From Candidatus Krumholzibacteriia bacterium (GTDB lineage: Bacteria; Krumholzibacteriota; Krumholzibacteriia; JAJRXK01): a stretch of 42,500 nucleotides of DNA. Below, one piece after another: positions 1 through 42,500 of the stretch. Every line of letters starts with the position of its first letter. Positions within the stretch are counted from its first letter, which is position 1. Under the pieces are notes generated by a model that saw only the letters and a list, made by a program, of their open reading frames with translations, had not been told where the DNA came from and ran no database searches. The position numbers and the translations under genes are program-made. The DNA is taken from contig JBGPIA010000028.1 in NCBI GenBank assembly GCA_041484665.1, positions 1 to 42,500 of the forward strand. Reading direction: 5' to 3'.

Positions 1-140
1 CGATCTGCTGCCCGACGCCTGGGCTGCTCAGCAAGCGGCGTCGCTACCCGCCCAGAATCAAGCCGCTGCCTGACCCATCGAGCGCGCTACCCCGCCGCGC
101 GTGACGTCGTATCCTGGGGATGGGATCGCCGGATGGATAC
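1..140 (+). mobile_element. IS66-family element right end (IRR ~119-140)
   Basis: Reverse complement of 119-140 is GTATCCATCCGGCGATCCCATC, resembling IS66 IRs (GTAAGCGTCCGGCGAAC-type). The minus-strand ORF becomes non-protein-like exactly at 140/141. Confidence 0.6.
2..73 (+). CDS. tnpC: 3' end of IS66-family transposase (runs off window start)
   Basis: Reads DLLPDAWAAQQAASLPAQNQAAA*, matching the IS66 TnpC C-terminal (D/E)LLP..W signature, and is followed by an IS66-like terminal repeat. Confidence 0.6.
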   Translation, partial: DLLPDAWAAQQAASLPAQNQAAA

Positions 141-400
141 AGCGGAATGGCCGGTGATGGCGCCGCCCAGGAAGAGCGCGCCGGACGCGTTGACCGCAAG
201 CGCCTCGAACGGGCGGTTGGAGCATCCACCGCACGGCGTACTCCGCAGCTCCCAACCGCTCCCTGTGTTGCGGAGCAGCAGTCGATAGGGTTGATCGGCG
301 CTGCCGTCACCGCCGTCGTCCCAGCCGCACGCCCAGATTCCGTCCACATCGGCCACGAGATCGGTGATGCCCTTTTCATGCGGATCGCCGGGAGTCGGAA
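141..400 (-). pseudogene. Internal fragment of a secreted beta-propeller-like protein, cut by IS66 at 140 and lacking its 5' end
   Basis: Protein-like segment VPTPGDPHEKGITDLVADVDGIWACGWDD...PFEALAVNASGALFLGGAITGHSA, with no plausible start. Confidence 0.45.
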
Positions 401-402
401 CG

Positions 403-543
403 CCGAGCCTGGATGCATTCGGGAAGATGTTCCAGGGTGAGGGGCAGAGCGAGCAGGACACGAAGGAGTTCGAGAACATCATGAAGGGGTATCACGATCT
501 CGTCGATCACGGACGCAGGGAGATCTACCGGATCGAGGGTTAG
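403..543 (+). pseudogene. 3' fragment of a small hypothetical (NIPSNAP/ABM-like) protein
   Basis: Reads PSLDAFGKMFQGEGQSEQDTKEFENIMKGYHDLVDHGRREIYRIEG* with strong GC3 codon bias; the N-terminus is missing. Confidence 0.4.
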
Positions 544-585
544 CGCCGAACCGGGCGGGCTACGCCGCGTGCTCCCCGGCGCGCG

Positions 586-2304
586 TCAGCGGAGAATGAC
601 CGTGCGTCGAGAGCCTTGCTCCCCGGCGGCCCGGACCGCGACCCAGTAGACCCCGCTCGCGACAGCCAAGCCGCCGTCACCCCGCCCGTCCCAGACGATC
701 ATGTTGCGGCCGGCCGGGCGCGCCTCGGCGTCGAGCAAGGCGCGGACGCGCCGGCCGGCGGCGTCGAACACCGCCGCCGACACGTCCGACGCGACCGGGA
801 GATCGAACGCGAGCGCGAAGCCTGTGTACGACGGGTTCGGGGACGGCGCCGAGAGCGAGAGACCCGTGACGAGCCCGGGCTCGACGCCGGTCACGCCGCC
901 CCAGCCGGTCACGCGCTGCGCGTAGATGTCTGCGTTGCCGTTCCGGTAGTCGGTCCACGCGACGATCGCGCCGCCGGTCGTGTCGACGCAGGCGCTCAAC
1001 TCGGTCTGGAGACCAGACGCGCGGCAGACCGGGACGCCTGCGGGGCTCCACTGGCGGGCCCCGTTCGCATCGAGCAACTGCGCGTAGATATCCCCGTTCA
1101 CGTCATCCCGCGAATCGAGCCATGCGATCGCGGAGGCTCCCGACCGCCCGGGCACGATCACCGGCGAGCCTTCGGACGACGCGCTGACGCACACGAGCTT
1201 CCCGGTCGTCCCCCACTGCGCGGTGCCCGTCGCGTCGAGCCGCTGGGCGTACAGGTCGCGAGTCAGGCTCTCGGCGAGCTGCGACCACACCGCGATGATC
1301 CCGCCGGCGAGGTCGCTCATTGCCGCGGGTTCAGCCTGCCAGGAGTTCGGCGTCGTCAGCGGAATGGGCGCACCCCACGAACCCGCGCTCCCGACGCGGT
1401 CGGCGTACAGGCCGTAGGTGCGGCCCTGCGCGGGGCCGGGCCAACATACGATTGCGTTCTGGGCTCCGGCGGGGACGAGCGTGGGCTCGAGGACGCTCGA
1501 GTTGCCGGTCGCGATGCCGACCCCGTCGGCGCCCCACTGCGCGACGCCGGCGTAGTTGATGCGCTGCGCATAGATGTCCGGGTCGCTCACGCCGGCGCGG
1601 TAGTCGCGCCACGCCACGATCGCACCCCGCGGTTGCCCGTGGAAGTTCGAGCTCCCGTCCGTCACCATGCACAGGTCCCCCTGGTTGCCGGTCGCCGTGC
1701 ACACCGCGGCGGTCCAGCGCTGGGCACCGGAACTGCTTACCGCTCCCATGTAGAGGTCAGTCTCAACCCCCGAGCGCACGTCGGTCCACGCGAGGATCGC
1801 TCCTGCCGGCCCGAGGATGTCGGGCGTCTTATCGTCACTCACGATCGTAAGCTTCGTCGGGAAAGCTGCTCCCGGGAGGATAGGGATCCCGCCCGCGGTC
1901 CAGTGTGCGACGCCCCCCCCATCCAGGCGCTGGCCCCGCCCCTCGTATGCGCCGGGGACGAGCGACAAGATCCAGGCGATGATCACTCCGTCCCTTCCGC
2001 CGCCGACCGCGACCGGTCCGTACTGCGGATAGTAGCCCGAACTCACGAGGATCCCATTCGCGCCCCACTGCGGGGCGCCAAGCGCGTTGAGATGCTGCGC
2101 GTACACCTGCGGATCCGCGCCGCGCGCATCCTCCCAGACCACGTACGCGCCGCCCTCGCCGTCGGCGACCGCGGCCGGCTTCGTCTGGTTGCCGCTCGCG
2201 ACGCACACGGGAGCTCCATCAGTCTGCCACTGGGCCGAGGCCGGGACGGCCGCAACGAGCGCGGAGAATGCGAAGACAAAGGTGAGTGGGCGGAATCGGA
2301 CCAT
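586..2304 (-). CDS. Secreted repeat (beta-propeller-like) protein with C-terminal FlgD-Ig/T9SS-like domain
   Basis: GGAGA RBS before ATG 2304 (the ORF track starts at 2400). Signal peptide ends ...VPASA-QW, there are repeated GGAIVAWxDxR..DIYAQR units, and the C-terminus is PNP...FDAAGRRVR...WDGR...SGVY...RRTVILR. Confidence 0.85.
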   Translation of the reverse strand: MVRFRPLTFVFAFSALVAAVPASAQWQTDGAPVCVASGNQTKPAAVADGEGGAYVVWEDARGADPQVYAQHLNALGAPQWGANGILVSSGYYPQYGPVAVGGGRDGVIIAWILSLVPGAYEGRGQRLDGGGVAHWTAGGIPILPGAAFPTKLTIVSDDKTPDILGPAGAILAWTDVRSGVETDLYMGAVSSSGAQRWTAAVCTATGNQGDLCMVTDGSSNFHGQPRGAIVAWRDYRAGVSDPDIYAQRINYAGVAQWGADGVGIATGNSSVLEPTLVPAGAQNAIVCWPGPAQGRTYGLYADRVGSAGSWGAPIPLTTPNSWQAEPAAMSDLAGGIIAVWSQLAESLTRDLYAQRLDATGTAQWGTTGKLVCVSASSEGSPVIVPGRSGASAIAWLDSRDDVNGDIYAQLLDANGARQWSPAGVPVCRASGLQTELSACVDTTGGAIVAWTDYRNGNADIYAQRVTGWGGVTGVEPGLVTGLSLSAPSPNPSYTGFALAFDLPVASDVSAAVFDAAGRRVRALLDAEARPAGRNMIVWDGRGDGGLAVASGVYWVAVRAAGEQGSRRTVILR

Positions 2305-2806
2305 GAAGAGGTCTCCAAATGCGGGCACGTCGGAGGGAGTCATCGAGGCGCCGGCGAAACTGGCGAACAAGTCTAGCACGATGTCCCCCCTCTCTGCCAC
2401 GCACCCCGCCGACCACGCCCACTGGAAGTCCTACGCGAACCCGACCGCGGGACCTTCGGACGAAAAGGTGCTGAACTCCACTGAATCTTACGGTTTATCC
2501 GAGGTTGAAGAGACCGATTCGGACTTGTAGCCTTCCTCTCGGTCGCGTGGACCTGGCACAAGACGCACACAGCAACCGCTCCTCACGCAAGGTTTAGATC
2601 CCGCGGCATAGCCCGGATGGGAACGCCCGTGCTGAGGCGCCGCATTCCACCAACGGCTCGAGGAGAGTTGAATCGCCGATGAAACCCCTCATCCGCCGCA
2701 ACGCGTCGCTATCTGCCCAAGCACAATGAGCGCTTCGAGCCGCAGCAGGGCCCACTGCGCGCGTACGTGCGCGCGGCGGTCAAGCAGTTGCCCATGTTTC
2801 CATCCG

Positions 2807-3343
2807 TTAGGTCCGCGTGTCGCCCCTCAGGAAGTCACCCACGGCTTCGAGGACTGCTGCTCGAGACAGACTCGGGTATCTCGAATACGCGGCCTCCGGG
2901 ATCGCTTCGACCAGAGTCCGGAGTCGGTCCGGATCAACCATCCCGCTCCGGATGAACTGGCGGGCGTCACTGACATCGCGGGCGAACCCACGCACTACTT
3001 TCGAGAGAATCTGTGCGTACGGATCATAGTGGTAGAATGTGACTGGGCCGATCGTCTCGATGAGGACGTGGCGGTTCGCGGTTCCCGGTAGCTCCGGAAC
3101 GAAGTGCTCGGGTCGAGCGAACTCTACGTTAACCTGAAGGCGTTCTTTGATCCCCTGGATGTCGCGGAAGACCTCATCGTGGTCGGAGAACAGATCCGCA
3201 TCGATGGAAGCCGGCCTCCACCCTGCGTAGACAGCAGTGCCGCCTCCCACGAGATAGACGCAGTGGGACTTACCTCGCGGAGCCGTCCTCGCGAGCTCCT
3301 GCATGAGCGCTCGTAGCCGCTCGCGCGTCAGCTCATTTCGCAT
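2807..3343 (-). CDS. DUF6036-family nucleotidyltransferase (putative toxin)
   Basis: VYLVGGGTAV..GWRPASIDADL is a Pol-beta-type NTase GG...DxD motif; SKVVRGFARDVSDA follows. Start overlaps the upstream gene stop. Confidence 0.8.
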   Translation of the reverse strand: MRNELTRERLRALMQELARTAPRGKSHCVYLVGGGTAVYAGWRPASIDADLFSDHDEVFRDIQGIKERLQVNVEFARPEHFVPELPGTANRHVLIETIGPVTFYHYDPYAQILSKVVRGFARDVSDARQFIRSGMVDPDRLRTLVEAIPEAAYSRYPSLSRAAVLEAVGDFLRGDTRT

Positions 3344-3788
3344 GGCGGCCTCGGTGGCGGCGCGCCTTGCGGCAGGCATCGGCGAACGACGAGACCTGCC
3401 TCAGGTATGCGAGGTACCGGGCGTGGGCCAGCTCGCCCGCCATGCGCTCGAGCAGCTGGTAGAGCCGCCATTCCGGGTCGCGATGAATTTCGGACGGAAC
3501 GGGTACACCTTCCCGACGCAGTCGCGGGGCCGCCAGCGAGATGAGGAGGCTCTCCGCCGTAACCACCTGCGACGCGAGATCGGCGAGCCCGGCGTCGACC
3601 AGCTCTCCCCCAGGGAGCCCCAGGGCCGCGAAGCTCGGGTCACCGAACCGCGCCCGCGTCCACCGCTGCAACGCGGCGCGTCGAGCGATTGAAGTCCGGG
3701 CCGCGGGCGCCAGGCTCGAGGCCCTTGCCCGGCCCCCTGCCCGCCCGTACTGGCGGAAGCGTTCCTTGAGCGTCTTGGGGAGCCTCAT
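3333..3788 (-). CDS. Hypothetical protein, putative antitoxin/regulator partner of the DUF6036 NTase
   Basis: ATG lies 7 nt after a -10 box (leaderless). Basic N-terminus GRAGGRARA...ARRAALQRW, a GLPGGELVDAGLADL core, and an 11-bp overlap with the downstream NTase. Confidence 0.7.
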   Translation of the reverse strand: MRLPKTLKERFRQYGRAGGRARASSLAPAARTSIARRAALQRWTRARFGDPSFAALGLPGGELVDAGLADLASQVVTAESLLISLAAPRLRREGVPVPSEIHRDPEWRLYQLLERMAGELAHARYLAYLRQVSSFADACRKARRHRGRHAK

Positions 3789-3795
3789 GGGTGAT

Positions 3796-3824
3796 AAACT
3801 ATGCTTAGGGGGTAAGCAGGTCAA
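3796..3824 (-). promoter_or_regulatory. Sigma70 promoter with palindromic operator filling the spacer
   Basis: TTGACC-17 nt-TAGTTT; the 17-nt spacer is exactly TGCTTA-CCCCC-TAAGCA. Confidence 0.75.
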
Positions 3825-3949
3825 GGGGCCCAGACTTCTGTCTGCACCCGCTGAAGTCAACCCCTCCTGCCGCGTCGCGTCGTCGCCGCTGATGAGGCTC
3901 GGCGAGCGCGCCGTCGTGCATTGAGCCTGGCCGAGCCCACTTTCGCTGA

Positions 3950-4115
3950 TGGCGGCGCCCCAGGCAATGGGCGTGAGCCAGCAGACCATCGGGAGAGAGC
4001 TCGAAATACTGGCTAATCTGATGCACCGCCTGTTGGCCTGGACTCAAGTCGACGATCAGTTCGCCCTGCGCGTCCACGATCCCGTAGTGGTAGTGGTAGG
4101 CACCTAGATCGTGTT
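3950..4115 (-). pseudogene. Possible gene fragment of unknown function
   Basis: Protein-like stretch EHDLGAYHYHYGIVDAQGELIVDLSPGQQAVHQISQYFELSPDGLL with no credible start; boundaries approximate. Confidence 0.25.
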
Positions 4116-4338
4116 CCGACCGGGCTACTTGCCTGCTCCCGAGGAATCGCCTCCGGCCCGACAACGCAACGCGCCCGAGCCACGGCCAGCCACCGACGGT
4201 GTCCAGCGCATCGCTTCCGGCCGACTGAAGCCGATCGAACGGATAGATCAGATGAAGCGGCGACTAGGACCGTGCCGCAGACCACGTGGTCCGGCGCCGA
4301 CGCCACGCTGCCCTCGATCGACACCATCCAGCCCGGCG

Positions 4339-4647
4339 TCACCTGCCCTTGACCAACAGCCTGCGTCGACGAACGATGAAGTAGAGCAGCACGCCGACGG
4401 TGGGCATGAACGGAAATGTCGCTACGATCCACCACCAGCTCAGGCCGTGCACCTTCGCGTCCTTGTGGATGAACACGCACAGCACCGCCAGCACCGCCGC
4501 GAAGTCGAAGAAGGTGGTCTGCATGATCGGATGCGAGAGATAGGCGCGAATTCCCTCGACACCCCACGCCTCGAGGCGCCACACGTTGAGCGCAACGAGC
4601 CCCGCGAGGAACATCACCAACAAGACGTGCGGCCTACGCTCGAGCAT
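4339..4647 (-). CDS. Small membrane protein (DUF2834-like), last gene of the ketosynthase operon
   Basis: About three hydrophobic helices with FFDF..VLAVL.VFIHKDAK and P..GVLLYF motifs; start overlaps the upstream stop. Confidence 0.7.
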   Translation of the reverse strand: MLERRPHVLLVMFLAGLVALNVWRLEAWGVEGIRAYLSHPIMQTTFFDFAAVLAVLCVFIHKDAKVHGLSWWWIVATFPFMPTVGVLLYFIVRRRRLLVKGR

Positions 4648-5395
4648 GGGCGTCCCGCACCTCATCGAGCGCACGCTCCAAGATCTCCACGTGCGGCACC
4701 GCGCGCGCAGCGCCGCTCCTCTGCAAGTGCTGGCCGAAAACGTGGCGCACATAGCGCTGTGCGACGTGCGTGACGACGGGACCGAACACGCGCACAAGGA
4801 AGCCCTGATGCACACCCGCGGCGCGCAGAGCGCCCACGGACACGACGGCGACGGCCTTGTGACGCTCTTCGTCGACCTTGATGTGCACGAGGATGACGCG
4901 CAAATAGGGCGCGTCGACGCGCGCTACCACCTCATCCAACAGCGCGGACGCATAGTGCTCGGTGAGGATCTCGACGCTGCCGATGCCGAGCCACGGATCA
5001 TGCTGCACGAGCAGCGCGGCTTTGATGCTGAACACCGTGGCCGAAGGAGGCATGCGCTCCGCCCCGGACAGCTCCAGCCACCGCGCGAGCAACGCACCGT
5101 GGACGATCTCGTCCTCGATCTGTGCAGTGAAGCACGCGGAGATGGCGGGCAGCGGAACGCACGACCCCAGGTTGGGTGGGCTCGCAGTCTCGATGCACGC
5201 GAGGTTCGCGACCAGAAATGAAAGCGCCTCGCGCGCGGAGGAGAGAATCCTCTTCTCGTCGAACAACGCGCGGCCATCGTTGGGCGGCCGCGAGAGGTTG
5301 CGCTGCCGCGAGTCGGCGAGCGCACGGGACAAGAGCGCTGCACCGTACTCCTCGTGCGTCACCGCGGCCTCTGCGAGCGCTGCCGCCTCACGCAC
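4634..5395 (-). CDS. Ferritin-like diiron domain protein
   Basis: Diiron ligand pattern DEIVH...EHYA...DEERH; overlaps both neighbours. Confidence 0.7.
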   Translation of the reverse strand: MREAAALAEAAVTHEEYGAALLSRALADSRQRNLSRPPNDGRALFDEKRILSSAREALSFLVANLACIETASPPNLGSCVPLPAISACFTAQIEDEIVHGALLARWLELSGAERMPPSATVFSIKAALLVQHDPWLGIGSVEILTEHYASALLDEVVARVDAPYLRVILVHIKVDEERHKAVAVVSVGALRAAGVHQGFLVRVFGPVVTHVAQRYVRHVFGQHLQRSGAARAVPHVEILERALDEVRDAHARA

Positions 5396-6263
5396 GACCG
5401 TCTCGGATGTGCTCGAGATGCGTGTGCGCGTACTCGGTCACGCACGCGTGCCAGAAGAGATCGCGAGCGACGTCGCGACGCACGGAGATCCACGCCGGGA
5501 ATTTGTTCGGCGTCCACGTGCGAAAGATCGGATCTCCCGTGAGGCCCGCGAGCATGGCGCCCACGCTCTCGTCGAGCTGAAAGCTGTTGACCGCGCGCTC
5601 GTACTCGCGCTCGGTGGTGAACAAACAGAACGGGATGTTCATCAGATAGAGAGAGGTCTCGATGTCGAGCTCGAGGATGCGCTTGCGCGTGCGCTCGCTG
5701 TCTATGGGCGGCACCACCAACGCCGAAAACTCGAGGGCCGAACGGCGGGTGCGCACGTCGGCGCGAGCGATCCCCACGTCGACGATCAAGTTGTAGACGG
5801 AGATGTCGTGCGTCATGACAGCACCGTCGCCGAGCTCCGCAAGCGTGCGCGGCCGTAGATCTGGTGCCGCGACGGGCGCGCCGCAATTGTGCGCGATGAA
5901 CGCCAACAGGTTGGTCTCGACGATGAAGTGCCGCGCCAGGAGCTCACCGGCGTCGGCGCTGACGAAGCGGCGCAAGAACCACACACACAACACGTCGATC
6001 CCGCGGTGCCACGAGAGCTGAAACGGAACCACGCGTTTGATGAAGCGGATGCACGCGACCGCCGCGAGCGACACCATGCACGCCACCGGCAGCACGGCGC
6101 GATGCGACCAGCGCGCAAGATCGCGCGCCGCCAGGTCGCGCACCTCGTCGGAGAACGGCAGCGTGGGATCGAACCGCAGTACATCGGCGATGGACGGGTC
6201 TTCTCGATCGCGCTGCGCCGGCGACGCGCCCGCCCCGATGACGCCCGCGACGGCTTTAGACAT
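5388..6263 (-). CDS. DUF6999-like conserved hypothetical protein
   Basis: DPSIAD..FDPTLP, LLARHFIVETNLLAFI, HDISVYN, LELDIETSLY and AVNSFQLDES motifs; coupled to the KS gene. Confidence 0.7.
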   Translation of the reverse strand: MSKAVAGVIGAGASPAQRDREDPSIADVLRFDPTLPFSDEVRDLAARDLARWSHRAVLPVACMVSLAAVACIRFIKRVVPFQLSWHRGIDVLCVWFLRRFVSADAGELLARHFIVETNLLAFIAHNCGAPVAAPDLRPRTLAELGDGAVMTHDISVYNLIVDVGIARADVRTRRSALEFSALVVPPIDSERTRKRILELDIETSLYLMNIPFCLFTTEREYERAVNSFQLDESVGAMLAGLTGDPIFRTWTPNKFPAWISVRRDVARDLFWHACVTEYAHTHLEHIRDGRA

Positions 6264-8187
6264 GATCGATCTCTTCCAATTGCAGCGCGTAGAGGCGCGC
6301 CACCACCTTGGCCGTCTTCACCACGCGCTTGGCGGTGCGCTCGTCGATGAATCCACCCGCGATGACCTCGCGCAGCTTGTCGAAGTGCGTGTCGTCGTTC
6401 TTGCCGTGGTAGGTCAAGAAGCTCGTCTGCTGCGGCGTCAGTCGGAGATCGGCGCGCAACAGCTCCGCCCAATGCGCGGCCTTCTTCTTCCCGAGCCCCT
6501 CGATGACAAACATCGCGCCGATGAGATCGAGCGGATCCGGCTGGCTCGCTTGGTGAAACATGAACGCCGACAGCGCCTCGCTGCCGATGTTCTTCGGTTG
6601 GCTGACGATCTCCTCCAGGCTCCCGCCCATGGCGACGAAGTCGCGCTCCAGCATCTGATAGTCCTTGTGCTCGTCGCCGGCGTGGCCGATGAACATCGAA
6701 CGCAGCGGGAAGAGCTCGATGGAGATGTTCGACGCCGCGCGCGCGATCCACCGCGCACCCTCCATGACCTGTTGGCGCAAGTTCACGAGCAACCGTCGGT
6801 AGTCCTCCGCCGTCGCGCTGCCGCCCTCGAGCCGTTGCACCAAGGGAACGCGACGCAGCGCGCGCTCGAAGTCTGCCCACACGAGCGCCAGCTCGATGGC
6901 GAGGTGCCGCCCAACGTCGTTCGTGCTCGCGGCTGCTTCCTGTAACGGCGACGACGCGATGGCGCTCGCGAGATCCGCCGGTTCCGAATGGGCGGTGGTC
7001 GCGCGCGTGCGCCCGTGGTTGGACGCGCCCGCTCCGACAGATCCGAAACCAACTACTTTGAGCTTGGCGAACGACACCGAGAAGCGCCCCGACTCGGGCA
7101 CCATCAACAAGATGGTCTCGCCGTCGCGGAAGCGACCGCCTCGCAGCGCCTCGTCGAGCATGATGAAGATGCTCGCAGCACCCGTGTTCCCCTTGGTGTA
7201 GAGGTTGGTGAACCACTTCTTCTCGGGGATCATCGCCCCGGCCTTCTCGAGCAGCGCCAGTATCTCGCTCTTGAAGAAATGCGAGCTGTAGTGGCACAGC
7301 AGATGGTCGATCTCGTCGGTGCGCAGCCGTTCCCGCTGCAAGAGCCGCAGGTACTCCTCCACGCCGAGCTTCACGAGCTCCGGGAGCAGCTTGGTGTCTT
7401 GACGCACCTTCATCATGCCGGTGCGATCCGCGTGCGCGATCGTCGGATAGTCGAGCCAGGTGTTGCCCGCGCGCGGATGATCTTTATCGAGGAGACCGCT
7501 GTACATGCACACCGGCCGCTCGTGCGCGTGCGACACCAGCTCGATCCACTCGATGCGCAGCGACAGCCCGTCCGCGTTCGGCTTGTTCTCGAGCAACATC
7601 GCGCCGGCTCCGTCGGACAACATGAAGCGCAGGAAGTCCGCGTCGAACGCGCGGTAGCCGAGCTCTGGGTTGTCCTCGAGCGTGGCCTCGGCCTCGAACT
7701 TCGACGCCTTCAAGTTGCGCGACACGAGCTCGCTGCCGCAGGCGACCGCGTTCGATCGCTGGCCGCTCTGCACCGCGCGAAACGCCATGAGCAGCGCCGC
7801 CATCCCCGAGCAACACACACCGGACGTCGACACCACCTCCATCGGGCGCCCGCCCACGCGGCCGTGCACCATCGACGCGAAGCCGGGCAGCGGCACGTCC
7901 CCTTGCGTGGTCCCGCACGCCAACATCTCGACCTCGTCCACGCGGAGCTTCCGTCTCTCGAGCGCGTCGACGATCGCGCGCGCCGCAAGCTCTTCGTTCA
8001 TGTGCGTGCTGCGACCGTCGAGATCGAGCGCGTAGTGGCGGGAGATGATGCCGTTCTGTTTGAGGATCCGATCCTTCAGGCGGCTGGGCTTGCCACCGAC
8101 GCGGCCGAGCACCTGCTCCATGTGGTCGTTGTCCACGGGTGCGTTCGGCAGGAACGATCCCGTCGACGTGATGTAGACCGGCTTCAT
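6256..8187 (-). CDS. StlD/DarB-family beta-ketosynthase fused to a heme-oxygenase-like diiron oxidase (iron-containing redox enzyme) domain
   Basis: KS-III triad SGVCCSG / LCHYSSHFF / KGNTGAASIF plus DADFLRFMLSDGAGA. The C-terminal domain has QQVMEG, HAGDEHKDY, FVIEGLG and YHGKNDDTH. Confidence 0.85.
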   Translation of the reverse strand: MKPVYITSTGSFLPNAPVDNDHMEQVLGRVGGKPSRLKDRILKQNGIISRHYALDLDGRSTHMNEELAARAIVDALERRKLRVDEVEMLACGTTQGDVPLPGFASMVHGRVGGRPMEVVSTSGVCCSGMAALLMAFRAVQSGQRSNAVACGSELVSRNLKASKFEAEATLEDNPELGYRAFDADFLRFMLSDGAGAMLLENKPNADGLSLRIEWIELVSHAHERPVCMYSGLLDKDHPRAGNTWLDYPTIAHADRTGMMKVRQDTKLLPELVKLGVEEYLRLLQRERLRTDEIDHLLCHYSSHFFKSEILALLEKAGAMIPEKKWFTNLYTKGNTGAASIFIMLDEALRGGRFRDGETILLMVPESGRFSVSFAKLKVVGFGSVGAGASNHGRTRATTAHSEPADLASAIASSPLQEAAASTNDVGRHLAIELALVWADFERALRRVPLVQRLEGGSATAEDYRRLLVNLRQQVMEGARWIARAASNISIELFPLRSMFIGHAGDEHKDYQMLERDFVAMGGSLEEIVSQPKNIGSEALSAFMFHQASQPDPLDLIGAMFVIEGLGKKKAAHWAELLRADLRLTPQQTSFLTYHGKNDDTHFDKLREVIAGGFIDERTAKRVVKTAKVVARLYALQLEEIDHV

Positions 8188-8650
8188 CGAAACACCCCGG
8201 TCACCGGCAGGGCCGGCGACGTCGAAGGCAAGCGTTTGAGAAGATCGGTGCCGATCATCCAGGCCGCATGCACGCTAGACACCAGAAAATCGCATAGAAC
8301 AACGAGAACACCGCGAACTGCAGTTGGAACCAGATGTCGACGACGCCGATGGCGACGCCGTCGAGCGTCATGCCGCGTGGTCGCGGTGGGCTCGTCCTCA
8401 GATCCGTGATCGTGAAGAACGTATACAACCAGAACGCGCCGCCCGAGACGGCGGCGTAGAGCGTGAGCTCCGCGGGCATGTGCGTGAGTTGTGCGCGCAG
8501 CAGCGCACCGACGGAGTAGGTGGCCCAGAACGCCAGCACTAGCGGCAGCTTCTTCGCGCGCCACACGATGATGAGCCCAAAGGTGAAGACGACGACGAGC
8601 ACCTGCCATAGGCCGCCCCACTGGTACGCCGGTGCCACCGCCACTCGCCG
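8184..8650 (-). pseudogene. 3' half of an RnfD/NqrB-like (UnbU-like) membrane protein, 5'-truncated and frameshifted
   Basis: QWGG and YTFFTITDLRTSP (cf. FFMITDPxTSP) motifs. Frame switch near 8287; its TGA overlaps the KS ATG (ATGA 8184-8187). Confidence 0.6.
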
Positions 8651-8676
8651 GCCAGAGCGCATAGATTCTTTGTTCG

Positions 8677-8717
8677 TAACTTCGGCGCATTTTGCGGAGA
8701 AGTTAGCCGGGCGTCAA
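8677..8717 (-). promoter_or_regulatory. Candidate sigma70 promoter with inverted repeat over the -10
   Basis: TTGACG-17-CAAAAT, with inverted repeat TAACTTC..CGCA-TTT-TGCG..GAAGTTA at 8677-8705. Confidence 0.5.
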
Positions 8718-8720
8718 GGC

Positions 8721-9480
8721 GGATACTGGTTTCTATCGGCACACCATCGACGAACCACCTCTCTGAGCGCGGTGCCTTGAGCCCGGCGCGCACTTTCGGG
8801 CCGACCCGCGCTCCCCGGCCGCGCTCCCGGCGCCTCGGCGCACCGCCACCGATCTCGCCGTAGCCAGCCCCCCGCTGCGCCTGACGCCCTGGGCATGCGC
8901 GCGGGGCCCCGGTCCCACCCAACCCGCGCACGCCGGCGGTGCCCTCGTCGAGACGAGCGCCGGGAGGCGGTTGCGTCGACCCTCATGACGGCCGCGACCG
9001 CCAACTCGATCACGGAGCTGCGCGATCTCCAGTGGGATCGGGGGTGTCACGTGGGCCGTGACGTCACGAACCGGTCACGCCGCTGGCGGGGCCCGCCCCT
9101 CGGCCGGCTCCTCGAACGGATTCCTGCTGCCCGCCTCTGCCAGGTGGCGCAGGATCCGATTCCCGACGCCCTCGTCCTGGATCACCGAGACGATCCGCAT
9201 CTCCACCGTGGACGGAGAAGCCCGAGTGCACCCAGCTCAGCAGGTTCTGGTGGAACTCCTCCGACAAACGCTGCTCCCGCCGCAGCGCGGCCAGCACCAA
9301 CCGGCGGAAGAGCTCGGTCAGCGCGGCGGCGTCCCAGTGACCCATGCGCTCGAAGTGGCCGTCGGGCGCGAAGGCGCCGTCGGTGACGATGGCGTGTACG
9401 TGCGGATGGAAGTTGGCGGCGTAGCTGCCGAGGGTCTGCAAGGCGGCCACCGTCCCCACCGACAGCGCCACGGCGGGGCC
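8721..9480 (-). mobile_element. IS91-family (HUH/Y2) transposase remnant 1 with downstream oriIS-like end
   Basis: QTLGSYAANFHPHVHAIVTDGAF and WVHSGFSVH joined by a deletion to EMRIVSVIQDEG..RILRHL..RAPPAA* (stop 9075). End motif GATAGAAACCAGTATCC at 8721-8737. Confidence 0.8.
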
Positions 9481-9617
9481 GGGCGGACGGCGGAGCTCTC
9501 GGGCCTTGCGGCTCCCCGGGGCGGCGCATAGGCTCCCGACAGCGCGTGCCCTGACAGCGGACGATGAGCAGCGTTCTCTCCAGGACCCGATCGAGGCCGA
9601 TCTGAAGGAGTCCAGGC

Positions 9618-10700
9618 ATGGGGTTCGACCCACGGGAGCCCTTCGACGAGCTACCGGCGCTCCCTCCGCGGGTGGACGTCGAGACCAAGCGCGTGCTGAA
9701 GCGCACCGTAACGGCAACCCGCGCAGTGGCCGAGTTGAAGGGGGCGGGCGGGCTGATCCCGAACCAGGCTATCCTGATCAACGCCATTCCGCTGCAAGAG
9801 GCCAAGCTCAGCTCGGAGATCGAGAACGTCGTCACCACCCAGGACGAGCTGTTCCGGGCGGCCCTCAACGAGGACGCCCCTGCGGACTCCGCGACCAAGG
9901 AGGTGCTGCGCTACCGGAAGGCGCTGCGCCAGGGGTACGAGGCGCTGCAACATCGCCCTCTGAGCCTCGACTTGGTGCGCGAGGTGTGCTCCACCATCCG
10001 CGGCGAGCCGATGCGCTTCCGAACCGCCAAGGAGCAGGTCTTCATCGGCACCCCGTCCGGCAGCCGCGTGACCTATACGCCGCCGCGTGGCGGTCCGGCG
10101 CTGACCGCCAAGCTGCGCAATCTGGAGGCGTACCTGTTGGCCGCGGACGGCCCCGATCCGCTGGTCCGGATGGCGGTAGCGCACTACCAGTTCGAGGCCA
10201 TCCACCCGTTCACCGACGGCAATGGGCGCACCGGGCGCATCCTCAACATCCTGTACCTGCTGGACGCGGGCTTGCTCGAGATCCCGGTGTTGTACTTGAG
10301 CCGGTTCATCATCCAGCACAAGGCTGACTATTACCGGCTGCTGAGAGCCGTGACCGAGAAGGGCGACTGGGAAGCCTGGCTGCTGTTCATCCTGCAAGGG
10401 CTCGAGGAGACGGCGGAATGGACCACCGACCGCATCCGCGCCATCCGCGACCTGCTGGAAGCGACCGCCGAAACCTGCCGCCACGAGCTGCCCGCCATCT
10501 ATTCCCGGGAACTGGTCGAGCTGATCTTCCGGCTGCCCTACTGCAAGATCGCGTTCGTCGTGGACGCCGGGATCGCCCAGCGCAAGACCGCCTCCGAGTA
10601 CCTGCAGGAGCTGGAGCGGGTGGGCATCCTGGCCAGCGAGAAGCGTGGGCGGGAGGTCATCTATCGCCACCCGGCCCTGTTGAAGATCCTGGCGGCCTAG
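9618..10700 (+). CDS. fic: Class II Fic protein adenylyltransferase (SoFic-like, C-terminal wHTH)
   Basis: Canonical HPFTDGNGRTGR, N-terminal inhibitory motif SSEIEN, and an AAGGAG RBS. Confidence 0.92.
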   Translation: MGFDPREPFDELPALPPRVDVETKRVLKRTVTATRAVAELKGAGGLIPNQAILINAIPLQEAKLSSEIENVVTTQDELFRAALNEDAPADSATKEVLRYRKALRQGYEALQHRPLSLDLVREVCSTIRGEPMRFRTAKEQVFIGTPSGSRVTYTPPRGGPALTAKLRNLEAYLLAADGPDPLVRMAVAHYQFEAIHPFTDGNGRTGRILNILYLLDAGLLEIPVLYLSRFIIQHKADYYRLLRAVTEKGDWEAWLLFILQGLEETAEWTTDRIRAIRDLLEATAETCRHELPAIYSRELVELIFRLPYCKIAFVVDAGIAQRKTASEYLQELERVGILASEKRGREVIYRHPALLKILAA

Positions 10701-10710
10701 GGCGCCTTCG

Positions 10711-10761
10711 GGACATGTCCATTTTCTTTGGATTCTTGGACACGTTCCGGGGACGTGTCCA
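10711..10761. repeat. Three GGAC(A/G)YGTYC palindromic boxes / hairpin after fic
   Basis: GGACATGTCC 10711-10720, GGACACGTTC 10738-10747 and GGACGTGTCC 10751-10760; 10737-10761 forms a stem-loop. Confidence 0.6.
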
Positions 10762-10803
10762 CGGCGTGCCCGGGATCGCTGAAGGCGGGGCCCTGCGGTG
10801 AGC

Positions 10804-11460
10804 GGAAGTGGTTTCTATCGACACACCATCGACGAACCACCTCTCTGAGCGCTGTGCTTTGAGCTCGGCGCGCACTTCCCGGCCGACCCGCGCTCCTCGG
10901 CTACGCTTCCGGCGCCTTGGCGCACCGTCACTGACCTCGTCATAGCCAGCCCCCCCGCAGGGGTGGCGGCGGTGCGCGCCGCCGCGGGGCGAGCTTCCGC
11001 GTGGGAGAACGGCGTGCCCAACATCGAAGAAGCGGCCGCCGGAGCTGTGGCCAGGGCCAGCCTTTGCGGTTGGGGGCGCGCGCTCGGGGGAGGGTGCCCC
11101 GTCGCGACGCGCCAGCTCGGCGCCGAGCGGATAGAACTGCTCATCCACTGAGTGCGGCATGTTACCGCCACTGGGCGCGCCAGCGCCCGTGTCATGGGCA
11201 CACCCCGGCACCCGCGTCCCCATGGGGATCGCCGGGAGGCCTGGTCTGGAGTCTGGGTCATGCCGCCGGGGGCGCGCGAGAGGCTTGCGACTCGAGCAGC
11301 TCGACCCCCCGTGCGCGCGAGGTGTCTGTGGATGCGGTCGACGACATCGAGGTTGGAGATGACGGCGACCATCTTCAGCTCGACACGGCAGCGGGGGCAG
11401 AGCAAGGGGGTCGACCTCGTAGATGCGGCGCAACAGCCTGCCCCAGCTGCGGCGGCGGGC
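10804..11460 (-). mobile_element. IS91-family remnant 2 (C-terminal tnp fragment plus two opposed oriIS-like ends)
   Basis: LLRRIYEVDPLLCPRCRVELKMVAVISNLDVVDRIHRHL. 10804-10960 is homologous to 8721-8880. End motifs at 10804-10819 (-) and 11130-11146 (+). Confidence 0.7.
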
Positions 11461-11657
11461 GCGGGCAGCGGGGGTGTCGGTTGCGTCAGTGCTTCTGAAA
11501 TAGAGGCACGAATCTGGCCCGGCATGGGCGGAAGGTTTCCAGGGGGCGTTGACTGGCAGTCTGGTGCCGGCCCCCTGCCGGTGATAGGATCATGCGGATT
11601 CCCGACACGCCATCGGGCTGGCCACGACGCGCACAACCCATCCACCGAGGTGCCACC

Positions 11658-12488
11658 ATGCGCAATCGAACGCAGTTCCTGTTCTTCCTCCCGCTCGTCT
11701 TCACGCTGCTGGCCATGCCATTCTCGGCCTTGGCGGCGGGGGATATAGTCATTCAGGCTGTGGGCTCTGTGCAGGGCCTCATCCAAGGCGAGGCAGTCGT
11801 GCCCGGCCACCTAAACTGGATTGACGTTTTCAGTTTCTCACATGGGGTCTCGACTCCCATCGGACCCAACGGCCTACCGACCGGTCCGCCGCAGACTTCT
11901 CTGCTGAGTATCATGGGGCGGTTCGACCGCTCCACGGTGAAGCTGTTCACGGCACATTCGACGCAGGAGACATTCTCGAACTTCAGGATGGAATGGGTCC
12001 AAGCAGGGACAGCGCAGACCCTCATCCGATACGAATTGGTCAACGCGCGCCTCATCGACGCTCAAGAATCTGGAAGCGCCGGTGGCGATGTAACTCCGAC
12101 CGTGAGCATGAGCTTTTCCTACTCGAGGATCAATATCACCGATGTGGTCCTGGGCACCACGGTGAGTTACGACTGGAACTCCGTTGCAACCGCGACGCCG
12201 GAGCCGTTGGCAAAGGGGATCTTGCTCCCCCCGGCTCCCAATCCGACGCGTGGCGAGACCGAGTTCCGCTTCTCGCTGCCCACCGGGAGCAACGCCGAGC
12301 TGACGCTCTTCGATCTGCGCGGTCGCGTGGTGCGCGAGCTGCATCGCGGTTGGACCTCGGCCGAGCCCGTGGTCGCCGTCTGGGATGGCACCGATGACCA
12401 AGGTATCAAGGTCGCACAGGGTCTCTACGTGGCGCGACTGACCTATCCGGGCACGGTGGTCACGCAGCGCATCGCTCTCGTGCGCTAA
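11658..12488 (+). CDS. Secreted Hcp (T6SS tube)-like domain protein with C-terminal FlgD-Ig domain
   Basis: GAGGT RBS and a Sec signal peptide. Hcp signature IQGEA..PGHLNWIDVFSFSHGV..FDRSTVKLF..YELVNARL..VSMSFSYSRI, then PNP..FDLRGRVVR..WDGTD..QRIALVR. Confidence 0.85.
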   Translation: MRNRTQFLFFLPLVFTLLAMPFSALAAGDIVIQAVGSVQGLIQGEAVVPGHLNWIDVFSFSHGVSTPIGPNGLPTGPPQTSLLSIMGRFDRSTVKLFTAHSTQETFSNFRMEWVQAGTAQTLIRYELVNARLIDAQESGSAGGDVTPTVSMSFSYSRINITDVVLGTTVSYDWNSVATATPEPLAKGILLPPAPNPTRGETEFRFSLPTGSNAELTLFDLRGRVVRELHRGWTSAEPVVAVWDGTDDQGIKVAQGLYVARLTYPGTVVTQRIALVR

Positions 12489-12502
12489 GTCTACGCACGG
12501 CG

Positions 12503-12527
12503 CCGGGCCCCCAAGGCAGGGGCCCGG
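12503..12527 (+). terminator. GC-rich hairpin after the Hcp-like gene
   Basis: CCGGGCCCC-caaggca-GGGGCCCGG; weak U-tract. Confidence 0.5.
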
Positions 12528-12542
12528 TCCGCAATTCACTCT

Positions 12543-13155
12543 GTATCTACGGTTTTTCCAGCGCTGCCGACTGCTCGAGCACCTGCACACTGACCTCGTC
12601 GTGGCCAGCCCCCCCGCTGCGCCTGACGCCGTGGGCATGCGCGCGGGGCCGCCTGTCTCACCCAACTCACGCACGCCGGCGGTGCCCTCGTCTCGACGAG
12701 CGCCGGGAGGCGGTTGCGTCGACCCTCATGACCGCCGCGACCGCCAATCGCGACCGCCCACTCGATCACGGAGCTGCGCGATCTCTAGCGGGACCGGGGG
12801 GTGTCACGTGGGCCGTGACGTCACGAACCGGTCACGCCGCCGGCGGGGCCCGCCCCTCGGCCGGCTCCTCGAACGGATCCCTGCCGCCTGTCATTGCCAG
12901 GTGGCGCAGGATGCCGTCCACCACGCCCTCGTCCTGGATCACCGCCACGATCCGCATCTCCACCCACACCGCGGACATAGCAGCGGGTCCGCCTCGTAGA
13001 TCCGCCGCAGCAGCCGCGCCCAGCTGCACCGGCGCGCGCGCTGCTCGGCGCTCTGCGCTGGCGTGGTGTTCCGGGGAGCCGCTGCCGCCGGTGGTGCGGC
13101 AGCACGGCTCGCCTCGCTGCGCCGCCGCGCCCCCCGACTGCGGTTGGCGTACCAG
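12543..13155 (-). mobile_element. IS91-family remnant 3, 3' part (interrupted at RYYG by the recombinase element)
   Basis: GWYANRSRG..WARLLRRIYEADPLLCPRCG..EMRIVAVIQDEGVVDGILRHL..RAPPAA*. The downstream non-coding region is near-identical to 8860-9075. Confidence 0.85.
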
Positions 13156-13156
13156 C

Positions 13157-13459
13157 CGTAGTACCCACAGGACTGCAACCTCGAGCGGGGTCGCGGGCGG
13201 CACGGTCGTCATCACGCATCCTTGCCATCCGTACGCCGGCCGGGAGGTCTGTGTTGTCCGCGCCGATCGCCGCCGCGGAGATCTCCTGAGCCTGGTGGTC
13301 CGGCTGCCCGATGGAAGCACCCAGTGCATGCCCGTGGCCTGGACGGATCGGGCCGCGCCCGATTCTCACGTGATCGGCGCTTCACCACGAGCGCAGCTCT
13401 CGGGTCTTGCCCTGCTCGAGGTCCTGGACTGGCTCGACGGGTTGCATAGCGGGTCTTGA
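13157..13459 (+). CDS. DUF5372 (Y4bD/Y4pK)-like protein, 3' part; 5' part lies at 15920-15982
   Basis: VVITHPCHPYAGREV..VVRLPDGSTQCMPVAWTD. No start codon with an RBS inside the element's left end; in frame with the ATG at 15920 across the circle junction. Confidence 0.7.
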   Translation, partial: RSTHRTATSSGVAGGTVVITHPCHPYAGREVCVVRADRRRGDLLSLVVRLPDGSTQCMPVAWTDRAAPDSHVIGASPRAQLSGLALLEVLDWLDGLHSGS

Positions 13460-13513
13460 CGGGAGCGGACGGGATGGAGCACTCTGGGCATGTATTCACA
13501 GGGTCAGATCAAC

Positions 13514-13870
13514 ATGGCTCGAACACCGTCACGTCGAAGGCTGCCCAGCAAGCGCGCACGGGAGCGCCTGCTCGCCCAGCTGCCCGATCTGCGGCAGATC
13601 CTGCGCGGCTCGCTGGTCACGCGCTACCGCCGCTGCGGCCGCTCCAATTGCCACTGTGCCGCGCCGCAGGATCCTGGTCATGGGCCGGCCTACTACCTGA
13701 TGGTGACGACGGGCCCGGGCGAGACGGTGCAGATCTACGTCCCGGCCCGCATCAAGCCCGACGTCGAGGCCTGGCTCGAGAATTTCCAGCGCGTGCGCGA
13801 CACGCTGGAGCAGATCTCGTCGATCAACCGGGAGCTGCTGCGCCAGGGGCGGCTCTTCGAGGAGGACTGA
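13514..13870 (+). CDS. DUF6788-family protein (Cys/His zinc-binding motif)
   Basis: LRGSLVTRYRRCGRSNCHC...GHGPAYYL signature; alternative ATG at 13490. Confidence 0.8.
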   Translation: MARTPSRRRLPSKRARERLLAQLPDLRQILRGSLVTRYRRCGRSNCHCAAPQDPGHGPAYYLMVTTGPGETVQIYVPARIKPDVEAWLENFQRVRDTLEQISSINRELLRQGRLFEED

Positions 13871-13904
13871 GCTGCGCGCCACCGCGGGCAGGCCGACGGA
13901 CAGC

Positions 13905-14120
13905 GTGGCCCTACCGGCGCCCGGTTGGCAGCCGCAGCCGTGTCCGCCACGGACGGATCGCGCTGCAGGGCCGCTGCCGGAGCTGGACCGAACGAGGATC
14001 GAGGAGATCCTCTGCGCGATGCTGATCTCCTCGGTACAAGACGTTCAATCGGGTGTCGTGCGTGAGCCAAAGAGGAAGTATGGCCGTGGGAAAGATCGGC
14101 TGGCAGCACCTGAATCGTAA
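13905..14120 (+). CDS. Small hypothetical protein overlapping the recombinase start
   Basis: 71-aa ORF with amphipathic LPELDRTRIEEILCAMLISS filling the gap between DUF6788 and the recombinase. Confidence 0.35.
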   Translation: MALPAPGWQPQPCPPRTDRAAGPLPELDRTRIEEILCAMLISSVQDVQSGVVREPKRKYGRGKDRLAAPES

Positions 14121-15966
14121 GGCGTGCCTGTATGTGCGCCAGTCCTCGCTGGCCCAGGTTACGCACCACCGGGAGAGCACGGCCCGCCAGTACAACCTGC
14201 GCGAGCGGGCGGTCGCGCTGGGGTGGGCGGCCGAACAGGTCGAGGTGATCGACGAGGATCAGGGGCTCTCGGGCGCGAGCGCGGTGGGTCGCGAAGGCTT
14301 CCAGCGCTTGGTCTCCGATGTGGCGCTGGGCCAGGTGGGGGCGGTGCTGGGGCTGGAGGTCAGCCGGCTGGCCCGCTCGTGCGCGGATTGGTACCGGCTG
14401 CTGGAGGTAGCGGCCCTGGCCGGGACCTTGATCGTCGACGAGGAGGGCGTCTACGACCCCAATCACTACAACGACCGGCTGTTGCTGGGGCTCAAGGGGA
14501 CCCTCAGCGAGGCGGAGTTGCACTTTCTCAAGCAGCGCATGATCGGTGGCCGCCGCAACAAGGCGTTGCGCGGCGAGTATCGCATTCGTCTGCCGGTGGG
14601 CTACGTGTGGGAGAAGGAAGCCGGGATCCGGATGGATCCCGACGAGCGCGTGCGCGACACGGTCGCGCTCTTCTTCCGCTGCTTCGCACGGCTGGGCACG
14701 GCGGCGGCGGTGGCCCGCCACTTCGAGCAGCTGCGCCAGCCGTTTCCGCGCCGCGACGGCTGGGGGAGTCCCGACGTGGCCGTCAGCTGGGGGCCGTTGA
14801 GCTGGTCGCGAGCGGCGGAGATACTGCGCAGTCCGATCTACGCCGGAGTCTATGCCTACGCACGGAAGGCGTCGGCGGAGATGGATGCGGAGGATCCGTG
14901 TGCGGGGGGTCGGATCTTGATTCCCGGCGCGCACCCTGGCTATATCACAGTCGAGCAGTACGAGCGCAACCTGGCGCGTCTGGCGGGCAACCGGAATCTC
15001 TACGGCGGCATGCGGACCAAGGGAAGCCCACGCGAGGGACACAGCCTGCTGCAGGGCATCGTGCTGTGCGGGCGGTGCGGGCGCCGGATGAGTGTGATCT
15101 ACCGCCGCGACGTACGAATGTCGTCGCCCGATCACGCGCCGACTCTGCCAGCAGGTCCACGCGCGGCACGTCGAGCCTCTGGTGGAGGGGCAACTGCTGG
15201 GGACCCTCTCGCGCGAGCAGTTGGAGCTGGCGGTGGGAGCGCTGGAGCGGCTGGCCGAGCGGGGCCGGGAGATCGACCGCCAGTGGCACAAGCGTCTTGA
15301 AAAGCTCGCTACGAGGCGGAGCGGGCAGCGCGGCGCTACCACCAGGTGGAGCCGGAGAACCGGCTGGTCGCGCGCACGCTGGAGGCGGAGTGGAACGCGC
15401 GGCTGGAGGAGGTGGCGCAGCTGGAGAAGGAGTACGCACAGCTGCGGGAGCGTCCGCCCTTGGCGCTGACCGGCGAGCAGCGTAGCCGGATCGTTTCACT
15501 GGCGAGCGATCTGCCACGGCTGTGGCGGGCGCCAACGACACGCCACAGCCAGCGCAAGGAATTGGTGCGGCTGCTGGTCGAAGACGTCACGGTGCACAAC
15601 ACGGACATCCCGTGGGCGACCGCGGTGGCGATCCGTTGGCGGACGGGGTTGGTCGAACGCCATACGGTGGAGCGTGTCCTGCCGCACCCGCAGACCACAC
15701 CAAAGGCGGCGGTCGATCGGATCCGGGAGCTGTACCGGGTGCAGACGGATCGAGAGATCGCTCACCTCCTCAACGGCGAGGGCTACCGCACCGGATACGG
15801 GAAGCCCTTCACGGAGTCGAGTGTAGGCAGCATCCGGCTGCAGCGGGGGCTGCGGAAGACCGCGGCCGACAAGGCGCCGGGTGGGCCGTTGGACCGAAGC
15901 ACAAGTAGGGAGGAAGTCGATGAGTCGCGGGGAGCAGCCACGCCCCCACCCCGCTCGGACTCGTAG
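14080..15966 (+). pseudogene. Large serine recombinase (resolvase + recombinase + Zn ribbon + coiled coil) with two frameshifts
   Basis: GAGGA RBS, LYVRQSS catalytic Ser, DEDQGLSG, EVSRLARS and CGRCG. Frameshift near 15110 (resumes YECRR..LCQQVH) and near 15303 (one A missing in GAAAAG; resumes ARYEAERAARRY..EPENRLVARTLEAEWN). Confidence 0.85.
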
Positions 15967-15982
15967 TCCTGAGGGTACTATC
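15920..15982 (+). CDS. N-terminal 21 codons (MSRGEQPRPHPARTRSPEGTI) of the attP-split DUF5372-like gene
   Basis: GGGAGG RBS at 15908-15913 and ATG at 15920; in frame with 13157 on circularisation. Confidence 0.6.
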
Positions 15983-15989
15983 CGTAGTA

Positions 15990-16480
15990 GCGGACCATGT
16001 GCTGCCGCGGTGCGGGGATCTGCTGCACCAGCCGGTGGATCAGCTCCAGGGGGTCCAGTTGCAGGTCGCGTTGGCCCGTGCGCGGGTCGATGGGCGTCTG
16101 CACCACCACGGCCTGCGCGGTCTGCCGTACCGCATCCAGGCGCAGCGGCGCCCTCGTCAGATAGCGCGCGACGTGCTCCAGGCTCGCCGTATCGTCGGGC
16201 AACAGGGCGGGACCCACGTGCACCGAGAAGCCCGGGTGTACCTAGCCCAGCAGGTTCTGGTGGAACTCCTCCGACAACCGCTGCTCCCGCCGCAGCGCGG
16301 CCAGCACCAACCGGCGGAAGAGCTCGGTCAGGGCGGCAGCGTCCCAGTGACCCATCCGCTCGAAGTGGCCATCGGGTGCGAAGGCGCCGTCGGTGACGAT
16401 GGCGTGCACGTGAGGATGGAAGTTGGCGGCGTAGCTGCCAAAGGTCTGCAGGGCGGCCACCGTCCCCACCGACAGCGATG
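15990..16480 (-). mobile_element. IS91-family remnant 3, 5' part
   Basis: QTFGSYAANFHPHVHAIVTDGAF, in-frame stop at 16242, VARYLTRAPLRLD and LELIHRLVQQIPAPRQHMVRYYG. Confidence 0.85.
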
Positions 16481-16679
16481 GATCATCGACGCATGCCCGA
16501 GCCGCCCGCCGGAGCCTGTCAACGCGGATGAGACAGCTCATCCCCGACTCCCTGGTCACCCTCTACACTAAACCCCAGGGGGATCGATGTCTCATCCAGA
16601 TTGGCAGAGAGGGTTGAGCTGTCCCGTGCTGGTGATCCCTCGCTGCTGGAGGGGTTCCAAGACAGCCGCAAGCAGAGGG

Positions 16680-16883
16680 TCCTCTGGAAGGGCGCCCCCC
16701 AGCGGGCGCCGCCGGCGGCATGCGCGGCGCCCGTCCAAACGCTGCACTCAGCTAAGGCGGCTGCTCACAGCGTGGCGAGGGTCAGCGGGTGCTGTTACGG
16801 GCACGCGGTCCGGGGCAAGGCGCCCTGCTCGGAGCGGAAGTCATGGCGCAAGGTCGGGCCAGGGCGGATACAAACACCGATCC
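16680..16883 (+). mobile_element. Orphan IS91-like downstream/oriIS region (remnant 4)
   Basis: Homologous to the reverse complement of 22310-22430; ends in GATACAAACACCGATCC at 16867-16883. Confidence 0.55.
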
Positions 16884-17301
16884 ACACCGCCGCCGCTACA
16901 AAGACTCAGCCGTTCCTCCCAAATCTCCAAACTGCTCAGCGGATCACATCTTCAGAGCATCGCAGCCCACGGGAAAGGCGTAGGCTGCCTTGGCAGGCTC
17001 TCGCTGGAGCTGGGATGTGGTCCATCTGCCTCGTCCGCGATGTCGCCTCTTACCCACAGCTGCCGTTTGCGATTGCTACCTGTTCTCTCGCTGCGGAAGT
17101 CCACCGCCCGCCACAGCTAAGCTGGGTCTCCGGCGACTCCACGGTCCATTCCCGCGCACCGACAGTCCGCGACGATTGCACTGGCGAGGAGCCAGCGGTG
17201 GCATCCGATGACCGCAGTCAGCACCAACGCGCTGACCCATTGTACAAGTACGCCAGCGCTGTCCTGCCAACCGAGGTCCTCAACGCCAACTAGGAGTCAT
17301 C

Positions 17302-21321
<4,020 letters not shown>

Positions 21322-21379
21322 CCCCAGCCAGACTCGTCGATCGTGTCGATCGGACCGAGTGCCACCATGGGGAGGACTG

Positions 21380-21717
21380 AGTTCCGCATGTGCACACCAT
21401 CGTCACGGATGGCGGCTTCGCCCCTGACGGCCGCTTCGAGCGGATGGGGCACTGGGCAGCCGGCGCGCTGACCGAGCTCTTCCGCCGCCTGGTGCTTTCG
21501 GCGTTACGACGCGAGCAACGCCTGACGGCGGATACCCAGCAGGCGCTGTTGGCCTGGGTGCACTCCGGCTGCTCGGTCCACGTCGGACCACCGATCCTGC
21601 CGGACGACACGGGCAGTCTCGAGCACTTGGCCCGATACCTCACGCGGGCATCGCTGCACCTGGCCCGCCACGTGGGTTGGTGCACCAACCGCGGCCGGGC
21701 AGCGCGGGACGGCGGCC
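21380..21717 (+). mobile_element. IS91-family remnant 5
   Basis: HVHTIVTDGGFAPDGRFERMGHW..LFRRLVL..WVHSGCSVHVGPPILPDD..LARYLTRA. Confidence 0.75.
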
Positions 21718-22300
21718 TCAGCGCTCTCCGCGCTCGAACTCGGAGAGATCCACCAGAAACGCGGTGGCCGCAATCAGATGGTGTCCCGCGATGTCCTTCA
21801 GCAGTCGCTCAACGGCGGGGGATCGGCCCAGACGGTCACCGAATCGTCGGGATAGCCAAATCGCGACCGGGATGACGGCCAGCCCGAACAGCGTGCTGGC
21901 GACCAAGTAGCGAAGGCCGAGGGTCTGGTAGGCGTCCACGCCCCACAGGCCCTGCAGGACGACGATGAGCAACGGCGTCCACGCCAGCGCAGCGCCCAGC
22001 AGCACCCACTGTACGTGCCGAATCCGCCGCAGCCGCAACCTCTCCAGCCGCCTCTGGATGGGGGCGAGCGGCTGCGCGTAGTCGATTCGCGCAGCCAGAC
22101 TCAGCTGCGCGATCAAGTCACCGAAGACCGCGATGGCAAACAAGTGGAGGGCTACGCCCGGGAGCGCGAAGCGTGCCGCGGAGAAGTGCGCGTAGTTGAA
22201 CGTTCCCAGGGCCAGGATTGCGGCAAACGTCAACCCGGCCTCCAGTCCCAAGGCGAGCGCGTGGCGCTGCAACGCAGAGCGGGCTCGGCCGAGGTGCACT
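21718..22300 (-). pseudogene. 5'-truncated membrane protein (resembles ECF-sigma-associated membrane/anti-sigma proteins)
   Basis: About four TM helices and RIDYAQPLAPIQRRLERLR; upstream sequence is replaced by the IS91-like end at ~22308. Confidence 0.55.
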
Positions 22301-22307
22301 GCACCGC

Positions 22308-23445
22308 GGGGTTTGTATCCGCCCCGGCCCGAACTCCGGCCGAACTCCCGCCGCGCGCCGCGGCACCTTACGCTGATGCGCGTGCCCGCAACAACGCTCG
22401 CTCGCCCTGGCCACGGCCCGGTGGGGCCGCTTCGGCGATGCGGGGCACGCCATCTCACACCTGCAGTGCCTCGCGGCTTGCGACCGGCGGCTCTCCATCC
22501 CCCCCGCGGGCACACCTCCACGCCGGCTCCCCCACGAACTACAGGCGAGCCCAGCAGGATGCCCCCGGTGAGCGGCGGTCATGGCCGGTCACGTCAGGCC
22601 GCCGGCGGGGCCCGCCCCTCGGCCGGCTCCTCGAACGGATCCCTGCCGCCTGTCATTGCCAGGTGGCGCAGGATGCGGTCGACGACGCCTTCTTCCTGGA
22701 TCACTGCGACGATCCGCATCTCCACGCCGCAGCGCGGACGGAGTAGCGGGACCGCTTCGTAGATCCGCCGCAGCAGCCGTGCCCAGCTGCGCCGGCGGGC
22801 GCGCTGCTCGGGACGATCGAACCGGATCGCTGCGTCTTCGCTCTGCGCACCGCTCGCGGCCAGCGCCGCCAGAGCGGCGGCGTCACCGGTGAGCTCCGCA
22901 CGCCCCTCAGCCGCCCGCCTTCGCCGCGCGCCGCGGCTGCGGTTGGCGTACCAGGCGAGGGTGCGCGCCATGTGTTGCCGCGGCGCGGGGATCTGCTGCA
23001 CGAGCCGGTGGATCAGTTCCAGGGGCGAAAGCTGCAGGTCGCGCTGGCCCGTGCGCGGATCCACCGGGGTGGGCACGATCACCGCCTCGGCCACCGGGCG
23101 CAGCGCGTCTTGCCGCAGCGGAGAGCGGGCGATGGTCCGGGCAAGCTGCTCCAGACCGGCGCGGTCGTCGGGCAGCATCGGCGGGCCGACGTGGACGGAG
23201 AAGCCCGAGTGCACCCAGGCCAACAGCCGCGCTGGGTGCCCGCCGTCAGACGTTGCTCGCGTCGCAAGGCCGCGAGCACCAGCCGGCAGAAGAGCTCGGT
23301 CAGGGCGATGGCGGCCCATCGACCCATCCGCTCGAAGCGGCCAGCACCGGCGAAGGCGCCATCGGTGACGATCGCGTGGACGTGAGGATGGGAATTGGCA
23401 GCAGAGCTGCCGAAGGTCTGCAGAGCGGCAATCGTGCCCACCGAG
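22308..23445 (-). mobile_element. IS91-family remnant 6 (frameshifted tnp 22594-23445 plus end region)
   Basis: QTFGSSAANSHPHVHAIVTDG, WVHSGFSVHVGP, LELIHRLVQQIPAPRQHM and WARLLRRIYE..RAPPAA*; truncated end motif GATACAAACCCC at 22308-22319. Confidence 0.85.
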
Positions 23446-23960
23446 CGGCGAGGATCTCGCGCGCACCGGTGATGGGGTGCCGTGGAGTGCGTACGACGAC
23501 TTCGCCCGCGGTCTGACGGACGGCGTCCATGCGCAGGCGGGCGCGGCACAACTAGCGCGCCAAGTGCTCCAGCAGCCGGGTCTCGTCCGGCAGGATCGGC
23601 GGGCCGACGTGGACCGAGAAACCCGAGTGCATCCAGCCCAGCAGCTGCAGGCGGGTCTCTTCGATCAACCGCTGGTCGCGTAGCAGGGCGACCAACACCA
23701 GGCGACGGAACAGCTCGCGGAGCGCCTGCTGGTCCCAGCGGCGGACGCGCTCGAAGCTGCCGTGAGGTGCGAACACCCCGTCGGCGACCAGGGCGTGCAC
23801 GTGCGGGTGGAAGGTGGCAGCATAGCTGCCAAAGGTCTGCAAGGCGGCGACCGTCACCCGGTGGGCACGCGGTAGGCCGGCAACCTCGCGGAGCATCTTC
23901 CGCACGCAAGCGTGCGCACAGCGGGTCAGCAGCCCCACCAGGGGTCGCTCGTGTGGTGAG
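23446..23960 (-). mobile_element. IS91-family remnant 7 (divergent copy in tandem with remnant 6)
   Basis: ERPLVGLLTRCAHACV..LQTFGSYAATFHPHVHALVADGVF..WMHSGFSVHVGP..LEHLAR* (stop 23552), then RARLRMDAV. Confidence 0.8.
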
Positions 23961-24104
23961 CGAGCGCCGACTCCAGGGAGGCTCGGCGGCCTCGCGAACA
24001 TCCGGCGCTCGGTCGAGCAAGGAACCGATCCCACGCCAGCGATCTCCGGAGAGCCCCGCGCGAGCACTCCCAGGCGCAAGAGGCCAAACCGGCGGCCGCC
24101 GCAC

Positions 24105-24129
24105 AGTTTGTTCGCATACCGAACGAAGT
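24105..24129. promoter_or_regulatory. ROK-type operator 1
   Basis: AGTTTGTTCG-CATAC-CGAACGAAGT, next to extended -10 TGcTAGACT (24132-24140). Confidence 0.8.
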
Positions 24130-24176
24130 TGTGCTAGACTCCAGGGTGGCTGCCCACGTCACTTCGGGAGCACACG

Positions 24177-26216
24177 ATGTCGCGGTTTCCCTTCGTGTTG
24201 GGCCTTCTCGCCTGTCTGCTGCCGGCAGTCACCAAGAGCCAGCCCTACGAGCTCGTCTGGCAGGACGAGTTCGACGGCACGCAGCTGGACCTGACCAAGT
24301 GGCAGCCTCAGATCGGGACCGGCTGCCCCGCGCTGTGCGGTTGGGGCAACAACGAGCTTCAATACTATCGATCCCAGAACGCGACCGTGAGCGGCGGGTT
24401 CCTCACCATCACTGCCAAGCAGGAGAGCTTCGGCGGAAGCAGCTACACCTCCGCGCGCCTGCGCACTCTGAACCGCGGCGATTGGACCTATGGCCGCTTC
24501 GAGATGCGAGCCAAGATGCCCATCGGGCGGGGGCTGTGGCCGGCCTTCTGGATGCTATCCAGCGACGAGGAGTACGGTACGTGGGCGGCCAGCGGCGAGA
24601 TCGACATATTCGAGTATCTGGGCCACCGTCCCAACGAGGTCCTCGGCACGTTGCACTACGGCGGGGGCTTTCCGGACAACGTCTACTCCTCGCGGACATA
24701 CCGGCTGAGCTCGGGAACGTTCCACGACGACTTCCACGTGTTCGCGCTGGAATGGGATCCGTACGAGATGCGGTGGCTGGTCGATGGCAAGGTGTATGCC
24801 ACCCAGATCAACTGGTACACCACCGCCGCACCATATCCCGCTCCGTTCGATCGCCGCTTCCATCTGCTTCTCAACTTGGCAGTGGGCGGGAACCTCCCTG
24901 GTCCGCCCGACGCGACGACGGTGTTCCCACAGCAGCTGGTCGTGGACTACGTGCGGGTGTACCAGCTTCCTGCGTATGCGAGGTGCCTGGTGGAGTTCGA
25001 TGGAATGGAGCACGCCGCGCCGTTCGCCAACGGGTGGTTCAGCTTCGGAGGCAGCGTGGGAGGGGGAGGCATCGGCGCGAACCTGGTCGACCTGCCGCCG
25101 GTGGACGGGCGCCGCGTCTCGCTGGAGTCCGGTTGGGGATCGGGAGGAGTCCCCGGCTTCTTCGGTGGCTTCGGCCGCAATCGCCCCCTGGACCTGACCG
25201 GCCTCACGCATTTCACGTTCTGGATCCTTCCCGATGCCCAGCAGGACTACACGCTCGAGATCAACTTGCAGGAGGATGACGCGGGCGACGATGTGGTCGC
25301 CGCCACCCCCGATGGCACCGACGACGAGTTCCAGTACAACTTCCGGGTGAGCCCTTCCGGGCCCGACGCCATCAGCGGCGGCGGCTGGCAGCGCGTGGCA
25401 ATTCCCCTGACCAGCTTCGTCGACGACAACTCGTACCACTACGGCGGCAACGGGATCTTCGACCCCTTCCCCGTGAGCGCGGGCGGAAACGGGCGGCTGG
25501 TGAACGTGGTTTTCGCCGTGCTCAGCACACAGGGTGCCCCGGTGACCTTCCGGACCGATCGCTGGGCCTTCACCCGGCAGACGAGCTCCATCGGCGGCAC
25601 GCTCTGGTCCGACACCGATGGCGACGGGGTGCGCGACGCCTTAGAGCCGGGCATCGCGGGTGCCATGGTCGAGCTGATCGACGAGCGATGGGGCCAGGCG
25701 ATCGCGTCCCGCTCCACCGCGAGCGACGGTGGCTACCTGTTCGACACCCTGTTCAGCGGACCCTGCCGCGTGCGCATCGATCCCCAGAGCCTGCCGAGCG
25801 GGCACGTTCCCACCTTTGACCCGGATGGGACGGGCAGCGCCAACGCGTTCGCCCTCGTGCTGGACTGCGATCAGGCGATGACCGATGGCGACTTCGGCTA
25901 CGCTCCGCCCTCGTCCTGGGCGCCGGCGCCCACCCACCCGACGACCGCGCTGCACCAGAATGTGCCCAACCCGTTCAATCCCAGCACCGTGATCACCTTC
26001 GAGCTCGCCGAGCCCGGCCGGGTCGAGCTGGTGGTGTACGACGCCGCGGGCAGGATGGTCCGCAGCCTCGTGCGGGCGGATTGGCCAGCGGGCAGCCATT
26101 GGGTGCAGTGGGATGGGCGCGACGAGAGGGGGCGACCGGTGGCCAGCGGTTCGTACCACTACACGCTGCGCACGAGCCAGGGAATCTGGACGCGCCGCAT
26201 GGCGCTCCTTCGCTGA
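24177..26216 (+). CDS. Secreted GH16 laminarinase-type endo-beta-1,3-glucanase with CBM-like, SdrD-B-like and FlgD-Ig domains
   Basis: GGGAG RBS, signal peptide, WQDEFDG, GWGNNELQYY, GLWPAFWML, catalytic GEIDIFE, LLNLAVGGN and PNPFNPST. Confidence 0.93.
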   Translation: MSRFPFVLGLLACLLPAVTKSQPYELVWQDEFDGTQLDLTKWQPQIGTGCPALCGWGNNELQYYRSQNATVSGGFLTITAKQESFGGSSYTSARLRTLNRGDWTYGRFEMRAKMPIGRGLWPAFWMLSSDEEYGTWAASGEIDIFEYLGHRPNEVLGTLHYGGGFPDNVYSSRTYRLSSGTFHDDFHVFALEWDPYEMRWLVDGKVYATQINWYTTAAPYPAPFDRRFHLLLNLAVGGNLPGPPDATTVFPQQLVVDYVRVYQLPAYARCLVEFDGMEHAAPFANGWFSFGGSVGGGGIGANLVDLPPVDGRRVSLESGWGSGGVPGFFGGFGRNRPLDLTGLTHFTFWILPDAQQDYTLEINLQEDDAGDDVVAATPDGTDDEFQYNFRVSPSGPDAISGGGWQRVAIPLTSFVDDNSYHYGGNGIFDPFPVSAGGNGRLVNVVFAVLSTQGAPVTFRTDRWAFTRQTSSIGGTLWSDTDGDGVRDALEPGIAGAMVELIDERWGQAIASRSTASDGGYLFDTLFSGPCRVRIDPQSLPSGHVPTFDPDGTGSANAFALVLDCDQAMTDGDFGYAPPSSWAPAPTHPTTALHQNVPNPFNPSTVITFELAEPGRVELVVYDAAGRMVRSLVRADWPAGSHWVQWDGRDERGRPVASGSYHYTLRTSQGIWTRRMALLR

Positions 26217-26231
26217 CATGGGAGGTGTCCG

Positions 26232-27653
26232 GTGAACCACGTAATGCGACGGCTGCTGGTTGTGGCCGCCATCCCCCTGCTGGCGCTGGGAGCCGGATGC
26301 AGCGATCGCGATCCCGCGGGTCTGGAGATGGCGCGAGCGAGGATCGATCCGGTGGTCTTCGACGACGACTATGGCGAGGACGTCTACTTCCAGGCGTTCT
26401 ACCAGACGGATGTGACCGCGGTAGAGCTCGACTCCGTGTACGCCTACGGCGGCCTGGCGGCCGACGGCGCGAGATCGCTCAAGATCCACGTGCCCCCCGC
26501 CCAATCCGCGCTGGGTCTGTACTCGGGGGGAGTCCTGACTTCCGTGGCGAGCCGTGACCTGGCCGACTTCAACGCCCTGACGTTCTACGCCCGCTCGAAC
26601 GCCGAGATCAGCCTCGACGTAGCCGGCTTCGGAAACGACAACACGGGAACGTCGTTGTACGAGACGGGTCGCAAGACAATCACCTTGACGCGCGACTGGC
26701 AGTTCGTCGTCATTCCCATTCCGGGGCCGTCCAAGCTGATCTCCGAGCGCGGGCTCCTCACGTTCGCTGAGAGCCTGGAGCAACGGCCACCGAACAGTGG
26801 CATATTTCCGTACCCGGACGGCTACGACATCTGGCTCGACGAGGTCCGGTTCGCCAAGCTCGGCAACATCGAGATCTTCCGCGCAAGTATGCGCTCGGTG
26901 AACCGGCAGTACTTCGTCGGTTCCACGGCGACCGTCGAGAACACCAGCACCGTCTTCCTGATCGACGGTGCATACGTTCCCGTCGACCACTCGCCCAACT
27001 ACTTCGACTACGAATCCTCGGACCCGTCGGTCGCCGTCGTGGAGCGCGGGAAGATCAAGGTCGTCGGCAGCGGCCAGGCCACCGTCACAGCCAGCCTCGA
27101 AGGGCATAGCGTCACGGGCACGATCACGCTTACCGGCAATCCCCGGCCGGCAACCGCCGCAGCTACCCCGACTCTTCCCGCGGGCGACGTGATCTCGATG
27201 TTCAGCGACGCCTACCACGACGTCCCTGTCGACAGCTGGCGGGCCAATTGGGGCGGGAGCACGGCAACCCTCGAGGAGTTCGTCGTTGCGGGCTCGAACA
27301 CCAAGATGTACGCGTCGCTCAACTTCGCGGGCATCACGTTCGAGAGTGCGAAGGTCGATGCCTCGCAGATGACCCATTTCCATCTGGACGTCTACGCACC
27401 CGCAGGCACGAACTTCAGGGTCAAGTTGGTGTCCTTTCCTCCCGACCAGAGCGCCGGGGTGCAGACCACCGATCTGATCCTGAACTCCAGCACGACGCCG
27501 GCTTTCGCCCCGGGCGCGTGGTCGTCCCTGGATATCCCATTGACGGATTTCGAGCTTCCCACATCCTGGGACTGGGCTCACGTGGGTCAGCTCGTCCTCA
27601 GCACCACCGACGCGCAGCTGGTGCTGGTGGACAACGTTTACTGGCACCGCTGA
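26232..27653 (+). CDS. Lipoprotein with carbohydrate-binding-like and Ig-like domains
   Basis: GGAGG RBS and GTG start, lipobox LGAGC, RDLADFNALTFYAR, SSDPSVAVV (Big_2-like), DVISMFSDAY and DASQMTHFHLDVY. Confidence 0.8.
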   Translation: MNHVMRRLLVVAAIPLLALGAGCSDRDPAGLEMARARIDPVVFDDDYGEDVYFQAFYQTDVTAVELDSVYAYGGLAADGARSLKIHVPPAQSALGLYSGGVLTSVASRDLADFNALTFYARSNAEISLDVAGFGNDNTGTSLYETGRKTITLTRDWQFVVIPIPGPSKLISERGLLTFAESLEQRPPNSGIFPYPDGYDIWLDEVRFAKLGNIEIFRASMRSVNRQYFVGSTATVENTSTVFLIDGAYVPVDHSPNYFDYESSDPSVAVVERGKIKVVGSGQATVTASLEGHSVTGTITLTGNPRPATAAATPTLPAGDVISMFSDAYHDVPVDSWRANWGGSTATLEEFVVAGSNTKMYASLNFAGITFESAKVDASQMTHFHLDVYAPAGTNFRVKLVSFPPDQSAGVQTTDLILNSSTTPAFAPGAWSSLDIPLTDFELPTSWDWAHVGQLVLSTTDAQLVLVDNVYWHR

Positions 27654-27753
27654 TCCCGACTCGGAGCGCCCCCTGGCGCTCCCCGCAGGCGCGCGCGATC
27701 ACCGCGGGGTGCCAGCGGTCCGGCGGCTTTTCTCGCATGAAGGAACGGACCGA

Positions 27754-29022
27754 GTGACTCAGCAGCTGAATTGGAAGGGTCTCCGCAGAACCGAGCCCGA
27801 CGGGCCCCGCCCGTTAGCGGACGCGGTGTTGCGGTTGATCTGGCAGGAGCGTCGCATCTCCCGCGCGGACATCGCGCGGCGCGCCGATCTGTCGCGGTCG
27901 ACGGTGTCCGAGATCGTCAACGAGATCCTCCCCATTGGCTTGGTCGCCGCGGTGGGCGAAGGGCCGTCCCGTGGGGGCCGCCGGCCCATCCTGCTGGAGT
28001 TTCGCGACGATGCCTGCTGCATCCTGGGCGTCGAGATGGGAGCCACGCACGTCGCGGTCGTCCTCACCGATCTGCGCGGGCACGTCCTCAGCTCGCAGAC
28101 GGTGGAGCACCCAGTGCGTTCGGATCCGCCGGGAACGCGCAAGGTCATCGCCGAGCTCTGCCGCGCTAGCCTCGCGGCCGGGGCGAACCGCCGCCGGCCG
28201 CTCATCGGGATCGGCGTCGCCGTCGCCTGCCCCGTCGATCCCTCCGAACCCAGCCGGCTCTCGCGCCTGGTGCTTCCGGCGTGGGAAGGAGGCCTGGGCC
28301 TCGAGGAGCTCGCGCGGAAGCATGGTGTGCCCCTGCTGGTCGACAACGATGCCAACCTGGGCGCGCTCGCCGAGCACTGGTGGGGGGCGGGGCGGGGAGT
28401 GGCGGATCTCGCGTACATCAAGGTCGGCACCGGAATCGGCTCGGGACACGTCATCGGCGGCGAGATCTATCGGGGGGCCACGGGTTTCGCCGGGGAGATC
28501 GGCCACATCGCCATCGATCCGCGCGGCAAACCCTGCATGTGCGGATTGCACGGGTGCCTGGTCACCCTGATCGGCGCAGCCGCGCTGGAGGCCCGCGCCG
28601 TGGAGTTGATCGGTGAGTTCCCGCAGAGCAAGCTGGCGGACAGGCACAGCACTGTGCTCGAGATCGAGGACGCGGCGCTGGCCGGGGATACCCTCGCCCT
28701 GCAAGTGGTTCGAGAGGCGGCAGAGCACTTGGGCATCGTCGTTGCGGGCCTGCTGAACCTCTTGAACCCGTCGCTCGTGGTCCTGGGGGGAAGCCTCGCT
28801 CGGCTCGGCGACCTCGTGCTGCGGCCGTTGCGGGAGACGGTTGCCAAGCGCACTCTCGTCAGCTCGGTCGCGGCGGCCGAAATCCGCAGCAGCGACCTGG
28901 GCCAACAATCGATCGCGATCGGCGCCGCTACGCTGGTGCTGAAAGCTGCGCTAGCCGACTCCCGGATGTTCTCGTTGGCGCGAGAACTCGTAGCGACATC
29001 GTCGGGGAGGGCGACGACTTGA
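27754..29022 (+). CDS. ROK-family transcriptional repressor (XylR/NagC-like)
   Basis: N-terminal HTH ISRADIARRADLSRSTVSEIV, GGRRP, DNDANLGALAE, GTGIGSG and GEIGH..CMCGLHGCL. Confidence 0.93.
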   Translation: MTQQLNWKGLRRTEPDGPRPLADAVLRLIWQERRISRADIARRADLSRSTVSEIVNEILPIGLVAAVGEGPSRGGRRPILLEFRDDACCILGVEMGATHVAVVLTDLRGHVLSSQTVEHPVRSDPPGTRKVIAELCRASLAAGANRRRPLIGIGVAVACPVDPSEPSRLSRLVLPAWEGGLGLEELARKHGVPLLVDNDANLGALAEHWWGAGRGVADLAYIKVGTGIGSGHVIGGEIYRGATGFAGEIGHIAIDPRGKPCMCGLHGCLVTLIGAAALEARAVELIGEFPQSKLADRHSTVLEIEDAALAGDTLALQVVREAAEHLGIVVAGLLNLLNPSLVVLGGSLARLGDLVLRPLRETVAKRTLVSSVAAAEIRSSDLGQQSIAIGAATLVLKAALADSRMFSLARELVATSSGRATT

Positions 29023-29831
29023 GACGGGCGCTCGTCGGCCTGGCGGCGCTGCTGGCTCTGCCGCTCATCCCCGGATGTGCCGATAAGGAGCAGCCGAAGA
29101 CGGAGTACGGGCTCGTCTGGCAGGACGAGTTCGACGGTCCGGTGGGCCAGCTTCCCGATCCCAAACGCTGGATGTTCGACGTCGGCACCGACTGGGGCAA
29201 CGCGCAGCTCGAGTTCGACACCGACCGCGCCGACAACGTCAGCCTCGACGGGGCCGGCAACCTGGCCATCACCGCCCGCCGCGAAGAGTTCGCAGGTCAG
29301 TCCTACACATCGGGCCGCATCAAGACCAAAGGGCTGTTCGAGCGCACACATGGGCGCTTCGAGGCGCGGATCAAGCTGCCGGTGGGGCAGGGCATGTGGC
29401 CGGCGTTCTGGATGCTCGGCGCGAACATCGACGAGGTCGGCTGGCCGCAGTGCGGCGAGATCGACATCATGGAGTACCGCGGCCAGGAGCCCCGCGTCCT
29501 GTACGGAACGGCCCATGGCCCGGGCTACTCCGGCGGTTCCGCCCTGGGCAACCGGCACGTGCTGGCACAAGGCGGCTTCGACCTGGGATTTCACGTCTTC
29601 GCCATCGAATGGACCGAGGGATCGATCACTTGGCTGGTCGACGGGCACCAGTACCACGCCGTCACGCCCGCCGACTTGCCGCAAGGCACCACCTGGGTGT
29701 TCGACAAGCCATTCTTCGTGCTGCTCAACGTGGCGGTCGGCGGGAATTGGGTAGGCTCACCGGACGAAAGCACCCCCCTTCCGCAGACCATGCTCGTGGA
29801 CTGGGTGCGCGCCTACGGGACGCTGCCCTGA
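29019..29831 (+). CDS. GH16 beta-1,3-glucanase lipoprotein
   Basis: Lipobox LIPGC, WQDEFDG, GMWPAFWML and catalytic GEIDIME; TTG start overlaps the ROK stop. Confidence 0.92.
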   Translation: MRRALVGLAALLALPLIPGCADKEQPKTEYGLVWQDEFDGPVGQLPDPKRWMFDVGTDWGNAQLEFDTDRADNVSLDGAGNLAITARREEFAGQSYTSGRIKTKGLFERTHGRFEARIKLPVGQGMWPAFWMLGANIDEVGWPQCGEIDIMEYRGQEPRVLYGTAHGPGYSGGSALGNRHVLAQGGFDLGFHVFAIEWTEGSITWLVDGHQYHAVTPADLPQGTTWVFDKPFFVLLNVAVGGNWVGSPDESTPLPQTMLVDWVRAYGTLP

Positions 29832-29867
29832 ATCGCGCCGCGGCGGCCCGCGCGGTCCCGGGCGGCG

Positions 29868-32800
29868 TCACAGGGCCAGGTGGACGTAGGTCCGGATCTC
29901 CCACTCCCTGCCCTGCGGCAGGCCGTCGGGATAGATTTCGCTCGCGGCGGGCGCGAGCGCGCCTTCGGGTTGGTAGCGGTTCGAGTAGCGGTCCAGTGTG
30001 CGGTAGGTGGTGCACACGCCGAAGCGGGTCTGCGGCAGATCGAACCACCGGGGCGTGCCCAGGTTGAACGAGACATCTGCCATCAGCTGAAGCGGAAACG
30101 TGAAGTTGAAGTCGCGGTGGTAATCGTAGGGTCCGTAGTCGTTGACCTTCATGTGGCCCGCCAGAGCCACCGAGCCCCATGCGATGCGACTGCTCAGGCC
30201 GAATCGATGGATCAGCCGCAGGTCGTCGCCATTGGGCTCGGCAGTTCCAAAGTAGACATCGCTGATCATGCGCGTGCGAGGACCGAAGCCGTTGACGATA
30301 CGGCCGTTGACCTCCCAAAGATCCCGCGCTGGCGTGGCCCCGGGGAATGGATAGATCGCGTTCTCGCTCGAGATGAACAGTCCAGCGTCGGCGGTCGAAT
30401 GGTGCCGCCGGACGACGAATCCGAGGCTGGCGGCCATGCGGGCGTCCTCCCGCAGGTCGCTGTCCCAGTTCCACAACCAGGTGGCGGGGGTGGGATCGTA
30501 GGTGAGCATGATCTCCGCCGCGGTGGTCTCGCGGTTGGCGCGCACCGCGAACGGATCGTCGAGCACGTTGCGCGGCCTGCCGGCGGTGCCGACCAGATCT
30601 TCCGAGTGCAGCATGGGGCCCACGATGGGCTTCTGCCACAGGAGGTTCGGACCGATCTGCCAGTTGCCTGTGGACACCGCCAGCCCCGAGAGCGCGTGGA
30701 TCTGGTTGCCCGATCCGCTGTCGCGCAGCTGCCAGCCGGTGAAGGTCGGTATCGACGTGGGCCCCGCCTCCGCCACCAGCCCCATGTAGGCGCCCTGGCC
30801 GTACCAGTGCCAACGCCCCCGCTCCCAGGTCAGCCTGCCTTTGAATCCAAACGTGTCGGCCGTCTCGATCTTGTCCTGACGGACGTCCTCGGGCGTGGCG
30901 GTGTCGCCGCGGTCATCGGCTCCCTCGGTCATCAGCTGGAACGTCTCGCCCACCCGGGGCTGACCCGACCACAGCGCGCCGCCTTCGAACCCGAGCGGTC
31001 CGACGTGGGTCTGCATCTGCAGCGAGGCCTTGCGGGTCTCGCGGATCGGGATGGCCAGCGAGCTGGTCGTCTGCGTCCGCTGGGCGAAGTCCTCCTGGAA
31101 GACGCCCGTCCACTGGATGCCCCCCACCGATCGCCGGTACTTGACGAACACCGCAGGGTTGGCGCCCCACCACAGCTCCGGACCCAGTGCCAGCGTGAGG
31201 CCGGCGAGGGCTTTCTTGCCGTCCAGCTCGAAGCCGACCGGCGCCTGACCGTTGTAGATGTCGACGTTCCCTCCGTAGAAGGCATCGCGGTAGAGGGCGA
31301 AGAAGTCGCCCTCGTACTGCCAGTGCAGGTGACCAGTCCGGTAGAAGGCATCGAGCATGAACCAGCGGTCGTCCCAGCTGAGCGAGGACTGATAGACCTT
31401 GACGCGCTCGAGCGACCCGACCTCGACGACGCTGCCCTCGCTGTCGACGAAGGTGCGGGACCGGCCGCGATTCTCGTAGAAGATCTCATCGATGGGATTC
31501 ACCGGCACGTGGCCCAGCACGTTCACCGACAGCCGGCCGAGGACGGCGTCGGTGGGTTTGGCCTCGATGTCAGCGTAGAAGGACTGCCCGTGATCGAATC
31601 CCAGGTACGATGGGAACGCGGACTGCGGCTGCTCGATCTTCGGCGTCGAGATGTTCTTGCCGCCGGTGCTGAAGGTCTCGAACTCCAGCCGCAGCCCCGA
31701 CACCCGGACCCGGTCCAGCAGCGCTGTCTGGAGCTTGGCCGCATCGCCCCGGGCGGCCAACTCGGCAGCGATGGGCTGGATGCTCGCGAAGTGCGCCCGG
31801 ATGGCCGCCAGGTCCGTGGCGGGGCCATAGGGATCGATGCGGAAGGCGTCCCGTAGGGCGTAGTAAGCCGCGCGCGGATAGACGTCGTACATCCCCCGCG
31901 CATCGGGGTATCCCTTGGCGGTGATGCCCCACCACTCCTCATTCATGTTGTTGTCGCCTGCGCGATAGTCCTCGGCGTATCCGCGGTTCGGCCACGAGGC
32001 GTTGGTGTCGTGGATGTCCAGACGCTCCTCCTGCCGGAACTTCCACCAGCCATCGCTCCACTGGAAGATGAGACCTCCGATGGCGTTGCCCGCGCGGCCC
32101 TTCCCGGCCGACTGCTCGTAGATCTCCCGCCACTGGCCCAGCAGGTAACGGGCCTGGGTCGGCTGATCCTCCTGCATGGTGATCGCGTTGAACGCGTCGG
32201 CGCCGAACTCGGTGAACATGGTCGGCACGCCCAGCTTGTCCTTCACGACGTCGAAGAAGTCGCGGGCTGAGATCCCGCGGTAGACGTTCGCGCCGAACAC
32301 GTCCAGTCCTGCGCATTCTTCGGCGATGATGTCGATGTATTGCAGGTCCCCGTTGGCGATGGCCACCGGCCGGCCGGGATCGCGTTGGTGGATGTCGTGG
32401 ATGATCTCGCCGAACAGGGAGTACAGGTATCGGGCGCGGGCCGCGTTCCGCTCGCCTTCCGGCAACGCCTCGATTTCGAACGAGGACCAGGTCAGGCCGT
32501 AGTTGTTCTCGTTGCCGAGCAGCCACATCAGCATCCCCGGCGTTCCCTCGAACTCGTCGACCAGCCCCGAGATCTCCCGCTTCAGCAGCGCGCGGACCTT
32601 GGGGTCGCTGTAGTCGGTGATCGGATGCCACACGCCTTCAATGGTCAAACCGTAGCGGCCCACCGTGTGGTTGATGATGGTGTAGATCCCGTACGTCTCG
32701 TAGACGTACCGGACCCAGCGCGGAGGCATCCCCACGTAGTGCCGGATGGTGTTGACCCCCATGGCCCGAAGCAGCGGCATCTCCCGGGCCAGGGCGGCCT

Positions 32801-33065
32801 CGATGAAGTCATCGGGCTGGGTCCAGAAGCTGTAGGAGTAATTCTGGCCGATGGGCTGGTAGTCCCAGTTCATGCCGAACACCATGAAATCGCGGCCGTC
32901 CACCTGCAGGCGCGAGCCGCTGGCGTCGGTCACGACCTTCACGTGCGGCTGATCGGCGGCCCCGGACTGTGCCAAGCCTCTGACGGGAAGCGCGGCCAGC
33001 AGGAGGATTGCCGCGGGCGCGAGCGAACGGAATCGGCGGTGACCGCCGTCAGGTGCTCGGTGCAT
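29868..33065 (-). CDS. Clan GH-A (GH2-like TIM barrel) glycosidase with large C-terminal putative outer-membrane beta-barrel
   Basis: GAGGGG RBS before ATG 33065, signal peptide, GVNTIRHY, LLGNENNY (acid/base) and FTEFGAD (nucleophile). The last ~600 aa are beta-rich and end WEIRTYVHLAL. Confidence 0.8.
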   Translation of the reverse strand: MHRAPDGGHRRFRSLAPAAILLLAALPVRGLAQSGAADQPHVKVVTDASGSRLQVDGRDFMVFGMNWDYQPIGQNYSYSFWTQPDDFIEAALAREMPLLRAMGVNTIRHYVGMPPRWVRYVYETYGIYTIINHTVGRYGLTIEGVWHPITDYSDPKVRALLKREISGLVDEFEGTPGMLMWLLGNENNYGLTWSSFEIEALPEGERNAARARYLYSLFGEIIHDIHQRDPGRPVAIANGDLQYIDIIAEECAGLDVFGANVYRGISARDFFDVVKDKLGVPTMFTEFGADAFNAITMQEDQPTQARYLLGQWREIYEQSAGKGRAGNAIGGLIFQWSDGWWKFRQEERLDIHDTNASWPNRGYAEDYRAGDNNMNEEWWGITAKGYPDARGMYDVYPRAAYYALRDAFRIDPYGPATDLAAIRAHFASIQPIAAELAARGDAAKLQTALLDRVRVSGLRLEFETFSTGGKNISTPKIEQPQSAFPSYLGFDHGQSFYADIEAKPTDAVLGRLSVNVLGHVPVNPIDEIFYENRGRSRTFVDSEGSVVEVGSLERVKVYQSSLSWDDRWFMLDAFYRTGHLHWQYEGDFFALYRDAFYGGNVDIYNGQAPVGFELDGKKALAGLTLALGPELWWGANPAVFVKYRRSVGGIQWTGVFQEDFAQRTQTTSSLAIPIRETRKASLQMQTHVGPLGFEGGALWSGQPRVGETFQLMTEGADDRGDTATPEDVRQDKIETADTFGFKGRLTWERGRWHWYGQGAYMGLVAEAGPTSIPTFTGWQLRDSGSGNQIHALSGLAVSTGNWQIGPNLLWQKPIVGPMLHSEDLVGTAGRPRNVLDDPFAVRANRETTAAEIMLTYDPTPATWLWNWDSDLREDARMAASLGFVVRRHHSTADAGLFISSENAIYPFPGATPARDLWEVNGRIVNGFGPRTRMISDVYFGTAEPNGDDLRLIHRFGLSSRIAWGSVALAGHMKVNDYGPYDYHRDFNFTFPLQLMADVSFNLGTPRWFDLPQTRFGVCTTYRTLDRYSNRYQPEGALAPAASEIYPDGLPQGREWEIRTYVHLAL

Positions 33066-34452
33066 GGGATTCCCCTCGGGTCGAAGTCGACGAACCACTG
33101 GCGACGGCATTCGCCGAGACGACGCCACGATACCAGAGCGCGCTCTCCTTGGGGATGCGCCGCTGGGTCGCACGATCGACGGCGAGAAGGCCGAACCGCT
33201 TCTGGTATCCGTAACCCCATTCGAAGTTGTCCATCAAGGACCAGAGGAAGTAACCGCGCAAGGGCACGCCGTCCGCGATCGCGCGATGGGCAGCCTGCAG
33301 ATGCTCGCGCAGGTAGCGAACCCGCTTCTCGTCCACGATCCGACCTGCGGCATCGACGGGATCGTCGAAGGCGGCTCCGTTCTCGGTGATGTAGATGGCG
33401 CGCGGGGCGTAGTCCCGGTGGATGCGCAGCAGGCTCTCGTGGAGCCCGCGCGGATAGACTTCCCACCCCATGGCCGTCCGCTCTTCCGCCGCCGTCATTT
33501 TCGCATCGGTGGGCCGGCCGTCGGCATCGGCCTTCATGATCGCGCGGCTGTAGTAGTTCACCCCCAGGAAGTCGAGCGGAGTGGAAATGGCCTGCATGTC
33601 CCCGGTGTGCACGAACCGCAGCTCGGCATCGGCGAGGTGGCCTCGCGCGACCCGATCGGCGATCGCGTCGGAAGGGTACGTGCCCCTCAACACCGGATCG
33701 AGGTACCAGCGATTGAAGAAGCCGTCGAACCAGCGAGCGGCGTCCCGGTCGGCCTTCTGGTTTGAGGCCGCGTGCGCCGGGCAGTGGATGAGCACGATCC
33801 CGACCTCCGCCGCCGGCGTTTCGCGCCGGATGGCCTGTGTCGCCCAGCCGTGGGACAGCAGGAGATGATGGGCCACCTGCAAGCCCTCGGCGGGATCGCA
33901 GTGCCCGGGAGCGTGGTGACCCTCCTCGTGGCCGAGCGTGGCTACGCACCAAGGTTCGTTGTGCGTCACCCAGCGACGCGCGCGGTCACCCAGCCGTCGC
34001 AGCACCACCGTGGTGTACTCCACGAATGCCTCGGCCGTGTCGCGCTGTGCCCACCCACCCTCGTCCTGCAGCGCCTGAGGCAGGTCCCAATGGTAGAGCG
34101 TGGGAAACGGCTCGATGCCCGCCTCGAGCAGCCCGTCGATCAGAGCGTCGTAGAAGTCGAGGCCGGAGCGGTTCGCTTGGCCACGGCCATTCGGCAGGAC
34201 CCGTGGCCACGAAATGGAGAACCGGTAGGCGCCCACACCGAGCCAGCCCAACAGCCCGATGTCCTCGCGCCAGCGGTGGTAGTGATCGCACGCGATATCG
34301 GGGTTTGAGCCGTCGTGGATCTTGCCGGGGATCGCGGCGAAGCGGTCCCAGATCGAATCCCCACGGCCCTCGTCGCGCCGGCCGCCCTCGATCTGCTGGG
34401 CGGACGTGCCGACGCCCCACACGAAGCCCTCGGGAAAGGCCAAGCGCGCCAA
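33049..34452 (-). CDS. GH1 beta-glucosidase (cytoplasmic)
   Basis: FPEGFVWG, ACDHYHRW, YRFSISWPR, THNEP, YITENGAA and WSLMDNFEW; no signal peptide. Confidence 0.95.
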   Translation of the reverse strand: MARLAFPEGFVWGVGTSAQQIEGGRRDEGRGDSIWDRFAAIPGKIHDGSNPDIACDHYHRWREDIGLLGWLGVGAYRFSISWPRVLPNGRGQANRSGLDFYDALIDGLLEAGIEPFPTLYHWDLPQALQDEGGWAQRDTAEAFVEYTTVVLRRLGDRARRWVTHNEPWCVATLGHEEGHHAPGHCDPAEGLQVAHHLLLSHGWATQAIRRETPAAEVGIVLIHCPAHAASNQKADRDAARWFDGFFNRWYLDPVLRGTYPSDAIADRVARGHLADAELRFVHTGDMQAISTPLDFLGVNYYSRAIMKADADGRPTDAKMTAAEERTAMGWEVYPRGLHESLLRIHRDYAPRAIYITENGAAFDDPVDAAGRIVDEKRVRYLREHLQAAHRAIADGVPLRGYFLWSLMDNFEWGYGYQKRFGLLAVDRATQRRIPKESALWYRGVVSANAVASGSSTSTRGESHAPST

Positions 34453-34555
34453 CTCCCATCAACTCCCTGGGCAACAACCAGTTAGACCAGTGGATCCGGC
34501 TATCGATCAAGCCGTGGATCCGGCTGCGGGCGGGCGGGTTCAACCCGCAAATTCG

Positions 34556-34587
34556 CCTTTGTTCGGACGCCGAACATAGTGTATCAT
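34556..34587. promoter_or_regulatory. ROK-type operator 2 overlapping promoter TTGTTC-17-TATCAT
   Basis: CCTTTGTTCG-GACGC-CGAACATAGT (34556-34580) between divergent operons. Confidence 0.8.
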
Positions 34588-34685
34588 TGCCTTGGCCCTG
34601 TCAAGGCGTCTCTCGGCGCCCGGGCAGCGTGCACGCGGCGGCGCGCACGAACACAAACGGCGATCCGAACGAAGAGGTCGACGAC

Positions 34686-35714
34686 ATGAGAACTCACACA
34701 ACCGCTGTGCTGGGGACTCGAGCAACTCCTCGGCTGCGCACGCGCGCAACGCATCTCCTGTTGGCTGCGATGCTGATCGGTCTGATTTCCTCGCCAGCCC
34801 GCGCTGACCTGGCGGCCTACAGCCAGGACTTCGAGGGGCTGGTCCAGTCCGACCCGGGCGCCCTGGCGAACGACGGCTGTTTGGTCTACGGAAACGTCTT
34901 CCAGCCGGACGGAACCACCTACATCTATGGTTACGGTGCGTTCCTGGCTCCCAACGATGGCTTCGCGTTCTGCCAGATCGACCTCGGGCAGGGTGGCGTG
35001 GAGCAGGGCTTCCAGCAGCTCGTGGTGTTCAGCGATTACAACAACACCGATCACGCCCTCGGGCGGATCATCGAATCGAACGTCTACCGGGAGCAGATCA
35101 TCGGAGCCGCGAACGTCGGGCAGACGTGGGTATTCCAATTCCAGGCCAAGCTCGGCAATCTGACCGGCGCATCCACAGCGGCGGCATGGATCAAGACCCT
35201 CAACCCGAGCGCTGGCTACGCGACGACCAACTGGATCTCCCAGAACATGACGTCGACTCCCGTCAGCTGGTCGGGCTACTCGCTGTCGATCCTGATCGAT
35301 GCGAGTCTGGTGGGTCAGATCCTCCAGATTGGGTTCTCGAACCGGGCCACGAACTATCAGGGTTCGGGGGTCTTCTACGACAACCTCGATTTCCACCAGG
35401 GCGGCGGGATCGACGCACCACCGAGCCCGGTCGCTTTCGGCGCTGCGCTGGGGCAGAACTACCCCAACCCATTCAACCCCAGCACGCGCATCGACTTCCG
35501 CCTCGATCAGCCGGGGACGGTCGATCTCGCGGTGTTCAATCTCGCAGGACGCAGGTTGGCAACCCTCGAGCAAGGAGCGCTGGCGAGCGGGAACCACGTG
35601 GCGGTCTGGAACGGGCGGACCGACGACGGCGTGGCCGTAGCCTCCGGTCGGTATGCATACGTGCTGACCACCGCGAGCGGTCGGATCTCCCGCGGTATGG
35701 TCCTGCTCAAGTAG
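34686..35714 (+). CDS. Secreted protein of unknown function (putative glycan-binding beta-sandwich) with FlgD-Ig domain
   Basis: GAGG RBS, signal peptide ..PARA-DLAAYSQDFE, core paralogous to 39420-40148, and QNYPNPFNPST..WNGRTDDG..SG C-terminal domain. Confidence 0.85.
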   Translation: MRTHTTAVLGTRATPRLRTRATHLLLAAMLIGLISSPARADLAAYSQDFEGLVQSDPGALANDGCLVYGNVFQPDGTTYIYGYGAFLAPNDGFAFCQIDLGQGGVEQGFQQLVVFSDYNNTDHALGRIIESNVYREQIIGAANVGQTWVFQFQAKLGNLTGASTAAAWIKTLNPSAGYATTNWISQNMTSTPVSWSGYSLSILIDASLVGQILQIGFSNRATNYQGSGVFYDNLDFHQGGGIDAPPSPVAFGAALGQNYPNPFNPSTRIDFRLDQPGTVDLAVFNLAGRRLATLEQGALASGNHVAVWNGRTDDGVAVASGRYAYVLTTASGRISRGMVLLK

Positions 35715-35773
35715 GTGTTCTGGAGGCCACGCCGAGGCCGTGCCGCCGGTTGATGCGGTGGCGGCGGTGAATC

Positions 35774-38700
35774 ATGGAAGGTAGGACGAGGCCAGCTCAC
35801 GTCGCGCCGAAGGCCGACGCCCCACCGGCGTCTGTCGCCGGCGCATTCGTGGATCTGGAAGGAGAATCGTACTATCGGATCTCGGCGTTCGATCGGCTCA
35901 CCCCCTTCTTGATGAGCCTGCCGAGCGACACTGACCTGTGGATGTTCGTGACGTCCGGCGGGGGCCTCACCGCCGGGCGCGTCGATCCCGACGGCAGCCT
36001 CTTCCCCTACCGCACGGTCGATGAGCTCCACGACGCCCACCATCACACCGGACCCATCACGCTGCTGCGGGTCGGGCGCGACCACGGCGCGTCCATGCTC
36101 TGGGAGCCGCTGGCTGGGAACGCCACCCCCGGCCGGGCCGTCGAGCGGAACCTGTACAAGAACACAGTCGGCAACCGGCTTCTCTTCGAAGAGACCCGTC
36201 ACGACCTCGGCCTCACCTTCCGGTACCGGTGGTCGGCGTGCGACGAGTTCGGATGGGTGCGTTCGGTGTCGCTGCAGAACCACAGCGAGCACGCCGTCGA
36301 GCTCTCCCTCCTCGATGGGCTCAGGAACATCCTTCCCTTCGGGGCCCCTCTGTCGCTGTACCAGCAGGCGGGCAACCTGGTCGACGCGTACAAGAAGTCG
36401 GAAGTCGACCCGCTGACGGGACTCGGCATCTTCTCGCTCACCGCCGGGATCACCGATCGAGCGGAGGCTCTCGAGATTTTGCGCGCCAACACCGTCTGGT
36501 GCTGCGGTCTCGACCAGTTCCAGGTTGCCCTCTCCCCCGCCGCGCTGGAGAGCTTCCGCGCAGGAGACCCGGTTCCTGTCGACCGCGTCCGCAACGGTGT
36601 TCGCGGGAACTACTTCGTGACCGCGAATCTGAAGCTGCCGCCGGGGGAGGAGCGGCACTGGCACATCGTCGCCGATGCCGGCCTGGATCACGTGCGAATC
36701 AGCGCTCTGCGCCGCCGGCTCCTCGACGACCGGGAGCTGATCGATCGAATCGAGCCGAGCCTCGAGCGGGCCCGGGAGAGTCTGTGGCGGATCGTCGCCA
36801 GCGCGGACGGCGTCCAGCTGTCCGGCCGCCCCGAGTCGTGGTGCCATCACTTCGCGAACGTACTCTTCAACGGTATGCGGGGCGGGGTCTTCCTGCGCAA
36901 CCACGAGATCCCGGCTACGGACCTGGCGGCCTCGCTTGCGGTGCGCAACCGTGCCGTGGCCGACCGTCACGCGCGCCTTCTGGACCAGCTGCCCGCGGGC
37001 TCCACAGTATCGCAGGTGCGCGCCGTGGCGCGCGAGACCGGCGACGCGGACCTCGAGCGGCTGGTCCGCGAGTATCTCCCGCTGTACTTCAGCCGGCGTC
37101 ACGGCGACCCCAGCCGGCCCTGGAATCGCTTCACGATCCGCGCCCGCGACCGGGCCCGCAACCGCGACCTGCATTACGAGGGCAACTGGCGGGACATCTT
37201 TCAGAATTGGGAAGCGCTGGGCTACGCGTTCCCCGGCTTCCTGCCGAGCATGGTCGCCAGATTCCTCAACGCGTCCACGGCGGATGGGTTCAACCCGTAT
37301 CGCGTCACACAACAGGGCGTCGACTGGGAAACGGTCTCCTCCGGCGACCCCTGGAGCAACATCGGGTACTGGGGGGATCACCAGATCGTCTATCTGTTGC
37401 GGCTGCTCGAGGCGATGGACCGCTTCCATCCCTCGGAGATCGACGATCTGCTGGGCGTGGAGATCTTCAGCTACGTGGATATCCCCTACCGCAGCAAGCC
37501 CTACGCAGCGCTGCTGCGCAACCCCAGCTCGACGATCGAGTTCGATCACGAGCGGGCGGCTGGTATCGAGGAGCGCGTCCGGCGCCAGGGGACCGACGGC
37601 AAGCTACTGCAGTCCCCGGCCGGTGCGATCTACCACGCAAACCTCTTCGAGAAACTGCTCGTCCCGGCTCTCTCCAAGTTGTCGAATCTGGTGCCGGGCG
37701 CGGGCATCTGGATGAACACCCAGCGTCCGGAATGGAACGACGCGAACAATGCGCTGGCAGCCGGCGGGATCTCGGTCGTGACGCTCTGCTACCTGCGTCG
37801 CTACCTCGCGTTCCTGGCCGATCGGCTCACTGCCTCCGCGACGCTGAAGGTCCCGGTCTCGCGTGAGGTCGCCGACTGGCTCGACAGCATTGCTGCCGTG
37901 CTGGAGAGCGAGCAGCAGATGCTCCCCACGAGTTCGCTCGCGCCGCATGACCGCAAGCGGCTGATGGACGCGCTGGGCGAGGCGTTTTCTGGCTACCGCG
38001 AACGCGTCTACGCACATGGCTTCTCGGGCAAGGTCGACGTCAGCGTGCAACGGGGGATCGACCTTTGCCAGCTCGCCTTGCGCTTCGTCGACGCTGGGCT
38101 GGCGGCGAATCGTCGCGCAGACGGCCTCTTTCACTCCTACCACGTGCTGCATCTCACGCAGGACCAGCAGGGCGTCGAGGTGGTTCCCCTGCCGGAGATG
38201 CTCGAGGGGCAGGTGGCCGCGCTCAGCTCGGGCTGCCTGGAGCCACCGGACGCCCTCGAACTGCTCCAGCAGTTGTTCCGCAGTGCCCTGTATCGGCCCG
38301 ACCAGCGTAGCTTCCTGCTCCAGCCGGAGCGTGAACTGCCGGGGTTCCTGGCCAAGAACGTGCTCGAAAACGCCAGAGTGGAGGCGATTCCACTCCTGAA
38401 GGATCTCCTGGCCGCGGAGGACCGGTCGTTGCTCGCCCGCGATGAGGATGGAGTCGTGCGCTTCTGCAGCGAGTTCCGCGCTGCCAGCGACGTGGTCGAG
38501 GCCCTGGACCGCCTCGGAGCGCGCGCGAGGTGGGCGCGAGCGGTCGAGCGCGACCGGGGCACCGTCCTCGAGCTGTTCGAGGACGTGTTCCGCCACAGGT
38601 CGTACACCGGCCGGTCAGGGGTGATGTACGCTTACGAAGGGCTCGGCTGCATCTACTGGCACATGGTTGCCAAGCTCCTCGTAGCGGTCCAAGAGAATGT

Positions 38701-39340
38701 CCTGCGCGCTGTCCATGAGTGCCAGGCGGCGCACACGCGCGGGCCGCATCACAGTTTTGGCCAGGGCGGCCGCTCGGGGGCTGCGCCGCACGCGATGCAT
38801 CCGTCGGTCCGAGACGATCTGGCCCGCATGTACTTCCGGATCCGTGCCGGCCTCGGTTACGAGAAGTCGGCCGCGGAATACGGTGCGTTCCCCACCGACC
38901 CCTACTCCCACACACCTGGCGACGGCGGTGCGAAGCAACCCGGCATGACCGGGCAGGTGAAGGAGGAGATCCTCACGCGGGCCGGCGAGCTGGGGATCCT
39001 CGTGGTGAACGGCGCGCTGCGCTTCGAGCCGTTCCTGCTCCGCGCGCGCGAGTTTCTCCAGCGTCCGGCAAGCTTCCGCTATGTGGACGTCGACGGAGGC
39101 GTCCAGGCCATCCCCCTGCCGACTGGGAGCTTGGCGTTCACCTTCTGCCAGGTCCCCGTGGTCTACGAGCGCGTGGTCGGGGATCCATGGATCCGCGTGG
39201 TGTTTCGCGACGGGTTCGCCAGCGAAGCGCCCGGCGGCAGGCTGGATCCTGCGCTCAGCGCAGAGGTCTTCGCCCGCAGCGGACGGATCGAGTGCATCCG
39301 CGTGGGCGTTTCCGAGCGACAGCTGTGCGCGGCGGCCTAG
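35774..39340 (+). CDS. GH149 beta-1,3-glucan phosphorylase
   Basis: FSRRHGDPSRPWN, YEGNWRDIFQNWEAL, GYWGDHQI, WMNTQRPEWNDANNAL, YEGLGCIYWHMV, FPTDPYSHTP and QPGMTGQVKE. Confidence 0.88.
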   Translation: MEGRTRPAHVAPKADAPPASVAGAFVDLEGESYYRISAFDRLTPFLMSLPSDTDLWMFVTSGGGLTAGRVDPDGSLFPYRTVDELHDAHHHTGPITLLRVGRDHGASMLWEPLAGNATPGRAVERNLYKNTVGNRLLFEETRHDLGLTFRYRWSACDEFGWVRSVSLQNHSEHAVELSLLDGLRNILPFGAPLSLYQQAGNLVDAYKKSEVDPLTGLGIFSLTAGITDRAEALEILRANTVWCCGLDQFQVALSPAALESFRAGDPVPVDRVRNGVRGNYFVTANLKLPPGEERHWHIVADAGLDHVRISALRRRLLDDRELIDRIEPSLERARESLWRIVASADGVQLSGRPESWCHHFANVLFNGMRGGVFLRNHEIPATDLAASLAVRNRAVADRHARLLDQLPAGSTVSQVRAVARETGDADLERLVREYLPLYFSRRHGDPSRPWNRFTIRARDRARNRDLHYEGNWRDIFQNWEALGYAFPGFLPSMVARFLNASTADGFNPYRVTQQGVDWETVSSGDPWSNIGYWGDHQIVYLLRLLEAMDRFHPSEIDDLLGVEIFSYVDIPYRSKPYAALLRNPSSTIEFDHERAAGIEERVRRQGTDGKLLQSPAGAIYHANLFEKLLVPALSKLSNLVPGAGIWMNTQRPEWNDANNALAAGGISVVTLCYLRRYLAFLADRLTASATLKVPVSREVADWLDSIAAVLESEQQMLPTSSLAPHDRKRLMDALGEAFSGYRERVYAHGFSGKVDVSVQRGIDLCQLALRFVDAGLAANRRADGLFHSYHVLHLTQDQQGVEVVPLPEMLEGQVAALSSGCLEPPDALELLQQLFRSALYRPDQRSFLLQPERELPGFLAKNVLENARVEAIPLLKDLLAAEDRSLLARDEDGVVRFCSEFRAASDVVEALDRLGARARWARAVERDRGTVLELFEDVFRHRSYTGRSGVMYAYEGLGCIYWHMVAKLLVAVQENVLRAVHECQAAHTRGPHHSFGQGGRSGAAPHAMHPSVRDDLARMYFRIRAGLGYEKSAAEYGAFPTDPYSHTPGDGGAKQPGMTGQVKEEILTRAGELGILVVNGALRFEPFLLRAREFLQRPASFRYVDVDGGVQAIPLPTGSLAFTFCQVPVVYERVVGDPWIRVVFRDGFASEAPGGRLDPALSAEVFARSGRIECIRVGVSERQLCAAA

Positions 39341-39371
39341 TCCGCGCATCGGCCGCTCCCCGAGAAGGCGA

Positions 39372-39395
39372 AGGGGCCCGCCTGGGCGGGCCCCT
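39372..39395. terminator. Hairpin between convergent genes
   Basis: AGGGGCCCGCC-TG-GGCGGGCCCCT. Confidence 0.7.
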
Positions 39396-39419
39396 ACGTT
39401 CGCGCAACCGCGAGTAAGG

Positions 39420-40148
39420 CTAGTTGAAGAGCGACTTCACGCTGCCCCAGGTCACCGGTTCGGTCGGGATGGACCCGTCGGGAGCGAAGTTGATGTTGTC
39501 GTAAAGGGTGCCCGAGGGCTCGTAGTGGGTTGCGTTGTTCGCGAAGCCGATCTGCAGGATCTGACCCACCAGGCTCGGATCGATCACGATCGACAACGAG
39601 TACGTCGACCACGTGGCAGGGATGGCCGTCATGTTTGCCGTGATGAAGTTCGTCATCGCATAGCCGGCTGCGGGATTGAGGGTCTTGATGAACGCCAGCG
39701 CGGTCGAGTTGCCAGCCAGGTCCCCGTGCTTGGCGTCGAACGTGAACACCCACGTCTGGCCTGCGTTCGCCGCGCCGACGACCAGCTCGTGGAAGACGTT
39801 GGACTCGATGATGTTGCCGTTGGCGTGGTCGCCGTTGTTGTAGTCGCTGAAGACCACGAGCTGTTGCGCACCCTGCCCGGCTCCACCCTCCCCGGCGGCG
39901 ATGGTGCAGAACGCGTAGGGAGGCCCGCCATTGGGAGCCGGGAAGCTTCCGTAGCCGTACAGGTACGCGCCGCCCGGGGCGAACACGTTGGCGAAGACCA
40001 GCCAGCCGCCGCCCGCCAGCGCGCCGGGATCCGTCTGGATCATGCTCTCGAAATCTTGCGAGTAGATAGCTAGGTCTGCGCGAGCCGCCGCGGGAATCAC
40101 GATGATCAGCGCCGCGACCGCGAAGACGGCGGTAGCACACTTGCTCAT
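39420..40148 (-). CDS. Secreted protein, paralog of 34686-35714, ending in a TWGxxK tail
   Basis: GAGGA RBS, signal peptide ..AARA-DLAIYSQDFE, shared QQLVVFSDYNN.DHA and LVGQILQIGF.N, and C-terminus PTEPVTWGSVKSLFN. Confidence 0.88.
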   Translation of the reverse strand: MSKCATAVFAVAALIIVIPAAARADLAIYSQDFESMIQTDPGALAGGGWLVFANVFAPGGAYLYGYGSFPAPNGGPPYAFCTIAAGEGGAGQGAQQLVVFSDYNNGDHANGNIIESNVFHELVVGAANAGQTWVFTFDAKHGDLAGNSTALAFIKTLNPAAGYAMTNFITANMTAIPATWSTYSLSIVIDPSLVGQILQIGFANNATHYEPSGTLYDNINFAPDGSIPTEPVTWGSVKSLFN

Positions 40149-40246
40149 TCTAGTGTCCTCTCATTGGAGACGACGTTGCTGACAGACAAACCGGGAATCG
40201 GCACCGTCCCGCGGATCCGGGGGGGAGCCCGAACTCCAGCACCCCC

Positions 40247-40278
40247 AGTATAGACTATGTTCGGTAACCGAATCAAGT
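40247..40278 (-). promoter_or_regulatory. Promoter TTGATT-18-TATACT overlapped by ROK-type operator 3
   Basis: ACTATGTTCG-GTAAC-CGAATCAAGT at 40254-40278. Confidence 0.8.
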
Positions 40279-40342
40279 TTAGGAATTGGCCCGGCCAGAA
40301 TGCTGGCAGGCGGAGCTCCCCGAAGTGCACGCGAGAATCGGC

Positions 40343-40396
40343 TTGACAGCGATGGAAACGCCGGGATACTTTGTTCGGTTGTCGTACAAAGTATCC
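40343..40396 (+). promoter_or_regulatory. Promoter (-35 TTGACA) with ROK-type operator 4
   Basis: TTGACA at 40343-40348; GGAT-ACTTTGTTCG-GTTGT-CGTACAAAGT-ATCC at 40364-40396. Confidence 0.82.
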
Positions 40397-40446
40397 ACCG
40401 CCGGGCCCCGTGCCGGGAGCCCGCGACCTGCCGATGCGGTGAAGGC

Positions 40447-41913
40447 ATGAACCCTCCCGCCCATTCCAGGACCGCTCGGGAGGACCGGGTCGCCTTCGCG
40501 CACCGCCTGGCGTACGGCGCCGGCGCGTTCGTCAACAACCTCCTGGCCGCAGCCAGTGGGGGGATGATGATCGTCCTGAACCTGGGCCTGGGAATGAACC
40601 CGGCCCTGGTGGGACTGCTGGGCGCCCTGCCCAGACTGTTCGACGCCCTCATCGACCCCCTGATGGGGTTCATCTCCGACAACACACGCAGTCATTGGGG
40701 GCGCCGGCGCCCGTATATCTTCTGGGGCGCCATCGCCTCCGGTGTCACCTTCGCGCTGTTGTGGCAACTGCCGCGTGGCCACAGCGAGACCTTCTATTTC
40801 GTCTTCTTCCTGTTCGTATCGCTCCTTTTCTATGCCGCCTACACCGTGTTCGCCGCCCCGTGGGTCGCGCTCGGCTACGAGTTGACCCCCGATTACCACG
40901 AGCGGACGCGCCTGATGGGGACGCAGAACTTCGTCGGCCAGCTGGCCTATGTGCTCTCGCCCTGGTTCCTGTGGATCATGAACTCCGGTCGGTTCTTTCC
41001 CGATCAAGTGGCCGGCGCGGCCGGCCTGGCCGTCGTCGTCGCGGTGGTGGCCATGGGACTCGGCGTTCTGCCGGCCATCTTCCTGCGTGAACGCATGCTC
41101 GGCGTCGCCATGGCCGAAGCACGGGAGGCGCGCGGCAGCGACGGCCTGAAGCAGAAGCTGGCGGAGTTCTTCCGCGGCTTCAAACTGACCCTCTCGAATG
41201 GGCCCTTCCTCAGGTTGTGCATGGCGGCCTTCCTGGTGTTCAACGGCTTCATCCTCATCTCGTCGTTCCAGTACTACGTGATCATCTACTATGTGTGCGG
41301 CGGCGATCAGACGGCCGGGGCGAGGTACGCCGGCTGGGCCGGCACCGTCGGCGGCGTGTGCACCTTCGCCGTGGTCGCGTTCGTCACCTGGCTCGGCACC
41401 AGGATCGGCAAGCGACGCGCGTTCTTCGTGTCCACCGGGGTGTCCATCGTCGGGTACGGGCTCAAGTGGTTCTGCTACAATCCGAACCACCCCTTGCTGG
41501 TGATGCTGCCCGCGCCGTTGCTGTCCTTCGGATTGGGCGGGCTGTTCACGCTGGTTCCGTCGATGATCGCCGACGTCGTCGACACCGACGAGCTGCGGAC
41601 CCACGAACGCCGGGAAGGCATGTTCGGGTCGATCTTCTGGTGGATGGTAAAGCTGGGCCTGTCGGCGGCGCTCGCGGGCAGCGGGTATCTGCTCAACGCC
41701 ACTGGTTTCGACGTGAAGCTTGCCGGCGGCCAGGCCGCCCGGACTATCGTGCTCATGCGCCTGTGCGATCTCGGCTTCCCCATGCTCACCTCGGCCATCG
41801 CCATCTGGGCGATCGCGAAGTATCCGATCACCGAGGCGCGGGCGCTCGAAGTGCGACAGGAGCTGGAGCGGCGGCGGGGGAAGGCGAAGGCCGAAGTTGT
41901 CCCTGCTACGTAG
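40447..41913 (+). CDS. MFS glycoside-pentoside-hexuronide (MelB/GPH) sugar:cation symporter
   Basis: RLFDALIDPLMGFISDNTRSHWGRRRPY, ALGYELTPDYHERT and SMIADVVD..RREGMFGS; about 12 TM helices. Confidence 0.93.
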   Translation: MNPPAHSRTAREDRVAFAHRLAYGAGAFVNNLLAAASGGMMIVLNLGLGMNPALVGLLGALPRLFDALIDPLMGFISDNTRSHWGRRRPYIFWGAIASGVTFALLWQLPRGHSETFYFVFFLFVSLLFYAAYTVFAAPWVALGYELTPDYHERTRLMGTQNFVGQLAYVLSPWFLWIMNSGRFFPDQVAGAAGLAVVVAVVAMGLGVLPAIFLRERMLGVAMAEAREARGSDGLKQKLAEFFRGFKLTLSNGPFLRLCMAAFLVFNGFILISSFQYYVIIYYVCGGDQTAGARYAGWAGTVGGVCTFAVVAFVTWLGTRIGKRRAFFVSTGVSIVGYGLKWFCYNPNHPLLVMLPAPLLSFGLGGLFTLVPSMIADVVDTDELRTHERREGMFGSIFWWMVKLGLSAALAGSGYLLNATGFDVKLAGGQAARTIVLMRLCDLGFPMLTSAIAIWAIAKYPITEARALEVRQELERRRGKAKAEVVPAT

Positions 41914-41948
41914 CCGCGTGGGAGTGACGGCATTCCGCTGACAGCGGC

Positions 41949-42442
41949 GGATCGTCGATTCTCTCCGGCGGGTGTCGCGTTCTTACCGCGCGGCTGGCCG
42001 ATGTCGCGCTGGCGTGGGGGTGCCCGGGCGCTGGCGCGCCCTTCTTCCAGCCCCGCTGGGTGCCGTGTCGAACCCGGGCCCGCCGATGCCCCGCCGGGAA
42101 CACCCGTCGCCGGCGCCCGGAGTTGCCGACTTGCCTCCAGCGGGCACACCGGCACTAGGACTGCGCCACGCCGCGCGCGCGAACTCGGGCGGGCCCACCC
42201 GGGAGGTTCGCTCCTGCGGGGCCAGGCCGTGCCTTGGCCCTGCCCGCTCACGGCGCCAGTGGCGCCCTTCCTTCGGCAACCTCGAAGGGGTCATCGCCGC
42301 CTGTGCGTGACAGGTGGCGCAGGATGCGGTCCACGACCTTGTCGTCCTGGATCACCGACACGATCCGCATCTCCACGCCGCAGCGCGGACAGAGTAGCGG
42401 GACCGCTTCGTAGATCCGCCGCAGCAGCCGTGCCCAGCTCGT
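41949..42442 (-). mobile_element. IS91-family remnant 8 (C-terminal tnp fragment plus end region)
   Basis: SWARLLRRIYEAVPLLCPRCGVEMRIVSVIQDDKVVDRILRHL; end motif GAGAGAATCGACGATCC at 41949-41965. Confidence 0.8.
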
Positions 42443-42500
42443 CCAGCAAGAGCGGAATGGCCGCCACGGCGTTGGCCACCAGATGCAGCCCGGTGATCCG

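What the first reader, a model, noticed from the sequence alone, without database searches (positions are those of the whole stretch)
13147..15993. Reconstructable attP/attB: the element landed in a pseudo-palindrome encoding the conserved RYYGWY motif of an IS91 transposase
Reconstructed attP is TCGTAGTCCTGAGGGTACTA-TCCG-TAGTACCCACAGGACTGCAA, 20-bp arms matching 17/20 around a 4-bp centre. Reconstructed attB is GCGTACCA-GCCG-TAGTAGCG, which mimics the inner arms (TACYA-nCCG-TAGTA) and shares the central CC dinucleotide expected for serine-integrase crossover. The target codes for a conserved IS91 motif, so the element may parasitise this multi-copy IS family. The equivalent site is altered in two other copies (RTLAWY near 22955; RHVGWC near 21670), which could be ordinary decay or escape.
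Basis: partly seen in the sequence, partly recalled or inferred. Interest (0 to 1): 0.7.

Follow-up and report, generated by a model that had tools for sequence, protein, structure and literature searches.

The report
Recombinase element that hunts IS91 transposases
A 2.8-kb jumping element sits in one exact codon of another jumping gene (an IS91-type transposase), its relatives in many bacteria sit at the same codon, its first gene would be whole only after the element loops out as a circle, and the uninvaded IS91 copies in this genome are mutated at that very spot, possibly as an escape.

Summary
Confirmed and extended. A 2,826-bp element (DUF5372, DUF6788, short ORF, large serine recombinase) interrupts an IS91-like transposase gene at the Gly codon of R-Y-Y-G-W-Y. 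Its recombinase defines a clade (SH-aLRT 99). Of 41 clade loci with a visible end, 39 join that motif, one joins another site in an IS91 gene and one a DNA look-alike in an IS5-type gene. The two ends share only CC in 5 of 17 two-ended loci, which fixes the crossover. A second insertion scar sits at the same codon elsewhere in this genome. A model docks DUF5372 on the recombinase (0.75; best control 0.00). All six uninterrupted IS91 copies here lack the second Tyr (101 of 112 homologues keep it), which suggests escape. The target is only weakly palindromic. The window's copy is frameshifted, and no circle was seen. Closest named relative: NGRIS-4 (y4bA-D) of NGR234; earlier notes of this scan already describe the family.

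The parts
12832..13157 (-). 3' part of the IS91-like transposase gene (from the Gly codon on; frameshifted near its CPRCG motif)
13136..13196 (+). left junction: host arm, central CC at 13156-13157, element arm 13158-13196
13157..13459 (+). 3' portion of the DUF5372 gene (100 codons), no ATG/GTG/TTG in its first 20 codons; predicted SH3/KOW-like barrel plus helix
   Evidence: Pfam PF17342 E 2e-8
13490..13870 (+). DUF6788 gene (conserved Cys/His motif), role unknown
   Evidence: Pfam PF20586 E 4e-28
13905..14120 (+). short ORF overlapping the recombinase start; relatives keep an E-I-L-C-x-M-L motif here
   Evidence: no Pfam match
14080..15966 (+). large serine recombinase gene, broken by an 11-nt loss after 15104 and a 1-nt loss after 15300 relative to L013
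   Evidence: Pfam Resolvase, Recombinase, Zn_ribbon_recom; no indel variant inside the element in 4 public runs
15907..15982 (+). ribosome-binding site, ATG at 15920 and first ~20 codons of the DUF5372 gene, in frame with 13157-13459 only when the ends are joined
15943..16003 (+). right junction: element arm 15943-15981, central CC at 15982-15983, host arm
15984..16560 (-). 5' part of the IS91-like transposase remnant up to R-Y-Y (truncated upstream, one internal stop)
   Evidence: Pfam Y2_Tnp in two pieces
22922..23087 (-). uninterrupted IS91-like copy with the target changed (RTLA)
21653..21714 (+). IS91-like copy with an internal deletion and the target changed (RHVG)

Best explanation
This is a cargo-free mobile element that sits at the Gly codon of the R-Y-Y-G motif of IS91-like transposase genes, likely placed there by its own large serine recombinase through a circular intermediate with strand exchange at the central CC, and whose DUF5372 gene would be complete only in that circle, where its product is predicted to bind the recombinase. 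Shown: boundaries, gene content, shared target and CC overlap across the clade, the split DUF5372 frame, and the altered target in the genome's empty IS91 copies. Inferred: excision to a circle. Recognition is likely of DNA (TA-N4-GG-N4-TA plus a Tyr-Tyr half-site that matches the element's own inner arm), and the conserved protein motif keeps that DNA available in many IS91 lineages. DUF5372 most likely acts as a circle-only directionality factor that favours integration (about 50%); it could instead be an RDF-like lock on attP (about 30%). Landing in a dispensable multi-copy gene spares the host and likely lets the element travel with IS91-bearing DNA. The empty copies here probably persist because their site no longer fits. 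The window's own copy is likely inactive.
For: Same codon in 39 of 41 clade loci with a visible end; ends were called from element features, not from the target. Y2_Tnp matches end at profile position 172-173 in 15 of 18 flanks, 9 above the curated cut-off. One clade, SH-aLRT 99, in records from several phyla. Second scar at the same codon, C6:14474-14517. Overlap reduced to CC in 5 of 17 two-ended loci; 53 of 58 junctions read CC. Off-motif insertions keep the DNA pattern: L030 on the non-coding strand of an IS5-type gene, L047 at another Y-x-G-x-Y site. In-frame start 18-23 codons before the centre in 19 of 19 right ends, 15 with a ribosome-binding match of at least 5 of 6, against 0 in the other two frames. 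The same split is seen in pNGR234a. Complex model: score 0.75, best of 3 controls 0.00; the mark was reached by 116 of 157 solved complexes and 2 of 215 mismatched pairs; runs agree in at least 87% of contacts, partner pLDDT at least 72; my own alignments were used, so the counts hold only roughly. Its interface lies on the zinc-ribbon domain and, by my reading of the sequence, the coiled-coil base, where RDFs are reported to bind (PMC11722253 passages).
Against: No circle junction and no precise empty site of this locus appeared in contigs of 4 runs (contigs drop rare forms, and this copy is frameshifted). Five of 58 junctions lack CC (GG twice and GC once with the IS inverted; AC twice), although serine recombinases generally do not religate mismatched ends; these need mismatch tolerance or later mutation. 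Six of 24 left ends hold an in-frame GTG/TTG, and in the window the DUF5372 frame is open for 253 codons upstream, so expression from the integrated form is not excluded. Two perfect core motifs outside IS genes are unoccupied, so the core alone does not explain targeting. Fourteen of 55 clade loci show no junction. L040's right end joins unrelated DNA.
Confidence: 0.8

Rival explanations
1. The recombinase has a loose DNA preference and inserts widely; insertions in IS91 genes are simply the ones the host tolerates.
For: Two of 41 loci are off-motif, and the centre is sometimes mismatched. The minimal dyad occurs 211 times in this genome.
Against: Tolerance cannot pick one codon: 39 of 41 loci use the same codon of divergent IS91 lineages, and none was seen between genes. 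Sister clades join other mobile genes (IS3, IS110, IS630-like by Pfam; group II intron RT by a recalled motif).
Confidence: 0.07
2. One ancient insertion made a composite IS91-plus-element unit that spread as a whole, so the shared site reflects descent, not repeated targeting.
For: Some loci share both element and flank (L013/L015, L019/L020).
Against: Near-identical recombinases sit in different IS91 sequences (L005, L029, L021/L024). There are 22 distinct left and 19 distinct right host flanks after dereplication, three inverted insertions, and a second scar in this genome.
Confidence: 0.05
3. On the empty copies only: their altered motif is ordinary decay or natural IS91 variation, not escape.
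For: All copies in this genome are decayed. The motif varies in nature (RFYG in 48 of 112 homologues). Sites with Leu after the first Tyr were still invaded (L035, L039), and two empty copies (RYVG, RYLG) score inside the lower target range. One copy in a related genome is also broken just before the motif (L110). The sample is one genome.
Against: First- and second-position changes hit 11 of 16 positions in the two Tyr codons against 16 of 208 in the flanking codons (4 copies; Fisher p 3e-8). None of 6 copies keeps the second Tyr, against 101 of 112 homologues (p 4e-6, copies treated as independent). Each copy has a different, in-frame, indel-free change to Leu, Val or Phe. All 8 spanning copies in four related genomes without this recombinase keep Y-[YF]-G.
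Confidence: 0.35
4. The start codon at the right end is incidental and DUF5372 is expressed from the integrated element, or acts as an ordinary excision factor.
For: In-frame GTG/TTG in 6 of 24 left ends; the NGR234 record annotates an internal start. The modelled binding site is the RDF site.
Against: Frame, distance and ribosome-binding site are conserved in 19 of 19 right ends and in a clade only 53% identical; no left end has an ATG in the first 20 codons.
Confidence: 0.12

Closest known systems
NGRIS-4 / y4bA-y4bD element of Sinorhizobium fredii NGR234 (names and the report that its copies lie in other ISs are recalled from Perret et al. 1997; only its reference-list entry was seen; the text was not held)
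   Same: Best plasmid hit, 53% identity. DUF5372 first, recombinase last, inserted in a transposase gene, first gene split across the ends.
   Different: Second gene is an HTH protein, not DUF6788. The recombinase is about 694 aa, not about 608. The target is an ISNCY-annotated transposase. It falls in a separate clade; there only about 4 codons lie at the right end, here about 20.
Site-specific large serine integrases of phages and ICEs (SPbeta, Bxb1, phiC31; survey in PMC10083194, passages and supplements searched)
   Same: Domain order, 2-bp crossover, dissimilar attP and attB, clades that target one conserved site in one gene.
   Different: No phage, conjugation or cargo genes; the target is another mobile element's transposase. 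The survey's 8 supplements gave no hit for IS91, Y2_Tnp or DUF5372, and transposase activity was not enriched among its targets (FDR 0.37).
Tn4451/Tn4453 (TnpX) and Tn5397 (TndX) (recalled)
   Same: Small transposon-like elements moved by a large serine recombinase through a circle.
   Different: Recalled as multi-target, with the circle junction forming a promoter; here one codon is targeted and the junction completes a reading frame.
Archaeal suicidal integrases, SSV1/pTN3/pT26-2 (PMC8371274, passages read)
   Same: The att site lies inside an element gene, which integration splits.
   Different: Those are tyrosine recombinases that split the integrase gene itself; here a serine recombinase stays whole and an accessory gene is split.

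Membership tests
Large serine recombinase | Resolvase + Recombinase + zinc-ribbon domains in order | tested here: met
   best solved relative SPbeta integrase E 1e-20
Large serine recombinase | N-terminal catalytic serine motif (Y-x-R-x-S, motif recalled) | tested here: met
   YVRQS in the window; Ser at least 90% conserved in 24 sequences
Large serine recombinase | intact gene in this window | tested here: not met
   two frameshifts; the relative L013 is intact at 608 aa
Serine-integrase integrative element | 2-bp crossover between dissimilar attP and attB, no longer duplication required | tested here: met
   overlap of exactly CC in 5 of 17 two-ended loci
Serine-integrase integrative element | excision to a circle and re-integration | tested here: inconclusive
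   no joined-end contig in 4 runs; contigs cannot show absence
NGRIS-4-like (y4bA-D) elements | DUF5372 first, recombinase last, inserted in a transposase gene, first gene split across ends | tested here: met
NGRIS-4-like (y4bA-D) elements | HTH second gene and ~690-aa recombinase as in NGRIS-4 itself | tested here: not met
   DUF6788 and ~608 aa instead: a related clade, not NGRIS-4 proper
IS91-family transposase (target) | Y2_Tnp domain, with Zn_Tnp_IS91 upstream | tested here: met
   Y2_Tnp in the window remnants; both domains in P0001, 89% identical to the L013 target. IS ends were not mapped.
Recombination directionality factor (DUF5372) | binds the recombinase at the zinc domain / coiled-coil base | tested here: inconclusive
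   model only: 0.75 against best control 0.00
Recombination directionality factor (DUF5372) | switches recombination direction | not testable with these tools
   needs an assay
TnpX/TndX transposons | many unrelated targets (recalled) | tested here: not met
   39 of 41 at one codon
TnpX/TndX transposons | circle junction forms a promoter (recalled) | not tested
   only the integrated element was scanned: 0 sigma-70-like sites
Suicidal (SSV-type) integrases | tyrosine recombinase whose own gene holds attP | tested here: not met
   serine family; attP lies in DUF5372

The most novel reading that the evidence does not exclude
An undescribed clade of hyperparasitic elements is locked in an arms race with IS91: it reads the DNA of a conserved transposase motif, builds a new kind of circle-only directionality factor (DUF5372, SH3-like) by joining its ends so that only the excised form is licensed to integrate, and drives IS91 copies in invaded genomes to swap the motif's tyrosines for other hydrophobic residues to escape.
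Probability: 0.3. Interest if true: 0.8.

Novelty: new variant of a known kind. Interest (0 to 1): 0.6.

Why it matters
It gives a natural, many-times-repeated attB for a clade of about 85 full-length recombinases (59-100% identity) with a mapped crossover, so the clade can be tested directly as integration tools. It suggests a function for DUF5372, for which no paper was found, and a form of directionality control in which recombination itself assembles the cofactor's gene. IS91-family elements mobilise neighbouring genes (established knowledge), so a parasite that cuts their transposase, and possible escape variants, would bear on how active they stay. The family-level picture is not new to this scan; the RYYG clade map, the CC mapping and the escape signature are what this window adds.

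Tried and rejected
Circle or precise empty site in public runs: none in contigs of 4 of 24 listed runs; joints that skip the element carry the sequence of other IS91 copies. No RNA holder listed. Viral contigs: 3 distant loci (39-41%), not followed. Phylum search: 4 of 207 other genomes hold a related recombinase, by full-length identity (44-50%) outside the clade; one is a short 63% fragment. A right-arm pattern search in 5 genomes gave no more hits than its control and missed the window's own arm, so it was dropped. Fold searches: DUF5372 has only weak SH3/KOW-like matches (best Z 7.0, rmsd 2.4, 60 aligned; none with Foldseek E at or under 0.001); DUF6788 has nothing clear. Truncated proteins as a measure of invasion rate: only 1 or 2 of 120 end at the motif, too few to use. 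The careful tree did not finish; the quick tree is used. Literature: 0 papers for DUF5372, NGRIS-4 with NGR234, y4bA and a RIT query. Searches listed nothing on this element by title or abstract; most were seen as listings only. The library lacks most subscription papers, and ISfinder was not available. Rejected: a strong palindromic attB (7 of 20; clade logo); the 8-bp core as a target-site duplication (it varies from 2 to 10 bp among CC/CC loci).
Full report
Observation. The element lies between two copies of an 8-bp core at 13156-13163 and 15982-15989. Without the element the minus strand reads one open frame through R-Y-Y-G-W-Y, and the upstream half is Pfam Y2_Tnp. Inside are DUF5372, DUF6788, a short ORF and a large serine recombinase. 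The recombinase has lost 11 nt after 15104 and 1 nt after 15300 against an intact relative. Contigs of four public runs show no indel variant inside the element, and one covers it whole without difference, so this copy is likely fixed and inactive. The host IS is also a remnant.

Own genome. The window is contig C28 of a 5.4-Mb genome. The full element is single-copy, but 44 bp of its right end (93% identical) sit at the same codon of another IS91-like copy at C6:14474-14517: a second, independent insertion. A more distant recombinase at C6:732-2921 joins the 3' end of yet another IS91-like gene at a different site.

Relatives. Two scans gave 92 loci (12 of 12; the best 80 of 102). Fifty-four of them plus the window form the working set: at least 65% identity, plus L065 by the tree. 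A quick tree of 85 rows puts the 46 rows of this set that were long enough in one clade (SH-aLRT 99). Left ends were called at a fixed distance from the DUF5372 match and right ends by the element's arm motif, so neither used the target. By hand I shifted L021 by 3 nt, added L039 and L047, and removed a false call in L010. Fourteen of 55 loci show no junction (short contigs, truncated or doubtful members). Of the other 41, 39 join the Gly position of an R-Y-x-G-x-Y-type motif; five of these have 19 nt or less of flank on a side and rest partly on the motif alone. Pfam Y2_Tnp matched 15 of 18 flanks tested, always ending at profile position 172-173. The exceptions are L047 (another Y-x-G-x-Y site in an IS91-like gene, weak Pfam support) and L030 (non-coding strand of an IS5-type gene). 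Both keep the DNA pattern on the sides that can be seen, which points to DNA recognition. More distant clades join IS3, IS110 and IS630-like genes, a group II intron reverse transcriptase (motif recalled; no Pfam match on the piece tested) and, in pNGR234a, an ISNCY-annotated transposase.

Crossover and att anatomy. In 17 two-ended loci the overlap runs from 2 to 10 bp where both ends read CC, and is exactly CC in five. Of 58 junctions 53 read CC; three left ends have the IS inverted (GG, GG, GC) and two read AC. The element arms keep an inner ACTAC/GTAGT dyad and an outer box at 13-19 bp. Targets keep T-6/A-5 (20 of 22) and T+5/A+6 (18 of 19), and the Tyr-Tyr half resembles the element's inner arm, but positions -1 to -4 are free. 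The target is thus a partial dyad produced by the tyrosine codons. I could not separate DNA preference from protein conservation further out.

Split gene. Joining the ends places a start codon 18-23 codons before the centre, in the DUF5372 frame and without a stop, in 19 of 19 dereplicated right ends; 15 have a ribosome-binding match of at least 5 of 6, against none in the other frames. None of 24 left ends has an ATG in the first 20 codons; six have GTG or TTG. In the window the ATG is at 15920. The integrated frame is open 253 codons upstream on the IS antisense strand, so read-through is formally possible here. The NGR234 element shows the same split with a shorter first piece. A model of the L013 recombinase with the start-less DUF5372 part scored 0.75 against a best control of 0.00 (mark reached by 116 of 157 solved and 2 of 215 mismatched pairs; at least 87% contact agreement; partner pLDDT at least 72; own alignments). 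The interface uses the conserved His-Pro motif and C-terminal helix of DUF5372 and recombinase residues 328-397 and 464-529. That region covers the zinc ribbon (322-375) and, by my reading, the coiled-coil base, the reported RDF site (PMC11722253, passages). This supports binding; it does not show it. A factor made only from the circle fits an integration helper better than a self-excision factor; that step is inference.

Empty copies. Six uninterrupted copies span the site: RYVG, RTLA, RKLG, GDFA (found by alignment across the site), RHVG and RYLG (shorter matches). A seventh (C7) breaks just before it and was not counted. In the first four, changes at codon positions 1-2 are 11 of 16 in the Tyr codons against 16 of 208 in the flanks. 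None of six keeps the second Tyr, against 101 of 112 homologues with an aligned motif (120 listed of 1,075; the query ended in this motif, which may bias the baseline). Eight copies in four related genomes, probably three lineages, keep Y-[YF]-G, and those genomes gave no match to the recombinase profile; two further copies there were cut or broken before the motif. On a target-derived matrix the six score -6.6 to 5.0, against a leave-one-out target median of 11.4 and 11.6-12.8 for the relatives. Two of the six are within the low target range. Two of the variants recur in public contigs. I put a site-focused cause (escape, survival of unfit sites, or error-prone repair at the cut) at about 65% and plain decay at 35%.

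Comparison and novelty. It works like a site-specific serine integrase and is related to, but not the same as, NGRIS-4 of NGR234 (53% identity), whose habit of landing in other ISs I recall from Perret et al. 1997 (reference entry seen; text not held). The LSR survey PMC10083194 (passages; 8 supplements searched) does not name this target. Split-on-integration genes are known for archaeal suicidal integrases (PMC8371274, passages). Searches that found no description. Earlier AI notes of this scan already describe the family, its IS91-targeting members and the split gene. I had found the target and the split before reading them; they prompted the binding model and are not independent evidence.

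Verdict. Real feature, interpretation supported; a new variant of a known kind; interest 0.6.

Noticed in passing
G000:C6:732-2921 (L099): A second, intact-looking 730-codon recombinase of the long type (C-terminal HTH_17) whose right end joins the CPRCG region of another IS91-like gene; its left part is deleted. Two clades seem to have invaded IS91 in this genome at different sites.
   Followed up: partly
L097 (G090:C12), right end near 406: An element of the NGR234-like clade joins an IS91-like gene just after the same motif but in the IS's own orientation: possible convergence on this region.
   Followed up: partly
window 11592-12488 (+): A gene fusing an Hcp (type VI secretion tube) domain to a C-terminal FlgD Ig-like domain, with an apparent signal peptide, between IS91 remnants.
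   Followed up: no
window 8700-23950 and 42280-42500: At least six IS91-like remnants are interleaved with genes for repeat-rich secreted proteins; two tested carry a FlgD Ig tail (11592-12488, 17302-21321). The IS may have shuffled these genes.
   Followed up: no
proteins P0001-P0120: A large IS91-like lineage has R-F-Y-G (48 of 112), which removes the most conserved target base; none of 19 distinct invaded sites has Phe there. Possibly a resistant lineage, possibly just different hosts.
   Followed up: no
proteins P0121-P0204: About 17 of 84 clade recombinases (counted by eye) have a longest contig of 2.75-2.91 kb, the element's own length, as expected for multi-copy or circular elements.
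   Followed up: no
L041:447-1181; L040:2268-3400; L036 right flank: Variants: tandem DUF6788 duplication (L041); duplicated recombinase C-terminus with an unrelated right flank (L040); a small hairpin inserted in the target next to the junction (L036).
   Followed up: no
window 34961-35393 and 39486-39918: A 433-nt inverted repeat at 73% identity, probably paralogous gene segments.
   Followed up: no

Follow-up and report, generated by a model that had tools for sequence, protein, structure and literature searches.

A DUF5372 gene body apparently divided from its start signals by the attachment site of a serine-recombinase element

The window, a 42,500-nucleotide stretch of DNA from a Candidatus Krumholzibacteriia bacterium (contig JBGPIA010000028.1), carries a 2.8-kb serine-recombinase element at positions 13156-15989, inserted in an IS91-like transposase pseudogene and present as one copy in the source genome. 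The element is a three-gene mobile unit composed of a DUF5372 gene, a DUF6788 gene and the gene for a large serine recombinase (LSR). On its left lies the C-terminal part of the IS91-like (Y2 transposase) pseudogene (12939..13155, minus strand), which is interrupted after the conserved YYG motif, and on its right lies the upstream part of the same pseudogene (15990..16223, minus strand). Specifically, the minus-strand reading frame in the left flank continues the one listed at 15978-16223, and the latter matches the Pfam family Y2_Tnp (PF04986) with an E-value of 7e-10.

Both ends of the element can be fixed because the same genome holds paralogous empty sites. Three uninterrupted IS91-like paralogues (contig 39, positions 9208-9332; contig 6, positions 8630-8731; and positions 22922-23023 of the window) have the sequence of the left flank continuous with that of the right flank. 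The core CCGTAGTA is found at both ends of the element, at 13156-13163 and at 15982-15989. Thus, attL (13126..13187) consists of a target arm, the crossover dinucleotide CC at 13156-13157 and the inner arm of the element, and attR (15952..16013) consists of the other inner arm, the crossover CC at 15982-15983 and a target arm. In attP, the 30-bp arms that flank the central CC mirror each other at 23 of 30 positions, where about 7.5 would be expected by chance. The locus therefore displays a precise insertion, a short shared core and dyad arms around a non-palindromic central dinucleotide, which are the marks of insertion by an LSR.

The middle accessory gene (13490..13870, plus strand) encodes a DUF6788 protein (PF20586, 98.2 bits against a cut-off of 27.2), and in other subfamilies a helix-turn-helix gene occupies this position. 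It is followed by the LSR pseudogene (14080..15966, plus strand), which was delimited by Pfam matches and by three-frame comparison with intact relatives. Its Resolvase domain scores 72 bits and its Recombinase domain 27.6 bits, and an alignment with 42% identity to the intact enzymes of three relatives (L041, L037 and L017) spans 14092-15855. The Zn_ribbon_recom match reaches only 21.9 bits, below the 25.3 cut-off, because a frameshift cuts the zinc ribbon. The reading frame is lost at about 15105-15180, where the zinc ribbon has a short deletion, and regained at about 15300-15345, and an in-frame stop codon lies at 15298-15300. With two frameshifts in its recombinase gene the window copy is unable to act now, as the first-pass annotation had allowed for in calling for a repaired recombinase in excision and integration assays.

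The window copy is a fossil, fixed in the sampled populations. In the contigs of four sediment runs, the element is covered without a single difference. The first-pass annotation had also suggested looking for molecules that span the junction from 15982 to 13157. The circle joint, at which 15989 leads back to 13156, was absent from the contigs of the same four runs, a source that cannot show rare forms. Some run contigs skip 2832-2840 nucleotides; these were considered as traces of the excised element and rejected, as their other letters identify them as the paralogous empty IS91 copies.

The DUF5372 gene body (13157..13459, plus strand) comprises 100 codons and a stop codon, and has no start codon inside the element. 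Residues 19-96 of the 100-amino-acid body match PF17342 (DUF5372) at 34 bits against a cut-off of 25, and the domain scores 33.8 bits in a six-frame search. No ATG, GTG or TTG codon is found in the DUF5372 frame between 13157 and the conserved THPxHP motif. The frame remains open far into the flank, and the only potential start codons upstream of the motif (12728, 12815, 12911, 13091 and 13094) all lie there, so the body is start-less within the element, as first proposed. An AlphaFold2 model of the protein (mean pLDDT 85.8) predicts a generic SH3/KOW-like barrel plus helices. Fold searches with this model returned only generic SH3-, KOW- or Tudor-like barrels (best Foldseek E-value 0.012; best VIA-align Z-score 6.4) and thus provide no functional lead. 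Similarly, a PDB sequence search yielded no related chain, the best rows being spurious interleukin-8 matches with E-values of 0.014 or worse.

The opposite end of the element carries what the body lacks. A ribosome-binding site, GGGAGG (15908..15913, plus strand), is followed after a 6-nucleotide spacer by an ATG, which opens a leader of 21 codons (15920..15982, plus strand) whose last base is also the first base of the crossover dinucleotide. As long as the element is integrated, this leader reads out into the flank. Its last codon, 15980-15982, ends on base 1 of the core, such that the next codon is formed by core bases 2-4; the codon 13157-13159 in the DUF5372 frame is likewise formed by core bases 2-4. 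The leader and the DUF5372 body thus read the same three core bases as a codon and their phases are identical. Joining the two ends gives a stop-free reading of 21 + 100 = 121 codons with the crossover between codons 21 and 22. Both the orphan start signals and the continuous 121-amino-acid protein that the first-pass annotation had described are therefore present.

The right-end start signals and the leader of 21 codons overlap the 3′ end of the LSR gene or come after it, which suggests that the DUF5372 start is translationally coupled to that gene. We also considered whether DUF5372 might simply be fused to the recombinase and rejected this, because the leader is in another frame in the window and starts at or after the LSR stop codon in relatives. 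A scan of the integrated sequence from 12900 to 16200 with a sigma-70-like consensus, which may not fit this phylum, found no promoter-like sites. The corresponding scan for terminators, uninformative for this phylum, returned two sites, both within the LSR gene.

The generality of this layout was examined by comparing relatives of the element. We counted elements with both ends on the available DNA and with a crossover that could be fixed independently of the DUF5372 frame, by way of a restored target reading frame or a shared core, and codon phases at the junction were read off sequence split into codons. Fifteen distinct elements (19 insertions), the window included, are readable at both ends, and these represent six different target-site contexts. 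At the right end, all fifteen have a ribosome-binding site and a start codon whose reading frame is that of DUF5372. The attP crossover of the window falls within the element's own coding sequence, its position in the 14 relatives is equivalent, and in each of the fifteen the crossover dinucleotide straddles a codon boundary. Relatives with the split layout occur in several bacterial phyla. Strains with intact copies include Mesorhizobium sp. AR02, which has several, and Rhizobium leguminosarum Vaf10 and Vaf-108. Among the other fetched loci, 28 of 46 could not be assessed because of a contig end, a broken or missing LSR or an unread right end. Loci L016, L019, L021, L023 and L024 from Streptomyces, Rhodococcus and Microvirga, as well as L038 and L039, were left uncalled (recombinase broken or missing, or right end not found).

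Conserved motifs in the genes of other mobile elements make up most of the target sites, which include IS91-like, IS66 tnpB, group II intron reverse transcriptase (RT) and parA genes. The window, L045/L044 and L047 occupy the IS91 YYG site, and L065, from the same phylum as the window, occupies an IS91 zinc-finger site. L041 lies in parA. L014/L025, L017/L020, L018 and L022 are inserted antisense in IS66 tnpB, for which intact TnpB is seen, and L062 is inserted in the sense direction in the same gene. L034, L035 and L036/L037 share the 'D.D..FD' site of an RT or DDE gene, and L058 and L060 share the RT 'GIPT' site.

A close comparison is with L045, a metagenomic element (68% identity) that is the closest relative with an intact LSR (a 607-codon orthologue). 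The ribosome-binding site, the ATG, the 21-codon length of the leader and its frame are all kept between the window and L045 at 71% nucleotide identity. In L045 the ribosome-binding site reads GAGGAG, even though the surrounding sequence differs from that of the window. A counterpart of the leader is located at the same place in all members of this group, with 21 codons in L045 and L044 and 22 in L047. Between the window and L045, the body has a dN/dS ratio of 0.41; in the leader the ratio is 0.53, a value based on small counts. Across all elements the leader ranges from 2 to 22 codons, which indicates that insertions and deletions have occurred and the frame has nevertheless been kept. For the window as well as the IS66 group, 19-20 codons separate the crossover from the T of THPxHP, which lies downstream. 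The fifteen elements share ancestry and so do not amount to fifteen independent trials. The in-frame layout is conserved across deep divergence, which supports the earlier claim that the gene is whole only on joined ends.

The database record of the family is irregular. A 'DUF5372 family protein' coding sequence is annotated at only 3 of 23 plasmid places. Predicted family proteins have erratic N-termini, in that the start assigned to many is a Val or Leu codon located 1-3 residues ahead of THPxHP and others carry extensions derived from the flank; in the predicted protein P0272, parA reads straight into DUF5372. The split layout accounts for DUF5372 genes having been annotated with erratic starts or missed altogether. 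No joined form is present among the 13 closest protein matches to the L041 protein, a tblastn search of plasmids with the protein P0007 gave no match, and the window protein alone as query gave no match to genome contigs. The LSR clade itself is abundant, as all 8000 candidates scored reached an E-value of 1e-20 or better.

Could these signals be incidental, with DUF5372 translated like any ordinary gene while the element is inserted? The body might start at an internal Val, Leu or Met codon, use a non-canonical start or be read into from the flank, leaving the right-end signals to serve some other role or none. Consistent with this, L017/L020, L018, L022 and L036/L037 have in-frame GTG, TTG or ATG codons at a distance of 1-6 codons ahead of the domain, gene callers place many family starts there, P0272 is a ParA-DUF5372 read-through, and the frame of the window is open far into its flank. 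Because of those codons, several relatives may show weak internal initiation. However, the candidate codons have no ribosome-binding site and fall on conserved Val, Ile or Leu positions, and neither the window nor L014/L025 has such a codon or any start of its own. Of the two observations that the first-pass annotation had named as damaging to its proposal, random frame continuity is at odds with the fifteen in-frame elements, and an internal start in homologues finds no match in any relative, none of which has a convincing internal start together with a ribosome-binding site. An ordinary gene also fails to explain why all 15 elements, whose leaders vary between 2 and 22 codons, carry strong start signals far from the body and in phase with it, and why the frame stays open right up to the end of the element. 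We thus regard this explanation as quite improbable. Coincidence in a decayed, GC-rich element is more improbable by far. It is true that the LSR of the window is broken, that GC-rich DNA holds long open frames and that a single frame match has a chance of 1 in 3, but L045 with its intact LSR keeps the ribosome-binding site, ATG, 21-codon length and frame, and all 14 further elements with two readable ends show the same.

Two further explanations accept the divided gene and differ in what its product or its joined form would be. Instead of a free circle, the relevant joined form could be a replicated junction or copies arranged head to tail in tandem. The junction of a tandem is identical in sequence to attP, and the contigs of the four sediment runs hold no circle; on the other hand, every fetched locus has a single copy with no tandem, as does the source genome, and recombination by a serine enzyme between attL and attR in direct orientation releases a circle. 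A tandem is an improbable substitute for the circle. Somewhat less improbable, though still unlikely, is that DUF5372 acts as a canonical directionality factor promoting excision, in which case its synthesis from the circle alone would prevent re-entry at the donor site or hold the circle free for transfer. The predicted contact site on the recombinase, described below, matches that of the φC31 excision factor. Nevertheless, excision would then need another source of the factor, and a circle that carries three genes and no replication gene would be lost if its integration were blocked. Known directionality factors are produced while the element is integrated, so that it can be excised. A canonical factor is needed in that state, a requirement that fits poorly with circle-only synthesis unless DUF5372 acts in the opposite sense.

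A physical partnership between the two proteins is suggested by structure prediction. We modeled the complex of the L045 LSR (607 amino acids) with the L045 DUF5372 body (100 amino acids), each supplied as a custom alignment. The complex model has an ipSAE of 0.76, which is the model's own confidence rather than a measurement, compared with a best value of 0.00 among three controls. Among solved complexes 116 of 157 reach this mark, and among mismatched pairs 2 of 215 do so; these counts are only a rough guide when custom alignments are used. Three runs agree in at least 72% of contacts, with a partner pLDDT of at least 69. The predicted interface involves LSR residues 327-333, 351-352, 377-393, 463-483, 493-506 and 519-528, and DUF5372 residues 22-26, 50-56 and 69-96, and would seat DUF5372 on the LSR, at the base of its zinc ribbon and coiled coil. 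On the DUF5372 side it takes in the C-terminal helices and the THPxHP loop, and on the LSR side the block that follows the coiled coil. According to the account in PMC5814800, gp3, the recombination directionality factor of the φC31 serine integrase, binds at the base of the zinc ribbon and coiled coil, and DUF5372 resembles it in being small and in its predicted placement. The model thus lends support to the suggestion in the first-pass annotation that the protein is a directionality or integration cofactor. Unlike known directionality factors, DUF5372 has no sequence relation to any solved protein.

We therefore favor, with a probability of roughly three in four, the reading that the DUF5372 gene is split by attP, that its protein is made only from joined ends, and that this protein binds the LSR and reports the state of the element. 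The element would move by site-specific recombination between attP, formed on its joined ends, and a conserved motif in the genes of other elements. On the joined ends the genes would run in the order accessory gene, LSR and DUF5372. Integration would part the start signals from the gene body, which is why the inserted copy holds a start-less DUF5372, and the protein would be produced only from the excised circle or a head-to-tail junction. By binding the recombinase at the base of its zinc ribbon and coiled coil, DUF5372 could report the state of the element to the enzyme, most likely such that integration is favored or renewed excision is blocked. That DUF5372 proteins constitute a widespread, undescribed class of state-gated LSR partners, whose synthesis is tied to topology by an attP placed between start codon and body, is a tentative generalization that we consider more doubtful than probable.

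Several known systems resemble parts of this arrangement. In mycobacteriophage BPs, whose recombinase is a tyrosine integrase, integration reportedly removes the 3′ end of the repressor gene to yield a stable, active form, whereas here integration removes the 5′ start and should silence the gene. BPs and its relatives exhibit integration-dependent immunity with attP inside a regulatory gene, and as in the present element the free or integrated state sets which form of a protein is made, as outlined in PMC4557955. The 'suicidal' tyrosine integrases of the SSV1 type, from archaeal viruses and plasmids, likewise have the recombination site in the element's own gene, so that integration splits the gene and the free form keeps it whole; the account in PMC8371274 places split integrases only in archaea, and the gene split there is the integrase itself, a tyrosine recombinase, whereas here the serine recombinase is whole and its small partner is split. 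Also unlike SSV1, only a ribosome-binding site, a start codon and a short leader are removed. With DUF5372 split, and its 5′ start removed, rather than an integrase split or a repressor trimmed at its 3′ end, the element works like the SSV1-type and BPs-type systems and belongs to neither family.

A second group of precedents concerns expression through joined ends. TnpX, likewise an LSR, belongs to a small transposon-like element, and Lyras and Rood are said to have described, in 2000, a promoter for TnpX in Tn4451/Tn4453 that is formed on the circle. There, as with the state-dependent ICEclc Pcir and ICEKp1 P3′end, it takes circularization to bring a gene at one end under the control of a signal located at the other (for the two ICEs, see the treatment in PMC13023037). 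In the Tn4451 and ICE systems a promoter is brought to a gene that is already intact, whereas here the coding sequence is divided and it is a translation start that is joined. Transposon-like and 'multi-targeting' LSRs, as presented in PMC10083194, move a minimal element into recurrent sequence motifs. By comparison, the present elements carry a split DUF5372 partner and aim at motifs in the genes of other mobile elements (IS91, IS66 tnpB and the group II intron RT), with one aimed at parA. We found no published description of DUF5372 start signals split off by attP.

The choice between excision and integration is poorly understood for transposon-like serine-recombinase elements, and a partner protein made only from joined ends would be a very simple answer. 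If true, the state of the element would decide whether the enzyme excises or integrates, with no outside regulator, making the element a self-contained directionality switch. Serine recombinases are tools for genome engineering, such that a natural cofactor that sets direction is of practical interest, and the LSR and DUF5372 would provide a new pair of recombinase and cofactor with which the direction of DNA integration could be controlled. The conserved C-terminus of the LSR may in turn be constrained by the ribosome-binding site and start codon that overlap it. Finally, because this LSR clade aims at conserved motifs in the genes of other mobile elements, it may influence how insertion sequences and group II introns turn over.

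Three genes on the + strand lie within the element at positions 13156-15989 of the window: an ORF for a DUF5372 protein (13157-13459; Pfam, 34 bits against a cut-off of 25, with the domain at residues 19-96), a DUF6788 gene (13490-13870; Pfam, 98.2 bits), and a gene for a large serine recombinase (LSR; 14080-15966; Pfam Resolvase, 72 bits; Recombinase, 27.6 bits; zinc ribbon truncated). An IS91-like Y2-transposase pseudogene on the - strand, broken directly after its conserved YYG motif, supplies both flanks, one half on each side (right half at 15978-16223; Pfam Y2_Tnp, E 7e-10). Searching the same genome at the DNA level located other IS91-like copies in which the left flank is continuous with the right flank, both on other contigs (C39:9208-9332 and C6:8630-8731) and in the window (22922-23023). 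The last of these is a second copy within the window itself, whose target site is not interrupted and whose sequence shares 89-93% identity with the element's flanks. Both ends carry the 8-bp core CCGTAGTA (13156-13163 and 15982-15989). About a central CC, the inner 30 bp of the right end mirror the inner 30 bp of the left end at 23 of 30 positions. The element ends are real. When joined, they form an attP whose mirror arms fit the look of an LSR attachment site, with CC as the non-palindromic crossover dinucleotide.

Contig C6 also carries a solo right-end remnant of ~40 bp from a related element (L003:1490-1550, corresponding to C6:14474-14581; 89% identical to window 15942-16049). It adjoins another IS91-like fragment, has no recombinase sequence upstream, and is probably the scar of an older insertion that was followed by deletion. 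Elsewhere in the window, a 1339-aa ORF (17302-21321) is rich in FG-GAP/VCBS-like repeats with recurring DYDNDGD and DLDGDLD motifs, and its C-terminal segment resembles that of a 298-aa ORF (11592-12488). The products look like secreted proteins and are unconnected with the split gene.

The first-pass annotation had proposed that attP divides the DUF5372 gene, such that it is rebuilt only on the excised circle. As claimed, the DUF5372 ORF lacks a start of its own: no ATG, GTG or TTG occurs in frame between the left end and the conserved THPxHP motif of the domain, and all in-frame starts lie in the flank. Also as claimed, the right end carries GGGAGG (15908-15913) followed after 6 nt by an ATG (15920) that is in frame across the core. 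Specifically, the codon at 15980-15982 closes on core base 1 and the following codon comprises core bases 2-4, which also form the codon at 13157-13159 in the DUF5372 frame. Because both frames read core bases 2-4 as one codon, they coincide, and the joined reading runs for 21 + 100 codons without a stop. The observation is confirmed, and its interpretation is supported within the reach of sequence and modelling.

The same layout recurs among relatives. DUF5372 loci were gathered from plasmids by tblastn (23 records with the window protein and 34 with P0138, a predicted family member), from genomes at one per species, from metagenome contigs (22 loci), and from the window's phylum, in which 4 of 208 genomes have a DUF5372 match, the window's own genome included. 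Among the 46 loci besides the window, 18 are insertions with both ends on the DNA and a readable LSR end, and together with the window these represent 15 distinct elements. Each crossover was set independently of the DUF5372 frame, from the target ORF restored on removal of the element or from a shared core. The basis was intact TnpB in L027 and L028 for IS66 TnpB targets; group II intron reverse-transcriptase motifs, the ParA motif or the IS91 zinc-finger region for other targets; and the shared core for L045 and L047.

All 15 elements, each readable at both ends, carry a right-end ribosome site and start codon (ATG in 13, GTG in 2), which overlaps the LSR stop as ATGA, follows it by at most 32 nt, or precedes it by at most 46 nt. 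Under a codon-split reading, this start and DUF5372 share one frame through the crossover in 15 of 15, although shared ancestry means that these are not 15 independent coin tosses. In every element the crossover dinucleotide straddles a codon boundary, and from there to the T of THPxHP downstream the distance is 19-20 codons in the window element and the IS66 group. The leader, meaning the start codon and the codons up to the crossover, is shortest in L065 (2 codons), measures 3-6 codons in the groups that target IS66, reverse-transcriptase or parA genes, and reaches 21-22 codons in the IS91-YYG group, to which the window element belongs. Even so, the frame has survived six different junction contexts and many leader indels. 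The remaining 28 loci fell outside the comparison, and an out-of-frame case was seen in none of them. They comprise a solo DUF5372 without an LSR (L011); L015 and L043, which are the same locus as L014 or have an unread right end; those with a broken or missing LSR or no right end found (L016, L019, L021, L023, L024, L038, L039); and those on contigs that end too early (L040, L042, L046, L048-L057, L059, L061, L063, L064, L066).

The solo ORF, from another genome of the phylum (L011:204-510, G116:C83), scores 74 bits and has neither a canonical start nor a downstream recombinase. The motif CCGTAGT, 66 nt before its domain, contains an in-frame TAG here, and the ORF is possibly an element remnant. 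In L036 (4962-5010 and 7734-7790), an element sits in a transposase-like gene with a 'D.D..FD' motif, and in L037 the same element targets a similar group II intron reverse-transcriptase motif. What its recombinase recognises seems to be a short DNA motif that unrelated genes have in common.

Might DUF5372 instead be translated from a start within the inserted element? The window has none. Some relatives carry an in-frame GTG, TTG or ATG 1-6 codons before the domain, each without a ribosome site, which speaks against a strict split. So does P0272, a 144-aa predicted protein in which a ParA-like N-terminal part is fused directly to the DUF5372 body. It comes from one relative of the parA-targeting element and is read-through from a target gene into the start-less ORF. 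Gene calls provide side evidence for the split. Many of 151 family representatives are called from Val, Leu or Met codons that precede THPxHP by 1-3 residues, and others bear long unrelated N-terminal extensions that match target genes in antisense. Only 3 of 23 matched plasmid places have a CDS named 'DUF5372 family protein', which is weak evidence since the table leaves out pseudogenes.

The window copy is decayed, a fossil from a subfamily that targets IS91, carries DUF6788 and has an unusually long leader. Compared with intact relatives, the homologous LSR reading exits the frame at about 15105-15180, where a short deletion falls between the cysteine pairs of the zinc ribbon, and re-enters at about 15300-15345; the main frame stops at 15298-15300. 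The element is covered by contigs of four sediment metagenome runs, all with zero differences, and thus these lesions are not assembly errors of a single data set. No end-to-end junction appeared in the same contigs, where skips of 2832-2840 nt proved not to be excision: the letters at the joint differ and match paralogous empty IS91 copies. No active variant was seen in these contigs.

The closest relative, which is also the most telling one, lies on metagenome contigs L045 and L044. It has an intact LSR of 607 codons, a DUF5372 68% identical to that of the window, the same IS91 YYG target site and the core CCGTAGT. Its LSR stop is followed by GAGGAG, ATG and a 21-codon leader that joins in frame. 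The two leaders share 71% nucleotide identity and 10 of 21 residues with no indel, and dN/dS is 0.41 for the body and 0.53 for the leader (small counts). Ribosome site, ATG, leader length and frame have all been kept between the two. The leader itself has the look of a tail under loose constraint, with a 3′ half that also serves as an attP arm. A motif ~17 residues upstream of THPxHP, recurrent across the family, coincides with the inner attP arm, and its conservation may lie at the DNA level rather than in the protein. The C-terminus of the recombinase clade (consensus end EVQYEA) hardly varies among 53 aligned sequences (columns 862-865 of alignment A7). In L041:9246-9274 its codons contain AGGAGG as a ribosome site and the ATG for the DUF5372 leader, and overlapping start signals may constrain it.

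A confident AlphaFold2 model of the window DUF5372 body (mean pLDDT 85.8) displays a small SH3/KOW-like barrel followed by helices, with the first 10 residues uncertain. Fold searches returned nothing beyond generic barrels (best Foldseek E 0.012; best Z 6.4), and no sequence-related solved protein was found. A complex model of the L045 LSR and its DUF5372 body reached an ipSAE of 0.76, against 0.00 for the best of three controls. Among solved complexes 116 of 157 reached this mark, as did 2 of 215 mismatched pairs; these counts hold only roughly, since custom-made alignments were supplied for the two chains. At least 72% of contacts agreed among runs, with a partner pLDDT of at least 69. In the model, DUF5372 touches the LSR with its THPxHP loop and C-terminal helices; on the LSR side, the interface consists of the first zinc-ribbon CxxC, the coiled-coil start and the conserved block that follows the coiled coil. 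The attP-encoded N-terminal tail lies outside the interface. Binding of DUF5372 to the LSR is supported by this model as a prediction.

The recombinase clade has very many members: in a protein search with L041:6722-9271, each of the 8000 candidates scored has E 1e-20 or better. Many listed matches are on contigs of ~3.3-3.7 kb, near the size of one element, which suggests that assemblies break at element ends or hold the element as a separate unit.

In Tn4451, a signal at one end reportedly acts on a gene at the other after joining. Similarly, in ICEclc and ICEKp1 a signal at one end is described as driving a gene at the other once joined (PMC13023037). In phage BPs and its relatives, accounts of integration-dependent immunity place attP within a regulatory gene (PMC4557955). 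SSV1-type integrases have attP within the element's own gene, and a review assigns such self-splitting recombinases only to archaea (PMC8371274). The present case is unlike all of these: its enzyme, a serine recombinase, remains undivided, the gene that is split encodes a small predicted partner of that enzyme, and integration takes away a translation start. A literature search with most subscription journals outside its coverage found no description of such a split gene in serine-recombinase elements, and no paper naming DUF5372, DUF6788, PF17342, PF20586 or y4bD. The window adds a fossil long-leader member, a close intact relative and a modelled DUF5372-recombinase contact.

With the ends joined, the order would be accessory gene, LSR, DUF5372, the last with a start that overlaps or closely trails the LSR stop. 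Only then would DUF5372 be translated from the LSR transcript, and integration would cut the gene between leader and body. We infer circle formation, the silence of the inserted copy and the reaction that DUF5372 favours. A recombinase-binding protein made in the excised state alone could signal that state to the enzyme. The most economical effect would be to favour integration or to prevent renewed excision, and the opposite sense is possible.
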